DNA of 62,334 bases, counting the filler, from Platydemus manokwari (taxonomy: Eukaryota): the NCBI GenBank assembly GCA_037951405.1. It is 6 parts of 6 records of this genome, joined end to end, with 100 filler letters (N's around TTAATTAATTAA, not from the genome) between each part and the next. Parts side by side here need not be neighbours in the genome. Positions count along the whole stretch, not along the records: positions 1 to 9,289 come from JBBMOY011271429.1; 5 more parts are not named here. One strand, 5' to 3'. Position numbers and translations under genes: made by a program. Below are positions 1-62,334 of this stretch, in pieces. Under the pieces are notes generated by a model. That model was not told the DNA's origin and ran no database searches. It saw only the letters and a list, made by a program, of their open reading frames with translations. How positions within the stretch are numbered: position 1 is the stretch's first letter; the number at the start of each line of letters is the position of its first letter.

Positions 1-97
1 ATAGATTCACCTTTTCAAGAGCTTTTAAATGGTACCAAATGTTGCGTAGCTATGTTATGTTTAAATGATTTGGTAAATCAAAAACTTTAAACAACTA

Positions 98-122
98 AAA
101 AACATGAATAACTTTTGACTCA
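98..122. repeat. Dispersed repeat fragment truncating the Gypsy element
   Basis: AAAAACATGAATAACTTTTGACTCA matches the reverse complement of ~43425-43449. Confidence 0.6.
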
Positions 123-125
123 GCC

Positions 126-480
126 TAATATATCTTCGTTTTATCTTTTGGGTACAATCATCTTTGAATGACACGTATGGTTCAAACAAGTAGACACATG
201 ACGACCTTAGGTTATTATATGTAACCTTTTGTCTATGTCTTCCAAATAGACTTTCGCTCTGTTTCTTCCTTCACGTAATAATAACGACATTGACACAAGC
301 GGATTACTATCGCATTCACAATCACTTTGAAATAAAATTCCGGCATCTTCGGGTTCCTTTGTGTTTCATCCTTGGCTTCTGCTACCAGTATCAGTGCTAA
401 TATACACAATGGCATCCAAAACCATTTGTTTAACTTCACTTCGTACCTGTAGTTACTGTTGCTACTGTTCTTGTCCTGGA
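126..480 (-). pseudogene. Post-integrase ORF remnant with a signal-peptide-like N-terminus (possible second envelope/secreted protein)
   Basis: KWFWMPLCILALILVAEA|KDETQRNPKMPEFYFKVIVNAIVI follows the integrase end. A shifted frame continues to ...DDCTQKIKRRYI before truncation. Confidence 0.45.
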
Positions 481-514
481 AAGTAGCGCATGTTGGCTAG
501 GTTCTATCTCTGTT

Positions 515-1215
515 ATTCATTTGTATCTATTTGCATGGACTTTCAACTGTCCAGCCTGTTCTTTTCTTTTTAACTCTAAATTAGTAGGCGTCACTAACTT
601 CACAGTGTACAACCCTTTAAATGTTCTCTGCAACTTTTGAGAGAGTCCTTTTGCTAGTTGATGGGTATCTACTAATACCCGTTCCTCTACCTTAAACTGG
701 TGAGGCTTTGCCTTTTTATCGTATGCTTCTTTATAGCTCTTCTAATTATACTTAATTTGTAATCCGGCCCTCTTCCAAGTTATCGGCATTCTCTCCTGCA
801 TCTCTGTTCTGTAAATCCTTTCCTATATCTGTCAGTATTTTTCTTGGTCATCCATACAGGAAAACTATCTCTTCCACGAATATCTGGGCAATCTTTTCTG
901 CTTTATGGTTTGGAATCTCGAAAGCTTCCGGCCAACGCGTGAGATAATCGCAAAATACTAAAATATATCGGTTTCCTTTAGTTTTCTCTGACAATTGTCC
1001 CATAGTACACATTGCTGTGAATTCCATTAATTTTGAAATTATGTCTATTGGCTGTAGTGGCAATCTTGTCTTGGTTCCTTTATTTCTTCGTGTTCTACAT
1101 ATTTCGCATGTCTCGAACAATTTTCTAACACCAATAATTCCTTTTCAGCCTCTGAAACGTCTTTCTTGCTGATAGATTCTCTCCTAGAGTTCCATCATGT
1201 TACTGTAGCAACAAC
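515..1215 (-). pseudogene. pol: Integrase (H2C2, partial core, GPY/F C-terminal region), internally deleted
   Basis: HDGTLGENLSARKTFQRLKRNYW...CEIC; GNRYILVFCDYLTRWPEAF; FKVEERVLV...KKLQRTFKGLYTV...VHANR. Confidence 0.92.
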
Positions 1216-1554
1216 GCATCTTGTTCGGCTTTTGGAATTACAAATAACTACCCTCTATTGTCCTTGTATTTTGATACCTCATTCTTCATTACATAATTTG
1301 TTCCATGGGTTCTCAAGTAAATTTTCTTTCTACACACTTTATTTGCTGTTTAATTCTCTTCTCTTCTAATTGTCTTTCTTTGAATGCTATCTCCGCGGCG
1401 ACTGCTTCTTCGGCATCACTTACATTTATTTCTGTGTATACACTATTTGTATATTTCTGCGAATACACTATTTTCTACTGTCATCGTCAAGGTTTTTCAT
1501 GTTTGTAATGGGCATTTTCTAATTATTCTTTGTTCTCTACTTCTTCTTGAGGCA

Positions 1555-1900
1555 TCCTCGACAGAGCGTCTGCATTAGATTTTGCTCTTCCTGTTCAGTA
1601 TTTGATCTCAATGACAAATTCCTGCAGTATCAAAGCCCAACGAATCAGCTATTGGCCTATTCTCTATGCTTCAATAACCATTGTAATGTTCTATGATCTG
1701 TACAGAGAATTATTTTTCTTCCCCATAAATAATGTCGAAACCTCTTGACAGCAAATGCTATTGCTAAAGCTTCTTTTCCTATTGTCGCATAATTCTTTTC
1801 ATGCTTCTTTAAACCTGTACTTCCGTAGGCTATAGTATCTGTCATGAGCAAAAATGGTTTATTCATGTCCGGGGATCGTAAAAGCGGTTCCTTTATTAAA
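1555..1900 (-). pseudogene. pol: RNase H (Ty3/Gypsy type), disrupted
   Basis: PFLLMTD, KNYATIGKEALAIAFAVKRFRHYLWG, CTDHRTLQWL, NADALSR. Confidence 0.93.
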
Positions 1901-1999
1901 CATTCGTCTTGCTCGAAAATGATATCATTCAATTTCTTCTTTGAAGCCTTCTTTGGCTTTTCGTTTATCTCCTCAGAGCATATCATATAATGCGTCTAC

Positions 2000-2822
2000 T
2001 ATTCAGGTATAATTTTTAATAAATCTCTTGTCGTATCCTGCTTGTCCTAAAAATTCCCTAACTTCTTTAATATTTGTCGGCACTGGATACTTCTGTACTT
2101 TTGCTACATTGTTCGGGTCTGGCTTAATTCCATTTCTAGAGACAACGTGTTCAACGTATGTCACTTCTGGTTTAGCCCAATCACGGTTTGGTAGGTTTAA
2201 TTTTTAAGCCTGCTCAACTTTATCTTTTTAGGACACTCACTATGTCTTCGATATGCTTGTCCACATCTTCTGAAAAGATAATTATATCATCTAGATATAC
2301 TATTTCATGAGATATATCCATCAATAAGATGTTCATCATTCTTTGAAATTTAGCAGATGCTCCTGTTAATCCAAAAGCCATCTTATGAAATTCATATAGT
2401 CCTTTGGTCGTTGTCTAGGCTGTAATTTCCCTGCTTTCCTCTTCCATTTCTACTTGGTGATATCCTTTTTGCAGATCTATGACTGAAAATATCACTGCTC
2501 TCTTTTATCTGTCAAACATCATGTCAATTACTGGTAAACGGAACGTATCTTTTCTAGTCACTTCGTTAACCTTCCCATAATCTATACAAAATCTTTGAGT
2601 TCCATCTTACTTCTTTTCTAATATAAAAGGTGATCTCCATGGTGATGAACTCTCTTTTATAGTTTCATTACTTAACATTTCTTGGAGCTGTTTATCCACT
2701 TCTCCTTCTAAAGCACATGACACTCGATATGGTCGCTGTCTGATCGGCGTCGTATATGTTAATATAATCTTTTGTTTCAATATAGTACATTTCCCTAAAT
2801 CGTACTTGTTTTTATCAAACAC
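2000..2822 (-). pseudogene. pol: Reverse transcriptase (Ty3/Gypsy type), disrupted
   Basis: PIRQRPYRV, ESSSPWRSP, DGTQRFCIDY, IDLQKGYHQV, GLYEFHKMAFGL, FQRMM, VYLDDIIIFS (~2275-2300). Confidence 0.95.
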
Positions 2823-3234
2823 ATCATGATACTTCCTAATTTCGTTTAGTAACTTTTTCTACAAGTTTTCATTGAACATCTGGATTTCGATTGTAATTGG
2901 CTTATAACTCACGACTTCGCTAATGTTTCCAATGACCGTTTCTAATTCCAGGGTGACAATTTCTTCATCCTCATGTCTAGCTTGAGTCTTCTAGTTCTTT
3001 CTTCAAAGTTCGTTATACGAATGGGTATTTTTCCATTCTTAATTTGCACTTCTTGATCCTGAACATTAAACTCCTTGGCCATTCATTCGTTTGGTTCAAG
3101 CAACATTGGCTCTGATCCTTGTATGTCTGTCTGCGCAAAGCATACTACTACCGATCGTTCTGCTATTATCACTGTTCCTGTCACATATGCTTCATCTTGT
3201 TTTCTTTTCCTCGTTTCCTTTTCATTGCGATTTA

Positions 3235-3520
3235 GTTTCCGGTGGCCAAATCAAACACCACTCCGTCCATTTGTCCTAAGATATCCATTCCTATTATTAC
3301 TTCGAGAGGGCAATTTTTCATTACTCTCAATTCATGAGTGAACTTGTATTCACTTACTTGCACTTTGCATAAGATTTTGCATTCAAATGCAATTTTCTCT
3401 CCTGTAACGGTTCTAGGTAACCCTACTCCCGTGAGTAGCTCTAACTCTTCCTTAGTTCACAATTTATGTGAGATAATTGATACATCTGTTCTTGAACCAT
3501 TTCGTAGTCATTAACTTTCA
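3235..3520 (-). pseudogene. Retropepsin aspartic protease (degenerate)
   Basis: FFKVKVNDYEM, then (frameshift) GSRTDVSIISHKL as a remnant of DxGAxVSII, and CPLEVIIGMDIL, the I(L/I)GxDxL motif. Confidence 0.75.
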
Positions 3521-3569
3521 CTTTGAAAAAATCTTACTGTGATTTGATTTATGTACCATATTTATTCTG

Positions 3570-5691
3570 TTATCCGGTATTGGAAACCCTGTTCGAGCCC
3601 AACTGTCTGCCAAGTGAGTTTTTGAATTTAGCTTCAATGATTTAGTAATTGAATACTTCTCTTTAAAATTTACTAATTCATTTTTCAGATACAATTGTTC
3701 CAATTCACATGGTGCTGTGGGTTGTTTTGTTTAACATCTGAACGTTTTAGTTACTGAGCTTAATCTTTTTAATGATCCTGATCTGGTTCTGCTTGGATTG
3801 AGTTCTATACCTGATTCGCTATCTATCCTCAGTTGATTTTTCAATAATCCTTCCTCTTCTTTTTCTGTCGAATCCCTGTTATTATCTTAGTAGGTAGCAG
3901 TTTCTGGTTGTCCTGATATATTTAATTTTTCTTTCAATTTTCTTATTTACTGTTGCTTCTCCAGTAACACAAATTTAGCAATGAAAGGTATACACACTAT
4001 CAATGCGTTCCATGTTCATTCTAGTACTTTTATTAGTGGGTATGTCGAAATAATCTGATTCAACAACATAATTATTACAACTTATAAAAGCAAATTCCTA
4101 TAAATGCTGATACCACATTTCCTATGGCTAAAAATCCTCCCCGTGTCCTGTGAAGAAAAGTCATTGCTGGTCTGTTAAATTGGTCTGGTGCTTATAGGTT
4201 CCCGAAGTTCGACTTCTCTTCGCCTCCTTGCAATACTAAATCTACCATTTTGTTCTGACCTCTCTTTCTTGGCTCAATGGAAACATTAAGTTTCTCATGT
4301 CTTGACGGCTTGAAATCTAGTCCTTATTCCAGTCTGATATTTTCTAAATTAACTACCTTTTTTGTTGGTTCCTTGCTTGGCTTTTTATACCATACTCCGT
4401 TAAGAGTATACAGCGGTGCTGACATACCGTTGCACTGCATCGTTTTTGCTTTAACATTCTTATTCACCAGTATCCGAGATATTGCTTTTAAGAGTCTATT
4501 TTACCCATTATAAACAACAGGTAGTTCATTAGTACATTCTTGTTGTGTTCTTAATGGACCGTTATCTCATTTATAACTATATAATGCTTCACCCATTATT
4601 CTAGCAAAAATTCCTTTCTCTGGTAACAACATCGGTGCTATTAACTTTGGATTATTGACTAATATCAAAAACCTATTTCTCAATATTTCTCTATTGAGTC
4701 TACAATCGTTAAGAATCATGTCATAATAAACATTCTTGATCTGATCCTGAATTGTGTGATTCAAATAATCTTACTAATAAATAATATTACAAATAATCTT
4801 ATTACTAACATCGATATTGTTCCTGATATCCGCTTCTCCAACTTTCTTTTCTTGTTTTTGATACTAGTATTCCTGGATTGTTCGTATGGTAGATACTTCT
4901 CTAACATCCTACCGTCTTTTCTTTTCTGATAAATCTCATACCTTCTTTCTTGTTTACGCTGACCAAAGCTATTGGGGCTTCTTCTAGTTCTAATTCTCGT
5001 GTTGCTGTTCCTTCTTTCAGGGTGGCTTTCAAATCCCGAATTGAGTCCTTAATTATTTCTCCTTTTGTTCGGAAGAATTCAGCTGAGCTTATATAAGCTA
5101 ACTGGCATGTCATTGGCCGTAACTCACATACTAAAGTTGCTTGTCCGGTAAAACAACTAGTTACTTTACTAGTGTAGTTCGGATATGATAACATCGCTCC
5201 TAATTTCTCATCAAAAACTTCTTCTACTTCTCTTAACTCGGTTTCATAATCATAGATAGTAACTATATTATATTCATAGTATTTTCCTCTATTAATCGTT
5301 TGTCCAGTTCATAGACCATCACCGTATTTATTACACCTTTTTCTACTGTGAGAGTCGTTTTTTTTAACAATTCTTAACTTTTTTGTTCTTGGTATTATTT
5401 TGGCAGAGACTATTGATGCATGACTGTTATATCCACAATAGTATTCTTATTTAGCTCTCTTTGCTCTTCATTCTCTTACCTTTGCCCTTCTATAGCCAGT
5501 TTCTTGATATGCATGGTATATAACTTTTGTCGTGTTTATCTTCATCGGTCGTGCCTCTAGGCAATCTTCTAAATCCACTAGCGAATATATCTTAGCTGAG
5601 GTTTGTCGAAATCGAATGCTTTTATGGCCGCAGTTCCTGTCCTATTAAATAAACTCATTATCATGATTATTATTAACAATATCATTCGCAT
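3570..5691 (-). pseudogene. env: Envelope-like glycoprotein, chuvirus-type / class III (herpesvirus gB-like) fusogen family
   Basis: Signal peptide MRMILLIIIMIMSLFNRTGTAA; AFD..SLVDLEDC; YYCGYNSHASIV (~5410-5445); DCRLNREILRNRFLILVNNP...GIFARIMGEALYSYK; ECTNELPV...ISRILV...QCNGMSAPLYTLNGVWY; hydrophobic GGFLAIGNVVSAFIGICF / VIIMLLNQII / WNALIVCIPFIAKFVLL (4140-3962); then a hydrophilic tail. Confidence 0.82.
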
Positions 5692-5699
5692 CTGTGCTC

Positions 5700-6660
5700 C
5701 TAATTCTATGTTCGGTGTTTCTCTCACTTTGGATGGTTTGGGTTTGCTCTTCTCTTTGATCAGTCCTTCCCATCCGAAGTGTCTATTCACCCATGGCTCG
5801 ATATATTTTTCCAACAAAGTGGCCATTTTTCCTAGATATTCTTGGTACTTCTGTGGTGCTTTATAGTTACTCCATATAGCTTTCGTATCATGAAGTCTAT
5901 AGATATTTAAGCTTTCTCGCGTCCCATTGCTCCTTGAGCAAAGCTTCTGATGATCTCTTCGTCATCCTCTTTTTCATCTGATATGATGTGTTGAATTTGA
6001 TTTTCTACCCCCACTAATTCAGTCCTCAATTTCCTAAATAACTCATTGTCTATTAGATCTTGTAAGTCTGTTGGTGAGGTTAATTCCGGATGTAGCAATT
6101 ATATGCTTTCTCCAACATGTCCTCTGCATGTGTTGATGCCTCCTGTGGGACCTACGAAATTGATGCTTTAAACCTTTATTTTTGCAACCTTTGTGCAATA
6201 ATGAGCTTCAATTAGCTCATTAAAATGTCCTGCCATATTCAACATTATGTGCATCGGTCTCGTATTCTCTTGGTATGTCCTAGGATATAATCCAAATATT
6301 GCTAATAGCACTTTGATTTCTGGTGCAAATGTACTAAATTCTTGAAGGTGAGTTCTGCTTTTATCTATTAATTCTCTAAACACATGTAGTGGAACTATTA
6401 CCCCAAATACCATCTCATATATCTCTTTTATTTTTGTGTTCGAGGCTGCTTTTGAAATTCCTCAATTAATTCTTCGGGAATTCTTTCCAACTGATCTTTA
6501 TCGTCTAAATCTAAGACGATTATCACTTGTTTACCTTCTTTATTTATTTCTTTAATCAATTTATCCTTTTTCTTCTTATTTTGCCTTGCCAATTGAAGGC
6601 GTAATTCATCTATTTTTGCATAAAGTTTTACTCTCTCATCACCTTGAGATGATACATAAT
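5700..6660 (-). pseudogene. Unknown ~320-aa domain between Gag and glycoprotein (weak SGNH/GDSL-hydrolase-like pattern)
   Basis: Coding-like frames continue from Gag: RVKLYAKIDELRLQL...VIIVLDLDD..., then ORFs 6168-6413, 5907-6098 and 5578-5826. The SGNH resemblance is by eye only. Confidence 0.5.
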
Positions 6661-7990
6661 TGACTCAGGGTCTTCCCAGCGAAGTGTTTTTCCAACCTTG
6701 CCTCTTTTTGATTCTTCACAGACTCTCGCCATGTGTCCTGTTTTTCCGCATTTAAAACATAGAGCGTATCCTATAACATTTACTTTTTCTCTGCCTGGTT
6801 TCTTGAATCAGCAGGTTTCCTCTGAATGTCCTTTCCTCTTGCAGTGTTGACAAACCTTAGTTCGACAATCTTCTGCTTTATGTCCATTAATTCCACAGTT
6901 GGAACATACCGAAACTTTATTGCTCTTCTTTGGAGATCGTCAATCTTTTGCTCGATGTCCTTTTCTATCGCAATTTTAACATCGCAAATCTCTCTGTTTT
7001 GGTAAAGTATGCTTCCTTTTCTGGTTTACTCGAGACTGGGGCAATTGCAGTACTGGTTTTCTTGATGGCAATTTCAACTTTCATTGCTTTATCCCTCATA
7101 TCTTTAAACTCTTTAAATTCCAATACCGTTAATGGTACTCTAATTGCTTCTTGATTGATTTCTTCTTTTACTTCTGCGGACCACAATACTCGCTGTCCAT
7201 GTACTCCTTCAGCGATTCTAAATAATCGGTAATCATATGCACCCACCGTTTCTTTTTTTCTGTCTTATCTGCATTAATTGCTGCTTGCGAAGTCTTCTGA
7301 CGTCGCCAATTCTTAAACTGTTTCTTAATGCCGTAACCAAGTCATTCCAATTTTTCATTTCTGATACTTGATTAAGGCATTCCTAAGTTCAGTAAATGGG
7401 TAGTCTGCAGCACATAGTTTCTGAATTATAACTGTATGCTTTGGCAATTTCATAATTTTCCGCCATAAAATCCTTAAATTCCAAGAGGTCTCCTCCGTAA
7501 GTCTTTACGGGTAATTTTACGCTGATCATCATCCTTGATTGGCACTCAAGGTCATCATAACCATATCTGCTTGGTTTAGAGCTGCTTTTGTCTCCCATTC
7601 TTCGTAAGAATCTTGTTAAGTTTTCTATTTCTAGTGCTACCGAATCTGGTATTTCTCTGTCCTTTCGTTGACTTTTTCAGACAAGTTGTCTCTGTCTTGT
7701 TGTGCTTCCAGTTTGTCTTCTATCTTCTGATGCACTTCGTTTGCCAGAAGACGCCCTTGTCTGTTTAATAATTCTATAAGCTTGTTTCTCTTGAAACTAA
7801 GCCTTCTTGTTTTCTTCTGAGTTTCTTTTCTGTGAACAGATCAGTCTTCGGATAACACTTTCTAATTCAAATCTTTGACTACCTTCTGACGACTCCAAGT
7901 CTTCTAACTGCTTCCTAATTATTTAAAATTGCTTTGGCTTGTTTCTTTTGACTGAGTTCTGTTTTTTCTTTCTTCTAACAATTCTTGTCT
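6661..7990 (-). pseudogene. gag: Gag (capsid-like region plus three CCHC zinc knuckles)
   Basis: Capsid-like 'KLPVKTYGGDLLEFKDF...' at ~7520-7470. Knuckles CSNCGINGHKAEDC, CQHCKRKGHSEETC and CFKCGKTGHMARVC lie in one frame at ~6906-6718. Start position uncertain. Confidence 0.88.
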
Positions 7991-8030
7991 TCTGATATTA
8001 TGACAATCGTCTACTTATTGCCTCCGATTT

Positions 8031-8106
8031 TATAGTGATATTTTGCTAGCAGCACTTGCAGCAAAGTTTCATACTACCGAGTTCACATGCGCAGTCAACT
8101 TCTACA
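8031..8106 (-). repeat. Possible shortened 5' LTR remnant
   Basis: Minus strand begins TGTAG and ends CTATA (one change from CTACA) just upstream of gag. No partner LTR is visible to confirm it. Confidence 0.25.
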
Positions 8107-8732
8107 TTTAGATTGATATCACCCGATATTAATCAATAATTCCTTTTCTGAAAAATTGGGTGGGTATAATTAATTAATACATTAAAACAAATTGTAATTT
8201 CTTAATAATAATTTTAAATTCTTTATTTATTCAAATGATTATTTTGCTTACTAATGATTTAATTTTAAAATTATTTTCTACTTTATTTATTTTAAGTAGA
8301 ATAAATTTATTTTCTTTATCTTTTAACTTATCTTTATTTTTATATTTTTCATTATGGGCTCTTCAATTTAATTACTTTTACATTAGCTCACTTTAGTTTC
8401 CAGTAGTCGTATATTTATTCAATTATTAAATTTGTGTTTAAATATATATTTATCACAATTGATCTTTTGATTTCTACTTTATCTTTTATTGATGAAATGA
8501 GATTTGGATAATATGTCTTATTTTCGAACCAATTTTTTTATCTAATTACCTTTCAAATTGAGGTCTAAAATATTTAAACATTATCCCTACATATTCGGTT
8601 TCTATTTTATTGCTTTGTAGAAATTTTATGTTTAATTTTTTCCCTAAATAAAGGTATTATTTTAATCATTTTTTGTTGGTATAATTATTTTATCATATAG
8701 CTCTTTATTTTTCTTAATAGAAAGTTATCTCA

Positions 8733-8970
8733 ATTGTGGAAGTGGCAATCAATAGGCGAAAGGTCTGGTTGATCAGGGAGTTCCAATTCCAGTGCTTTTA
8801 GTTGTGGCACAGTTATTTGCGCAGTGTGTGGTCTAGCATTATCATGCATAAAGATAGGAGTCGATATATTGAACAATATAGGCTGTTTTTACTTTAATTT
8901 TTTGAATAGATTACAATATACTTCTGCCTTGATCGATAAAGAATGCTTGTTGAAATCATAATGGATAGAA
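8733..8970 (-). mobile_element. mariner transposase fragment
   Basis: IHYDFNKHSLSIKAEVYCNL...PIFMHDNARPHTA...PDLSPIDCHF (HDNARPH and YSPDLAPxD-like motifs). Confidence 0.9.
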
Positions 8971-9289
8971 TTATTGACTAAAAATTTCATTCTCAAGTGC
9001 CTCTACCTAATATTTTTTATATTTCTAAATCTACAAATTTATTATCGTTTATATTTCTAAATTACCTTTTATTACCACCAAAAATGTATTTCCTATCATA
9101 TATTTCATCTATTGAATTAATTATCGTGTTATCCTGTCTAATCAACAAATTCTACATTTTGCCTTTAATATTTTGATTATGATGTTTTTATTTTTCCGCA
9201 GTCATTTATTAGTACAATCAAATTTTTAATCGTTAGCCTCAAATTCAAAATTAAAGAATTAAATTTTCAAAAAATTATATGAAAGGACA

Positions 9290-9389
9290 NNNNNNNNNNN
9301 NNNNNNNNNNNNNNNNNNNNNNNNNNNNNNNNNTTAATTAATTAANNNNNNNNNNNNNNNNNNNNNNNNNNNNNNNNNNNNNNNNNNNN
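9290..9389. other. Artificial contig-join spacer (44N-TTAATTAATTAA-44N)
   Basis: The identical 100-bp structure recurs five times; the linker has stop codons in all six frames. Confidence 0.97.
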
Positions 9390-9436
9390 TTTTTTACTGA
9401 AAACCATAGGTTTAATGTCTTAGTTCTATATATATG

Positions 9437-9442
<6 letters not shown>

Positions 9443-9467
<25 letters not shown>
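9443..9467. repeat. (TG)n microsatellite
   Basis: Direct observation. Confidence 0.95.
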
Positions 9468-11126
9468 TTTACTCTTGGGATTTTGTTATTTTTATTCTTT
9501 TTCTGTCTAAAATTGAATTTTAAGTCGAAATTGATAAATAAAAAAAGTGATTGTAAATAAATTTGGAAAATAAATAATACACCGAAAAGTCATTAAGTGA
9601 AAATTTTGACAAATTTAAGCCGTTTATTTTAATTCGCTATCACAGTTCCAAATAAATGCACACTTTACTCGATGTACTTTTTACATTTTTATGTCAGTCT
9701 TAAAATTATCGTGCTTTATCGTCTTGCTGTGTATGTGAGCTGGATAATTGAATAAGTTTTATTGTTAGTATTATGATCCAGAAGTGTAGTTATTATTTAA
9801 TTTATTGATAAATATATTTATGCCAAATGTCAGATCTGAAGATGTTCGTGGAGAAAATACAGCGAAGTATTTCGAAAGTATGGATAAGATAGTGCTCAAC
9901 TTGGATAGTGAGGACAGCGAATATGAAAAAATACCCATCGTCGTTAGCTAATACACTGCGTGAAAGTAGAAAATAGATCACAATTAAGAAGTATATTCTG
10001 ATAAATAAGGCATAAGAGAGTGAAATTAAGGAAAAAAATGCTTGGCAACAGTTGCCCGGTCTAAAAAATGAATGGAAAGAGAAGAAAAAGATCTGGTGAG
10101 AGAAAAACTTGAGCGTGGATTTGGAAGCCTTATATCAGCATAATTCCCGAAAAAAAAGTCCTGTTTTCAATTATAGAGAGCTATGATTTTGCGATTTTCT
10201 TACTCTTAAACATTTCTACTTGTGATTATGTGACACGTATTTTTTGACTATTTGACTTATAATAGAAAACCTTTAACAACTCAGTATTTTAAACTTGGGT
10301 TTGGTTTAATCAAGATGATAATCCATTTGCTTCAACTAAAATTTAAGTTTCGTTGCAGCAATCGATTCACATAAAAAGATGTCTTTAATTTTACCTGCAG
10401 TTTCGTCTTCATACGAATAACCAATAAGAGCTAAAATAAAACCTATACCATTGTATATATATAGATCAAATATTAAAAAAGGAATGAAATATCTAAAAAT
10501 AATACCTAGTTATGGGAATCAAGTTAAATAATGAATATTTTAAAGTTAAAAATGTTAATATTTCTTGACATCGATTAAATAACATGTTTTATTTTATTTA
10601 AATCTTAAAATTAAAAATTCAGGCAATCCAATTTTATGCAAGTGTTTTTAATATTTATATTAATTTTAAGATATACTTTGCAACCATAACATAATTTTAT
10701 TAACGACGATTTTAAAATTTACCCTAAGCATCATAAAATTACATAATCACATTAATAGTCCGAACTTTTATTCTTTATTTTATTGACTGGAATAATCCTT
10801 TGTTCGACTTGTAAGGATATTCTTTTCAACTAAATGTTTATTGTTTTTGATTAAATAGAATTCCCTATTGTTTTCAATTACTTGGAGATTATTACAAACT
10901 AAATTTCGATCACCACATTGACCTATATTACGTAATTTCGAAAATGAACCATTATATAGTACACACAAAATAATAAAAATGGCTCATCCATACAATTTAG
11001 ACCGATTGCTAATCATCACACAAATCGAAAACAATTTAAAATATTGCAAGAGATTTACAACAAAAAATTAGAATATATATAATTTATTTAACAGCACATT
11101 GTCCAAAGACAATCAAATCTAATTGA

Positions 11127-11520
11127 TTACGAAATTCTGATCATTTTGTCAATATCATCCACATGTGACTTCAAAATAGCCCATTGCTCGGGTTTAAGGC
11201 AAATACCTAAAATCAATTAAAGCTCTTTGTAAATAATTATGTTAAATTACCTTTTTTAGATGGCTTCAATTCACCGTGACTATCAGCATAAAACTCTCTT
11301 ATATCAACAAACGTTTTGTTTTTAAACTTCCTAACCTTCGCGTATTTCTTTTCACCTAAATCAAAACCTAATTCATTATCAACTGTTTGAGGCTTCTTTT
11401 TAACTGTTGGCTATTTATTATCAATAATAAATATCGGTAAAACTAAGATCTTACTTCATCTTCAATGCTACTTAGATCAGAAGACTCTTCAGCCTTTTCT
11501 ATTTTTCTTTTAGGAGCCAT
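11127..11520 (-). CDS. SUB1: Transcriptional coactivator PC4/SUB1 (101 aa; exons 11520-11455, 11410-11251, 11206-11127)
   Basis: Spliced product MAPKRKIEKAEESSDLSSIEDE|PTVKKKP...FDLGEKKYAKVRKFKNKTFVDIREFYADSHGELKPSKKG|ICLKPEQWAILKSHVDDID contains the PC4 ssDNA-binding signature. Two 44-bp GT-AG introns keep the frame. Confidence 0.95.
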
Positions 11521-13129
11521 TTAAATTTTTAATAATTATTTAAACAAATTCCAAAAAATTAATTAATTAATTACATTTTACCTTTATCATAAGAAAAAAT
11601 TGTAGAATTAATTTAAATAAAATTATATAGAAATTTAAAAATATTTCATAAAAAAAACTAACCTTTTTTACAATTAATATTTATTTATTAGTTTGATAGA
11701 TTTAAATATTAATTATTAATTTATAATGTCGATAAAATTTCTGAATATAAATAAACTTAAAGCATACGATTCTGCATTATTTTTAAATCGTTTATTAAAC
11801 GAATAGTATAATCTTTGAATATTATGATGTTATTTACTTTTATATTTATATAGTTACAAAAAATTGCTGGTACATCTGAATAAATTATTCAATCAGCCTA
11901 TCTAAAAGTAAAATGTTATGTGGTCTACTGATTGAATGAATATTCTTTGTTATTATTGCTATATATCCAAATATTAGAATAGATATCATTTTGTGTCTTG
12001 GTTGTGTTTCAAGTATACTATTTGGTTTCGTTCCTACTAGTCCTTTATGTTTTATAAGTTCAGAAGGATAAAATTAAAGAAAAATAATATTAATATAAGT
12101 ATTTTGCTTGACCCCGAAGGCGCAATAATAGAAACAATGATAATAATTTAAGTATAAATAAATAAACGAAAATAAATGAAAGTATATTATTGTTAAATTA
12201 AACGATGTACAAATAATAATCGCAAATGATTAAATATCAATTTGCAAATATAAAATAAAATAGTAACTATTATATGACAAATAACCTGGATTATATTAAT
12301 TAGAGGCTAATTAATTGTTTTAATTAGAGGCCATTGTTGTGTATACAAATTTTAATAGTCTCTTGTCCAGTTATTTGCAAGGTCCTTGAATTCTTATTTG
12401 TGATAGTTTGTGCTTACAAAATCCGGTAACTATAAAGTTAAGAGAATCTTAGTTTACTAGATTTTAAGTGATTAATAAATGAGTGATTGGACGAGATCCA
12501 AGCAACTTTTAATGAAAATGTTTCTTAAATAATGATTATGAAATATATTGTAGAAAAAATCCATTGAAATAATAAAAATTAAATTTCCTTTTTATCACAT
12601 TTATTTTGAAAATAACTCCTCTTTTTCTCACTGTAATTCTAATTTATTAAGAATATTTCTTATACAATAGTTCTTATCTTGATTAACAGAGAAGTGTCGC
12701 CCGTGAACAATTATTGATTGTTTAAGTGCAGGGAAGGTGCCCCAAGTATCAGGACACAAGAACTAATTGAGCTGGACGATGAGGGGAACTGTGATCGAAA
12801 AAAACTGTGAAAAAATCGACCTGAGTGAGAGAACAGAGAGAACCAAGACGGACCCGACAATCTCAAATGAAGCAATAATCGGGTCATCAGGTGGTGGAAA
12901 CTCCGCAAACTAGTAAACATTAATGAAGAGTTCGACCACGGTTATGTTATACATAAAACTACATTGTTAAACATTCATGGTCCATATTTGAGCTCATAAT
13001 ATTCAAATTATTAATCAATACATAAAAGAATTAGCAACGGGAAGTTAGACAGATAACATAGATAACAAAGATAAGTTGTTAGAAAATCACATAGAAGTCA
13101 CAACAGATAACAGTTACAGACCAAAAGCC

Positions 13130-13510
13130 GTGCAAATGCTCGTGAAATTTAACCCCTTTTACAGGCTTATCATATGTGTTCATTTGATGACTCAAAGCTT
13201 TACTTTTCATTCAACAGATTCCTATACATGGAATTTTATTTCTAGTGCCATTGCCGTATTTTAACGTTTGTTGCTTGTTGCTGATGTACATCAATTGATT
13301 ATCGTGTTCTATATATGGAGTGATGTATAGAAAGTGTTTAATTGGTTATGTGTATGTGTACCTATGGAATCTGTGTGTATCGACACTTTGAGGCTTATTT
13401 CCACTCTTCCAGTGGTTATTTTGCCTGTTTTTATAACATACTCAATATTAGTAAGAGTTCTAATATTTTATCATGATATTTATTAAATGCCATTCCCCAA
13501 TCACTGATCA
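13130..13510 (-). repeat. Diverged copy of a ~370-bp repeat unit also at 45231-45650
   Basis: Shared sequence and translations: KFNPFYRLIICV vs KSNFFYRLIVCV; EISLKVSIHTD vs EITLKGLIRTD. Confidence 0.6.
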
Positions 13511-13908
13511 GTAAATAATTGAAAAGCGCTTGTCAAAATAATTATATTGAATTTATTATAATAAAAAAAATTAACTTGGTAGATACATCACATTTATTTT
13601 CTAAGATTAAAATTATTATATAAATTAATATTATTCTTAATTTATGACAGATTATTGGAAATATTTTTAAAAAATACTAAAAATTCAAAATAATATATTA
13701 ATATTGACTATGGCAGTAACAAGGTTAATTACGGATCAAATAATTATAATTGTGTTATAATGATATAATTTTAAATTAACAAAATTTTCAAATTTAAATA
13801 AACGTTTTAACGAGTATTATATTGTGTAGTCGTTTCAAGATTGTTAGCTTTCACAAATTGCTTAATCATAATTCCGTTTCAAATCTATCAATCTCAAGTA
13901 TAATTTTA

Positions 13909-14601
13909 ATGTCCAAAGAAATAATTTTCGTATCTGGAAACGTGAATAAAATTTCCGAAATGAAGAAAATTTTAGACGATTCTCGAATAAAAGTTTATTT
14001 GATTTTCCAGTTTTCCATTGACTTCCATTGGCTAGGTGATTTCTCAGAAAATTGATTTACCCGAATATCAAGAAAGTATGGTGGAGATCAGTAATTTAAA
14101 GGCCAACCATGCTTATTCAATTCTAAAGAAACCTGTGTTTGTTGAAGACACAAGCTTGTGTTTTGCAGCTTTGCATGGTATGCCTGGACCATATGTGAAA
14201 TGGTTTGTCAATGGAGACAAATTACAAACCTTGGAGAAATTAAAAGGTTTAACAAAGTTGACCAGAATTGTGGGAACTATTAATGACGCTCATCTTCAGG
14301 GTTCAGGAAAATGCTTGTCGGATTTGATAATTTTCAAGCAGAAGCCGTCACAGTTATTTCTTATTTTGATCCACAAATAATGGACGAGCCAAAAGCTTTT
14401 GTTGGCAAAGTCGAAGGTCAAATTGTCGAGCCAAGGGGCTCGTTAAATTTTGATTGGGATTGCGTATTCGAACCTAAGATTCAGTGTCAGAAAGTTCCGC
14501 AAACGTACGCTGAAATGGATATCAATTTTAAAAATCAGATGTCCAACCGATATTTAGCCGGTCAACAATTTAAGCAATTTCTCATTAATCAATATTTTTA
14601 G
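13909..14601 (+). CDS. ITPA: Inosine triphosphate pyrophosphatase (HAM1 family; 198 aa; exons 13909-13992, 14036-14246, 14300-14601)
   Basis: IIFVSGNVNK, IDLPEYQ, VEDTSLCFAALHGMPGPYVKWF, GQIVEPRG, QTYAEM. Introns of 43 and 53 bp (GT-AG) restore one frame. Confidence 0.95.
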
Positions 14602-17600
14602 AGTACTTGTTGGTATGGTGATGAGAGTAGCTAATTATTTATGAACCACGTTGATGTAATTTTTAAAAATAAAACCAATCTAATAGCTTTATGATAATCT
14701 TCCAAGTGTAAATGACGAATGGGGCAATTTTGCAATGTTTTTTAGTTACTGAGTTGACTTATTAGATTTTATAAATATTTTCTCAGATAATATGAACTAT
14801 TATTTTTAATTATTTATTGGTTTTTTAATGAAAAAAAATATTGAATTATGTTATTGGTTGACTTCTCATACATTGTGAGGAGTTTAGAAAATAAAAATAC
14901 TATAATTATTGTTGCCAGTTATCAATAACCATTTTTCATACCAGAGATTAAAGGTTCAACTTTTTACAAAATTGGAATTTTTCATCAACTGCTTAAGAGA
15001 TTGACTGGGGTTTGAATCATTTGAAATGTTCTAAATCGCAGAATTGATAAAAATTTATTAGAACTCGTCTTCAGGTTATTCGATTATTTATGTAGAATAT
15101 TTTTTACTCGGCCGTCAATAATAAAAATAAACGTAGTAATATGTTGAAAATGAAGCTGGTAAATTGAAGATCACGAAAATTTTGAACTCGTTGGTACATA
15201 CATTCATAAAAACAACAAGGACGTACCGGAATCCATATCTAGAAATGGATAATAATGTCGGATAATCAATAATTTATCAATATAATCCTAATATTAATAA
15301 ATTGTTGAAAGGAACATTTAAGAATTGATTTTCCAGTAAAAGGATTCATGTGTGCCTTATTAAGTGGAGATAGGATTGTTTTAAATATGAAACTGTGGAA
15401 TTTGAATCCAAGAGATCTTTTCAATTTAATGGAACTCCACTGCCATGTAAATGTTTGAATGATCAAATATAATGAAAAGGTTCTTACTACGATTTCTTCA
15501 TATCATTAAATAATGGATAAGTTTCTTTTGGAAATGATTTCAGTAATCACAATTTGAATTAAAATCACAATATTCCAATGAAAATATTACAATTGAATTC
15601 GGTGCTCATATTTCGGTTTATAAAGTGTGTATTCTAAATAATGTGCGGGAGATAGCGTGTGATAGAATAATGTTGGTAAAGTTGTGTTCAGTAATATAAT
15701 GCACAATAGTTTTTCTCAAAACAATGTGGATTTGACTTTAGTGCGATCGGTATTTATAAAGCAATTATAAAAGTAAAAAAAAATTTATATTAATTTTTTG
15801 CTTATTTTAATTTCAGATATTTTTTATAATTATTTTAATTTCAGGACTTCTTTTTAATTCTAATTTAATTATTTTAAATAATTTTATGTATTTACTCACG
15901 CGTTGTTTCTGCTTTTTGTAATCTTCTTTATTAAATTGGATTTGAAATTTTCAGCTTAACTAATTTTTTATTTTTAATCTTTTATTATTCGTTCTGCCGG
16001 TGTTTGAAAGAAACGAAGGTTGCAATCTGTATTTCAGAAAAATGTGCTAATCGGTGCGTACCCAAAATGATTAAAAAACTACATAAATCAATATGAAACG
16101 ACAACACAAAACTTGGTTTCCAACTGGTAGCTGGACATCTTTACGTCGGTATTTATTCTTGAGATTTATGTGCAATTTTTCGTATCATATTTATATTACA
16201 TTTCTATTTGATTTCCAAATTTTCAATTGAATTTATTGATTTTCTGTACTCGAAATTGGTCAATCCCTATATGTATATTACTCTGTAGTTATGTCCATTT
16301 TTCGAATTAGAGTTTTACAATTAAGTAGGTTGCGATTGGTTGGTTGCCATGCATACATGGTTGTGTGGGTATTCAAATGTTTCAAGTTCTAAAATATGGG
16401 CAATATTTCATTTTTACTCAACAGTTATTTCATTCATATCTTAATTGTGCACTGGTTAATACTCTCATTATAATATAATTTATGTGTAATATTTAATTAT
16501 TCCAGCTTGGAATTCACGATTTTATAAACACAATATAAATTGTGAAATCAAAAAATTCTTTGTTCAATATTTGTGCGATTTTCAGCCAACAAAGGTTTTA
16601 AAAATGAAAGAATTATATAATTTTACCAAAAATGGTGTTGAATTTACTTATTGAATTAATATTGCAATCACAAAGTTTAACGGAATTAAAAATGTTCAAC
16701 ATAATTTCAGTTTTTACTTTTTAGATGACAATACGAATATAGGCCAAAAATGACAACCTGTCTAAAAACAAAAACTTACCAAACTATGAATATTTTATCC
16801 TTCACTTTGAATCTCGTTTACGTGACTTCTTTTTGCAAGAATGTCCTTTCTACTTTTTAAATTCTTTCCTGTAGTTTCTATTAGCTTCTATTTATTACTT
16901 TAACCCACTGAATGAATTAGTTCTCTCTTTTCACATTGAAATAGCCTCTAAATAACTGGGGAGTTCTTCAGTAATTTCCATTTTCTAGATAACATCCAAC
17001 TTTCCTTCCAAAAATAGAACGATCTCATTTTTCCATGCATGCTTTTCCTATCGACATCAAATTATTCCCGGGAATTATTTTGTTTTATTTATCATTTATC
17101 GTAATATTAATTAATATTACCTTTTATTCTGGCTACATTTTTATTAATTTAACCCTTTATTCTTACACTTTTTATATCTTCATATGTTTACATAAATATT
17201 TTTTAAAATATTTACGTATTTCAGATTCTGAGAAACAGATATTTGTGTATTAATAAATCATTAGGCTCGATCTCCTTGAAATGTCAGAAATATTTGCAAC
17301 ACTAATATCAATTCCACGATCACAACAATAATGTCCATTCAAATTTTCGTGATCTCTAGATAATTTTGAAAGTAAATTATCTTATCCACATGATTCATTC
17401 ATTGCAGATTCTATGGTATAATTCAGTATCTCATCAATCTCACCACAACTTGAACTCGATCAGTGTAGACATCACGGCGTTGTTATTTTTTTCATGAAGA
17501 AATATATTTTTATGTAATTTTAGACTTTTATTAACTGTATGCATTTTATTTATATATAATCATTTACTTATTTTCCTAGTATTTTCTATCTGAATATGTT

Positions 17601-20600
17601 GATTTACTTCCTGAATTTATTTCGAAAATACTGTTTAACTACGCAGCAGGATTGGTGTAGAGGTTTTTCTGTGTGCTCATTATTTATTGGTACTGATGGA
17701 AACCTGTTTGTTTGGGTTATTTGTTGATTAATTAATAATAAATCCACGATTTTTCAATCGATAATTTACAATATTATTAGATGAGATACCGTGAGTTAGA
17801 GATCGATGTTTCCATGCGCATGATTAATTTTATATTTAATTTGTTAATTCCCTTGGCAATATCCACAATTGTCATGGAAATTTGAATTTCTATGACTATG
17901 CTTATAATTGCCATGGCAACATGGATTAATAATCATTTTTCCAAAAATTTTATGGTTATTACTAATATAATGCCGCCAACACGCTTACATTTTAATTAAT
18001 GTGGGTTTATTTGCTTAATGTGGTTTTATTATTATTATTATTTATTCTTATTATGTACTATATTATATTATGAGGCTTGCAGGATGCGTGGGTATTATCC
18101 CGACAGTACAACAATATCAAAATTGCAGTCCATTATATTTTTTTAGAAGTGTACGATTATTGGTGTAGTTAATAAGATCTACTGATCTACTTTCTAAAAT
18201 TTAACTAATTATTTAGTTGATATTATTTACAACTAATAATATATAATTCAAAACACAGGTCATTAGGTCTCGTCAACAGCCATTAAAGTTCAAAAAATTG
18301 ACTATAAAATACTGGAAGTCTTTTTAAAATTTTTGTTAGTGAAAACTACCTCATTTAAATTTTGAAAATCATTAAAATTAGTCATTGAGAAGTTTTATGA
18401 AATATTTATTACGTTTTTTAAATAATTCATTTTAAGATTATTTGAATTTTTTCCTTTTATTTTTCCTCTTAATTTTGATTTCAATAAAAGCTAATTCTAA
18501 AAAAAATATTAAAATTTAGTTATTTTGTTACTAGGTTTTTTCAGGAACTTTAAATGAAAAATTCAGGATGATGCATTTCGTTAGGAATATCATTCATTTG
18601 TCAACTAATGATTTCATGAAATGTATCCATTATCGTATCCTCTAGAGTTTCTTTATTATTTGTGTAATCGATTTTGATAATTTCTAATCGTGTCTTGCAG
18701 CATTACACAATAAGGCTGTTATATTTATTTACCATGTCATCCAATTTACTTTATTACTGTTTATTTCATCAATATTTTCATACGTCAGTGATACAACTAT
18801 TGTTGTCATTTGAAATACCGTAAATGTGTTAAGGAACTCGCTGAAGACAATTTTACGGACCTGTAGTCGGGATTATCTGAAATTACCTGTAGCTAATGCA
18901 GATTCGTACTTTTACTGATTCCGCTGACCTGCACATAAGTTTAGTGAAAAAAAATCAATCTTATTGATGCCAGAATGAAATAGATATTGAATAATAACTA
19001 TTATCCGCAGTCAAAACATATTAGAAAATTTCCACGAAATTTTTTGTCACCGATATTAAATAATAATCAAATCGATAAATCTATAATTATGAATATTTAC
19101 GCTGCACGATAAAAAATAGTCAAAAATCGGTATTTTCAATGATTTTACACATTTATTGAACGGCATCATTAACTATCTTTGTCGGTTGGGGATGAATAAC
19201 AGTGGTGGACAACAACCTTCGACTGAATAAATAGAATCTAGCTCTATCGAAAAATAAATAAGAAATGAACAATATCGACAAATATTGGAGCCAGGCAAAT
19301 TTCAGTGAATACCAGAATGTAGATGAATATCTATAATTATAAAAGAACCAATTAAATTTTGATAAAATAATCAATATCGTTTATGTTGAAAATATTAACA
19401 AACGCCAACCTAATATATTGAGGTGTGTATCGAAGTCGAAGATTTAAATCAAAAGTAGCTGGATTAGGACCGATTGTAGGAGTCCAGGAAAACATTTTAG
19501 AATCGTCATCCGCGACAATGGTAACTAAGCAGAAACATGATTATTCTATGGTTTTTCAAATGATAATATTGTCAATAGAAATAATAGCGATAATAATAAT
19601 ATTGAATGATAGTAATAAAATTTATAATAACAATTTTTTGAGGTCCAGCTATGCCGAACACAATGAAGTGTAATTAAGGGAAGATATATAAAACAAGATT
19701 AACGAATAAACATGTAGGACATGGGTTTAAGAATACATAATGCCAATCAATAAAAAGATTAAAAATAATAAAGATAAAAAATTAATTATAATATAGAAAT
19801 TCGAAAACGTAAAAGGAAGAAATTTTAAATCGATTGGAAAATAAATATTTCCAAGAATAAAAATATTTTAAAAAATCAAATAAAAATAAAAATAAAAAAG
19901 TAATGAAATTAAAATAATTATAAAAAATATTATAATTAAAACAAACAAAATATTTTATTTGAATTTTCATTTCTAATAATGATATCTTCATTAAATCATG
20001 TCAACTCCTAGAGAGAAAAACAAGAGAATAAAATTAGTAACTACATTATTAATACAAATAGGTTAGCAATAAACATCTTATGTAACTAAAAATAGTAACT
20101 GCCACAATACGATTATTTAAAAATAGCAACATAAAATGACGCAAGTCAGGGACGAAGAAGTGCGAAAAATGTACAAATACCAAGCACTCAGGTATTCACA
20201 CGCATTTATTACATTTAAACGAGAATTGAGCACAAAATTAAAATTATTAACAAAGAATTTCTTTATTGAGGAATTTGTTTATCGAAATCATTTGAAGAAG
20301 AAATTGTTATCCCGACCAGGTGTAGATTTTTATTTGTCAATCAAAGAATATGAAATTTTTAAAATTTTATTCGAACTCTAATTATATTTTCATCGATAAT
20401 GACTCAAAAGTTCCCCATTGTCATTTTTCCCATAATGCTGTCAAGCCACTTAGTCAGACACATTTGAATATTTTTACGGCTGGGTCTTTTTAATGCAAGA
20501 TTGCACATTAATATATTGATACATCTTGGCGATATGTAAATCGACTCGTTGTAATAGTTATTTAATATATTTTAGCCAAGTTAGGAAAATTCTTCCAGGA

Positions 20601-21781
20601 CTTAAATATTGGGTTAGGGTAATTGTTTGACATTAAGAAAATTATCCGATCATTTTGAAAAGCACCGGGTTGATCATTAGCCACATATTTTAATTATTTA
20701 TATATTTATCTTTATGAAAACATAGATAATTATAAAAATTAAAATCAATAATAATTATATTAAAAAATAAAATAATACTTATTATAATAATGAAATTTAT
20801 CATATTAATTGATAATAATGAATGATATGCTAAAATGAAATCGAAATGGAAATACAATAACAGAAAAAGGGCTTTGTGATGAATGGAAGTGAAGTTGAGT
20901 GGTGTGAAAGTGAGTTCGAATAAACCAATCAGCAAGTTATTAAACAATGTATTCAAAGTCCGTTCTGATATTGATGAGGGATGAATGGATTGCAAAACTA
21001 ACATGTTAGTGAACTATCTCTTGGAATTATCAATCCTTTAATAATCATTATAATCGATTGAATACAAACTAATTTGGACCTATATTAACTCAATACAATA
21101 CTCACAATAGTTCACATCAGAGTGCAGTAGCAGAGTGTACTTGTATTTCCATATTAATATTTTTTCAATATAAATCATCTGTTTTCACAATTAGTCTCGA
21201 ATGCCAAGTTAAGCAGTAAAAAGTATTGCAAAAATATTTCTCACTTAAGTGTTAAATGGAGTAACAGTGGTTAATAAGAAAACTCTAAGAGCGTAAAGGA
21301 ATCCAAATTCAAATTACTAAGCGTTAGTAGCAGCCTTCGATTATTGCCTTTAATGTTAAGGTCTGAATTAATAAACAATATTCAATGGAAGTTGATTTTA
21401 CTCTTGTGATTTAGTGAAATGATAATAAAAACTCCTGATATAAACAAATATTTTAATTGGTGACGATCTTTTGATTTTTATTTGGCCTCATATAGGAAAC
21501 AGTGTAATAATAATAAATAATAAAACTCGAAATAGTGGCAATTATAATTATAAATGATAATATCATTAATAAACATTTAAGAAATTGTTTATAATAATAA
21601 ATCTATTGATAATAATAATGTTAAATAATAATAAGAAATCAATAATAATAATAATAATACATCCATTGATGATAATGATAAATAATAAAAATAAATCAAG
21701 TAATAATAATACTAATTAAAATTATAAATTTAGTAATAATAATAATGTAAATAATAATTTATCTATTAATAATAATGATAA

Positions 21782-21881
21782 NNNNNNNNNNNNNNNNNNN
21801 NNNNNNNNNNNNNNNNNNNNNNNNNTTAATTAATTAANNNNNNNNNNNNNNNNNNNNNNNNNNNNNNNNNNNNNNNNNNNN
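21782..21881. other. Artificial contig-join spacer
   Basis: 44N-TTAATTAATTAA-44N. Confidence 0.97.
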
Positions 21882-23129
21882 AAAAAACTAAAAAATTATT
21901 TAACAATTAAAGAAAACATTAAGTAAGTTAAAAACATTAAATGTTTATTCAAAGAGAGTATAAAGATGGAATAAAGAATATTATTAATTTAAAAAGTTTA
22001 TACTTACGTTTATAAGAACCTAATGTATAGATTAATTCATTCGATAAAAGATTTATAAAACCCAGATGCGTTAATAGTCATTTTTAATATAAACTATAAT
22101 TAGGATGAATTTTTAGGATGATTTGATTATTTATAATTGTTTAGTTATTTTGAGTGTTTCCTGATCCAATCATTACCAGTCCTAAAATTTAATTCACATA
22201 TAGACGAGCTTGAAGAGCACAAGAGCTATCAATAGTTCACAAATAACCAACGATATAGGGTTAAAACTAACTTGGCTTAAATTTATTTATTAGTATATTT
22301 GACAAATTATATTTCTCATTTTTCAAACTATATAAATATTATTGCTTCATTTATTGTTTTGAGATTGATTATTTATTGAATTTTAATTCGTATTAATAAA
22401 ATTTATTCAACATTAACAATTGTAAGAAAATTTTTATTCTTAATTTTTACATTTAATTAGTAGTTCACAAAAATTAAAATGTTTTCGAAGCTTCACAAAG
22501 TTAAACAGACATACGTTGATAAACTTCGGATACATACTAAATATAATTTCACAACTCAAAATTGTATTCAAACTAAAACAAAATAAATTCAAATACAATT
22601 ATTTATGAGCAGGAAGAATTAATAAACAATTAAAGTCACTCAGATTAACTGAACACAAATTTTCGCTTTGAGAACACCTAACTCTTCGATCAAGAGTTTG
22701 CCACGGGCAAAATAACACCGTCTGCTGACATATTGCTTTGTATTATCCACAGCTGTTATTTCATCAGAAATCACTCACAAAAATCGGTAATGAGTGAATT
22801 AAATTAAATAATTATCACTTTGACGATAATTGGAAAAAATATAATATATCGCAATTTGATGCATACCAGAAAAAATTTAAATTACTGAAAAAATAGCATA
22901 TCTTTAAATTTAATATTTAATATTAAACGATAAATCAAAAGTAAAACACCAAAAGTATCAAATCTTATGGTTTACATTTTAAAATCTATAAAAATAAAAT
23001 TTTTGGAATTGTAGCATCGTTTAATAGCATCATTTGATTTGATTCAATCTGTGGGTACAATAAATTTGATTGATACACAAAATTTATAAACAAATTATGT
23101 TATCTTTGTCATTTAATTAAAAGATAAAT

Positions 23130-23200
23130 CTTATAAATCTACATAAAATTACTCACGTTGTTGAGTTGTCTAACATTAACCACAATCCAACATTCACATA
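23130..23200. repeat. Dispersed repeat fragment shared (inverted) with ~55935-56000
   Basis: Reverse complement GTTAGACAACTCAACAACGTGAGT...GATTTATAA vs GTTAGGTTCAACTCAACAGCGTGAGT...GAATTTATAA. Confidence 0.5.
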
Positions 23201-26200
23201 AACAATAGTAGATTGATACTTAAATTTTTGAAAACACTCAACTGGATAAAGTATTTCGGATGCCCAATGGCTCCAAATATATTTCTGTCTTCTTTAAAAC
23301 TCTTCAATGTGTCCTTTGATTGCCCACTTTAAAAATTCTTTCCATTCTTAGTTTATTAAACCCTTTTCTTTCCAACATTAAATTTTTACTTTTCTTCATT
23401 TCCCCAAAGATTCATGTGCTTTCTATTTTCTTCTTTTCGTCTTTGTTTTGTTCCTCCATATCATATCTCTTTAACGTCTCTCATTTTCACCATTTTCTGT
23501 TTAGTTATTCTTATGTACTGCTCATATGTTATTTCTATTCTTGTTATTCTTTTCGAGATACTTGTGGTGTTTTTGGTGTGTTACGAAAGATCAAAAATAT
23601 AAAAATACCATAAACGCCCATTAGTGAAAGCTCAATCTAAAACAGTACACAACATTGGAGAAATGAAAGTCCAAACAAAATGCGAAGCACTATCTCCTAA
23701 TATGAATAATGAAAATAAAATTCTAAAATAAAGCCTGGGAAATGGAAATGATAAATAACATTGAGAAAGAATTGCATAAGTGAAGCAAATCTGGAAAGAG
23801 AAAAAAATAAAATATGAGCTGTGGGGAAAATAGAAATAAGTCAGTAAGAAGTGGTACAAATAAAGAAGAATCACAGGGAAATAGAACAAAATTTGAAATT
23901 TCTAGAAAGGTTCAGCAATAGAAGAAAAATTGGAATAATTAGACTCTAGACCCAGACCCTTGAAGAAGTATCAATCCAACCAAATGATATTGAATAATTG
24001 ATCAGAAAATGGGATTGATCGCTCAACAATTTGGTTAGTAGTTGATAATTTGCCTGTTATTATCACTTCGTAAGCTTGTATCTTACGCATGATTCTTATG
24101 AATTTGTATCATTTTATGAATTTTGGTTAGTATAATATTTTTCCCTTATTTGTATAATTTTATGATTATTTGTCTTAGAAATATCTTTATTATCTTTGTT
24201 GCATTATTTTTTATTTTTATTGGAAATTTGATATAATTATTTTATTTTGTAAAACTACAAATAATCAATATATTTCGGGTATTTTGGAGAAATAACTTGA
24301 TTGAAAAAATCCATGGCATGAACAGTTGCTATATTGCACGAATTTTGTATCAATTTTTATTGTTAATCATTACATGAACAATCGTTACCTTAGAAAATCA
24401 GGGCGCAACTTAAAATTTAGAAGATCATTCTCAGCCGGGGACTAGGACTAGGATATGCCCAGTATTATACTGGAAGACCCAACAATAAGATACTACATTT
24501 TAAAATCACATATTAGAATATCAACTAACATATTCTTCTTATCTATAGAGCGAAAGCTCAAAAACATCTTGAACATACACCTCCCAAATATCACGAAGCT
24601 GTTCCTTGTCGATGATCTGCTGCCCTGAATAGTTGGACATAATTCTGCCGTTTAAGTGTGTATTAGCAGAATTAAAATCATTTAATTGTATAAAAGAATT
24701 GAATTTGTACTCTTTAGTCGTAATAAATATTTTGGTATTAAATGAGTTTTGTTATTCTTTTGGCAGTTACAGCCTTTAAATTTCACAAATTCATTAACAA
24801 AATCACCATTGTCATTTGAAGTTATTGTGGTTCATTATTAAATCAATTGAGACTGACATAAATAACATCGCTTTGGCAGTAAAAGTGAGATTGATATGAT
24901 TTAAGTTTACAAAATCATTATCTACACCATTCCACTTGTCTCCGTTTAAGTCGTGAACGTCGAGGCGCAGAAAGAACAAATAATTAAAGTCTAATTACTA
25001 TCTGAGGGTCAAACAGACTTGATAGGGTGATAAATATGTAGATAGTGATAATCAAGATAATCCATAATAATAAAATCAATAAACCAAATCAAAAAACCAA
25101 TCAATAAACATAACACAATAATTGATGTAATTTTGTGAATTCTAATTAATCCTGCTTCAGATAATGAATAATTTTAGCCATTTATTTTTACTTATAAGGG
25201 CGTCGACACTATAACCATTTCAGAGCCTTGATCAGTGTAAAAAGTGATCAACAAAGTCTCATTTTGAGATGAGTTCTCTAATCCACATTATTTTGAAATA
25301 TCTTAATTTAATATATTTTAAATATAAGAAATATAAAATAAATATAAAATTCATTATATGCGGACATGTAAGCTATTTTTGACAGGAACAGCTAACTAGA
25401 ACAAAAACATATCAGCAAACACACTAGCAATTATTTTGGTTAAAATCAATAGTGGAGTTAAGCTTTCCATTTGTTGTGGTCTGATTAAAAATTTCCATGT
25501 TTCATTGACTGCAACTTAAATTGTTTCCGATTATAATTTCATAATTTATAAAAATAGATTAAATCCATTTAAAATATAAACCAATATCTCTGTGAAACAT
25601 TTATAATTTCTTACATAATTAGTATTGTTGATTGTTGATTGTATTGTAACAGTTTGGTGATTTTTTAATGTTATAAAAATCTCCGAGTTTCTAGATTATT
25701 AGCAGATTTTGATGACTTTTAAATTTGATTTGGAAATTTATTTTAAACCAACTTAAAATACAAAATAATTCATTAATTGCCAGCGAAAATTAATTTAATA
25801 AATTTAATTAGTTTTAAACATCAAAATATTTGAAGAATATTTACCAGTGTCGAAATAGAATTAAAATAATATATAGTATTTGTTATTATATTCTGATTAT
25901 TCTTACTTATATTCATGATGAACAGTATTTTCAAATTTCAGTTAAAATCACAGGTATAAATAAGAAGTATGTGAAGATATCGAAACATTACTAATTACAA
26001 TATACACATATTTTCTGTACTGTGCTTGTGAAAGGAATAAAATTAAGCATGTCTTTGAAATGAATGATGTGTAAAATTTGGGAGTAGATGAATATTAAAC
26101 ACTATCATATTATCGCCATGATAATATTTTTCATCATTATTAATTTTTTAAAAAATTAATTATAGTATTCAGGAAGAAAAGGTTAAATTATTATGGTATT

Positions 26201-27503
26201 TATGCAAACAATTAAAAATAGGTATTAAAAATAAGCTATCGTCTTTATATAAACGAATTTCATATTATTAGCAAGATTAAAATTGAGCTTTATATTTTAC
26301 AAATTTGACAAACTATAGGTCGACTTTTTGTATTATGGAAATAATAACAGGAATGTACAATTTCAAAATGAAACCATAATATTATATAATAAACATATGT
26401 TGGTTTAATTATCAATAAATTCAAAACATGAAGAATTAACATGGCTTCAACTCAATAATGTTGTTGAATGTCAGTCATCAGGTCGGCATTGTTTCTAATA
26501 TTTATTTATATAACAAAATAATCAGTTAGACCTAAATCATTAAAACTCCCGATGCCACATTACTAAGGTGTGGGCACAAAATGAATACATTTGATGTTAG
26601 GTAATTACCAACTCCCCAGCTACCCAGATAAATTTACCAAACTATCAATATGTGATCTCGCATTGGGTTCAGTTTTATATTGAACGAATTAATGAAATCC
26701 TATTAACGATAATGTACTGAAAAAGATTGATCGTAGATAGATTTTATTGGCACAACCTTATTATGTGTTGTCACCTTAAAAGTCATAACTACATTTACTT
26801 AGAACACTTGAACAAAGAAGATCACCTACCTATAGATCCCAACCAAAATATCCTAAATGTTGTTACTTTGTCCAATATTAATGGTCAATTTCAAATCCAG
26901 ACCATTCAATTTATTTTGCTCATTATTAACAAATATTTAATAATAATAACAATAAAAAGTTCATGTTTATATTTACCTGTTAATTCCACCAATCACCTAA
27001 TGAATGCAAAAAAAATTATAGGAATCTCAAACTGCGAATAATATTTTTTCTGAGAAAAATATAAGAAGTCAACACTAAAATTCTGAAAGATCAGACATTA
27101 TCTCTTCAAATTTGAATTTTATAAATATTATTTAAGCCTTTGTAAATAACAAAAATATATTTATCACAATAAATTGATGTGTTAATAAACCCAAATGACG
27201 AAATAACACTCCGAATCAAAAATTTAAAATTCACCATAGCATATTAAATAATATTAGATTGTTTCAAAATTTTTTACCATTTTATTTTATCCAATACAAC
27301 TTTATTTTAAGATTATATTAATAATTACGTTCTCAATAATTTTAATTTCTCAATGATTTAGGACAAAAAATGAAAAATTAATGATCTAATCAAATAAGGA
27401 CATAAAAATATTCTTAACGATACACCCATGTCTTTATTTTCACACAATTATATTAGTTATTTTTACAGCTGAAAGCAGTTGTTTAAAAAATAAACAATCA
27501 GAG

Positions 27504-29554
27504 TCATTTCTTTTGGAATTGGCTCGTTGCTCCATTTAGTATACTAGATGATATTTCTGATTTTGCGGTTTCAATGTCAGAAACATTTGAATGTCGATAA
27601 ATATAATTTACCTGCAAGTTTTATAAAACAATTTACGATTTAAAACGAATCATCCAATCGAATAATTACTTACTTTAAATAACAAAACAAGGAATAATGA
27701 GAACAGTGCACAAAACGATAGACCGATAAAGAACATAACACAACCAGTTAATATATCACGTCGAAGCATTATTAAACCATTAATGAAACCACTAAATAAA
27801 AATATTACATTTAATCATCTTAATCAAGTTATTATTTCTTCTTTCCTTAGTCTGTTTCTTTATATATAGAAAAAAAATAAGAAAATTAATTATTTTTTTA
27901 CAAAATGGGATAAGAGATGGATAAAAAGTGAATTATAGTGAATAGTGATTGAGAAAATTTTAAACTTTATTTCATTCATTTAAATAAAAAATTATCCATA
28001 TAACATTATCTTTCTATAGTTTGTTTAAATATTATAATAAAATATTTTTTAGGATTTAATTGTTTAAATTCGTTTTCAGTCCATATTTAATGAAATAGCA
28101 GCTCCTTAGAAATATTATAAATTAAACAATTTTCAAGAAACTAAATAGAAATAAGATTATGAAAATCTAAAATCCAGCACTACAATAGAAAACATAATGT
28201 TAAAAATCAATAAATAAACATAGGCACAAAAAGTATTTAAAAAGAAAAATTTAATTTAATTTAAAAAATTTGTTTTAAAACAGTAAATTCTGTTATTTAA
28301 ACAACCTCAAGATCAAGGTCAAATAAAAAGTTTATTTCAAAAATCTTTTTTTAGTAACCGTATCATTACTAAAAAAAGTGTAGGTCAATTTATAAACTTG
28401 AGTACCTGAAAACAGCAGGTTGTTGCTAAATTTAGACATTATATGTTAAGGGTTGCTAAAATTAGCAACAAAACAGGAACAAAAATAACACACGCATAGA
28501 TGACACATACGACCTACAAAATCACTACATACGCCCAAAAAATTCAGTCACCTGGCACTTTATTTCACCAACTCAAAATTATTTAAATTATATACAAATC
28601 TCAAAATTACATTTATTTGAAAATCAAGTAGTCTTTTTATCCAATTGTTCTAAAATCTCTTAGGTATTACTTATTATCTCCCACTTTCCTTTTTTATCAT
28701 AGAGTGTCTCTCTACTTAGTTGGGCACGCTTGATTCCTTTTAATGAAAAGTCTGTACGTCAACAACAGAAAATTGTATATCTTTAGTATTTCTAAAATTT
28801 TATTTAATCTGGTTAGCAAAGTTTAATTTCAGTCAAATTCTTATCTATAACTTCTTATTATCTTCTTTATATATTCGTTAAATATTCTCAATATCTTCCT
28901 TCTTCTCTTCTATAATTTTCAGTAATTAATCTTCTCAAAAGTAAATTCAAATGTGTGGTCGTCATGTAAGCTGCTATTTTATAAAGCACTCATTGAAAAC
29001 GAACTGAAAAGTTACATCACCTAATTATATTTTAATTACAATTATTAAAACAAATCAATCTTTATAAAAATTTGATTCAAAAATTTTTCAAATTTCAATT
29101 CATTATAAATCCTCATATATAGTATTAGTTTTTGAAATTTCTGGTTAATAAAAATAATAGGCTGTAATTTAGGTTGACCGTATATATTGAATTTTACAGA
29201 ATGAAGAAATATTTTACATTATTAAGAATCTGCGTAAATTTACAGAAAAAGTATTTCAAATTCCGGGTTGATATAAACAATTTGTAGTATCATTTTCAAT
29301 CAAGTGTTTTAAATTTTTTTATGAATATGAAATCGATTTAGTTTATATAAACAACAAAAGACTATTTCAAATCTCTCCACAACCTGATAATCTCCTTAAA
29401 TAATCAATAAAATAATTTTATAAAAACCTATTTTCAATTTTTTATAACTTACCAAGACCCGAGCCAATCGATGCCCAACATTTGAATACAAGTTACAACT
29501 ATCTGACCGCATATAATGACGAAAAATAAAAAATAATTAGTCGAACTGTCCCAC
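27504..29554 (-). CDS. SCAMP: Secretory carrier membrane protein (SCAMP family), last three exons only (29554-29453, 27791-27674, 27611-27504)
   Basis: Spliced WDSSTNYFLFFVIICGQIVVTCIQMLGIDWLGSC|GFINGLIMLRRDILTGCVMFFIGLSFCALFSLFLVLLFK|VNYIYRHSNVSDIETAKSE...* matches SCAMP TM3-TM4 and C-tail (xDSSxNF; KVHxxYR...AxxE). Splice phases are consistent. The 5' exons were not found. Confidence 0.88.
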
Positions 29555-30479
29555 CTAAAATAAAGAAACAATCAATTCTAAATACATGTTTGAATAACAA
29601 TATAAATATTAATGTTATTAATTTTAATTCTAAATATTTTTTTTGTATTTCACAAAATATTTATTTATCGAAAGATATTGGTAAATAATAAAATCAATAG
29701 GTTCTTATAGGTTCTCATTAAGATAGAGTAACAAAATTTCCCATTAAATACAGCTGTTTATCTATTCACGTTGAAAAATATTTTAGTGGATTGAATTGTA
29801 TGTTAACAGTTAATTCAATGACCACGATTAATAATCTACTTTCAACATTCTCTCGCTTTTAATTTTTCATTTAAATTTATATAAATATATATAAATTATT
29901 ATACGATTTTTATTTTGTACCCTTCAAGTAATAAATTATGATTTGAAATTAAGTTATTTTTAGATTAAAAAAAATATTACTCATTAAAATATATTAGAGT
30001 AGAATTAAACCGTAAATTTAACACGTCCAATTAGTATCATATCATGTAACGTTATTGCAAAAAATTTAAAGATTTGTAAGACTTTGTCGGAACTGGTTTC
30101 CAAGATAAATTACACAATAAAAATGTACTAAAATAAATAGATGTAGTAAGTCAATTACTGTAAATTTCAACAGAAAACAACCCCAAACAAAATATGCAGA
30201 CATTAGTGGAATATTTAAAAATTGCATTCATTGAAACACTGCAATTCTATTAACTTTAAAAATTCAAATGCCTTCGATTATTAATTGTTTGATCAGAGTG
30301 CATTACGACATTACGAATTTTTATGCAACAAGAAATTGTCTCGAAGTTGCTCAAATTTTTGAAGAATTTTTATAATCTATTGCAATGAATTGGAAGTGTT
30401 GACAAAAAACTTCACTACAAATATCATGATGATAATCAAGGCCATAAAGAAAGTTGCAGTTGCCAATCCTGTGAATGAA

Positions 30480-31180
30480 ATGTGCAATACTTTCACTATA
30501 CAAAGGGCATCTAAGAACCTTAGCATTTCGAAATATTTTGTCCATTGCTTTCTTAAAATGAACCTGGGTCTAAAAAGCTCTCATTTTTCTTTGCTTAATG
30601 GGCTTGACGAGGATGACCTTTAACTTTCTAAGCTTCTGTTAAGATTTCATCGTTTTACTACAACATGATCCTCAACTAATGGAGAATATTATTACAGCAA
30701 ATGAAGTCAATTTCTAGCTTAGTAGATCAGTTAATAATCATAAGTCGGATTATTGGGTGGGCATTTCGGTACAAGAAGATCCTATTTTTTCAGGAGAACT
30801 TTAAACAGTGAAAATTATGTCTTTATTTTTCAAAAACTTTTCTCATAGAGCCCTATTGCATTTCTACCAACCAGATATCAGCTATTTGAACTATAACTGT
30901 TCAAACCGCTGGATTAGTCACCGAGAAAATCTTTTAGATTAAGACCCGAGATCACCTGACTTAATTCCTTTCTTTGGGGTCATGTAAAAGAGGTGTTGTA
31001 TCAGAGTCATTCTAAAACATTTGATTGAATTGAAAATTAAATTTGGGTCGTTTACAATGATGTTGATGAATAAAGTATGTTCTCGAATTCGTCTTTGTAT
31101 TAGTGAAAAAGGTAGACATTTTTAATGTAAAATTTGAAAGTGGAAGTCTTTATAAAATTAGATTCAGAGGACACCATATA
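30480..31180 (+). mobile_element. Decayed Tc1/mariner-superfamily (maT/DD37D-like) transposon
   Basis: RASKNLSISKYFVHCFLKMNLGLK (HTH); NEVNFxLSRSVNNHKSDYW; NRWIS...PRSPDL; RIRLCISEKGRHF; TIR-like end GGACACCATATA at ~31167-31180. Confidence 0.8.
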
Positions 31181-32706
31181 CATTAGAAAAACGATGTTAA
31201 TAAAATGTTTATATTATTTTTATTATCATTTTGATGAAGACCTATATTCAGGACAACGATGTAACCCTACATTCATAAACAAAGAAAATTTTCTGCTACT
31301 AACTCAATGCCATACTGCCGTCAATGTTAACGGTAAAGTGTTTAAATATTGTGATTATATACATAGTGACCATCATAATCTTAACTAAAGCAAGATATAG
31401 CCTCATTAATTACTAGACATTGTCTAAGTGTCACTAAACATCAACCAATTCTATTGAATTTTTAGGCAATCTAATCTTTTCCCGTGCAACTAGAAAATCT
31501 CTTAAAACTCTAACCGGTTAAATTATGTTTTTATTACACATTTGTATCATGATCATTTTATCAATTACGTTATTATATTTTATAATTAATCCATAAATTC
31601 AGTTTCTTTAGAACTGCTAGGGAAAAGATGCTACTATTTTAAAATGGACAATTGGGAAATCATGCAAAATGTCACTACACACAACTATACTTAACTCCAT
31701 TTATTTAAACAAATTAATATTATTTTAAGACAAAATATAATTTTTTTCTATAAATCATCAACATCACTTTCTAATCCTCATACTACTAACAAAGATTTTA
31801 ACAAAATTGGTAAAAAACCAATTACAAGCCAAAAATCATGCAAATATTAAATTTAATAAATCTATTTAAGGTAGAAAACTTTAGAATAATAATAGGAGCA
31901 CGAGAATTTAATTTTGTTTCACATTGTGGTCTGATAACAGCGGTTGGTTGTCGTCAATAATTTCTATAATCTTAAATTATTAGAAAATAAAAACCAATTA
32001 AATAATTGTAAAAATAAACTTTCTATACATGAATTTTTAGAATATTTTTCTATCAATATGTATTATCAGGTTCCATTGAAAAGAGATAGATGTATCTCAC
32101 AATCGAAATATAATATGAATTTCAATTTTATTCCCATGGGAAGGATATAAAAATTTTAGAATTTCATATAATAGAACAGGTCGGAATGAATAAATTCATT
32201 TTGAATGTATGATAAAAAATAGACTTATTTTTCTCCTTTATTTGTAAAATAACTCAGTTATTGTACATTTTACACACTAAACTCGTAGCCACTATCTGAT
32301 AAGATTGTATTTTCATAAATTTATTTTGTAACAAAATCCTCTCCTTTCCAAACATACCAATACATATTGTTAGTTGTTAAAACTTCTTCATATTTTATAT
32401 TTAAATCAAAAATAATGATTTCACATCCATTTTAAATAAATTTTAAAACGTTAAAATTGTATTTAACCTTCTTTTTTTAAAAAATAAAATGCTCAATTTT
32501 TTATTTTTTAAATAAAATTGTTTATTACTAATTTATATTTTTAAAAAAAATTGAGGGATTCACAGTGATGTTTTGAGAAAGACTATTTTATAAATATTAA
32601 ATATTTTTGGCTAAAGTTAAAATAAAGGTTCCTAAAATAAAATTTTAAAATTGTGGAGTGTATTGCAAAAATCTATATAGATTATTTAATTAAATTCTTT
32701 AATAAC

Positions 32707-32806
32707 NNNNNNNNNNNNNNNNNNNNNNNNNNNNNNNNNNNNNNNNNNNNTTAATTAATTAANNNNNNNNNNNNNNNNNNNNNNNNNNNNNNNNNNNNNN
32801 NNNNNN
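32707..32806. other. Artificial contig-join spacer
   Basis: 44N-TTAATTAATTAA-44N. Confidence 0.97.
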
Positions 32807-33067
32807 TTATCTGAGTTATTACTTTGAGGCAGGTTCAAAAAAATCATAATGTTCATTCCATAAATCTTAAACATCATTTCAAAATGGTGTGAAAATAAAA
32901 TGAATAAATTGAATATTAAAATTTAATCAGAAACCATAGTTAAAATAATATTTAAAATTAAGTACAAATTTAAGTACTAAAATTATATAAAAACATGAAA
33001 ATATAAAATTATTTAAAGAAATAGTTAACAACTATAGTTTAACCAATATGAAAAGTATACTGTAATG

Positions 33068-33356
33068 CAGTGTTCTTGAAAAAAAGGAAGAGAGATCCAC
33101 CAGCGAGTCGCAAAAAATTTCATTTTCGATTTAGAATTATAATTAGATAAAATATAGATCGAATTTCGAAGTAGTACTGAGACCAGTGATCATTAAAACA
33201 GAGTTAAGATATATGTTTTATGCCAAAACATGTAAAGTCGTTGCGATTATTAAATATATTTTAATTTTTTACTTTTTTATTTGTTTAGTTCCTAGATTAA
33301 GCAAAAAAAATTAATTCGTATAATGGGTCGCAACACAAAAACTGTGAAGACCACTG
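33068..33356. mobile_element. Non-autonomous hAT (Charlie-like) MITE
   Basis: Ends CAGTGTTCTT ... AAGACCACTG form an imperfect TIR. Subterminal GAGTCGC/GGGTCGC motifs. 8-bp flanks CTGTAATG and GTCTAATT partly match as a TSD. Confidence 0.6.
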
Positions 33357-33840
33357 GTCTAATTTATTGTTTTATATCACCGTTGTGGACTTCTTCTTTG
33401 GCACTTTCTAGTCTTATTATCGATACATTAAACCCTTTATAGTTTGTCTGATATACTAACTTATTACATTTTGTCACTGTGTCTTTTGTGATAAAGCGAA
33501 TTCCATCTTTAATCAAATTTGACTTTAAAATAGTTGGGTTTGGCTTTGGTCTAACTAGAATAGCCTTTATCATGCCTTAATGGCATCATACATTCGTTCG
33601 CTTGTAACTTGGATTAAATTAGTTTCTTTTAGGAATGCCAAATTATGATCTTGTGTTTTTACGTTATATACTAATACTGACTTATCGGTTCGGCAAATTT
33701 TGTATTTTGAGTTGCAGAGCGTTTTGTTTGCAAATTGCCTGAGCATTTCATTAAATAATTATAACCATTGTGTATTTTGATGAAATTTCACCATACGACT
33801 ACAACTTCATTGATGATTTGTTCAAAAAAAATTGTATGGT

Positions 33841-33925
33841 TCTCTTAATCTGATTTATGCTGACCTGCGAAAATTACTTAATTGGCTTCGGATAGTAAAG
33901 TTAATTCTTTAACAATTCTTTACTG
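33841..33925. repeat. ~85-bp dispersed repeat, second copy at ~37085-37165
   Basis: CTGACCTGCG(A/T)AAATTACTT(A/T)ATTGGCTTCGGAT...AAAGTTA.TTCTTTAA.AATTCTTT is shared. Confidence 0.85.
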
Positions 33926-36900
33926 AGTTATAAGAAATATATTAATTAAATATATTAACGTATATTTATAAAGTGGTTATCTCTTTAATGGACTAAATAA
34001 ATGATAAAGAAACATTTTATTAAGAAATCGTATGAAAAAAATATACAAAAAATATAATAAAATAAGTTATAAAAATATATTAATTCAAAAAGGAATATAT
34101 TAATTACTAAAATATCTTAAGATGCTTTATAAATTATAAATGTAATCGACATTGGTTAACAGTTCACCTGCAATTTTTATTTTCATTAACTTAAGAGAGT
34201 TAAACGATATAAACAACGTGTTCAATATGTAAAATATAAGATTTTTTAAAAAAATTAAAAATTTTGAATAAATATACTATGAAACATTATATAGGAAAAT
34301 CGTTTGTAATTTAGTTAAATAAAAATTAAAAGAATGTTTCATAATACTTTGTTTAAATGAATCAATTTAATATTGTGTGCGATGGCATTATAAAAACCTT
34401 CCATTCTTATCAAAATTGCCAGTTGACACCCACATTTGAGTTGAGATTTTGTAATTCGTGTTTTGATCAATAAACTGAGAAATATATTTACCTTCGAATT
34501 GGAGTAAAGTCTTATTTATTGATTATAATTTCCCAACACACGATTGACTAGGCAAAAATCAATCAGAAGACCGTAAACATAATATCATTCAAACTCAGCT
34601 TGATATTCAGAACATTAATTTCTTAATTTCTAAAGATATTCATTGAATGTTGACGTTTAGAGGATACTACGAAAGCGTTATGCAAGGAAACCGATCAATA
34701 GATTTAAATTTGATTATATGATTCTAGCACTTTTAGATAATTAAATTTAATAACATACTTACAAAGGTAACAAAAACTTTATTAAGACTTAAACACGTTT
34801 TATAAATAATTATTAACAAAAGCTCCATATCCTTTTGAATCACAATAAAGCCCAATCACAATGAAAGCCAAATGTTCCGAAAACGACGTTAGGAGTTATT
34901 TTGAAAATTTAAATTACGTCATTAATTTTCGTTTGTTACTTTTCCTTAAAATCTCTAGTGCTTTGTATTATACATACATACTATAAAAGCCTACAAAAGC
35001 TTCAATCCAGATAACACCGTAAAGTAGGCATTGAAGACTTATGACATTGTGATTTACCTTTGACTCTAATATATAATATATGATTATCTTTATATGAACA
35101 AAAATATGTTGAAAATTTTGTGATTTTATTAACAAAACATGTATATAATTTATTTTTGAATTATTATTGTTATTGAAAGAATACTTTATAATAAAAAACA
35201 GAAGAAGTAAAATATTTGCGAAAGCTACATATATCATCAAATCTATATTAATTTAGATATCTATAATTAAACAAAAAGGAGGTTCAATATCAGAGCTTTC
35301 TCTCATTGACTCTTGATTTTAACGTGTGTGTTTGGGTATATTGTAATTTCAAGAGATTGAGAAATTAATTAAGTTTGATTGGAGTTTCCTTAAAAGAAAT
35401 TGGACTTAAATAAGATAAGTGTTGTGTGTCAAGGTTATTTTATGACATTATACGATTTTGTGTATTTGGATTGAATCTAAATAAAATGTATCAACATAAT
35501 CTTTTATTATAGTTTTTTACAATTTATGGATTTATTTTAATTATAATATTATAATTCACGTTCCAAATGGATTGACATCGCCTTTCAACCAGTATTACAG
35601 AACTCACACAAGAAATAAAATAACAAAGACACAACGCGAACACATGCCGTTAAATTCTTTAGTCTCATTCTATAGGTGAATTGATTCACAACTTATACTA
35701 TTGTTTTAGTTGGTCAACTTATTGAAGTTCAGTTAAATATTTTGCATTTAAAGATTTTATCGTTTACAAATTTTTCTGACCTTGAATGCTCCTTTATTTT
35801 CTGCTACTATTATGATGATAAGATTGTATTTTCTTGTTCGAATATTTAACATTAAAGTTTACGAATTTACCTTATTTATTTTTAAAGGATTAAATTTACG
35901 AGTTTGAGCCTGGAACTGAGATGTAGTTCTAATATGAAAATAGAAAAAATAAAATTATTTTTCAGAATGCCAGGTTACAAATTCACAAATTAGCTTTTTT
36001 ATAATTTTCCATGGAAGCTCAAAAGACTTGGTCTCATTTCTCTCTTTGATTGATTATTGCGTATATAGCATCACATGTGCTTTTGACTTTCTAACTATCA
36101 GAGAACTTGAATTCAATTAATCTGTTATATCTCAAATTGTCCATATAACTCAATATAAGGTATAATTACCTCCACCAACAAACAGGTTTAAATCGCTCTA
36201 ATGTCTCAGTGATAAGATGAATACAATCAAATGCTTTACCATGTCAACTTGGTGAATCCAAATCAGATATTTGGTCAATAAACTTAATAAACATGATATC
36301 GACATTAGATTTCTACACCATTATTTCAAAATCTACCCAAAGGGTTACTGTCAAGTCGGATAAAATAATTTTCATTTAACACATAGGTAACTCTCACAAG
36401 GTAAAGCAGACTTGTTCATCTTTTTATTTCATCACAGAGATCACAGAAAGAGCTGAAAAATTGCCATCTATCACCTCAAGTGTGGATTTTCAATCAGAGT
36501 CCGTAATAATCTTATAATGCTTTTAACAACTTCAATTTCACATATGAATCTGTGAATCTTTGCTCAATAGGTGCTTCAATACGGGAAATGATTTTGTTGC
36601 GCATGTCTTCTTTAGCTGCTATCGTAGTAAGCCTTTCTATCTTCTCGTTGACTATCTATAACCTCTTAAAGTCGATGTTGTTGACACAAATTTAATAAAT
36701 ATAGGTCGAATTATTTAGAAATAAGACAACTTAACTTGAAACCCATCTTGAAAATCTTGACATTTGCATCAGCCGTCGCTGAAAATATAATTTTAATATA
36801 ATTACGTCATTTAATTAATAATTTATAATGATTACGATATATTTATTTTTTTCCAAAAAATATAAAGATTATATAATTAATTATATTTATATTACGGCAT

Positions 36901-39900
36901 ATAAATTACACAAGTTATCATTTTAGTTCTAATATCACGATAAAATCAAATATTGAAATGAATTTTAATAAAAATAATAATTATAAATGTAAAATAATTA
37001 CATCGAGCTATTCAATAATAACGATGATTAAATAAATTCATAAAATCCATTTACAAAAACAAAACACCTGAAAATAAAAATCTCTTCTCATCAGATTTGT
37101 ACTGACCTGCGTAAATTACTTTATTGGCTTCGGATGATAAAGTTAGTTCTTTAATAATTCTTTACTATTTTGAAAACCACTCTTTACCAATCGAATATTG
37201 ATTTCATCACTAATACAGCAAGCAGTAAGAAATGGAAATTGACTATTTTTCATAAATAATAACCTTGTTTTCAATGATTCTTATTTCTAATATCACTGAA
37301 AAACACCTTGTTGGTAAAATGAGATTAGCAGTATTATTTTTTATAAAAAAATTTATAAATTTTCTAACATTGTTTTGCATAACAAAACAGAAATTTTCGT
37401 AATGGTAGACTGATGAAAAAATGTCTAACTAATAATACAGTTAAAATTGCGCTTATTTGTTCGCCGATATTATTTAAACATGGTTTACAAATTCAATTAT
37501 TAACATGGAAATTAACATTATTATCGAAAAATCATTGAAATTTAATTTAGATAATTTGATCAAAGCATAATTTCTTGAATTTTAAATAATATTACATTTT
37601 AAGTTCTATAATTAGTTATTTAAATTATTACTGATAAAATTATATTGCAATGTCAGGTTAAGATGTTATATATTAAATGTATTTGCTTGTATTAAATGTA
37701 TTTATTTGATGTAATTATTAAGTGCTCTATTTGTTTACTAATATCATCTTACTTAAATTTTAATCATAAGCAATTCCCAGCAACTCCGAGTCATTTTCGA
37801 ATCCTACTTTGTATACCTGGAACAATAAATCAAATAGAAGAGATCTTAAAGACCACTGATCTTAAGGAACATAGCAACATAAAGATCAATGATTTTTATA
37901 ATGTAAACATTGAATTTATTATTTGTTTTCAAAAGTATTTATCAAAACTCATACATTTTTATACAGTTATTTTTATCAATGTATAATATATTTATGCAAA
38001 GTATTGCTGTTATTATGTCTTATAAAGTACATGTATAAAGTGATTATCTTCTTAATAGACACAATAAATTATAATGAAATATTTTTTAAGAAACAATTTG
38101 AAAAAAATATATAATAAGGTATGTTATAATAAATACATTAGTTCAAATACCTTAGAATGCCAAAATGTTAATCTAATAGCATGAGAAGAAAACTAATTTG
38201 AAAATTGTTACCATGATTTATTCCTGTGCTTGAACTTTAAAATTTCACATTTATAAATTTTCATTTGAAAATTTTGAAAGCATTTCCGGTAGTATTTATA
38301 TATAAAACATTGATTTATGATCATTGGACTTTATGATTCTAAATTCTGTGTTCTAGGTTTCAGAAGAATGATTCGAAATTTAGAAAATAGAAAAATAGTA
38401 ATATAAAATAATAATTCGTAAAAAAAGAAAGAGATGAAAACAGTAAACAGAAAATACAAAAAAAAGATGAAAATTATAGCAATATCAAAATAGGTAATAT
38501 AAATAAGTTCGAGATTTATATCATATATTCAGTTTTATTAAATTTTAATCTACTACTCAAAAGTTAATTTTTTTAATTTTTAACTTCAACTCTATGATCT
38601 AATCTTATTTTAACATCATCATTATATCATTTTCTAATATTTCTCATACATTTAAATTGTTGGCACCCAGTACTAATATTCTTTTGAATAAACATTCAAA
38701 GTTAGTAGAGTAAAATCACACAACCTTAAGAGTGGTTGCTTGCACTAATAAGCTCAAACCAAATACATTTATATTATAAAAAACACTTTAAATCCTAGCA
38801 GAACATTTATTAAATAGTTTCAATTGACGTTAATAAATTAAATCATTTTTATAATAATAATAACGAATATTCTTAATTTCATCATCATTTTCTTGTTATT
38901 ATTATTATTATTGTTATTATTATAATTATTATTATTATTTTAATAATTATGATGATTATGATAGTGGTTATTATTATTTTTTTTTTATTTTTAGATTATA
39001 ATAATTATAAATTATAAATAGAAATTAATGTCAATAATAATATTTTATTATTAGTATTATAAAGTACCTAATTTTTCAGTCCGAATAAAAATATGTTTAT
39101 TTTTCCGAAAAATAATTTTAAAATAAGGTAATGAATTCTATAACTATTTATACTATTTATAACTATTTAGACTCTATTTTATCATGTTGGATTTATGAAG
39201 AATAATTTCTTAAACCTATCACTAAGTAACGATTTGTTTAAACCACTAAGTAAAAATTAATGTGTAGGAATCCACTGAGCTATTAATCGAAACACTACAC
39301 TTGATGCGTGGTGAAAAGAAATTAAATGAAGAATTGCCCGTTATTGAATACTACAGGAAGAGAAAATGGAAACAGTAAACAATCACTAAACCAAGAGTTA
39401 ATGCGTGGAAAATATAATTGTGAAACATCTAATGGAATTACATTTGTTACGCAACATTTGTTATGTAATTTATTTATAAATTCTTTTTATATATATTCTA
39501 TTTTTGATATTCCAATGTCGATAAATTGCAGCACTAAATGATAAAAATTCAAAACATCCAAATAATTAGGATTTATGTATAAATTTATCAAAATGACAAG
39601 AATGAATTTCGTGGCATCGTTTATTTATAATCTATTTCTAATACTGGTGTTATCCAACACTGAAGTAATAATTGTTTAATAATAAAATTTTAGATATTTT
39701 AAAATTCATTTTGGAATCTTTCGATTAAGTTAAAATCTTTATTATTATTTATCTAAATAATTTTAAAATACTTTTATACATTGATGCAGTGGTGGTTTTA
39801 ATACACTGCAAATCATGCAAATAACGGAGTCAATTTTTTCAAAACCCCAATACATTATAATAATCATTATTATTATTTAAAATTAATATATTATTAATAT

Positions 39901-40654
39901 ATTATTAATTATCCAACACCATTAATATAATCACAAATGTATAAAAATTCATGAATTTGATATGATATTGAGATATGTAATCTCTAAAATAATACAGATG
40001 TAGGTGGACATATCGATTAAGAGCGAAGATTTAGTGTTTCTCATTAAAAGATTTTTTTTATTCCAAAAGACAGGTGGTGTAAAGTAAAGTGATATTACAG
40101 AATTCATTGTATAAGACTAAATCAACCCAATGGTTTGAATTTGAACTAATCTTGGTCAGGACTTAAACTATAAATAAAATCGTTCGACTGTCTTTATAAT
40201 CAAGGTTCTGATTGTAAATTTTGGTGGCATGTTTTTATCAGGAAAACATTTTAAAATAAAAAAAACAAGAAAATAAATTGATAAAAATACTTTTATGAAA
40301 CTTTAAATTAATTTATTATCCGACCAGATATTATAATTTGCAGAACATAATTATGAAGAATTTTAAAATAGGTAATAGTTTAATGTAATGAAATAAACAG
40401 CTTTAAAGAATCTATTAAACCGATGTATTAAAGAATGCCATTTGTTAACGGGAAATACTCAAATTATGATTTCTTAATTTACTAAACTTAAGGTTCTCTT
40501 ATTAAATCATAATTTCAAATTATTTCGAAATAATCACAAAATAATTTTAGAAGTAAAATTAATGTTCATAGGGTTCCGAATTGTCAAAAAAGATAAAGAA
40601 TAAAGCATTCATGTGTATGTTTATACTATGATTACTGAACTATCTCTCTATATA

Positions 40655-43070
40655 TACAAGATTTATTCAATACAATTTTGTTGGGTTTATTGGATTGATT
40701 GTGACCTGCTTTGGTTTGAAAGCTTTGATTCGTGAATTCAATTTTCCTTTTTCATTCATTCATCTCGGCTTTCCGTTGGGTAGAAATTTTTTATTTTGTG
40801 TTGGATAAAATCTATAAAAACACCGTTCTAGTGAAATTACCAGATTTTTACCGAATGTTCAATATTTAAAATTGCGCATTCTTTGACCAGGTTTTGGGTT
40901 TTATTTTTCGGCACGCGAATTTTCGACAAATTTTCTTAGTTGATGCCGGAACTGTATCGAGTGAGCCTATAATGCACGTGAAAAGCTCAATATTGAAATC
41001 TGGCTTCAATTTGGCTAGCTCATTCTTAAAATCGGTATAATGAATTAAATTATTTTTGTTTGACTCCTCAAAGTTCTTTTTGACATTTCATGTCTACTAG
41101 GAAGATCTTTTTTCGCTCTACATCAGTAATCAATAAATCGATGCTCTCTTTTCTTTCCGGTAACAGTGAGCACATTTGGTTCACTACTACAATAATATAT
41201 TTTGTTCAAAGACAGTCAATAATTTTGTTCAGGTATGCACCATGGCGAGTATTTTGTAGCTTTTTGTTTGGGTTGCAACACTGTAGTACATGTGTCATGG
41301 TTTCAGGGAAACCAAGGCAACGTCGGCACTTTTGGAATTCCTCGTTTATCTTCCAAGGCGATGCATTAATTGCTAGAGTATTTGTTCTAGCTGACGAATG
41401 GACTTAAACGCAAAAGATTTCACTTGACTACGAAAAATCATCTTATTGTTTCGTGGAGATAGCCTTATTGGATCTGCTATGAAATTACTGCGTTTACTGC
41501 TGTCTTGAATAATGAGATTCTTTAATCAATTGATGTGAAACAAGACATAGTTGTTTTCGATTACGAGAACCAAAGTTGTAAGTACCGCAAAATCAAATGT
41601 CATCCTCAAGTGTGTTTCATCTTAACGAATTCAAAAATCAAGAAATTTTGTGAGTATTTTGAAAATATTTCACACCATTGATAACATGTATCCAAAAATC
41701 TTTTTAGGGTTTTCTTTAGATGGCTTCAATGGCCTCAAGTACTGAATATAGAACAGCCTTGTTTGACTCCTCTTTGAATGAGTCTACAAACATAAAATAA
41801 ACTTATATCAGTGTAGAACAATTCAAGAATATACACTAAAGAGTCATTTACACCTATAAATCGCAGCAGACCTCATAGAAATTCATGTGGAACGCTGGGA
41901 AAGGCGTTGACAATCTCAAGCCAAGCAACATAAATGAACAGTATATTTTAAATGTTCAAAACCAGCATTTAGAATAGATTTGTGTTCAATATAACCTTCC
42001 TATATAGAACCACCTTTTACCTCTGTTGAGCAAGTTATAATCTCTTATCCAATGCTCTAATCTTCTAGTCAAGATTGACAAAAAAATTCTATATTAAATT
42101 GATATTAAGTTATTGTTCGCCAGTTATTTATATTTTTATATTGGTCATCTTTACTAGGTTTTGGAATGAGGGTTGTCTTAAACTTTCGCCAATCGTCTGG
42201 AAATTTATGAGTCGAAATGACTTTATTATGAAGTGGAGATAGAAGAATACCTCCTGGATCTAAGAGTAAAAGGTACGGTATTATTTTGTCATCGCCAGGT
42301 GAGGTGTTGTCTGCGGATTTAAAAATAGAGTGAACTTCACTTGGATGAATAGGTTCTAACTCTAATTTATCAATGACAGTTTTACAATACCGATTATTAT
42401 AATCACACGCGGTTGGGCACAGTTTTCCTGAGAAAACCACTAATTATATCATCAGTAGATGGTCAAGAATTGATTTCATCATCATTAACCATATCATTAA
42501 TGGTCTTTCTCATGTTTGTTAAAAAGATCATTTTTATGTTGTAATCGTTAGTTTTTTATTGAAACCTTACTTTACTCCTAATTATGGTTGATTTCGATTG
42601 TCATTTTGATTTTGTATTTTATTCGAAAAGCAGTTAAAAGTTTTATTCAAGTTGACATTTGGATCACGACATTTACAATTCTTCTCTTACTTTTGTTATT
42701 TTTACTCATTCTTTGAATATTTTAAAAATATATTTAGTCTTTATTTTCCATAACATTATCGGTGATTAACAGATTATCAAGACCATCCATATTATTCAAA
42801 TAATTGGATATTATGTCAAAATTGATATTCAAAAATGACAAATTTTTGATATAGTTAAGCAGATAACCGCATAAAAGAATATTTGAGAAAAGTCCAGAAC
42901 TGCGAGTTTCATATTCTTCATATTGGACAACAATGAAATGATCTTTCAAGCCCCGTAGTTCTAAGATGGAATTAGTAATCATTTGACCAAATGATAAATC
43001 GATCATTGTAAGTTTAAGTTGTCGTAATTTAGAACGGAGACAACATTTTGGGCCAAGTGAAGTGTTGGGT
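40655..43070 (-). mobile_element. Non-LTR retrotransposon with RT and restriction-like endonuclease (NeSL/Utopia-like), decayed copy A
   Basis: TSPGDDKI, WRKFKTTLIPK, NINNWRTIT, AFPSVPH; zinc knuckle CRRCLGFPETMTHVLQCC; RH; IDLLITDVERKKIFLVDMKC (RLE). Homologous to 47985-50510. 5' end approximate. Confidence 0.88.
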
Positions 43071-43561
43071 TTTGGTACTTATAAGTTATTACTCCCAACA
43101 CAAGAGAGTTCTTGAGATTGATCTGATTTAAATTCAATTCAACCTTCTCTATTATCAGTCTATTTAACAAATACGATGTCTTATAAAAAGTCTATTTGCT
43201 ATATAAATACTTCTATGAACTGAAACTATTAAAATAACAAATCAAAAACGTAAGACAGTTGAATTAGAAAAATTCCGCTATTGAAATCAAAAACAATATT
43301 ACGATTTTGTACAATGAATTACAACGAACAATTAAATTATTAATAAACCGAACCAAACAAATTATTTATTTTATTGTATGGGATTGGCCCATTCGAATTT
43401 AACAAAACGACCTATATACCAAGTTGAGTCAAAAGTTATTCATGTTTTTATGCAGGTATTTTATTAACACAAATTGTTATAACACTGAACATATTATTCC
43501 TCGAAGTACAGTCCATCATTTTCAATGACTCGAAGCCATCTTTCTGCCAATTGCTCGATCC

Positions 43562-43661
43562 NNNNNNNNNNNNNNNNNNNNNNNNNNNNNNNNNNNNNNN
43601 NNNNNTTAATTAATTAANNNNNNNNNNNNNNNNNNNNNNNNNNNNNNNNNNNNNNNNNNNN
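43562..43661. other. Artificial contig-join spacer
   Basis: 44N-TTAATTAATTAA-44N. Confidence 0.97.
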
Positions 43662-45230
43662 GTGTATTGGAGTCAGCAGAGAGCTGTTTAAGTGTCAGAG
43701 GTTATTTGTGTTTATGTCGAACATTTTATTTGATTGTTCAAGGTAAACTTGTGTAATTGTGATTAATAGATTATTTATAATTGTTTGCCATTTTTATATT
43801 CAACATTATTTTATTATGTAAATTTTGATTTCAAAATGTCTACCAATGAGATACATTTTAGAGGAGATAAGACCGATAAAATGCCATATTCATCGACATT
43901 GGTAAAGAAAGTACAACTATCACTCTATATACAATTATTTTTGCATTTGCCTTCCTTAGATATTCACATCTTCATTAATTTCTTTGGATTTTATTGTCTT
44001 ACAAATACTGGCAATAGCAAATATTATCATTGTAATTGCATTGTTGTTGACATCAATGATATATAAAATATAGGAGGGAAAACTAAAAATAATTATGGTA
44101 GCACCTGAAGTAAAAATATGATTTTAATATTAAATAATACCAAGAAGCACCTGAATTATTAGAAAATAAGACTACTAAGAACACCAAAGAGCTATTCTAG
44201 TAAGTGAACGAATATGCATACAAGTCAGATTTACTTGTTACATTAACTCACATACATTTACAATGACGTTGCAAGAAATATCCGAAACAATCGTTAAAAA
44301 AAAATGATTGTGGACGAAGATCTATCTACAATTTTTTTCCACAAAACCCTATAAAACTCTTAATTTTCATTATGACAATGACTATGCTTTAAGGTAATAA
44401 ATGAATCCATGAGTGTCGAAATTTCGTAGTTAATGCAGTTGGAACATTTGAATGAATATCGATCTGACGAGGTGACTAAAATGAATGTTTTTTGCTTAAG
44501 CACCAACTTAAGAAAGCGCACAATGACTATTTGGCAGACATTAAACAACTCTAGAAAATAAATGTTAATGACAGAGACCCAAATTATAAAATGTAAAATG
44601 TCAAATTAATGTTTCTAGAAACAATACAAATTTATCTAAGAATTATTTTTCCTGATTTATTTTCTTCAGGGATCTTCAGTTCATGAATAATTGAATTCTG
44701 GACTACTTTTTGTTTTCTTATTCCTGACTCGTTTGTCGAGATTGTTGCAATAATTAGTTACAAAAACTTCTGAGTGAATGATTTGTTTTCTGTGATATTG
44801 AAAGTATGAATATAAAATAAATTTTGATGTCTCTGAATAGTATTGACTGAATTGAATTATCGGATCATCTTATCCCAATTTTCGTTACAAATGATTCCCA
44901 ATTTCTGTATGGTACCACGCGATCAACTATCATGTGCTTGAATAGTTAAATAATAGTTTATAACTTTAAAATATGTGCATTTTCAAACTGAGTAAGCTAG
45001 ATATTTATACTCAGTACTCTTTCCTTCTCAATTTGTTGGTCCTGAGTTTATATTGATTTTCAATTATTTACTTTAATTGCTGTAATGATTGCATTAAAGT
45101 TTTATTGAAAATGAAATATTTTTCCTTGAATTTACTTTTTATAATTCACTTTAATTATTAAACCTACAAATCCCAAAATATTATCACGATTATTATAATT
45201 TCCTTCACTTAAAAGTTTACGATTATGAAA

Positions 45231-45650
45231 TCCTGTATAAGATTAATTAACCGATTCAGAAAAGATATATTTGTATTATATGTTGGGTACGTCAAAAAAA
45301 CATCCAAAATGTTTACAGAAACCATGGAAATAACCCTGAAAGGGTTGATACGCACAGATTTTATAAACGAACGTAACAATAGCCAATCAGATTTTTTAAT
45401 ACCAATCCGCAATAATCGACTGGCGCATACCAAAAAATGGTAGGAAATATTGATATTCACCGATGGCATGATAAATGTAAGAAAAGTTACTAACAAATCT
45501 ATGCATGAACGAATTATAAAAATGACAACAAAACAGACACACACAATAAGCCTATAGAAGAAATTGGATTTCAGGAGCAACTACCAGTCTTTTATCAAGT
45601 CCTATATAAGATTGATAAACCGATTCAGGAATGATATATTTATTATATAT
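45231..45650 (+). repeat. ~370-bp unit bounded by ~50-bp direct repeats
   Basis: TCCTGTATAAGATTAATTAACCGATTCAGAAAAGATATATTT (45231) vs TCCTATATAAGATTGATAAACCGATTCAGGAATGATATATTT (45600); period 369 bp. Confidence 0.75.
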
Positions 45651-47399
45651 AATTTATTATCATAAAATAAACGCGGAATTCAACATCTGGTCTTGAGATA
45701 ATAAGAGCAAAATTTTGATCGTAAAATGTTTAATTAAAAAAAAATTTAAAGTCGAAACAATATATTAGGATTCTTTACATTCCTAAATCTACAAGTAAAA
45801 TCAATATTTTAATGTCAGAATTTTTGCTTAAACTTCGTCAATATTGTATTTAAGAAAATTTTGCACCCAAAGTGACTTAGAGTGTTTAAGAAATTTTGTA
45901 TAAATTATTTGATTTCTAGTCAAACACCTCCGAAACTAGCTTCTTTACCCGAAGTCCATAACTGCTATATTTTTCATATGGTCTTTGTTGCCAAATCCTG
46001 AACCTTATTGTAAACTGTTTTGGCATGTGAAAATGTTTCTAAAAACCATTTCTAAATTTCTTCATTTGAAACAGCCTCTTTGAAACTGCTGAATCCTTGC
46101 CACAGTTGGCGTCATCTCTAAAAAGCATGTCAAATGCAAATGATAATTCCATTTGATTAAAGATCGCGAAATCTTTTGTTGTTTGGAACTATTTCATAGC
46201 GTCTTGGATTGATGAATCGAAGAATGAGGGTTTCGGAATTAATAGCTCCTGAGTTTTTTGTGGCAGATTCGCAAAAACTTTCTGCTTCTCTTCTTTTTTA
46301 GCTCTAGTCAGAGCGCTAATTTCGGCGTAGTCGCCAGTTAAAACATAAGTCGTGTCCATCGATATTTTATTCAATTTCAAGTTTGTTTTTTTAATATTAA
46401 AAAAAATCTAATTTTTTATCTAACTATACCTGAATTTGAATTAGGAAACGAATATAAGAATTCAAAAAGATTGTTACTTTGGAAAATAAAATAGATATAA
46501 AAGATTTTTAGTAAAATGAGTTAATACAAAATTTTCTAAACATCTGAGAAACTGTTGTTCAAAATCAAATTAAGCAACAATTAGCTTTAGAAAACTCGTA
46601 TAAAACTTTTAGGCTCATTTAAGGCAAACAAATCCGTAAATAATCAAATAGTCACAAATTATCTAAAATGCGGTGTTCATGAAATTTCAAATCTCAAATT
46701 TATTTTAAACGAAACAACAATGTCACCAAATATTGTTCCTACTTTAGATGAAAATTTTATACTGATGTAACTTTTCCCGAATCCACGAAATTCTAGCTGT
46801 TGAATTAACGCATAATTTATTACTCAGAATGACTTAAGGAGAAGAACACCTTCTAAAGATATTAAAATATTATTCGCTATTTTTAACTATTTCATCAAAT
46901 TCATGTAAATAAAAATAGAAATACTGAATGTTTAAAACAATTGATAAAATAGTTGAAAATTAAAAGAAAAAGATAATAACGCAAGGATTGATCATACATC
47001 TGCAGATTTAGTAATTAAGTCGGTCTGGATTTTATATTTATAATAGCGATCTAAGATATAATATTGAAATTATAATACCGACAAAAGAAAGGCTAAATGA
47101 AATTGAAGTACTGGTTTTCCGTATTTATTAAAGCTAAGTTAGGGATTCCTGAAGTTTAAAATATTCACAACGTTAAAGAAGTACCCAGTATGATGAATTT
47201 TGTATGATAAAATTAATTCAATGAAGAATAGAAAGAAGAAACTTCAAAATATGAATTAACTTGTGTATATTTAGATCTATAAAAAGATGGTGATTTAGAT
47301 ATTCATTCAGTCTACAGCTGGAACAATATTTCATACTATAAAATCTATTATAGATAAAAACTTTTCATTTCATATTCACACAAGATTAAGGCCCATACA

Positions 47400-50300
47400 T
47401 TTATTCAACGAATTCTCTCCTTCATTAAAATTCGGATTACTGATTAAAATAATATTTTAGCAGATGATAAACAAATATCATCAAGTTTTAAACTTAAATA
47501 AGTTCGGTCAAGGTTCTTTAAATAAAAATATATGACCATTAGATCCGCATATCAATATTTTCAGACAGAAAAATGGTTATGACTGTGGTCCACTTGTATG
47601 CGCATATAGTTAATTTGTAAGCTATATAAGCAAACAATTCATCAACCCAAACTTTATTAATCGCATCCGATAGGAAATCTACCTTTTACAGTGTGATAAA
47701 GTGAATCACATATCACAATTAGGTTGTAATGGCAACATGAATAATAATGCCAATTATAGTAGACTAAATTTTAAAATTAACGAAAATATTTTTAATGAAT
47801 TCTCTAATCAATATAATACGACGGATGAAGTAATGTTTATAGATTATACCTTAACCACTGTCATCCGCGATGAATGTACGGATTATTTGAAAAACTTTCT
47901 TCATTTGGATAAATTGATTCAAGCTTCCACGATCTTCGTAATGTTTAGGCCTCCAAAGGCTCATCGATTGCTTTTAGTTATTGACTTTGCCCTAAGTGTT
48001 GTCTTCGTTCTAAATCCGATAACTTTAATATGTAGTGATCAATTTATATCTTTGGGCCAAACGATCACCAATTGCACATTAGAACTGCAGGGCTTAAAAG
48101 AATCTTTCGTTGTTGTCCAATATGAAGAATATAAAACTCGTGGTTCTGGACTTTTCTCAAATATTCCTTTATGTGATTATATGTTTAATTATTATATAAA
48201 ATTTGCCGCTTCTGAATATCAATTTTGACGTGATATTCAATTATTTGAATAATATTGATGGTTTTGATAATCTGTGAAACACCGACAATGTTATGGAGAA
48301 TAAAGACCAAAAATGTTTTAAAAATACTCAAAGAATGAGTAAAAATAAAAAAAACATAAACGAAAAATGTCGCGAAATATTGAAAAAAGTCGAGAACTCC
48401 AATCCAAATGACATATTGAATGAAATTTTCAACTGCTTTCCGGATAAAATACAACACCAAAATAATAACCGGAATAAACCATATTTGGAAATAAGTAAAG
48501 GATTTAATAAAAAAACTAACGATGGCAACATGACAAAATTACAAACAGTGGTGTTCACTTTTAGATCCTGAAGGTATTCTCCAAACTCACAGTTTTAATG
48601 AAGTAATTAAGACTCATAAATTTACAGACAATTGGCGAAAGTTTAAGACAACCCTCATTTCAAAGCTTGGTAAAGATGGTCAGTATAAAAATATAAATAA
48701 CTGGTGAGAAATAACTCTCTTATCAACTTCATACAAGATTTTTATGTCAATCTAGACTTGAAGATTAGACCATTGGTTTAGAGATAATAACTTGCTCAAC
48801 AGCTGTCAGAAAGGTGGTTCCAAATATGAGGGTTGTATTGAACACAACGCCATTCTAAATGATGCTTTTGAACATTTAAAACATACTCGACATTTGTCCA
48901 TTTCTGTTGCTTGATTTGACATTGCAAACGCCTTTCCAAGTGTTCCACACACACACACAAGCCATTGAAATTCTATCAGTTCCTAGTTTCTAAATAGGAA
49001 TTAGGTCTGTTAAGATGGTATTGCTTTGATTGCCAATAATACTCCTGATCTTCAAAAACTAATCGATAAAGTTGTTGAAATAACTGAATGGGCTGGTTTA
49101 CAATACCGTCAAGACAAATGTACCTTTATAAGTTTACTACACGAAAACACTGATGATGTAATATCTATTGATATTGTAAATATTAAAAAATTGTTGACTA
49201 AAGAATTTTACATGTATTTTGGTGTCCCTGTTGGTGTTAAAAATGATCAATCTTCTTACGAAATTTTGAACAAACTTGTAATTGATCTTGGTAAAATAGT
49301 CAATTCTGAATTATAGGATTGGCAAAAGCTTAATGTTTATATAATTTTCTTGCACTCTGGACTTGTATATGCGTTTAGAAGTAGAGAAATCAAATTTTTT
49401 TGTAGTGAAAGAGAAAAGTAGTAAAATACAAGCTCACATGAAGCAATTACTTCATTTACCAAATCAAGCTGAAAATTATTATCTTTATTCAGCGATAGTA
49501 AATGGGGATGTTGAACTTTTCGCATTCATTGATGAATATCACCTTCAATACGTTTTCCAAGTATTTTTTAAAAACTCTTTTAAAATCTGATTGTTCACTG
49601 AAAAAGATAATTATCTATGATTCATTTTGCTTTGTTTCTTCTACAAGATTTTGTATTGCCAATCCATCAATTAATGAAAGCCTTAAATGGATCAATAATA
49701 AAAATCCATAGAAAATTCTGCTTTTAAAATGACATGGTAGATACATGTTATCAATGCTGTGAAATACTCACAAAATTAGCTTTATTTTTGAATTTGTTAA
49801 AAATGAAACTTACTTAATGCATCGCCCCGGAAGACAAATGAGGAAAACCAAAAATGCCGAAATTGCCACAGTTTCCTGAAACCATATCTCATGTACTACA
49901 ATGCTGCAATCCGAACAAAAAGCTACAAACTGCTCACCATGATGCATGCCTGAACAAAATTGTTGACTGTCTTCAATAAAAAAATATTATTGTAGTAGTA
50001 AATCATGTAGTAGACATGAAATGACCGATTGACACACTACAAAACTTCGAGGAGTCAAATAAAAATAATATAATTCATTATACCGACTTTAGGAATGAGC
50101 TCGCCAAATTGAAACCAGATTTCAATATTAAGCTATTCAGGTGCATTACAGGCTCACTTGGTACAGTTCTGTCCTCAATTTGGCTGTTCCGGAATCAATT
50201 TTGGCGAAAATTGGTGTGCCGAAAAATAAAATCCGAAACTTGGTCAAAGAATGTGCAATTTCAAATATTGAACATTTCTCGAAAGTCTGTCATTTTCACT

Positions 50301-50510
50301 CGACCGGTGTTTTGGTAGATTTTATCTAACATAAAACACAATCAAACAATTCCTATCCACTTAAAAGCGGAGATGAATGAAAAAAAAGCAAAATTGTTAC
50401 ATGATGTGCCTCTACTGCGCCAATGACTTCACGAATCAAAGCTTTCAAACCGAAGCAGGTCAAAATCAATCCAATAAACCAAACAAATTTGTATTTAAAT
50501 AAATCTTGTA
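47400..50510 (+). mobile_element. Non-LTR retrotransposon with Ulp1-like protease motif, RT and RLE (NeSL/Utopia-like), decayed copy B
   Basis: RQKNGYDCGPLVCAY (47563-47607); ITLLSTSYKIF; CQKGGSKYEGCIEHNAIL; DIANAFPSVPH; YMYFGVPVG; CRNC..PETISHVLQCC; 3' UTR shared with copy A. May extend 5' to ~46600. Confidence 0.88.
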
Positions 50511-52509
50511 ACAAGATCGAAGAATTTGAAAATAATCAAATTTCATGTTATAAGATAAGACATTGAAACAGAATTGTTTTTGACTAATCTGTGAATGATT
50601 TTTATGATGAAATGTATAAAAGTATTATATATTTCTCAATACATATCAGAAGAAAATTTCTTTTGTAAAGTGTCAAGTCCAGTCAATGGCATTTTTTATC
50701 TAAGCAACATTGTAATTTTTATAAGTTTTTAAAATTAATTCGATATTCTAAGTTAAAGTTTTGCAGTAATAACTTGAATTAATATAAGCTTCCTATGAAA
50801 TCCTAATAATAAATTGTTGTAAGTAACCATAGCAACAATAATTAAATAAATATATGGGTAGTATTAAATAGCTAGGTTTGTAATAAATTGGAAATTAATT
50901 GAGAAACAATAAATAAAATTAAGTAATGAAAAAGGAAGTTACTTCACATGATAGATTGGAAAGGATTGAAAGACTAAATTTACCCGTGAAAGATAAATAG
51001 AAGATTTGTAGGGATAAGAGAAATATAAAATCAAATGTTTAAATAATTAAGTTAAGTGAGCAAAAAAAAGTTGACTGTCAAGTCAGCTGGTAAAAATAAG
51101 TAAGGAGAAATGATTCGGATAAAGTAAATCAAACAATACGCTATTAAATTATATGTACACAAGGAGCTGTGAAATAAATGAGCTCACATAATTTTTACTG
51201 AAATATAAGGATTTGGGCAATTATTAGCACCCGAAAATTCTGTGTTGATTAAAAATAAAACCATTAATTTAGTGAATAAAGCACTACTGGTGATTCAATT
51301 GTGATTTTCTGCGAAGTAACAAAATTAGTTGAATGATTCGAAAACTCTCAGATGGTTAATTGAGCTGTATCTAAATGCGGCCATAACAATATAAGTATGT
51401 AACCAGCAATGTTTCTATTTGTGTAATTTTTAGTTCTTAAACATTAAAATAATTGCTCTATTCATATAATATATTGACCAATAACAATAACTCCATGTAA
51501 TTACAATATTGCTCATTTCTAGGATTATAGATTTCCATTAGCAGAAAATTTATTATACATGATGTAATAAGAAATATTTTGAGATTGGTCTATTTTATTA
51601 GATAAATTAAAATTCAACGTATCGAGAAATCTTGCAATTATGTTTGGGTTTTCACCCAACAATTAATTCACACTGAAAAACTAGGTGCAACATTGTATGA
51701 TTTTTTATAATAATGCATAACAATATGTATGGAATGCAACTCTGAGAACATCTAAGTGAAATCAGCTTAAAATACTACAATAATAATTATTATTTATAAA
51801 TATGTAAAATAATAATATTAGTAAAATTCACCTAGAACAAATCCATTGAAATTTCCATAAATAATAAAATAATTTATAAAATAACAACATGCAATATATT
51901 ACCGCACAATAACATTGACAAATAATTTACTATCTATAATAGGGTATTCAGTGATTTTTCAAACGATTAAATTTAATCAAAGAGAATATTTCTCTGTACA
52001 ATACATTTAATTGGAGAATTTCTATCTCCAGTAAATAAATTCAATCAAGAAAATAATAAATTCACTGGCATTAGATTTAATCGCAAAGAATATCTGTCAG
52101 AAATCTACTATTACTGGAGACACAATTACATCGATTGTCATAAACGAAAAAATAATTTATTTTACATTCAATCAATGTACAATAGGAGATCATTCAATGC
52201 AGAAGGACAGGATTCTCTATATGCCCAATATTTTACTGTAAGACCTCACTCTAAGATCCATTCTTGTAAATATACTAATTTATATTATACATGGTATCGT
52301 TTATCCCTTATTTTCGAGTTCTCACTTAATCACCTTGAAAGGTAAAGGTTCTGCTCTACGAGTAGGAGTTTATTAAATGTCTCTTTATCCAAGAGTTGTT
52401 AAGGTCCGTTATAAGTTAATGTTTAGTGTAATATTAAAATCCATTTGTAATTTTTATTTTTATTTTATTTGTTAATCAATTTGTATTGATGTCAATTATT
52501 AATAAACAT

Positions 52510-52609
52510 NNNNNNNNNNNNNNNNNNNNNNNNNNNNNNNNNNNNNNNNNNNNTTAATTAATTAANNNNNNNNNNNNNNNNNNNNNNNNNNNNNNNNNNN
52601 NNNNNNNNN
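52510..52609. other. Artificial contig-join spacer
   Basis: 44N-TTAATTAATTAA-44N. Confidence 0.97.
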
Positions 52610-53672
52610 TAAAGTAATGAAATGAATACATGTCGTATCAAACAAAGTCAAAAATTTTTATTATTTTTTAAATTTTACAAAAAAGATTTCATTTTTAAAA
52701 TAAATAATAACAAAATTACTAAACTTTCTGAAAAAAATATATTTTTAAATGATTATAATAAACTTAATAATTATAATAAATTTAAGTGGAACACAACAAT
52801 GTTTCCACAATCAATTATGTTATAAATTAGATGTTATGTTATAAATAAACTAGTAAGAAATAATTAATTTATTCTCAAAAATATACGGAGAAATGTATAA
52901 TAAAAATCCAGATGACCTTATGAAACTCAAACCATCAAAACAAATATATATAAATGCCGTATGGACATCAAAATATGTACATGTAGGTGTATTATTTATT
53001 CAATTGGTTTGAATACATCGTATATAATTCAGTCTCCAACATTCAACAAATCAATAATAATATTTAACATCCTACATTCTATTCCATTCCATTTATTATT
53101 TCTAGATTTAACACTGCAGAATTAAAGACTGTTGGCGGATATTTCTCGAAAACATCACCAAATCATTTCCGAATTTATAATCTCAAATTATCACCGCATA
53201 TCTACTTAAGATACACATTCTCTGAACACATAAATTCCGCATGCTGACTTATTACATCATAATATGATTAGACAATCAAAAATACGACTGGAAAAAACTC
53301 GTTACATATATTTGCCACAAATATGTCGATGTGTATAATACTGATCGAATATTGTTGAAATCGTATTTGGTCAGCATCAATAAAAAACAATATTGATGAG
53401 TAAGATATTATTTTTTGTGTTTCAACATTCATAATAATAAAAATCATTAATTACAAAATATCTAAACCAATAGCAGTACCACAGATCAGTACAGATCAAA
53501 ACAAATCATAAAACCATACAAAACCCAATAATCAATGATAAAATTGAGAAAAATCAAATGAAAAGAATAACAAATCGAATAAATTTTGTTTGTTTTTCAG
53601 AAAATATAAAGATATATATATATTCACACAATGGCTTCCTCGGAAATATAAATTGGATTTTCCTGTGGATAA

Positions 53673-54960
<1,288 letters not shown>

Positions 54961-56177
54961 CTTAAATAAATAATTAAATTTTCAAATATGTCAGTAAAAA
55001 ATCTATGTAAATTTTAAACAGAAAATTATCACACTTAAATAAAATTTAAATTTTACAGACATAAATTTGTAATTTAATAATGATTACAATCCGTGTTTAA
55101 TATAATAAAACAAAGAATAAATAAGATTTTATATGAATGTAATACAACTCCATTAGTTGTATGACTCGCACTTTACAATCTTACAGCTGTAATAATAGCT
55201 AGAAAATATATTTAAGAATAAAAAACTATCATTGGTGAAGTTTACTAGACTGCTTCTGTATTTATGCTAATTTTATTAATGTCTTACTACAGAAATAAAA
55301 ATATAACGTTTCTGAATCCCTCAGCCTTTCAACTGAATTTAAACTAATAAAGTTGTTACCTTAGAAAAATTTAGAAATCTTGTGGTTACTTCATTAAAAT
55401 CTTTAGTACCCTCATTATTAATTGTAGATTTAGTACTCTAAAAAATGATTTTTACAGAAATTAAATTAAAAAATATTGGTTATTTGATTTATTCGTAGTC
55501 TATTCACTAGTGTGTATTTCTTGTATTAAATTTTTATTATATGCTTGGTAATGTTGCAATACACAACCACTATTCATTTTTCCCAATAGTTCAATACTGT
55601 TATTATTAAATAATTGGTACAATTCTAAACACTAAATTTATTTATTGATCTTATTTAAATTGATTATTTATTCGATTATTTTATCTATAACTATTTTAGT
55701 ATTTCTTATCATTGTTATCATTGCATTACCTTATGCACATCTATCAAGTAATAATTCTTTTTAGAGTAATAATAAGTTATCATGTATTTCTAATAATTGT
55801 CTTGTGATAATTTTTCTATTTTGAAAGGCCAGTAAAAATAATAGAATTTTTATTCAAACACAAGCACTGTAATAATAACAATAATAATAACAGCAATAAT
55901 AATTTTTAATAATAATAATATTAACGTAGGGTTGTATATGTTGTCATTTATTGTTGTTAGGTTCAACTCAACAGCGTGAGTTCTTCAATATGAATTTATA
56001 ATTATGATGCAAATCAACGAACAATTAAGTTATAATTTTATTTATTATTAAAAATCGATTTACAAATTGACTCAAACTTGTTTTGTTTTCTTAAATTATT
56101 TATTTAAGTGATTAACGTTTCCCATTTTGGGTTTGGTTTTATGGGCTTAATTACTATTGCCATGCCCGGTTTCTCAA

Positions 56178-56378
56178 TTATTGGTGTACCGGGTCTTTCG
56201 GGTTTCTGTCTGGGGGCGTTTTTGGTTTCTTGAACACAGGGTGGTTACTCGGTGGTGGTTGTGGCAGTTGTGATTTCTGGGGTAGCTCTTTCCTCCATTC
56301 ATTGTATGATTTGATGGAGTATAGGATCTTTTCGTCTTCGTTCTCCTCACTGTCTGAGTAGAGCACCAGACGTTCCAT
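56178..56378 (-). CDS. Small ORF, 66 aa, acidic N-terminus and Pro/Lys-rich C-terminus, function unknown
   Basis: ATG-started uninterrupted ORF in locally GC-richer sequence (MERLVLYSDSEENEDE...PQPPPSNHPVFKKPKTPP). No family recognised. Confidence 0.3.
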   Translation of the reverse strand: MERLVLYSDSEENEDEKILYSIKSYNEWRKELPQKSQLPQPPPSNHPVFKKPKTPPDRNPKDPVHQ

Positions 56379-59300
56379 ATTGTCTTCCCAACAATCCTTA
56401 TTTAAATTAAAAGATCAACATTATGACAACTAAAATCTAATCGACAACAGCATATCGATAACGAAAACTATTGTTAGAACAAAATCGTCACATAAAATCA
56501 AATTACATCTTATTTCCCAGAAAATTCAGAGAATTAAGTTGCCTGACAAGCTATAATGAATTTAGGTATAAATGAAGAGACATCGAATGGAGTTCGTCAG
56601 TTATTAACTGAAACCACTAGTTATACAGTCATTATTTCGAGCACGTAATTATTGTATTTGGCAAGATAAGGATTAGACTAATCTCTCTTGAATAGAATTA
56701 TTAAAAGCTCAGTGAAGAACTGGAGCAATTGTCAAAGTAGAAACTCAACCCGATTGTGCATTCAGTTGAAGAGTAACCTTATACATTCTCAATCATTGGT
56801 TAATTTTTTGGACCTAATAAAACGACAGCAATTCAAGAAACGCAAACTTACTTCGAGGATGTCTATTTAAAATCTTGTGTTACATTTTGATATTGCTATA
56901 CAACTTGTATAACTCGTGTATTACATTCTTCGGCGATTTATATTTTCTCTGCTTTCGAGTTTCATTGAAATCTGTCACTGAAGAAGTTTCATTTCATTTA
57001 GAATAATATGTCATTCATTCATCAAAACAATAAAAATTAAATGTTATAATATTGAGTATTCCGTTTGCACCTGTACTCATTATAATCGATAAAACATAAA
57101 GTTGACAATTATAATATTATTCAGGAGAAAAATTTCAAAATTTACGAATTGATAATGAACTGTTTATCCCGTACCAATAATCTTCACATATTGTGTAGCG
57201 TCGAGACGAGACATTAATAATAAAAATAGAGTTATTTGTGCACCGACAGTGAGGTACTCAGAAGGATGATCAAAGGCACAAACAGTTGGTTTAAAAAATA
57301 CGAAGAAGCAACCCCAATTCAGCATAATATGAAAAAATTATAGGATAAAATAATTGTTATAGGTCAATTGAAGTGTTGCAAAGAGAGTATTGGTTGTTTT
57401 TGTAAAAGAACACTTGGAATAAATTTATATATCTAATCAAAAAGACAAGAATTAGAGAACGCAGGCATTTTTAAAAAAGAAGCTTTAAAACAAGAAGGAA
57501 TGATACTTTTAGTTATTGTGAATACTGTTTGGGTTCGTCACATAGAATTCTTTCAATAATAAACTGTGTTGTAAATATAAGGCAAAACTATTATGACATC
57601 CTTTGTAAAGATGCATTATTACTGTTAATATATGTGATATCCAATAAGATGATTCAAGGCAAATACCCTCATAAAATTAAACTATTATAATAATTATTAT
57701 AATAAGAAAATCATTAACATGAAAATTACATAAAAATAAAAAACACAATGGAAAGAACTATTATAGATATGCCGAATAATTAGCCTCTTCTATCCTCAGG
57801 GATTAAGAGGTTTTGTAGAAGATATTATAAATGGTGTAGATTTGCAAAATTATCATGATCAACGTTAAAATTAAGCTGTTTTAAAAAGTTTTGACGACAA
57901 AATAATCCCAATGCTGTAACACGTACAATCTCAATCTGTACACGATTCTCTCCAGTAATCGAATGAATATAATCCAATGAAATGTTATTTGTAAAAGCTA
58001 GCAAGTTGAATGAAATCTGGTTTATATAGTGGTTAAGAAATCAATTTTTGTAAACTCGCTTGACAGGAATATTTGTAAACTTGTACCATTTTGATTGTTT
58101 CTCCGCTTTGTATCAGCTATTTCGATCTCCTAGTCAGGAGTATGACGCTCTTTGACATGTCGCTTTGTGTGTAGACATATCAGGCTACAACTATTTTATC
58201 AGCTGGCTTTTTCTAAGATCTTTTCTAATAGATTTCATGAATAAAAGTGATTTTGATTTTGTATAATATTGATATATTTTTCATAAAATAACACAAAATA
58301 AAGTAAATAAAAATATTTCCATGCATCGTTTCATAATTATTTTTATGAATTCTGAAAGTTCGTTAAATCATATTATTGGCTTGATCGATTTGGTAATTTT
58401 GAGTATAAATATTTATCTATGACACATTATCGATTGTATTAATGATTAAATTAAGTAAATAAAAATAACAAAAATATGATTCCCTGGTTTTTATGGTCGT
58501 CGGTGTACTTTGTAAATTTTTTTATTTTTTTTGAAATGACATTCACGCACCTTCTTTGAAAAAATGCATATAAGGTTAATTGATGTGGATAGAAATAATG
58601 CTGCTAAACCATCTTTGTAAGATCTAAGGTTGAAATAAAAATCAATATTGTAATACACAAGTTCATTTTATTTCTTCCAATTTCGAAGAAAGCTTTTGAA
58701 TTCAGTCAATGAAATCAATTAATAAAAAAGATCAAGTCAGTCTTATTTTGTTTGTCAATATAAAATTAATGTGTCAGTGCTATTGCGCCACAACATATAA
58801 AAGGTTATTATTTATTATCTTTAAAGGGTTTTAATGATATTATTTTAAATATTTGTTGATAATAATTATTATAAAAATACAATATAGTATTTTATATAGT
58901 ATTTTAAAATTAATACAATATACAATATACAAAAATTAATACACATATAATGCATATCGCCATTGGGGAATAAGCAATTGTCATGAAAATTGATGAAAAA
59001 CGTCATACAAATTTGGTTTAAGTCATTTTAAAAAAATCGCATTATAATTATTTGGTCTGATTCTGGTGAATACTATAACATATAGTTGTTGATAACAATA
59101 AAAGCTCTTTTCTACAAATATGTTTCATTTAATTTATTAAAATTTTACAGAATATTTTTCATTAATAAGATTAGAATCGATAAATAATATTAATTCAGAT
59201 TGTTTTCAAGTTACAACTGAAGATCCAATAAATTTTTGGTTATGTACAATAAAAGAACTAAAACTGGCTTTAGTAATTTATTACAAGTTTCTATTTGCGA

Positions 59301-59880
59301 TTTCTTGTAATCTATAATGTCTAAGTTCCCTGAAAAAGTTTTAAAAGCAATGGAAATCGTGAATTATGATTTGGAGACCAATTTAAATAAATTGACTTTT
59401 CAAGAATCGATGATTTACTAGGATTTAAATGTCTGTCCGTTAGAAAGATAATAGATCTTTCCAAAAATACAAACTACTAACAAATTAGTAGGTCGTGTGT
59501 ATCTAATAAAGATAATAGTAAAACTCAATAAGATAAAATAATGTATTCAATATAAAGAATATTAACAATTTTGCAATCAAAACTTGTTTATTAATAAACA
59601 TATTTTATTTAAGTGATTCTTATTTATACACTATGATAATAACTCTTATAAGTAAACAGAAAAATAACATAAATTTTTAAGAAATTATAAATTGTTAATT
59701 TAATATTTTAAAATAGAGTAAGATTGCTTTTCAATTTAAGAAGTATCATTCCAAAGTATTGTTAAAATACTTTTGTTATACTACATAATTTTTTATTGTT
59801 TCTAATAATTTTAGTGATCCAACATTTGAAATACAGTTTTTATCAATTAACTTCTATTTAATTTTATAAAAAACTGTTCA

Positions 59881-61052
59881 ATGACTTATAATAGTTTAAA
59901 GTTTAGTAAAAATGAAAATTATAATAACTTTAATGGAATACTTAATCAAAATCCAATAATTATCACAAAAACAGACGCTTTTAATTTTAATTATACAGAT
60001 ACAGATAAATTGAGATTGGCACAACTACTTGTTAAAAGAGATTTAAAAAATATTAAAGAACAAGTTAATAAGATACCAGAAACTAGCATAGCAGAACCAG
60101 TTAATGATAAAAAGATTTGTATGTAAACCATTTTTAACTAAAATTGAAATTTATTTATATATCTTAGGCGTGAAATCAAAGAAAATTTCAAAGACAAATA
60201 TACCAAGAGAAAGAGTATCATCTATCAAAAGAGTTCCAGGTCCACAAACACCTAATAAAGTAGTTATAAAGAAAAACATGCCAATTAGAAGCATTTCACC
60301 ACCAACCAGAGATAATGATCGAATATGGCAACCAATGAAAATCAACGAAGTTTCAACCAAAGTAATGTATTGACAAAATGAAATAACTTTTATAACAAAA
60401 TATTTAGAAGGAAAATGAAATGGACAAATTAAGAACTAAAGTCGATCTTTGTGCCAGCAAACTGGATGGGTTGGAGAGACATCTTTTGGCAAGATCTGCA
60501 AATGTTAATCCGCAACCAATCCTTTCCCAGCTGATGATGCCGGAAAAGCCACCGAAATCAAAAGAAGAATTGAAAATCCTATCCGACAAATTACAGCAAT
60601 TAATGAATACAAATATCCGTCCTGAAATTCATGGGCAACATCAGCCTCCATTGGCTACTCAGTCGCCCATCAATGACAATTTCGATATGATTCTATCAAA
60701 ATTGAATCATTTATTATCTGGCATGAATAAGATCCAATCTCGATGGAATCAAATAGATTATGAAAACATTTCGTTGTGTAGCAATGACGAATTGACTGAT
60801 GACGAGATGGCGAACAGCGAGTTACGATTTACGAAAATAAAATTGCCCACATGGCAAGACACGATTGATGTGGACAAAATCGATGATGGGAAAATTGAAT
60901 TAGATTTGGCTAAACAAACGATTTATCAATTGGATCAAACTCGATTACCATATCGAGAATCGTACGAGTTCTTTGGAATGCCTTTGAAAATCTTGCACGT
61001 TGATTGGTTGTCGACAGATCTGGTAAATTATCAATTTATTTTATTCATTTGA
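59881..61052 (+). CDS. KIAA0753: Moonraker/KIAA0753-like centriolar protein (exons 59881-60118, 60168-60361, 60408-~61050; 3' end uncertain)
   Basis: NSLKFSKN...NPIIITK...FNYTDTDKLRLAQLLVKRDLK resembles the Moonraker N-terminal NQLQFNRN...ERLxxAVxLAxRDVK; SPPTRD motif; introns of 49 and 46 bp join three ORF-track ORFs in frame. The gene is well supported; the family call is from recalled motifs. Confidence 0.6.
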
Positions 61053-61378
61053 ATGACGATATTTGATTGGTTGAAGCACATTTCAAGTTGTGAGAGATGA
61101 ATTGAGATGATATTACGATAAGGATTGATATTGGGTGTAATGGCATTATTATATAAATCGATAAATATTCATATCTGCATAATTTTATTTAATAATTAAT
61201 ATAATAAGTTTTTCTTTTTATACAAATGGTAAGCGCTTCTTACAAAATCTATAATGTTTGGCTTTCATGAATTGAAAATTCTTGTCTAGAATTATTCGTG
61301 GAATCTTAGAATTAACCAAATTTTATATTATTAATAATAAATATAATATTATATAATGTGAATTTAAGGTTTATCGTA

Positions 61379-61529
61379 NNNNNNNNNNNNNNNNNNNNNN
61401 NNNNNNNNNNNNNNNNNNNNNNNNNNNNNNNNNNNNNNNNNNNNNNNNNNNNNNNNNNNNNNNNNNNNNNNNNNNNNNNNNNNNNNNNNNNNNNNNNNNN
61501 NNNNNNNNNNNNNNNNNNNNNNNNNNNNN
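61379..61529. other. Assembly gap (N run)
   Basis: Direct observation. Confidence 0.99.
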
Positions 61530-62257
61530 TATTAAAGTAAAAATGCAAACAAAATTATGAGCAGAAAAATATGTAATATTTATAATAACAGTATATAATT
61601 TATGTAGTAATAATTATTGATATTTATTACCGACTGTGTGACTAATACATTAACTGATTTCGAATAATATTATTGGTAACCTAAATAACAAATACACCCA
61701 ATCTCCTCACATATTAAATTTTTAATCACCGCCATAATACAAATATCAATTAATGACACTTTCTATCTGATTTCTACTGATAGTCGGCTACATTGAGGGT
61801 GGAATTTATAGCTAAAAATTTGTTTGTGTATTTCTTGTGTTAAACTTTGAATCGTTGCTTTGACTCCATATGAAATTATTGATTCATAGTGACTGATATT
61901 GATCAATACTTATGTACGCATCATTATGTAGGCATTTATTTGGTCAAATTGAAACCTTTGTTACTTCTGACTGGACTTTTATAGTGTCTGTATGAATGTG
62001 TAGCTATATATGCATGCAAAAATATTTTAAAAAGGGGTCCTAAGGTGCCAAGATCGATCGGCAATCAACATAATTATGAACATTGATATATTGATTAAAT
62101 TATGGAATTTGGAATATTTCTGACTGAATTTGCAGTGATCGACAATGTTTAAGTGTATAAATGTATCATTTTTATGGGTGTATAGAAGTATTATATGCTG
62201 ATTATATATAAGCTAATGATTAGTAAGTCCCGAGACCAAAAAATTAATTGAAAATAA

Positions 62258-62308
<51 letters not shown>
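62258..62308. repeat. (AAT)n microsatellite
   Basis: Direct observation. Confidence 0.95.
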
Positions 62309-62309
<1 letters not shown>

Positions 62310-62334
62310 GCTATTATTTGCAGAAACCTATATA

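Follow-up and report, generated by a model that had tools for sequence, protein, structure and literature searches.

A decayed gag-env-pol Ty3/gypsy element with a gB-like env in Platydemus manokwari

Introduction

A locus in the genome of Platydemus manokwari (NCBI GenBank assembly GCA_037951405.1) carries a viral-type fusion glycoprotein between the gag and pol genes of a retroelement. This arrangement raises the question of whether the glycoprotein is a trait of an element family or a single stray insertion, and of how such a protein would be produced. The window, by which we mean the whole stretch of 62,334 nucleotides that was analysed, consists of contigs joined by N-linkers, and the first contig occupies positions 1-9289. 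A first-pass annotation had read the locus as a Ty3/Gypsy retroelement of an enveloped, potentially infectious gag-env-pol lineage, with a chuvirus-type, class III glycoprotein at 5691-3570. It called for a fold comparison with herpesvirus gB, for a reverse transcriptase (RT) tree and for a search for intact copies of the same order between LTRs, and it named boundary repeats belonging to env itself as a sign that would speak against the proposal.

Our best explanation, to which we assign a probability of roughly 0.88, is that the locus represents one decayed member of a multi-copy Ty3/gypsy family in which a gB-like env sits between gag and pol, and that this family likely belongs, as a compact and Burro-like form, to a published flatworm group. 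This reading rests on the domain order, the family of the env, the decay of the copy, an env-protease junction that is common to other copies, and the joint placement of env and RT with elements that encode env and pol in a single ORF.

Organization and state of the element

The element spans approximately positions 131-8370 and runs on the minus strand from ~8130 or beyond down to ~131 (Table 1), with a GC content of 35-37% compared with ~25% elsewhere in the window. A Pfam scan of 18 frame pieces, in which stops were read as X and seven pieces gave no match, yielded the order Gag with three CCHC knuckles, linker, Env, protease (PR), RT, RNase H (RH) and integrase (IN). This agrees with the co-oriented series recognized in the first-pass annotation, and the assignment to Ty3/gypsy (Metaviridae) made there is borne out by the PR-RT-RH-IN order and by a gypsy-type RT that is 38-63% identical to gypsy-type Pols. 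The three env pieces contain 4, 8 and 4 stops, RT and the CCHC piece have 4 each and the integrase core has 1; the frame changes near 5590, 4840, 4075 and 3525. Because stops and frameshifts are present in every gene piece counted, the copy is dead and none of its proteins can be made.

No LTR pair, PBS or target-site duplication was found in the window, and a comparison of the 5' and 3' ends of the element gave no LTR match beyond chance. The 3' end is truncated, both by a very high-copy repeat at position 130 and by the edge of the window. The end of this repeat resembles a mariner terminal repeat. A joint from 130 to 8127 in a single contig was considered as a sign of an LTR and dropped, given that its short side comprises 22 letters and that position 130 is the end of the unrelated repeat.

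Table 1. Features of the element and its 3' boundary in the first contig of the window.
Feature	Positions	Strand	Evidence
AT-rich multi-copy 5' stretch, possible 5' LTR/leader remnant (candidate)	8127-8370	-	depth 1951 in bin 8061-8370 versus 9-56 in three flank bins; without partner repeat in the window
Gag capsid region, broken	6950-8000	-	Gag of relative L002 aligns at 7592-7239 (tblastn, 30%, E 4.6e-9)
Three CCHC zinc knuckles	6718-6906	-	zf-CCHC, E 6.9e-10
Likely ubiquitin/SUMO-like domain	6150-6345	-	aligns to L002 aa 608-663, E 0.002
Likely Bcl-2-like domain, C-terminal (BH2-like) piece alone matched	5743-6100	-	L001/L002 profile, E 5e-4
Env: signal-like stretch, predicted class III (gB/chuvirus-type) ectodomain, two hydrophobic segments; broken	3960-5703	-	PF24664 in two pieces; hydropathy; gB-like model of relative P0051
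Env cytoplasmic tail / linker to protease	3530-3960	-	junction covered by diverged contigs
Aspartic protease, broken	3232-3528	-	RVP_2 E 0.0016 (below cut-off); P0052 aligned by tblastn, E 5e-6
Reverse transcriptase, connection, RNase H	1650-2940	-	RVT_1 E 1.9e-19 (2930-2229); RT_RNaseH E 1.3e-19
Integrase: zinc finger, core, C-terminal part	480-1310	-	Integrase_H2C2 E 6.3e-6; rve E 3.1e-5 (below cut-off); P0050 and L001 align by tblastn as far as ~480
Post-integrase stretch, opens with signal-peptide-like run (by eye)	131-430	-	without profile match to the post-integrase membrane protein of relatives
Unrelated very high-copy repeat cutting the element	1-130	.	depth 317539 in bin 1-310

Family and predicted fold of Env

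Two pieces of env match the Pfam family PF24664 (Monjiviricetes_fusion), namely 5590-4832 (29.2 bits, E 3.2e-7) and 4845-4072 (86.2 bits, E 1.7e-24), and both scores exceed the curated cut-off of 27 bits. Hydropathy places a signal-like hydrophobic stretch at ~5703-5647, at the start of Env, and two hydrophobic segments at ~4140-3960. Since both the ectodomain and the hydrophobic segments stop near 3960, positions 3960-3530 are tail or linker. The glycoprotein of the first-pass annotation is thus present, with its ectodomain and membrane part ending well short of the 3570 proposed for it.

Comparisons of structure point to herpesvirus gB. When a profile of 79 env homologs was searched against the PDB, all 33 matches at E<=1 were herpesvirus gB (best E 0.023); the same database searched with a single env piece gave one match, which was irrelevant. 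An AlphaFold2 model of P0051, an intact relative that is 29-32% identical to the window env, has a mean pLDDT of 84, and Foldseek ranked HSV-1 gB first for this model (E 1.4e-13), with all 38 matches listed being herpesvirus glycoproteins and 37 of them named gB. TM-scores are low (0.2-0.37), as would be expected for a hinged monomer. These results, which include the fold comparison called for, support the view that Env is a chuvirus-class (PF24664) glycoprotein with a class III, gB-like fold, as the first-pass annotation had recognized, the fold being predicted on P0051 rather than on the window env.

Word-seeded searches with the env piece and with the linker piece found no homologs, a result that is weak evidence because the C-terminal env piece, when used in a full HMMER scan, recovered 248 env relatives at E<=0.001. 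Env relatives were also looked for in viral contigs, and none was found there.

Relatives that read env in one frame with pol

The nine best env homologs are 31-38% identical to the window env piece, and in seven of them a protease lies downstream of env in the same ORF. Among 16 homologs (the best and the longest) chosen for Pfam scanning from the 150 listed, ten have env followed by pol domains within a single ORF. In the relative P0199, a protein of 4844 aa, the series env-PR-RT-RH-IN is accompanied by ankyrin repeats. Screening of 595 candidate stretches confirmed three metagenome loci. One of these (L003) is a single gag-env-PR-RT-RH-IN frame of 2693 aa, and another (L001) is a single frame of 3426 aa that is open at its 5' end. 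Direct repeats were looked for in L001 and L003, and none was found.

Phylogenetic trees of the two proteins place the window copy with such elements. In the RT tree, the window sequence belongs to a clade of 10 of the 49 rows (support 95/93) together with P0007, P0008, P0009 and all six env-in-frame polyproteins, whose selection was based on similarity in env and not in RT. In the env tree, whose 41 rows include 40 chosen relatives, the window env falls in a clade of 18 rows (support 99/98) that holds all 13 env-pol polyproteins, and 23 stand-alone glycoproteins lie outside this clade. Both trees were midpoint-rooted and contain no named references.

The window copy itself is broken at the env-protease junction, and it is in the relatives that env is seen in frame with pol, a feature that the first-pass annotation overlooked. 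Extrapolating from these relatives, the once-active family would have encoded Gag, a ubiquitin-like domain, a Bcl-2-like domain, Env, PR, RT, RNase H and IN in one long frame. The Env ectodomain would enter the ER by means of an internal signal peptide, signal peptidase would free Env from Gag, and the transmembrane anchor would bring the chain back to the cytosol, where the protease would release itself and the enzymes. Trimers of Env might then be displayed in the membrane of budding particles and mediate their fusion with neighbouring cells, and the likely purpose of such enveloped particles would be movement from cell to cell within one animal. The infectivity suggested for the lineage in the first-pass annotation is not supported by the present data. 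The Bcl-2-like domain may serve to blunt host cell death.

The same family could instead have made env separately, from its own ORF or a spliced message. Consistent with this are the Met and signal-like stretch that env possesses at 5691, the relatives P0051 and P0057, which end after env, and the third metagenome locus (L002), in which Gag and linker are followed by a stop between the Bcl-2-like domain and env, so that a single frame is not universal. Chary and Hayashi (PMC13524379) likewise speak of three ORFs for such elements, and the terms 'polyprotein', 'single ORF' and 'fused' are absent from their main text. However, the seven of nine closest env homologs that run in frame into protease, the single frames of L001 and L003, the env of the planarian element Burro, which is described as in frame (PMC6431247), and the lack of room for a separate start between env tail and protease all weigh against separate production, and we regard it as unlikely.

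Env as part of the element family

The env of this copy could be assigned to a wider family by mapping 2948 contigs of one public run, which may itself be the origin of the window, onto positions 1-9280, where the values obtained are summed depths and not copy numbers. Depth is 438-2057 in all 26 bins across 311-8370, and the six env bins (656-1876) are as deep as pol; three flank bins reach 9-56. This shows that many diverged copies include env. At the junction of env tail and protease, 114 contigs cover all 29 bins, 104 of the 114 being under 95% alike, and one diverged contig of 1508 nt covers both protease and env tail.

A chuvirus-like glycoprotein EVE inserted once into a standard gypsy element between its gag and pol, or a misassembly, might be suspected where the assembly is fragmented and joined by N-linkers and one copy is in view, but it is very unlikely because env is covered as deeply as pol, diverged contigs span the junction, the longest word shared by the two env ends has 8 letters (a length reached by 196 of 464 random pairs) and base composition is uniform from gag to IN (A 0.40-0.42). 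The env and RT trees agree with each other, and together with the junction contigs they largely refute such an insertion. No unusual repeat bounds env, and the data support the first-pass proposal that gag-env-pol order is a trait of the lineage, with Env belonging to the element family.

The region between Gag and Env

The stretch that the first-pass annotation had left as an unknown domain is indeed present between Gag and Env. Beyond the Gag match given in Table 1, tblastn of L002 aligned to the window at 6341-6174 (E 0.002) and at 5835-5758 (E 0.057). The former alignment adjoins L002 aa 650-701, which match Pfam ubiquitin weakly (E 0.0047, below cut-off). A two-sequence profile built from the helical domains that precede env in L001 and L002 gave its best score, among 3108 chunks of the window, at positions 5874-5743 (E 5e-4). 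Against the PDB, the top match of this profile was a designed helical protein, and Bcl-2 or Bcl-xL accounted for 56 of the 60 matches listed (best E 0.0085). Scores for both the ubiquitin-like and the Bcl-2-like calls are weak and the pieces were chosen after the motif was seen; the order and position match those in Burro, so the region appears to resemble the ubiquitin-like and Bcl-2-like module of that element. A Ulp1-like protease was also considered for the linker and was rejected for want of Pfam support.

A membrane protein behind integrase

Relatives in the RT clade carry a further feature at their C-terminus. A membrane segment follows integrase in all six clade Pols with a complete C-terminus versus none of 27 other gypsy Pols of over 1000 aa, and in five of the six, by a threshold of our own, a signal-like segment is present as well. 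By eye, L001 and L003 have the same layout, and P0008 and L001 contain a further copy of the post-integrase module before the last protease. Five of the six domains share a two-cysteine motif, which is recovered by leave-one-out profiles with single-sequence E-values from 1e-9 to 6e-4. A three-sequence profile of the domain gave 11 PDB matches at E<=5, nine of them FN3-type chains (best E 0.095), which is a hint, not proof, that the domain may be fibronectin-like. In the window, positions 131-430 gave no match to profiles of the relatives' post-integrase domain and offer a signal-like run at the right place only.

It is conceivable that the clade builds a two-glycoprotein envelope from one polyprotein, with a gB-like fusogen before the protease and an FN-III-like type I membrane protein (an attachment protein or receptor decoy) behind integrase, and that the window family possessed the latter, with 430-131 as its remnant. 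We offer this proposal tentatively and consider it somewhat more doubtful than not. If it were true, the clade elements would be comparable to viruses in which a fusogen is accompanied by a distinct attachment protein, here cut from one polyprotein by internal signal peptides. No description of a second, post-integrase membrane protein was found in the literature searched, including PMC13524379; Grohme 2018, Sacco 2022 and the supplements may bear on this point. As it stands, the locus has little significance beyond adding one more decayed, compact Burro-like family in a known layout; its weight would grow if the clade's post-integrase protein proved to be a second envelope protein.

Relation to known elements

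Novelty of the lineage or of its layout is not supported: the gag-env-pol arrangement was published in 2019 (Burro), 2022 (nematodes) and 2026. The most recent report describes nematode, bryozoan and flatworm errantiviruses with HSV/gB-type ENV in GAG-ENV-POL order (Chary and Hayashi, eLife 2026, PMC13524379), and its supplement lists 36 nematode, 9 flatworm and 10 bryozoan elements of this type. The window element shares their defining features, in that env lies between gag and pol on the same strand and is predicted to be of class III/gB type with a signal-like stretch and transmembrane anchor (PF24664, gB profile matches, the model of the relative, hydropathy). Copies listed in that report need intact ORFs, a filter that this decayed copy would fail.

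Burro/GYPSM1, a giant planarian gypsy element, is described as having three CCHC knuckles, Ubi/SUMO-like and BCL2 domains, an in-frame env that matches mononegavirus fusion proteins, and PR (PMC6431247). The window element is like it in its Gag with three CCHC, its likely ubiquitin/SUMO-like and BCL2-like domains and its env between BCL2 and PR. However, Burro reaches up to 25 kb compared with an internal region of ~8 kb here, and its MATH, BIR, ankyrin and midasin-like regions were not seen in the window pieces scanned, nor was there a Pfam match to its dUTPase-like domain. Given the ~8 kb length and the lack of MATH, BIR or ankyrin Pfam matches, the element is therefore Burro-like in layout and not Burro proper.

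Mosquito BEL/Pao elements (Dezordi et al. 2020, PMC7642597) provide another case of LTR elements that acquired a chuvirus glycoprotein of the same class, but they are BEL/Pao and not gypsy. The non-canonical nematode ERVs of Sacco et al. 2022, as cited in PMC13524379 for env before pol, are metaviruses that share this order with the window element, whereas the 11 nematode env rows compared do not have the blocks common to the window env and the Schmidtea group.

Like the window element, the Platyhelminthes_C1a group of 'ancient errantiviruses' (Smed_errantivirus_1-6, PMC13524379) combines a Ty3/gypsy pol, gag-env-pol order and a gB-type env. By eye only, the window env shares 15/23, 7/12 and 15/29 identities with Smed_errantivirus_2 in three blocks and 21/58 with Smed_errantivirus_1 in a fourth. 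Of the 229 sequences tabulated in that report, only the six Schmidtea rows carry six short motifs of the window env in a matching context. The window env thus appears closest to the Schmidtea group, as judged by eye rather than by a formal alignment or tree with those sequences. From these sequence features a flatworm host is likely; a Burro-type element in a different host group, whether through old inheritance or horizontal transfer, is the less likely reading.

In the genes that neighbour the element, introns read by eye are ~41-45 nt long. Introns of this length fit several phyla, and AT-rich DNA fits planarians.

Additional membrane and protease domains in relatives

A membrane protein is encoded in frame, 3ʹ of integrase, in the clade Pol proteins P0008, P0009, P0050, P0052, P0118 and P0199 and in the metagenome loci L001 and L003 (see table), and none was found in the 27 other gypsy Pols compared. 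This protein comprises a signal-like run, a two-cysteine beta domain that yields weak FN3 matches in most clade members, a Thr-rich stalk and a transmembrane helix. A second copy of the signal-domain-transmembrane module occurs in P0008 and L001.

Several aspartic-protease-like domains reside in tandem between env and RT in P0049, P0050, P0053, P0054, P0056, P0199 and L001, with up to three scored per sequence (L001 and P0199). Downstream of its polyprotein, L001 carries a separate 496-aa ORF that matches RNase T/DEDDh exonucleases (E 1.4e-5). The env-pol polyprotein P0052 is annotated as a hypothetical protein and its deposited record belongs to a Flavobacteriaceae MAG; its presence in this bin probably reflects animal contamination.

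Other features of the window

Remnants that we take to be mariner-like flank the element, the transposase fragment being so read from its motif. The presumed host genes contain introns of ~41-45 nt. The inverted repeat copies are 81-92% alike, and a LINE-like RT fragment adjoins this repeat.

Coordinates of features in the window and in relatives
Feature	Sequence	Position	Strand	Remarks
Second signal-domain-transmembrane module	P0008	aa 46-232		directly before last protease
Second signal-domain-transmembrane module	L001	4751-5320		directly before last protease
Post-integrase membrane protein	L001	9044-10100		in frame with polyprotein
Post-integrase membrane protein	L003	7700-8520		in frame with polyprotein
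496-aa ORF	L001	10617-12107		
Mariner-like transposase fragment	window	8730-9005	-	upstream of element; Pfam E 0.2
Presumed mariner terminal repeat-like end	window	1-130		downstream of element
Presumed host genes resembling PC4/Sub1 and inosine triphosphatase	window	11130-11520; 13910-14600	-; +	
~2.4-kb repeat, two inverted copies	window	40666-42996; 48047-50498		neighbouring contigs
LINE-like RT fragment	window	42105-42443

What the first reader, a model, noticed from the sequence alone, without database searches (positions are those of the whole stretch)
3518..5830. Evidence that Gag-X-Env-Pol was one membrane-threaded polyprotein
Seen: the glycoprotein signal peptide (MRMILLIIIMIMSLF) lies inside ORF 5578-5826, in frame with upstream domain X and after a basic stretch (KEKSKPKPSKVR). 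After the membrane segments, one frame runs about 185 codons (4078-3518, only isolated point stops) to 'RINMV', immediately before the protease, with no intergenic spacer. Similar xxNxV motifs (EKVNVI in Gag, RINMV) resemble Gypsy protease junctions. Inference: Gag stays cytosolic, the internal signal exports the ectodomain, and the TM anchor returns the chain to the cytosol for PR-RT-IN. That is a flavivirus/alphavirus-like topology processed by signal peptidase plus retropepsin, which would be very unusual for an LTR element.
Basis: partly seen in the sequence, partly recalled or inferred. Interest (0 to 1): 0.8.

Follow-up and report, generated by a model that had tools for sequence, protein, structure and literature searches.

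The report
Dead Burro-type retroelement, envelope inside polyprotein
This is a broken copy of an animal retrotransposon whose intact relatives encode capsid, a virus-like fusion protein and the replication enzymes in one reading frame, a layout already published for planarian Burro elements, and that giant protein likely threads through the membrane before being cut up.

Summary
Observation partly confirmed; interpretation largely right but not new. Window 8150-230 (minus strand) is a decayed, multi-copy Ty3/gypsy element ordered Gag-X-Env-PR-RT-RH-IN. The signal peptide and the 187-codon linker frame exist: the linker has 4 internal stops (2.2%, as in RT; shuffles average 14). But this copy changes frame inside X, after the signal, at the membrane anchor and at the protease, so it cannot itself show one ORF. 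Intact relatives do: 10 of 12 examined hold Env and protease in one ORF, 5 of 12 also RT. Env is a herpes-gB-type fusogen, and X ends in a Bcl-2-like stretch. This is the published Burro layout (PMC6431247; GAG-ENV-POL also PMC13524379), and the scan noted it before in other genomes. Hydrophobicity supports a cleavable internal signal and one anchor, leaving Pol cytosolic (inferred, untested). The xxNxV argument is weak. Not found in print: 5 of 5 relatives extending past integrase carry a second signal-like segment, 4 of 5 a further membrane anchor. New member of a known kind; interest 0.33.

The parts
6965..8150 (-). Gag N-terminal and capsid-like region, broken by stops and frame changes
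   Evidence: Low stop density 8150-7260 (8 of 297; 2 of 2000 shuffles); no Pfam hit; capsid label is by position and by eye
6718..6975 (-). Four CCHC-type zinc knuckles (the first broken)
   Evidence: Pfam zf-CCHC E 1e-12, three stretches; coordinates
6104..6664 (-). Domain X, first part: helical cargo region that in relatives precedes a possible ubiquitin-like domain
   Evidence: 6455-6201 matches pre-Env regions of single-ORF relatives P0155 (E 8e-5) and P0007 (E 0.006) in a small local search; ubiquitin-like only weakly, ISG15 E 0.14
5761..6100 (-). Domain X, last part: Bcl-2-like stretch ending in a BH2-like motif (5826-5761); frame change near 5856
   Evidence: 57 of 57 PDB hits for 5862-5700 are Bcl-2-family or fusions of it, best E 0.09; profile with two relatives E 4e-5; the upstream piece 6113-5850 alone has no Bcl-2 hit
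5722..5757 (-). Basic stretch on the cytosolic side of the signal
   Evidence: Sequence
5626..5691 (-). Internal signal peptide of Env with predicted signal-peptidase site two residues before the AFD motif
   Evidence: KD 2.14 over 19 aa; small residues at -3/-1 as in 10 of 12 relatives
4125..5625 (-). Env ectodomain, class III (herpes gB-type) fusion glycoprotein, broken (stops; frame changes near 5585 and 4850)
   Evidence: Pfam PF24664 E 2e-24 and 5e-5; relative P0004 folds like herpes gB, E 1e-13
3962..4124 (-). Membrane anchor and a second, amphipathic hydrophobic stretch (4015-3962); frame change near 4080
   Evidence: tblastn to Env tails of relatives; hydrophobicity
3554..3961 (-). Coding linker between Env tail and protease, ending at RINMV
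   Evidence: Stop density; relatives have 77-337 residues between the Env tail motif and the first protease motif
3232..3553 (-). Aspartic protease (retropepsin), broken by frame changes; active-site motif not intact
   Evidence: Pfam RVP_2 E 0.0015; translation
2943..3250 (-). Coding spacer between protease and RT (position of the dUTPase-like region of Burro)
   Evidence: 1 stop in 102 codons; no Pfam hit
1545..2950 (-). Reverse transcriptase, connection and RNase H, broken
   Evidence: Pfam RVT_1 E 2e-22, RT_RNaseH E 1e-19; RT 44-53% identical to 7 relatives
517..1330 (-). Integrase, with about 100 residues of the core missing near 812
   Evidence: tblastn jumps from P0155 residue 2341 to 2444 at one place
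233..496 (-). Open frame after integrase with a second signal-peptide-like stretch (424-374)
   Evidence: 0 stops in 87 codons, 6 of 2000 shuffles; KD 1.62; no similarity to relatives' post-integrase modules at E 0.5

Best explanation
This is a decayed copy of a Burro-type Ty3/gypsy retroelement whose intact relatives encode Gag, cargo, a gB-type envelope protein and Pol in one reading frame, and whose polyprotein likely threaded the ER membrane. Shown: the domain order, the coding nature of the linker, single ORFs in relatives, the gB-type fold of a relative's Env. Inferred: Gag and X are made in the cytosol; the internal signal enters the translocon and is cut by signal peptidase on the luminal side, so it would remain as a C-terminal anchor on Gag-X (giving the Bcl-2-like domain a tail anchor); the ectodomain is translocated; one stop-transfer helix returns the chain to the cytosol, where a second amphipathic helix lies on the membrane surface; the retropepsin then frees capsid, nucleocapsid, RT and integrase. 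In relatives a second signal after integrase would export one more type I membrane protein. This copy is dead.
For: Best phmmer hits for the Env piece (242 hits, 150 listed) are fused forms. Of 12 examined (the top 9 plus three long ones), 10 hold Env and protease in one ORF, 5 also RT, 2 a Pfam Gag marker; 3 of 3 cluster members hold Env and protease, 2 also RT and integrase; P0005 and P0038 run from a zinc knuckle (by eye) to integrase. Linker stop rate equals RT's. Frame changes are general in this copy: 10 among 11 aligned pieces against P0155, most inside Env, RT, RNase H or integrase. Deeper contigs of the family differ in length at breaks near 3525, 5856 and 6664. 12 of 12 relatives with the Env start motif have a hydrophobic core before it, 128-870 residues inside the ORF; 10 of 12 fit the -3/-1 rule at the same spacing; 8 of 12 have no Met in the stretch printed before the core. 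13 of 13 have one main anchor (KD 1.38-2.24); the second stretch reaches 1.6 in 1 of 13. Published precedent: Burro.
Against: This copy has no continuous frame at any junction, and relatives are distant (Env 22-36%, RT 44-53% identity), so the single ORF is carried over from the family. One search lists only part of its rows (349 letter rows and 6 length rows not shown) and shows no row at the breaks near 5585 or 4080. The second stretch after the anchor is fairly hydrophobic (1.01-1.71; 1.81 in the window, with a stop counted as zero), so a hairpin is not excluded. P0152 has a further strong hydrophobic segment between Env and RT (KD 2.26) with only a weaker partner (1.3), and P0038 one before the signal (1.63); parity holds only if these pair up or do not cross. 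P0004 ends after the anchor. Only Kyte-Doolittle was used, no SignalP or DeepTMHMM. 138 of the 150 listed hits were not examined one by one. Structure did not confirm Bcl-2.
Confidence: 0.72

Rival explanations
1. One ORF exists in the DNA, but Env is made mostly from a spliced or subgenomic RNA starting near the signal, and Gag-Pol from an RNA that skips env; membrane threading of the full chain is minor.
For: The window's signal begins with Met, and 4 of 12 relatives have a Met just before or at the start of the core. Spliced env is the rule in Drosophila gypsy and retroviruses (recalled). One low-depth contig skips 3127-4095, though in a run not recorded as RNA, so it may be a deleted copy.
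Against: 8 of 12 relatives lack such a Met; the linker and X keep coding-level stop depletion right across the junctions, which skipping would not require.
Confidence: 0.15
2. In this lineage gag, env and pol were separate ORFs, joined at most by programmed frameshift or read-through, and the breaks at the junctions are original.
For: The copy changes frame at each junction; the eLife paper describes GAG-ENV-POL as an arrangement of ORFs and allowed gaps up to 2 kb in its search.
Against: The breaks fall inside domains (inside the Bcl-2-like stretch, after the signal, inside the anchor, inside the protease start), the same kind occurs throughout Pol, and deeper contigs differ at several of them.
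Confidence: 0.08
3. Env has two membrane crossings after the ectodomain, so downstream Pol would face the lumen unless released or made separately.
For: A conserved second hydrophobic stretch in 13 of 13 relatives and the window.
Against: It is amphipathic, holds Lys or Arg, and reaches KD 1.6 in 1 of 13; RT and integrase must act in cytosol and nucleus; the basic-led second signal after integrase fits a cytosolic integrase.
Confidence: 0.05

Closest known systems
Burro / GYPSM1 gypsy-like LTR retrotransposons of planarians (Arkhipova and Yushenova 2019, PMC6431247; abstract start, passages and section 7 read, figure not seen; Grohme 2018 not held)
   Same: Gag with several CCHC knuckles, then cargo ending in BCL2-like, then env related to mononegavirus glycoproteins, in frame between gag and PR-RT-RH-IN.
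   Different: This element is compact (about 8 kb of coding region seen, against 4,873-5,140 aa ORFs); no MATH, BIR or ankyrin hit; host not determined; no Burro sequence was compared directly; section 7 says nothing on topology or a post-integrase membrane protein.
GAG-ENV-POL errantiviruses with HSV/gB-type env in Nematoda, Bryozoa, Platyhelminthes (Chary and Hayashi 2026, PMC13524379; abstract, sections 5 part 1 and 14, passages, rows of supplementary file 1)
   Same: Ty3/gypsy Pol, gB-type Env, env before pol; ectodomain flanked by signal or TM and a TM.
   Different: The passages read treat GAG, ENV and POL as ORFs; the words polyprotein, in-frame, Bcl and fibronectin do not occur in the main text.
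Nematode endogenous retroviruses, NERV (Sacco et al. 2022, J Gen Virol; not held; citation seen; content recalled)
   Same: Env placed before pol; recalled as a continuous gag-env-pro-pol ORF.
   Different: Could not be read or compared; clade membership untested.
Flavivirus and alphavirus structural polyproteins (recalled)
   Same: Works like them by inference: internal signals, stop-transfer anchors, host signal peptidase plus viral protease.
   Different: No homology; class III rather than class II fusogen; retroelement enzymes.

Membership tests
Ty3/gypsy (Metaviridae) | Pol order PR-RT-RH-IN | tested here: met
   Pfam and tblastn
Ty3/gypsy (Metaviridae) | LTRs and primer-binding site | tested here: inconclusive
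   No self-repeat in the contig; the 3' end runs off the contig
Ty3/gypsy (Metaviridae) | RT groups with reference gypsy clades | not tested
   No named reference set was at hand; only identities to unnamed relatives
GAG-ENV-POL gB-type errantivirus | env between gag and pol | tested here: met
GAG-ENV-POL gB-type errantivirus | Class III, gB-like ectodomain fold | tested here: met
   PF24664 in the window; fold shown on relative P0004, mean pLDDT 80, herpes gB E 1e-13; 14 cysteines in 11 of 11 relatives' ectodomains
Burro-type elements | env in frame with gag and pol in one ORF | tested here: inconclusive
   Met in relatives; this copy is broken; coding-level stop density across junctions
Burro-type elements | Gag with two or three CCHC knuckles | tested here: met
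   Three Pfam stretches plus a broken fourth
Burro-type elements | BCL2-like domain directly before env | tested here: met
   By sequence only; P0004 Pfam Bcl-2 E 1e-3, below the curated cut-off, Bcl-xL E 6e-4; P0002 E 0.18; fold searches on a poor model inconclusive
Burro-type elements | Ubiquitin/SUMO-like domain before BCL2 | tested here: inconclusive
   ISG15 E 0.14 for the profile; no Pfam or PDB hit for the window piece
Burro-type elements | dUTPase-like region between PR and RT | tested here: inconclusive
   Coding spacer present, no Pfam hit
Burro-type elements | Giant size with MATH, BIR and ankyrin cargo | tested here: not met
   Gag start to integrase end spans about 7.6 kb; none of these families hit. 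So Burro-type in layout, not a Burro proper
Burro-type elements | Planarian host; sequence kinship to Burro1-4 | not testable with these tools
   No genome held; host-gene search empty

The most novel reading that the evidence does not exclude
This family makes a four-crossing polyprotein: the env signal doubles as the tail anchor of a Bcl-2-like death inhibitor and as the membrane tether of Gag, and a second signal after integrase yields a second, fibronectin-III-like type I membrane protein that would act as attachment protein or receptor decoy beside the gB-type fusogen, so that one ORF builds a two-glycoprotein enveloped retroelement.
Probability: 0.35. Interest if true: 0.65.

Novelty: new member of a known kind. 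Interest (0 to 1): 0.33.

Why it matters
If the topology holds, an LTR element would make capsid, envelope and enzymes in equal amounts from one membrane-threaded chain, without the splicing or frameshifting that retroviruses use, and would anchor Gag through a leftover signal peptide. The layout itself is published; what is open is how it is processed and what the post-integrase membrane protein does. This dead copy adds one more lineage, not a test system.

Tried and rejected
xxNxV as protease junction: the pattern [VIL]N.[VIL] occurs between Env tail and first protease motif in 4 of 11 relatives that could be anchored (2 more could not), twice inside the protease strand itself; P0007 has a similar stretch at the RINMV position, so the place is plausible but the motif is weak. 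Homologue search with X found nothing; the Bcl-2-like alignment recovered only its own members. Single-sequence model of P0002 1-127 was poor (pLDDT 47); Foldseek gave nothing under E 3 and VIA only generic helical bundles. Atlas: no lead for P0002 15-125; fibronectin-III families at 0.81-0.84 for P0154 300-610, a lead only. SUMO likeness seen by eye in X was not supported. N-glycosylation sequons do not mark the ectodomain (1-3 per ~540 residues). No RNA holder listed. No genome held. Whether other copies share each stop in the linker stays open. Literature: searches found no paper on topology or on a post-integrase membrane module; Sacco 2022 and Grohme 2018 were not held, figures were not visible, and one search found no further rows in the eLife supplements, so absence from print is uncertain.

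Full report
Setting. The window is a string of contigs joined by N spacers; the finding lies in the first, 1-9289. Its first 8 kb are 35-36% GC with strong strand skew, against about 25% GC elsewhere. No whole genome is held. The host looks like an AT-rich animal, but was not identified.

Anatomy. On the minus strand the order is Gag with CCHC knuckles, region X, a signal peptide, a glycoprotein (Pfam PF24664, E 2e-24 and 5e-5), membrane segments, a linker, protease, RT, RNase H and integrase. The copy is dead: against the intact relative P0155 it falls into 11 pieces with 10 frame changes, most inside Env, RT, RNase H or integrase, and about 100 residues of the integrase core are missing. No LTR is seen, but the 3' end runs off the contig.

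Observation. The signal lies inside ORF 5826-5578 after the basic stretch. Frame 4078-3518 has 4 internal stops; 4 of 186 codons matches RT (6 of 259) and is far below shuffles (mean 14.0; best of three frames as open in 3 of 2000). The half without homologue is weaker (38 of 2000). So the linker was coding. But the frame changes near 5856, 5585, 4080 and 3525, so this copy shows no continuous frame at any junction. The xxNxV argument is weak: the pattern recurs in 4 of 11 anchored relatives, and EKVNVI sits between zinc knuckles.

One ORF in relatives. A phmmer search with the second Env piece gave 242 hits; 150 were listed and 10 of these are 1200 residues or longer. I examined 12 (the top nine and three long ones): 10 hold Env and an aspartic protease in one ORF, 5 also RT, 2 a Pfam Gag marker; P0004 ends after the anchor and P0010 has no Pfam protease. 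Three cluster members all hold Env and protease, two also RT and integrase. P0005 and P0038 run from a zinc knuckle (seen by eye) to integrase. These are distant kin (Env 22-36%, RT 44-53%), unnamed except one record labelled as a bacterial MAG protein, probably mis-binned. For the family itself, 687 contigs of one run lie on 3000-6900 at 80-100% identity, so it is multi-copy, and deeper contigs differ in length from the window near 3525, 5856, 6102 and 6664; the table is cut and has no row near 5585 or 4080; the run may be the window's own source.

Topology. All 12 relatives with the Env start motif have a hydrophobic core before it, 128-870 residues inside their ORF; 10 of 12 have small residues at -3 and -1 of a cut two residues before the motif, as the window does; 8 of 12 have no Met in the printed stretch before the core (P0006 and P0152 are one cluster, as are P0008 and P0155). 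After the ectodomain 13 of 13 have one main anchor (KD 1.38-2.24) and a second, amphipathic stretch that reaches 1.6 in 1 of 13, 1.81 in the window. This favours one crossing and a cytosolic Pol. Against a clean count: P0152 has another strong hydrophobic segment before RT with a weaker partner, and P0038 one before its signal. No trained predictor was run. Cleavage by signal peptidase and retropepsin is inference from established knowledge.

Env and X. P0004, folded with 80 sequences (mean pLDDT 80), matches herpes gB at E 1e-13. The end of X matches Bcl-2 proteins only: 57 of 57 PDB hits, best E 0.09. The same position in P0004 hits Bcl-xL at E 6e-4 (behind one designed repeat protein) and Pfam Bcl-2 at 1e-3, and in P0002 BCL-2 at 0.18; the joint profile reaches 4e-5. 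The upstream piece alone shows no Bcl-2 hit, and folding gave no confirmation. The first part of X matches pre-Env cargo of P0155 and P0007; a ubiquitin-like fold there is only hinted.

After integrase. All 5 relatives that extend past integrase have a second signal-like segment; 4 of 5 end in a clear anchor followed by basic residues, P0070 in two weaker segments. Four share a short motif that by eye resembles fibronectin III, and the atlas points that way at 0.81-0.84, a lead only. The window has a signal-like stretch at 424-374 in an open frame, without similarity to these modules.

What is known. [quoted passage not shown] Chary and Hayashi (PMC13524379) report GAG-ENV-POL elements with gB-type env in Nematoda, Bryozoa and Platyhelminthes and cite Sacco 2022, which was not held. 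Two earlier notes of this scan describe the same kind in other genomes. My searches found no paper on processing or on the post-integrase module, but two key papers and all figures were unseen.

Verdict. New member of a known kind, interest 0.33; the four-crossing, two-glycoprotein reading has probability 0.35 and would merit 0.65.

Noticed in passing
P0003, P0005, P0070, P0152, P0155 C-termini; window 233-496: Second signal peptide after integrase, in 4 of 5 relatives followed by an ectodomain with a fibronectin-III-like motif and a membrane anchor, all in the same ORF.
   Followed up: partly
P0002, P0003, P0006, P0007, P0008, P0009, P0152, P0155: Several tandem retropepsin-like domains in one polyprotein (Pfam counts up to 7 stretches in P0152, which also has ankyrin repeats and C2H2 fingers and is 4844 aa, Burro-sized).
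   Followed up: no
window 14036-14601 (+): Host Ham1/ITPase gene in two overlapping frames, probably split by a small intron.
   Followed up: no
window 11237-11410 (-): Exon of a host PC4/Sub1 coactivator gene.
   Followed up: no
window 8730-8888 (-): Mariner-like transposase fragment by eye (HDNARPH motif, recalled); no Pfam hit.
   Followed up: no
window 40666-42996 and 48047-50498: Two 81-92% similar copies of another decayed repeat on separate contigs, opposite strands; weak RT hit at 49014-49313, probably a non-LTR element.
   Followed up: no
window 60408-61052 (+): 214-codon open frame with no Pfam hit.
   Followed up: no
P0005 (HBK71150.1): An animal-type retroelement polyprotein filed as a Flavobacteriaceae MAG protein, likely a mis-binned eukaryotic contig.
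   Followed up: no
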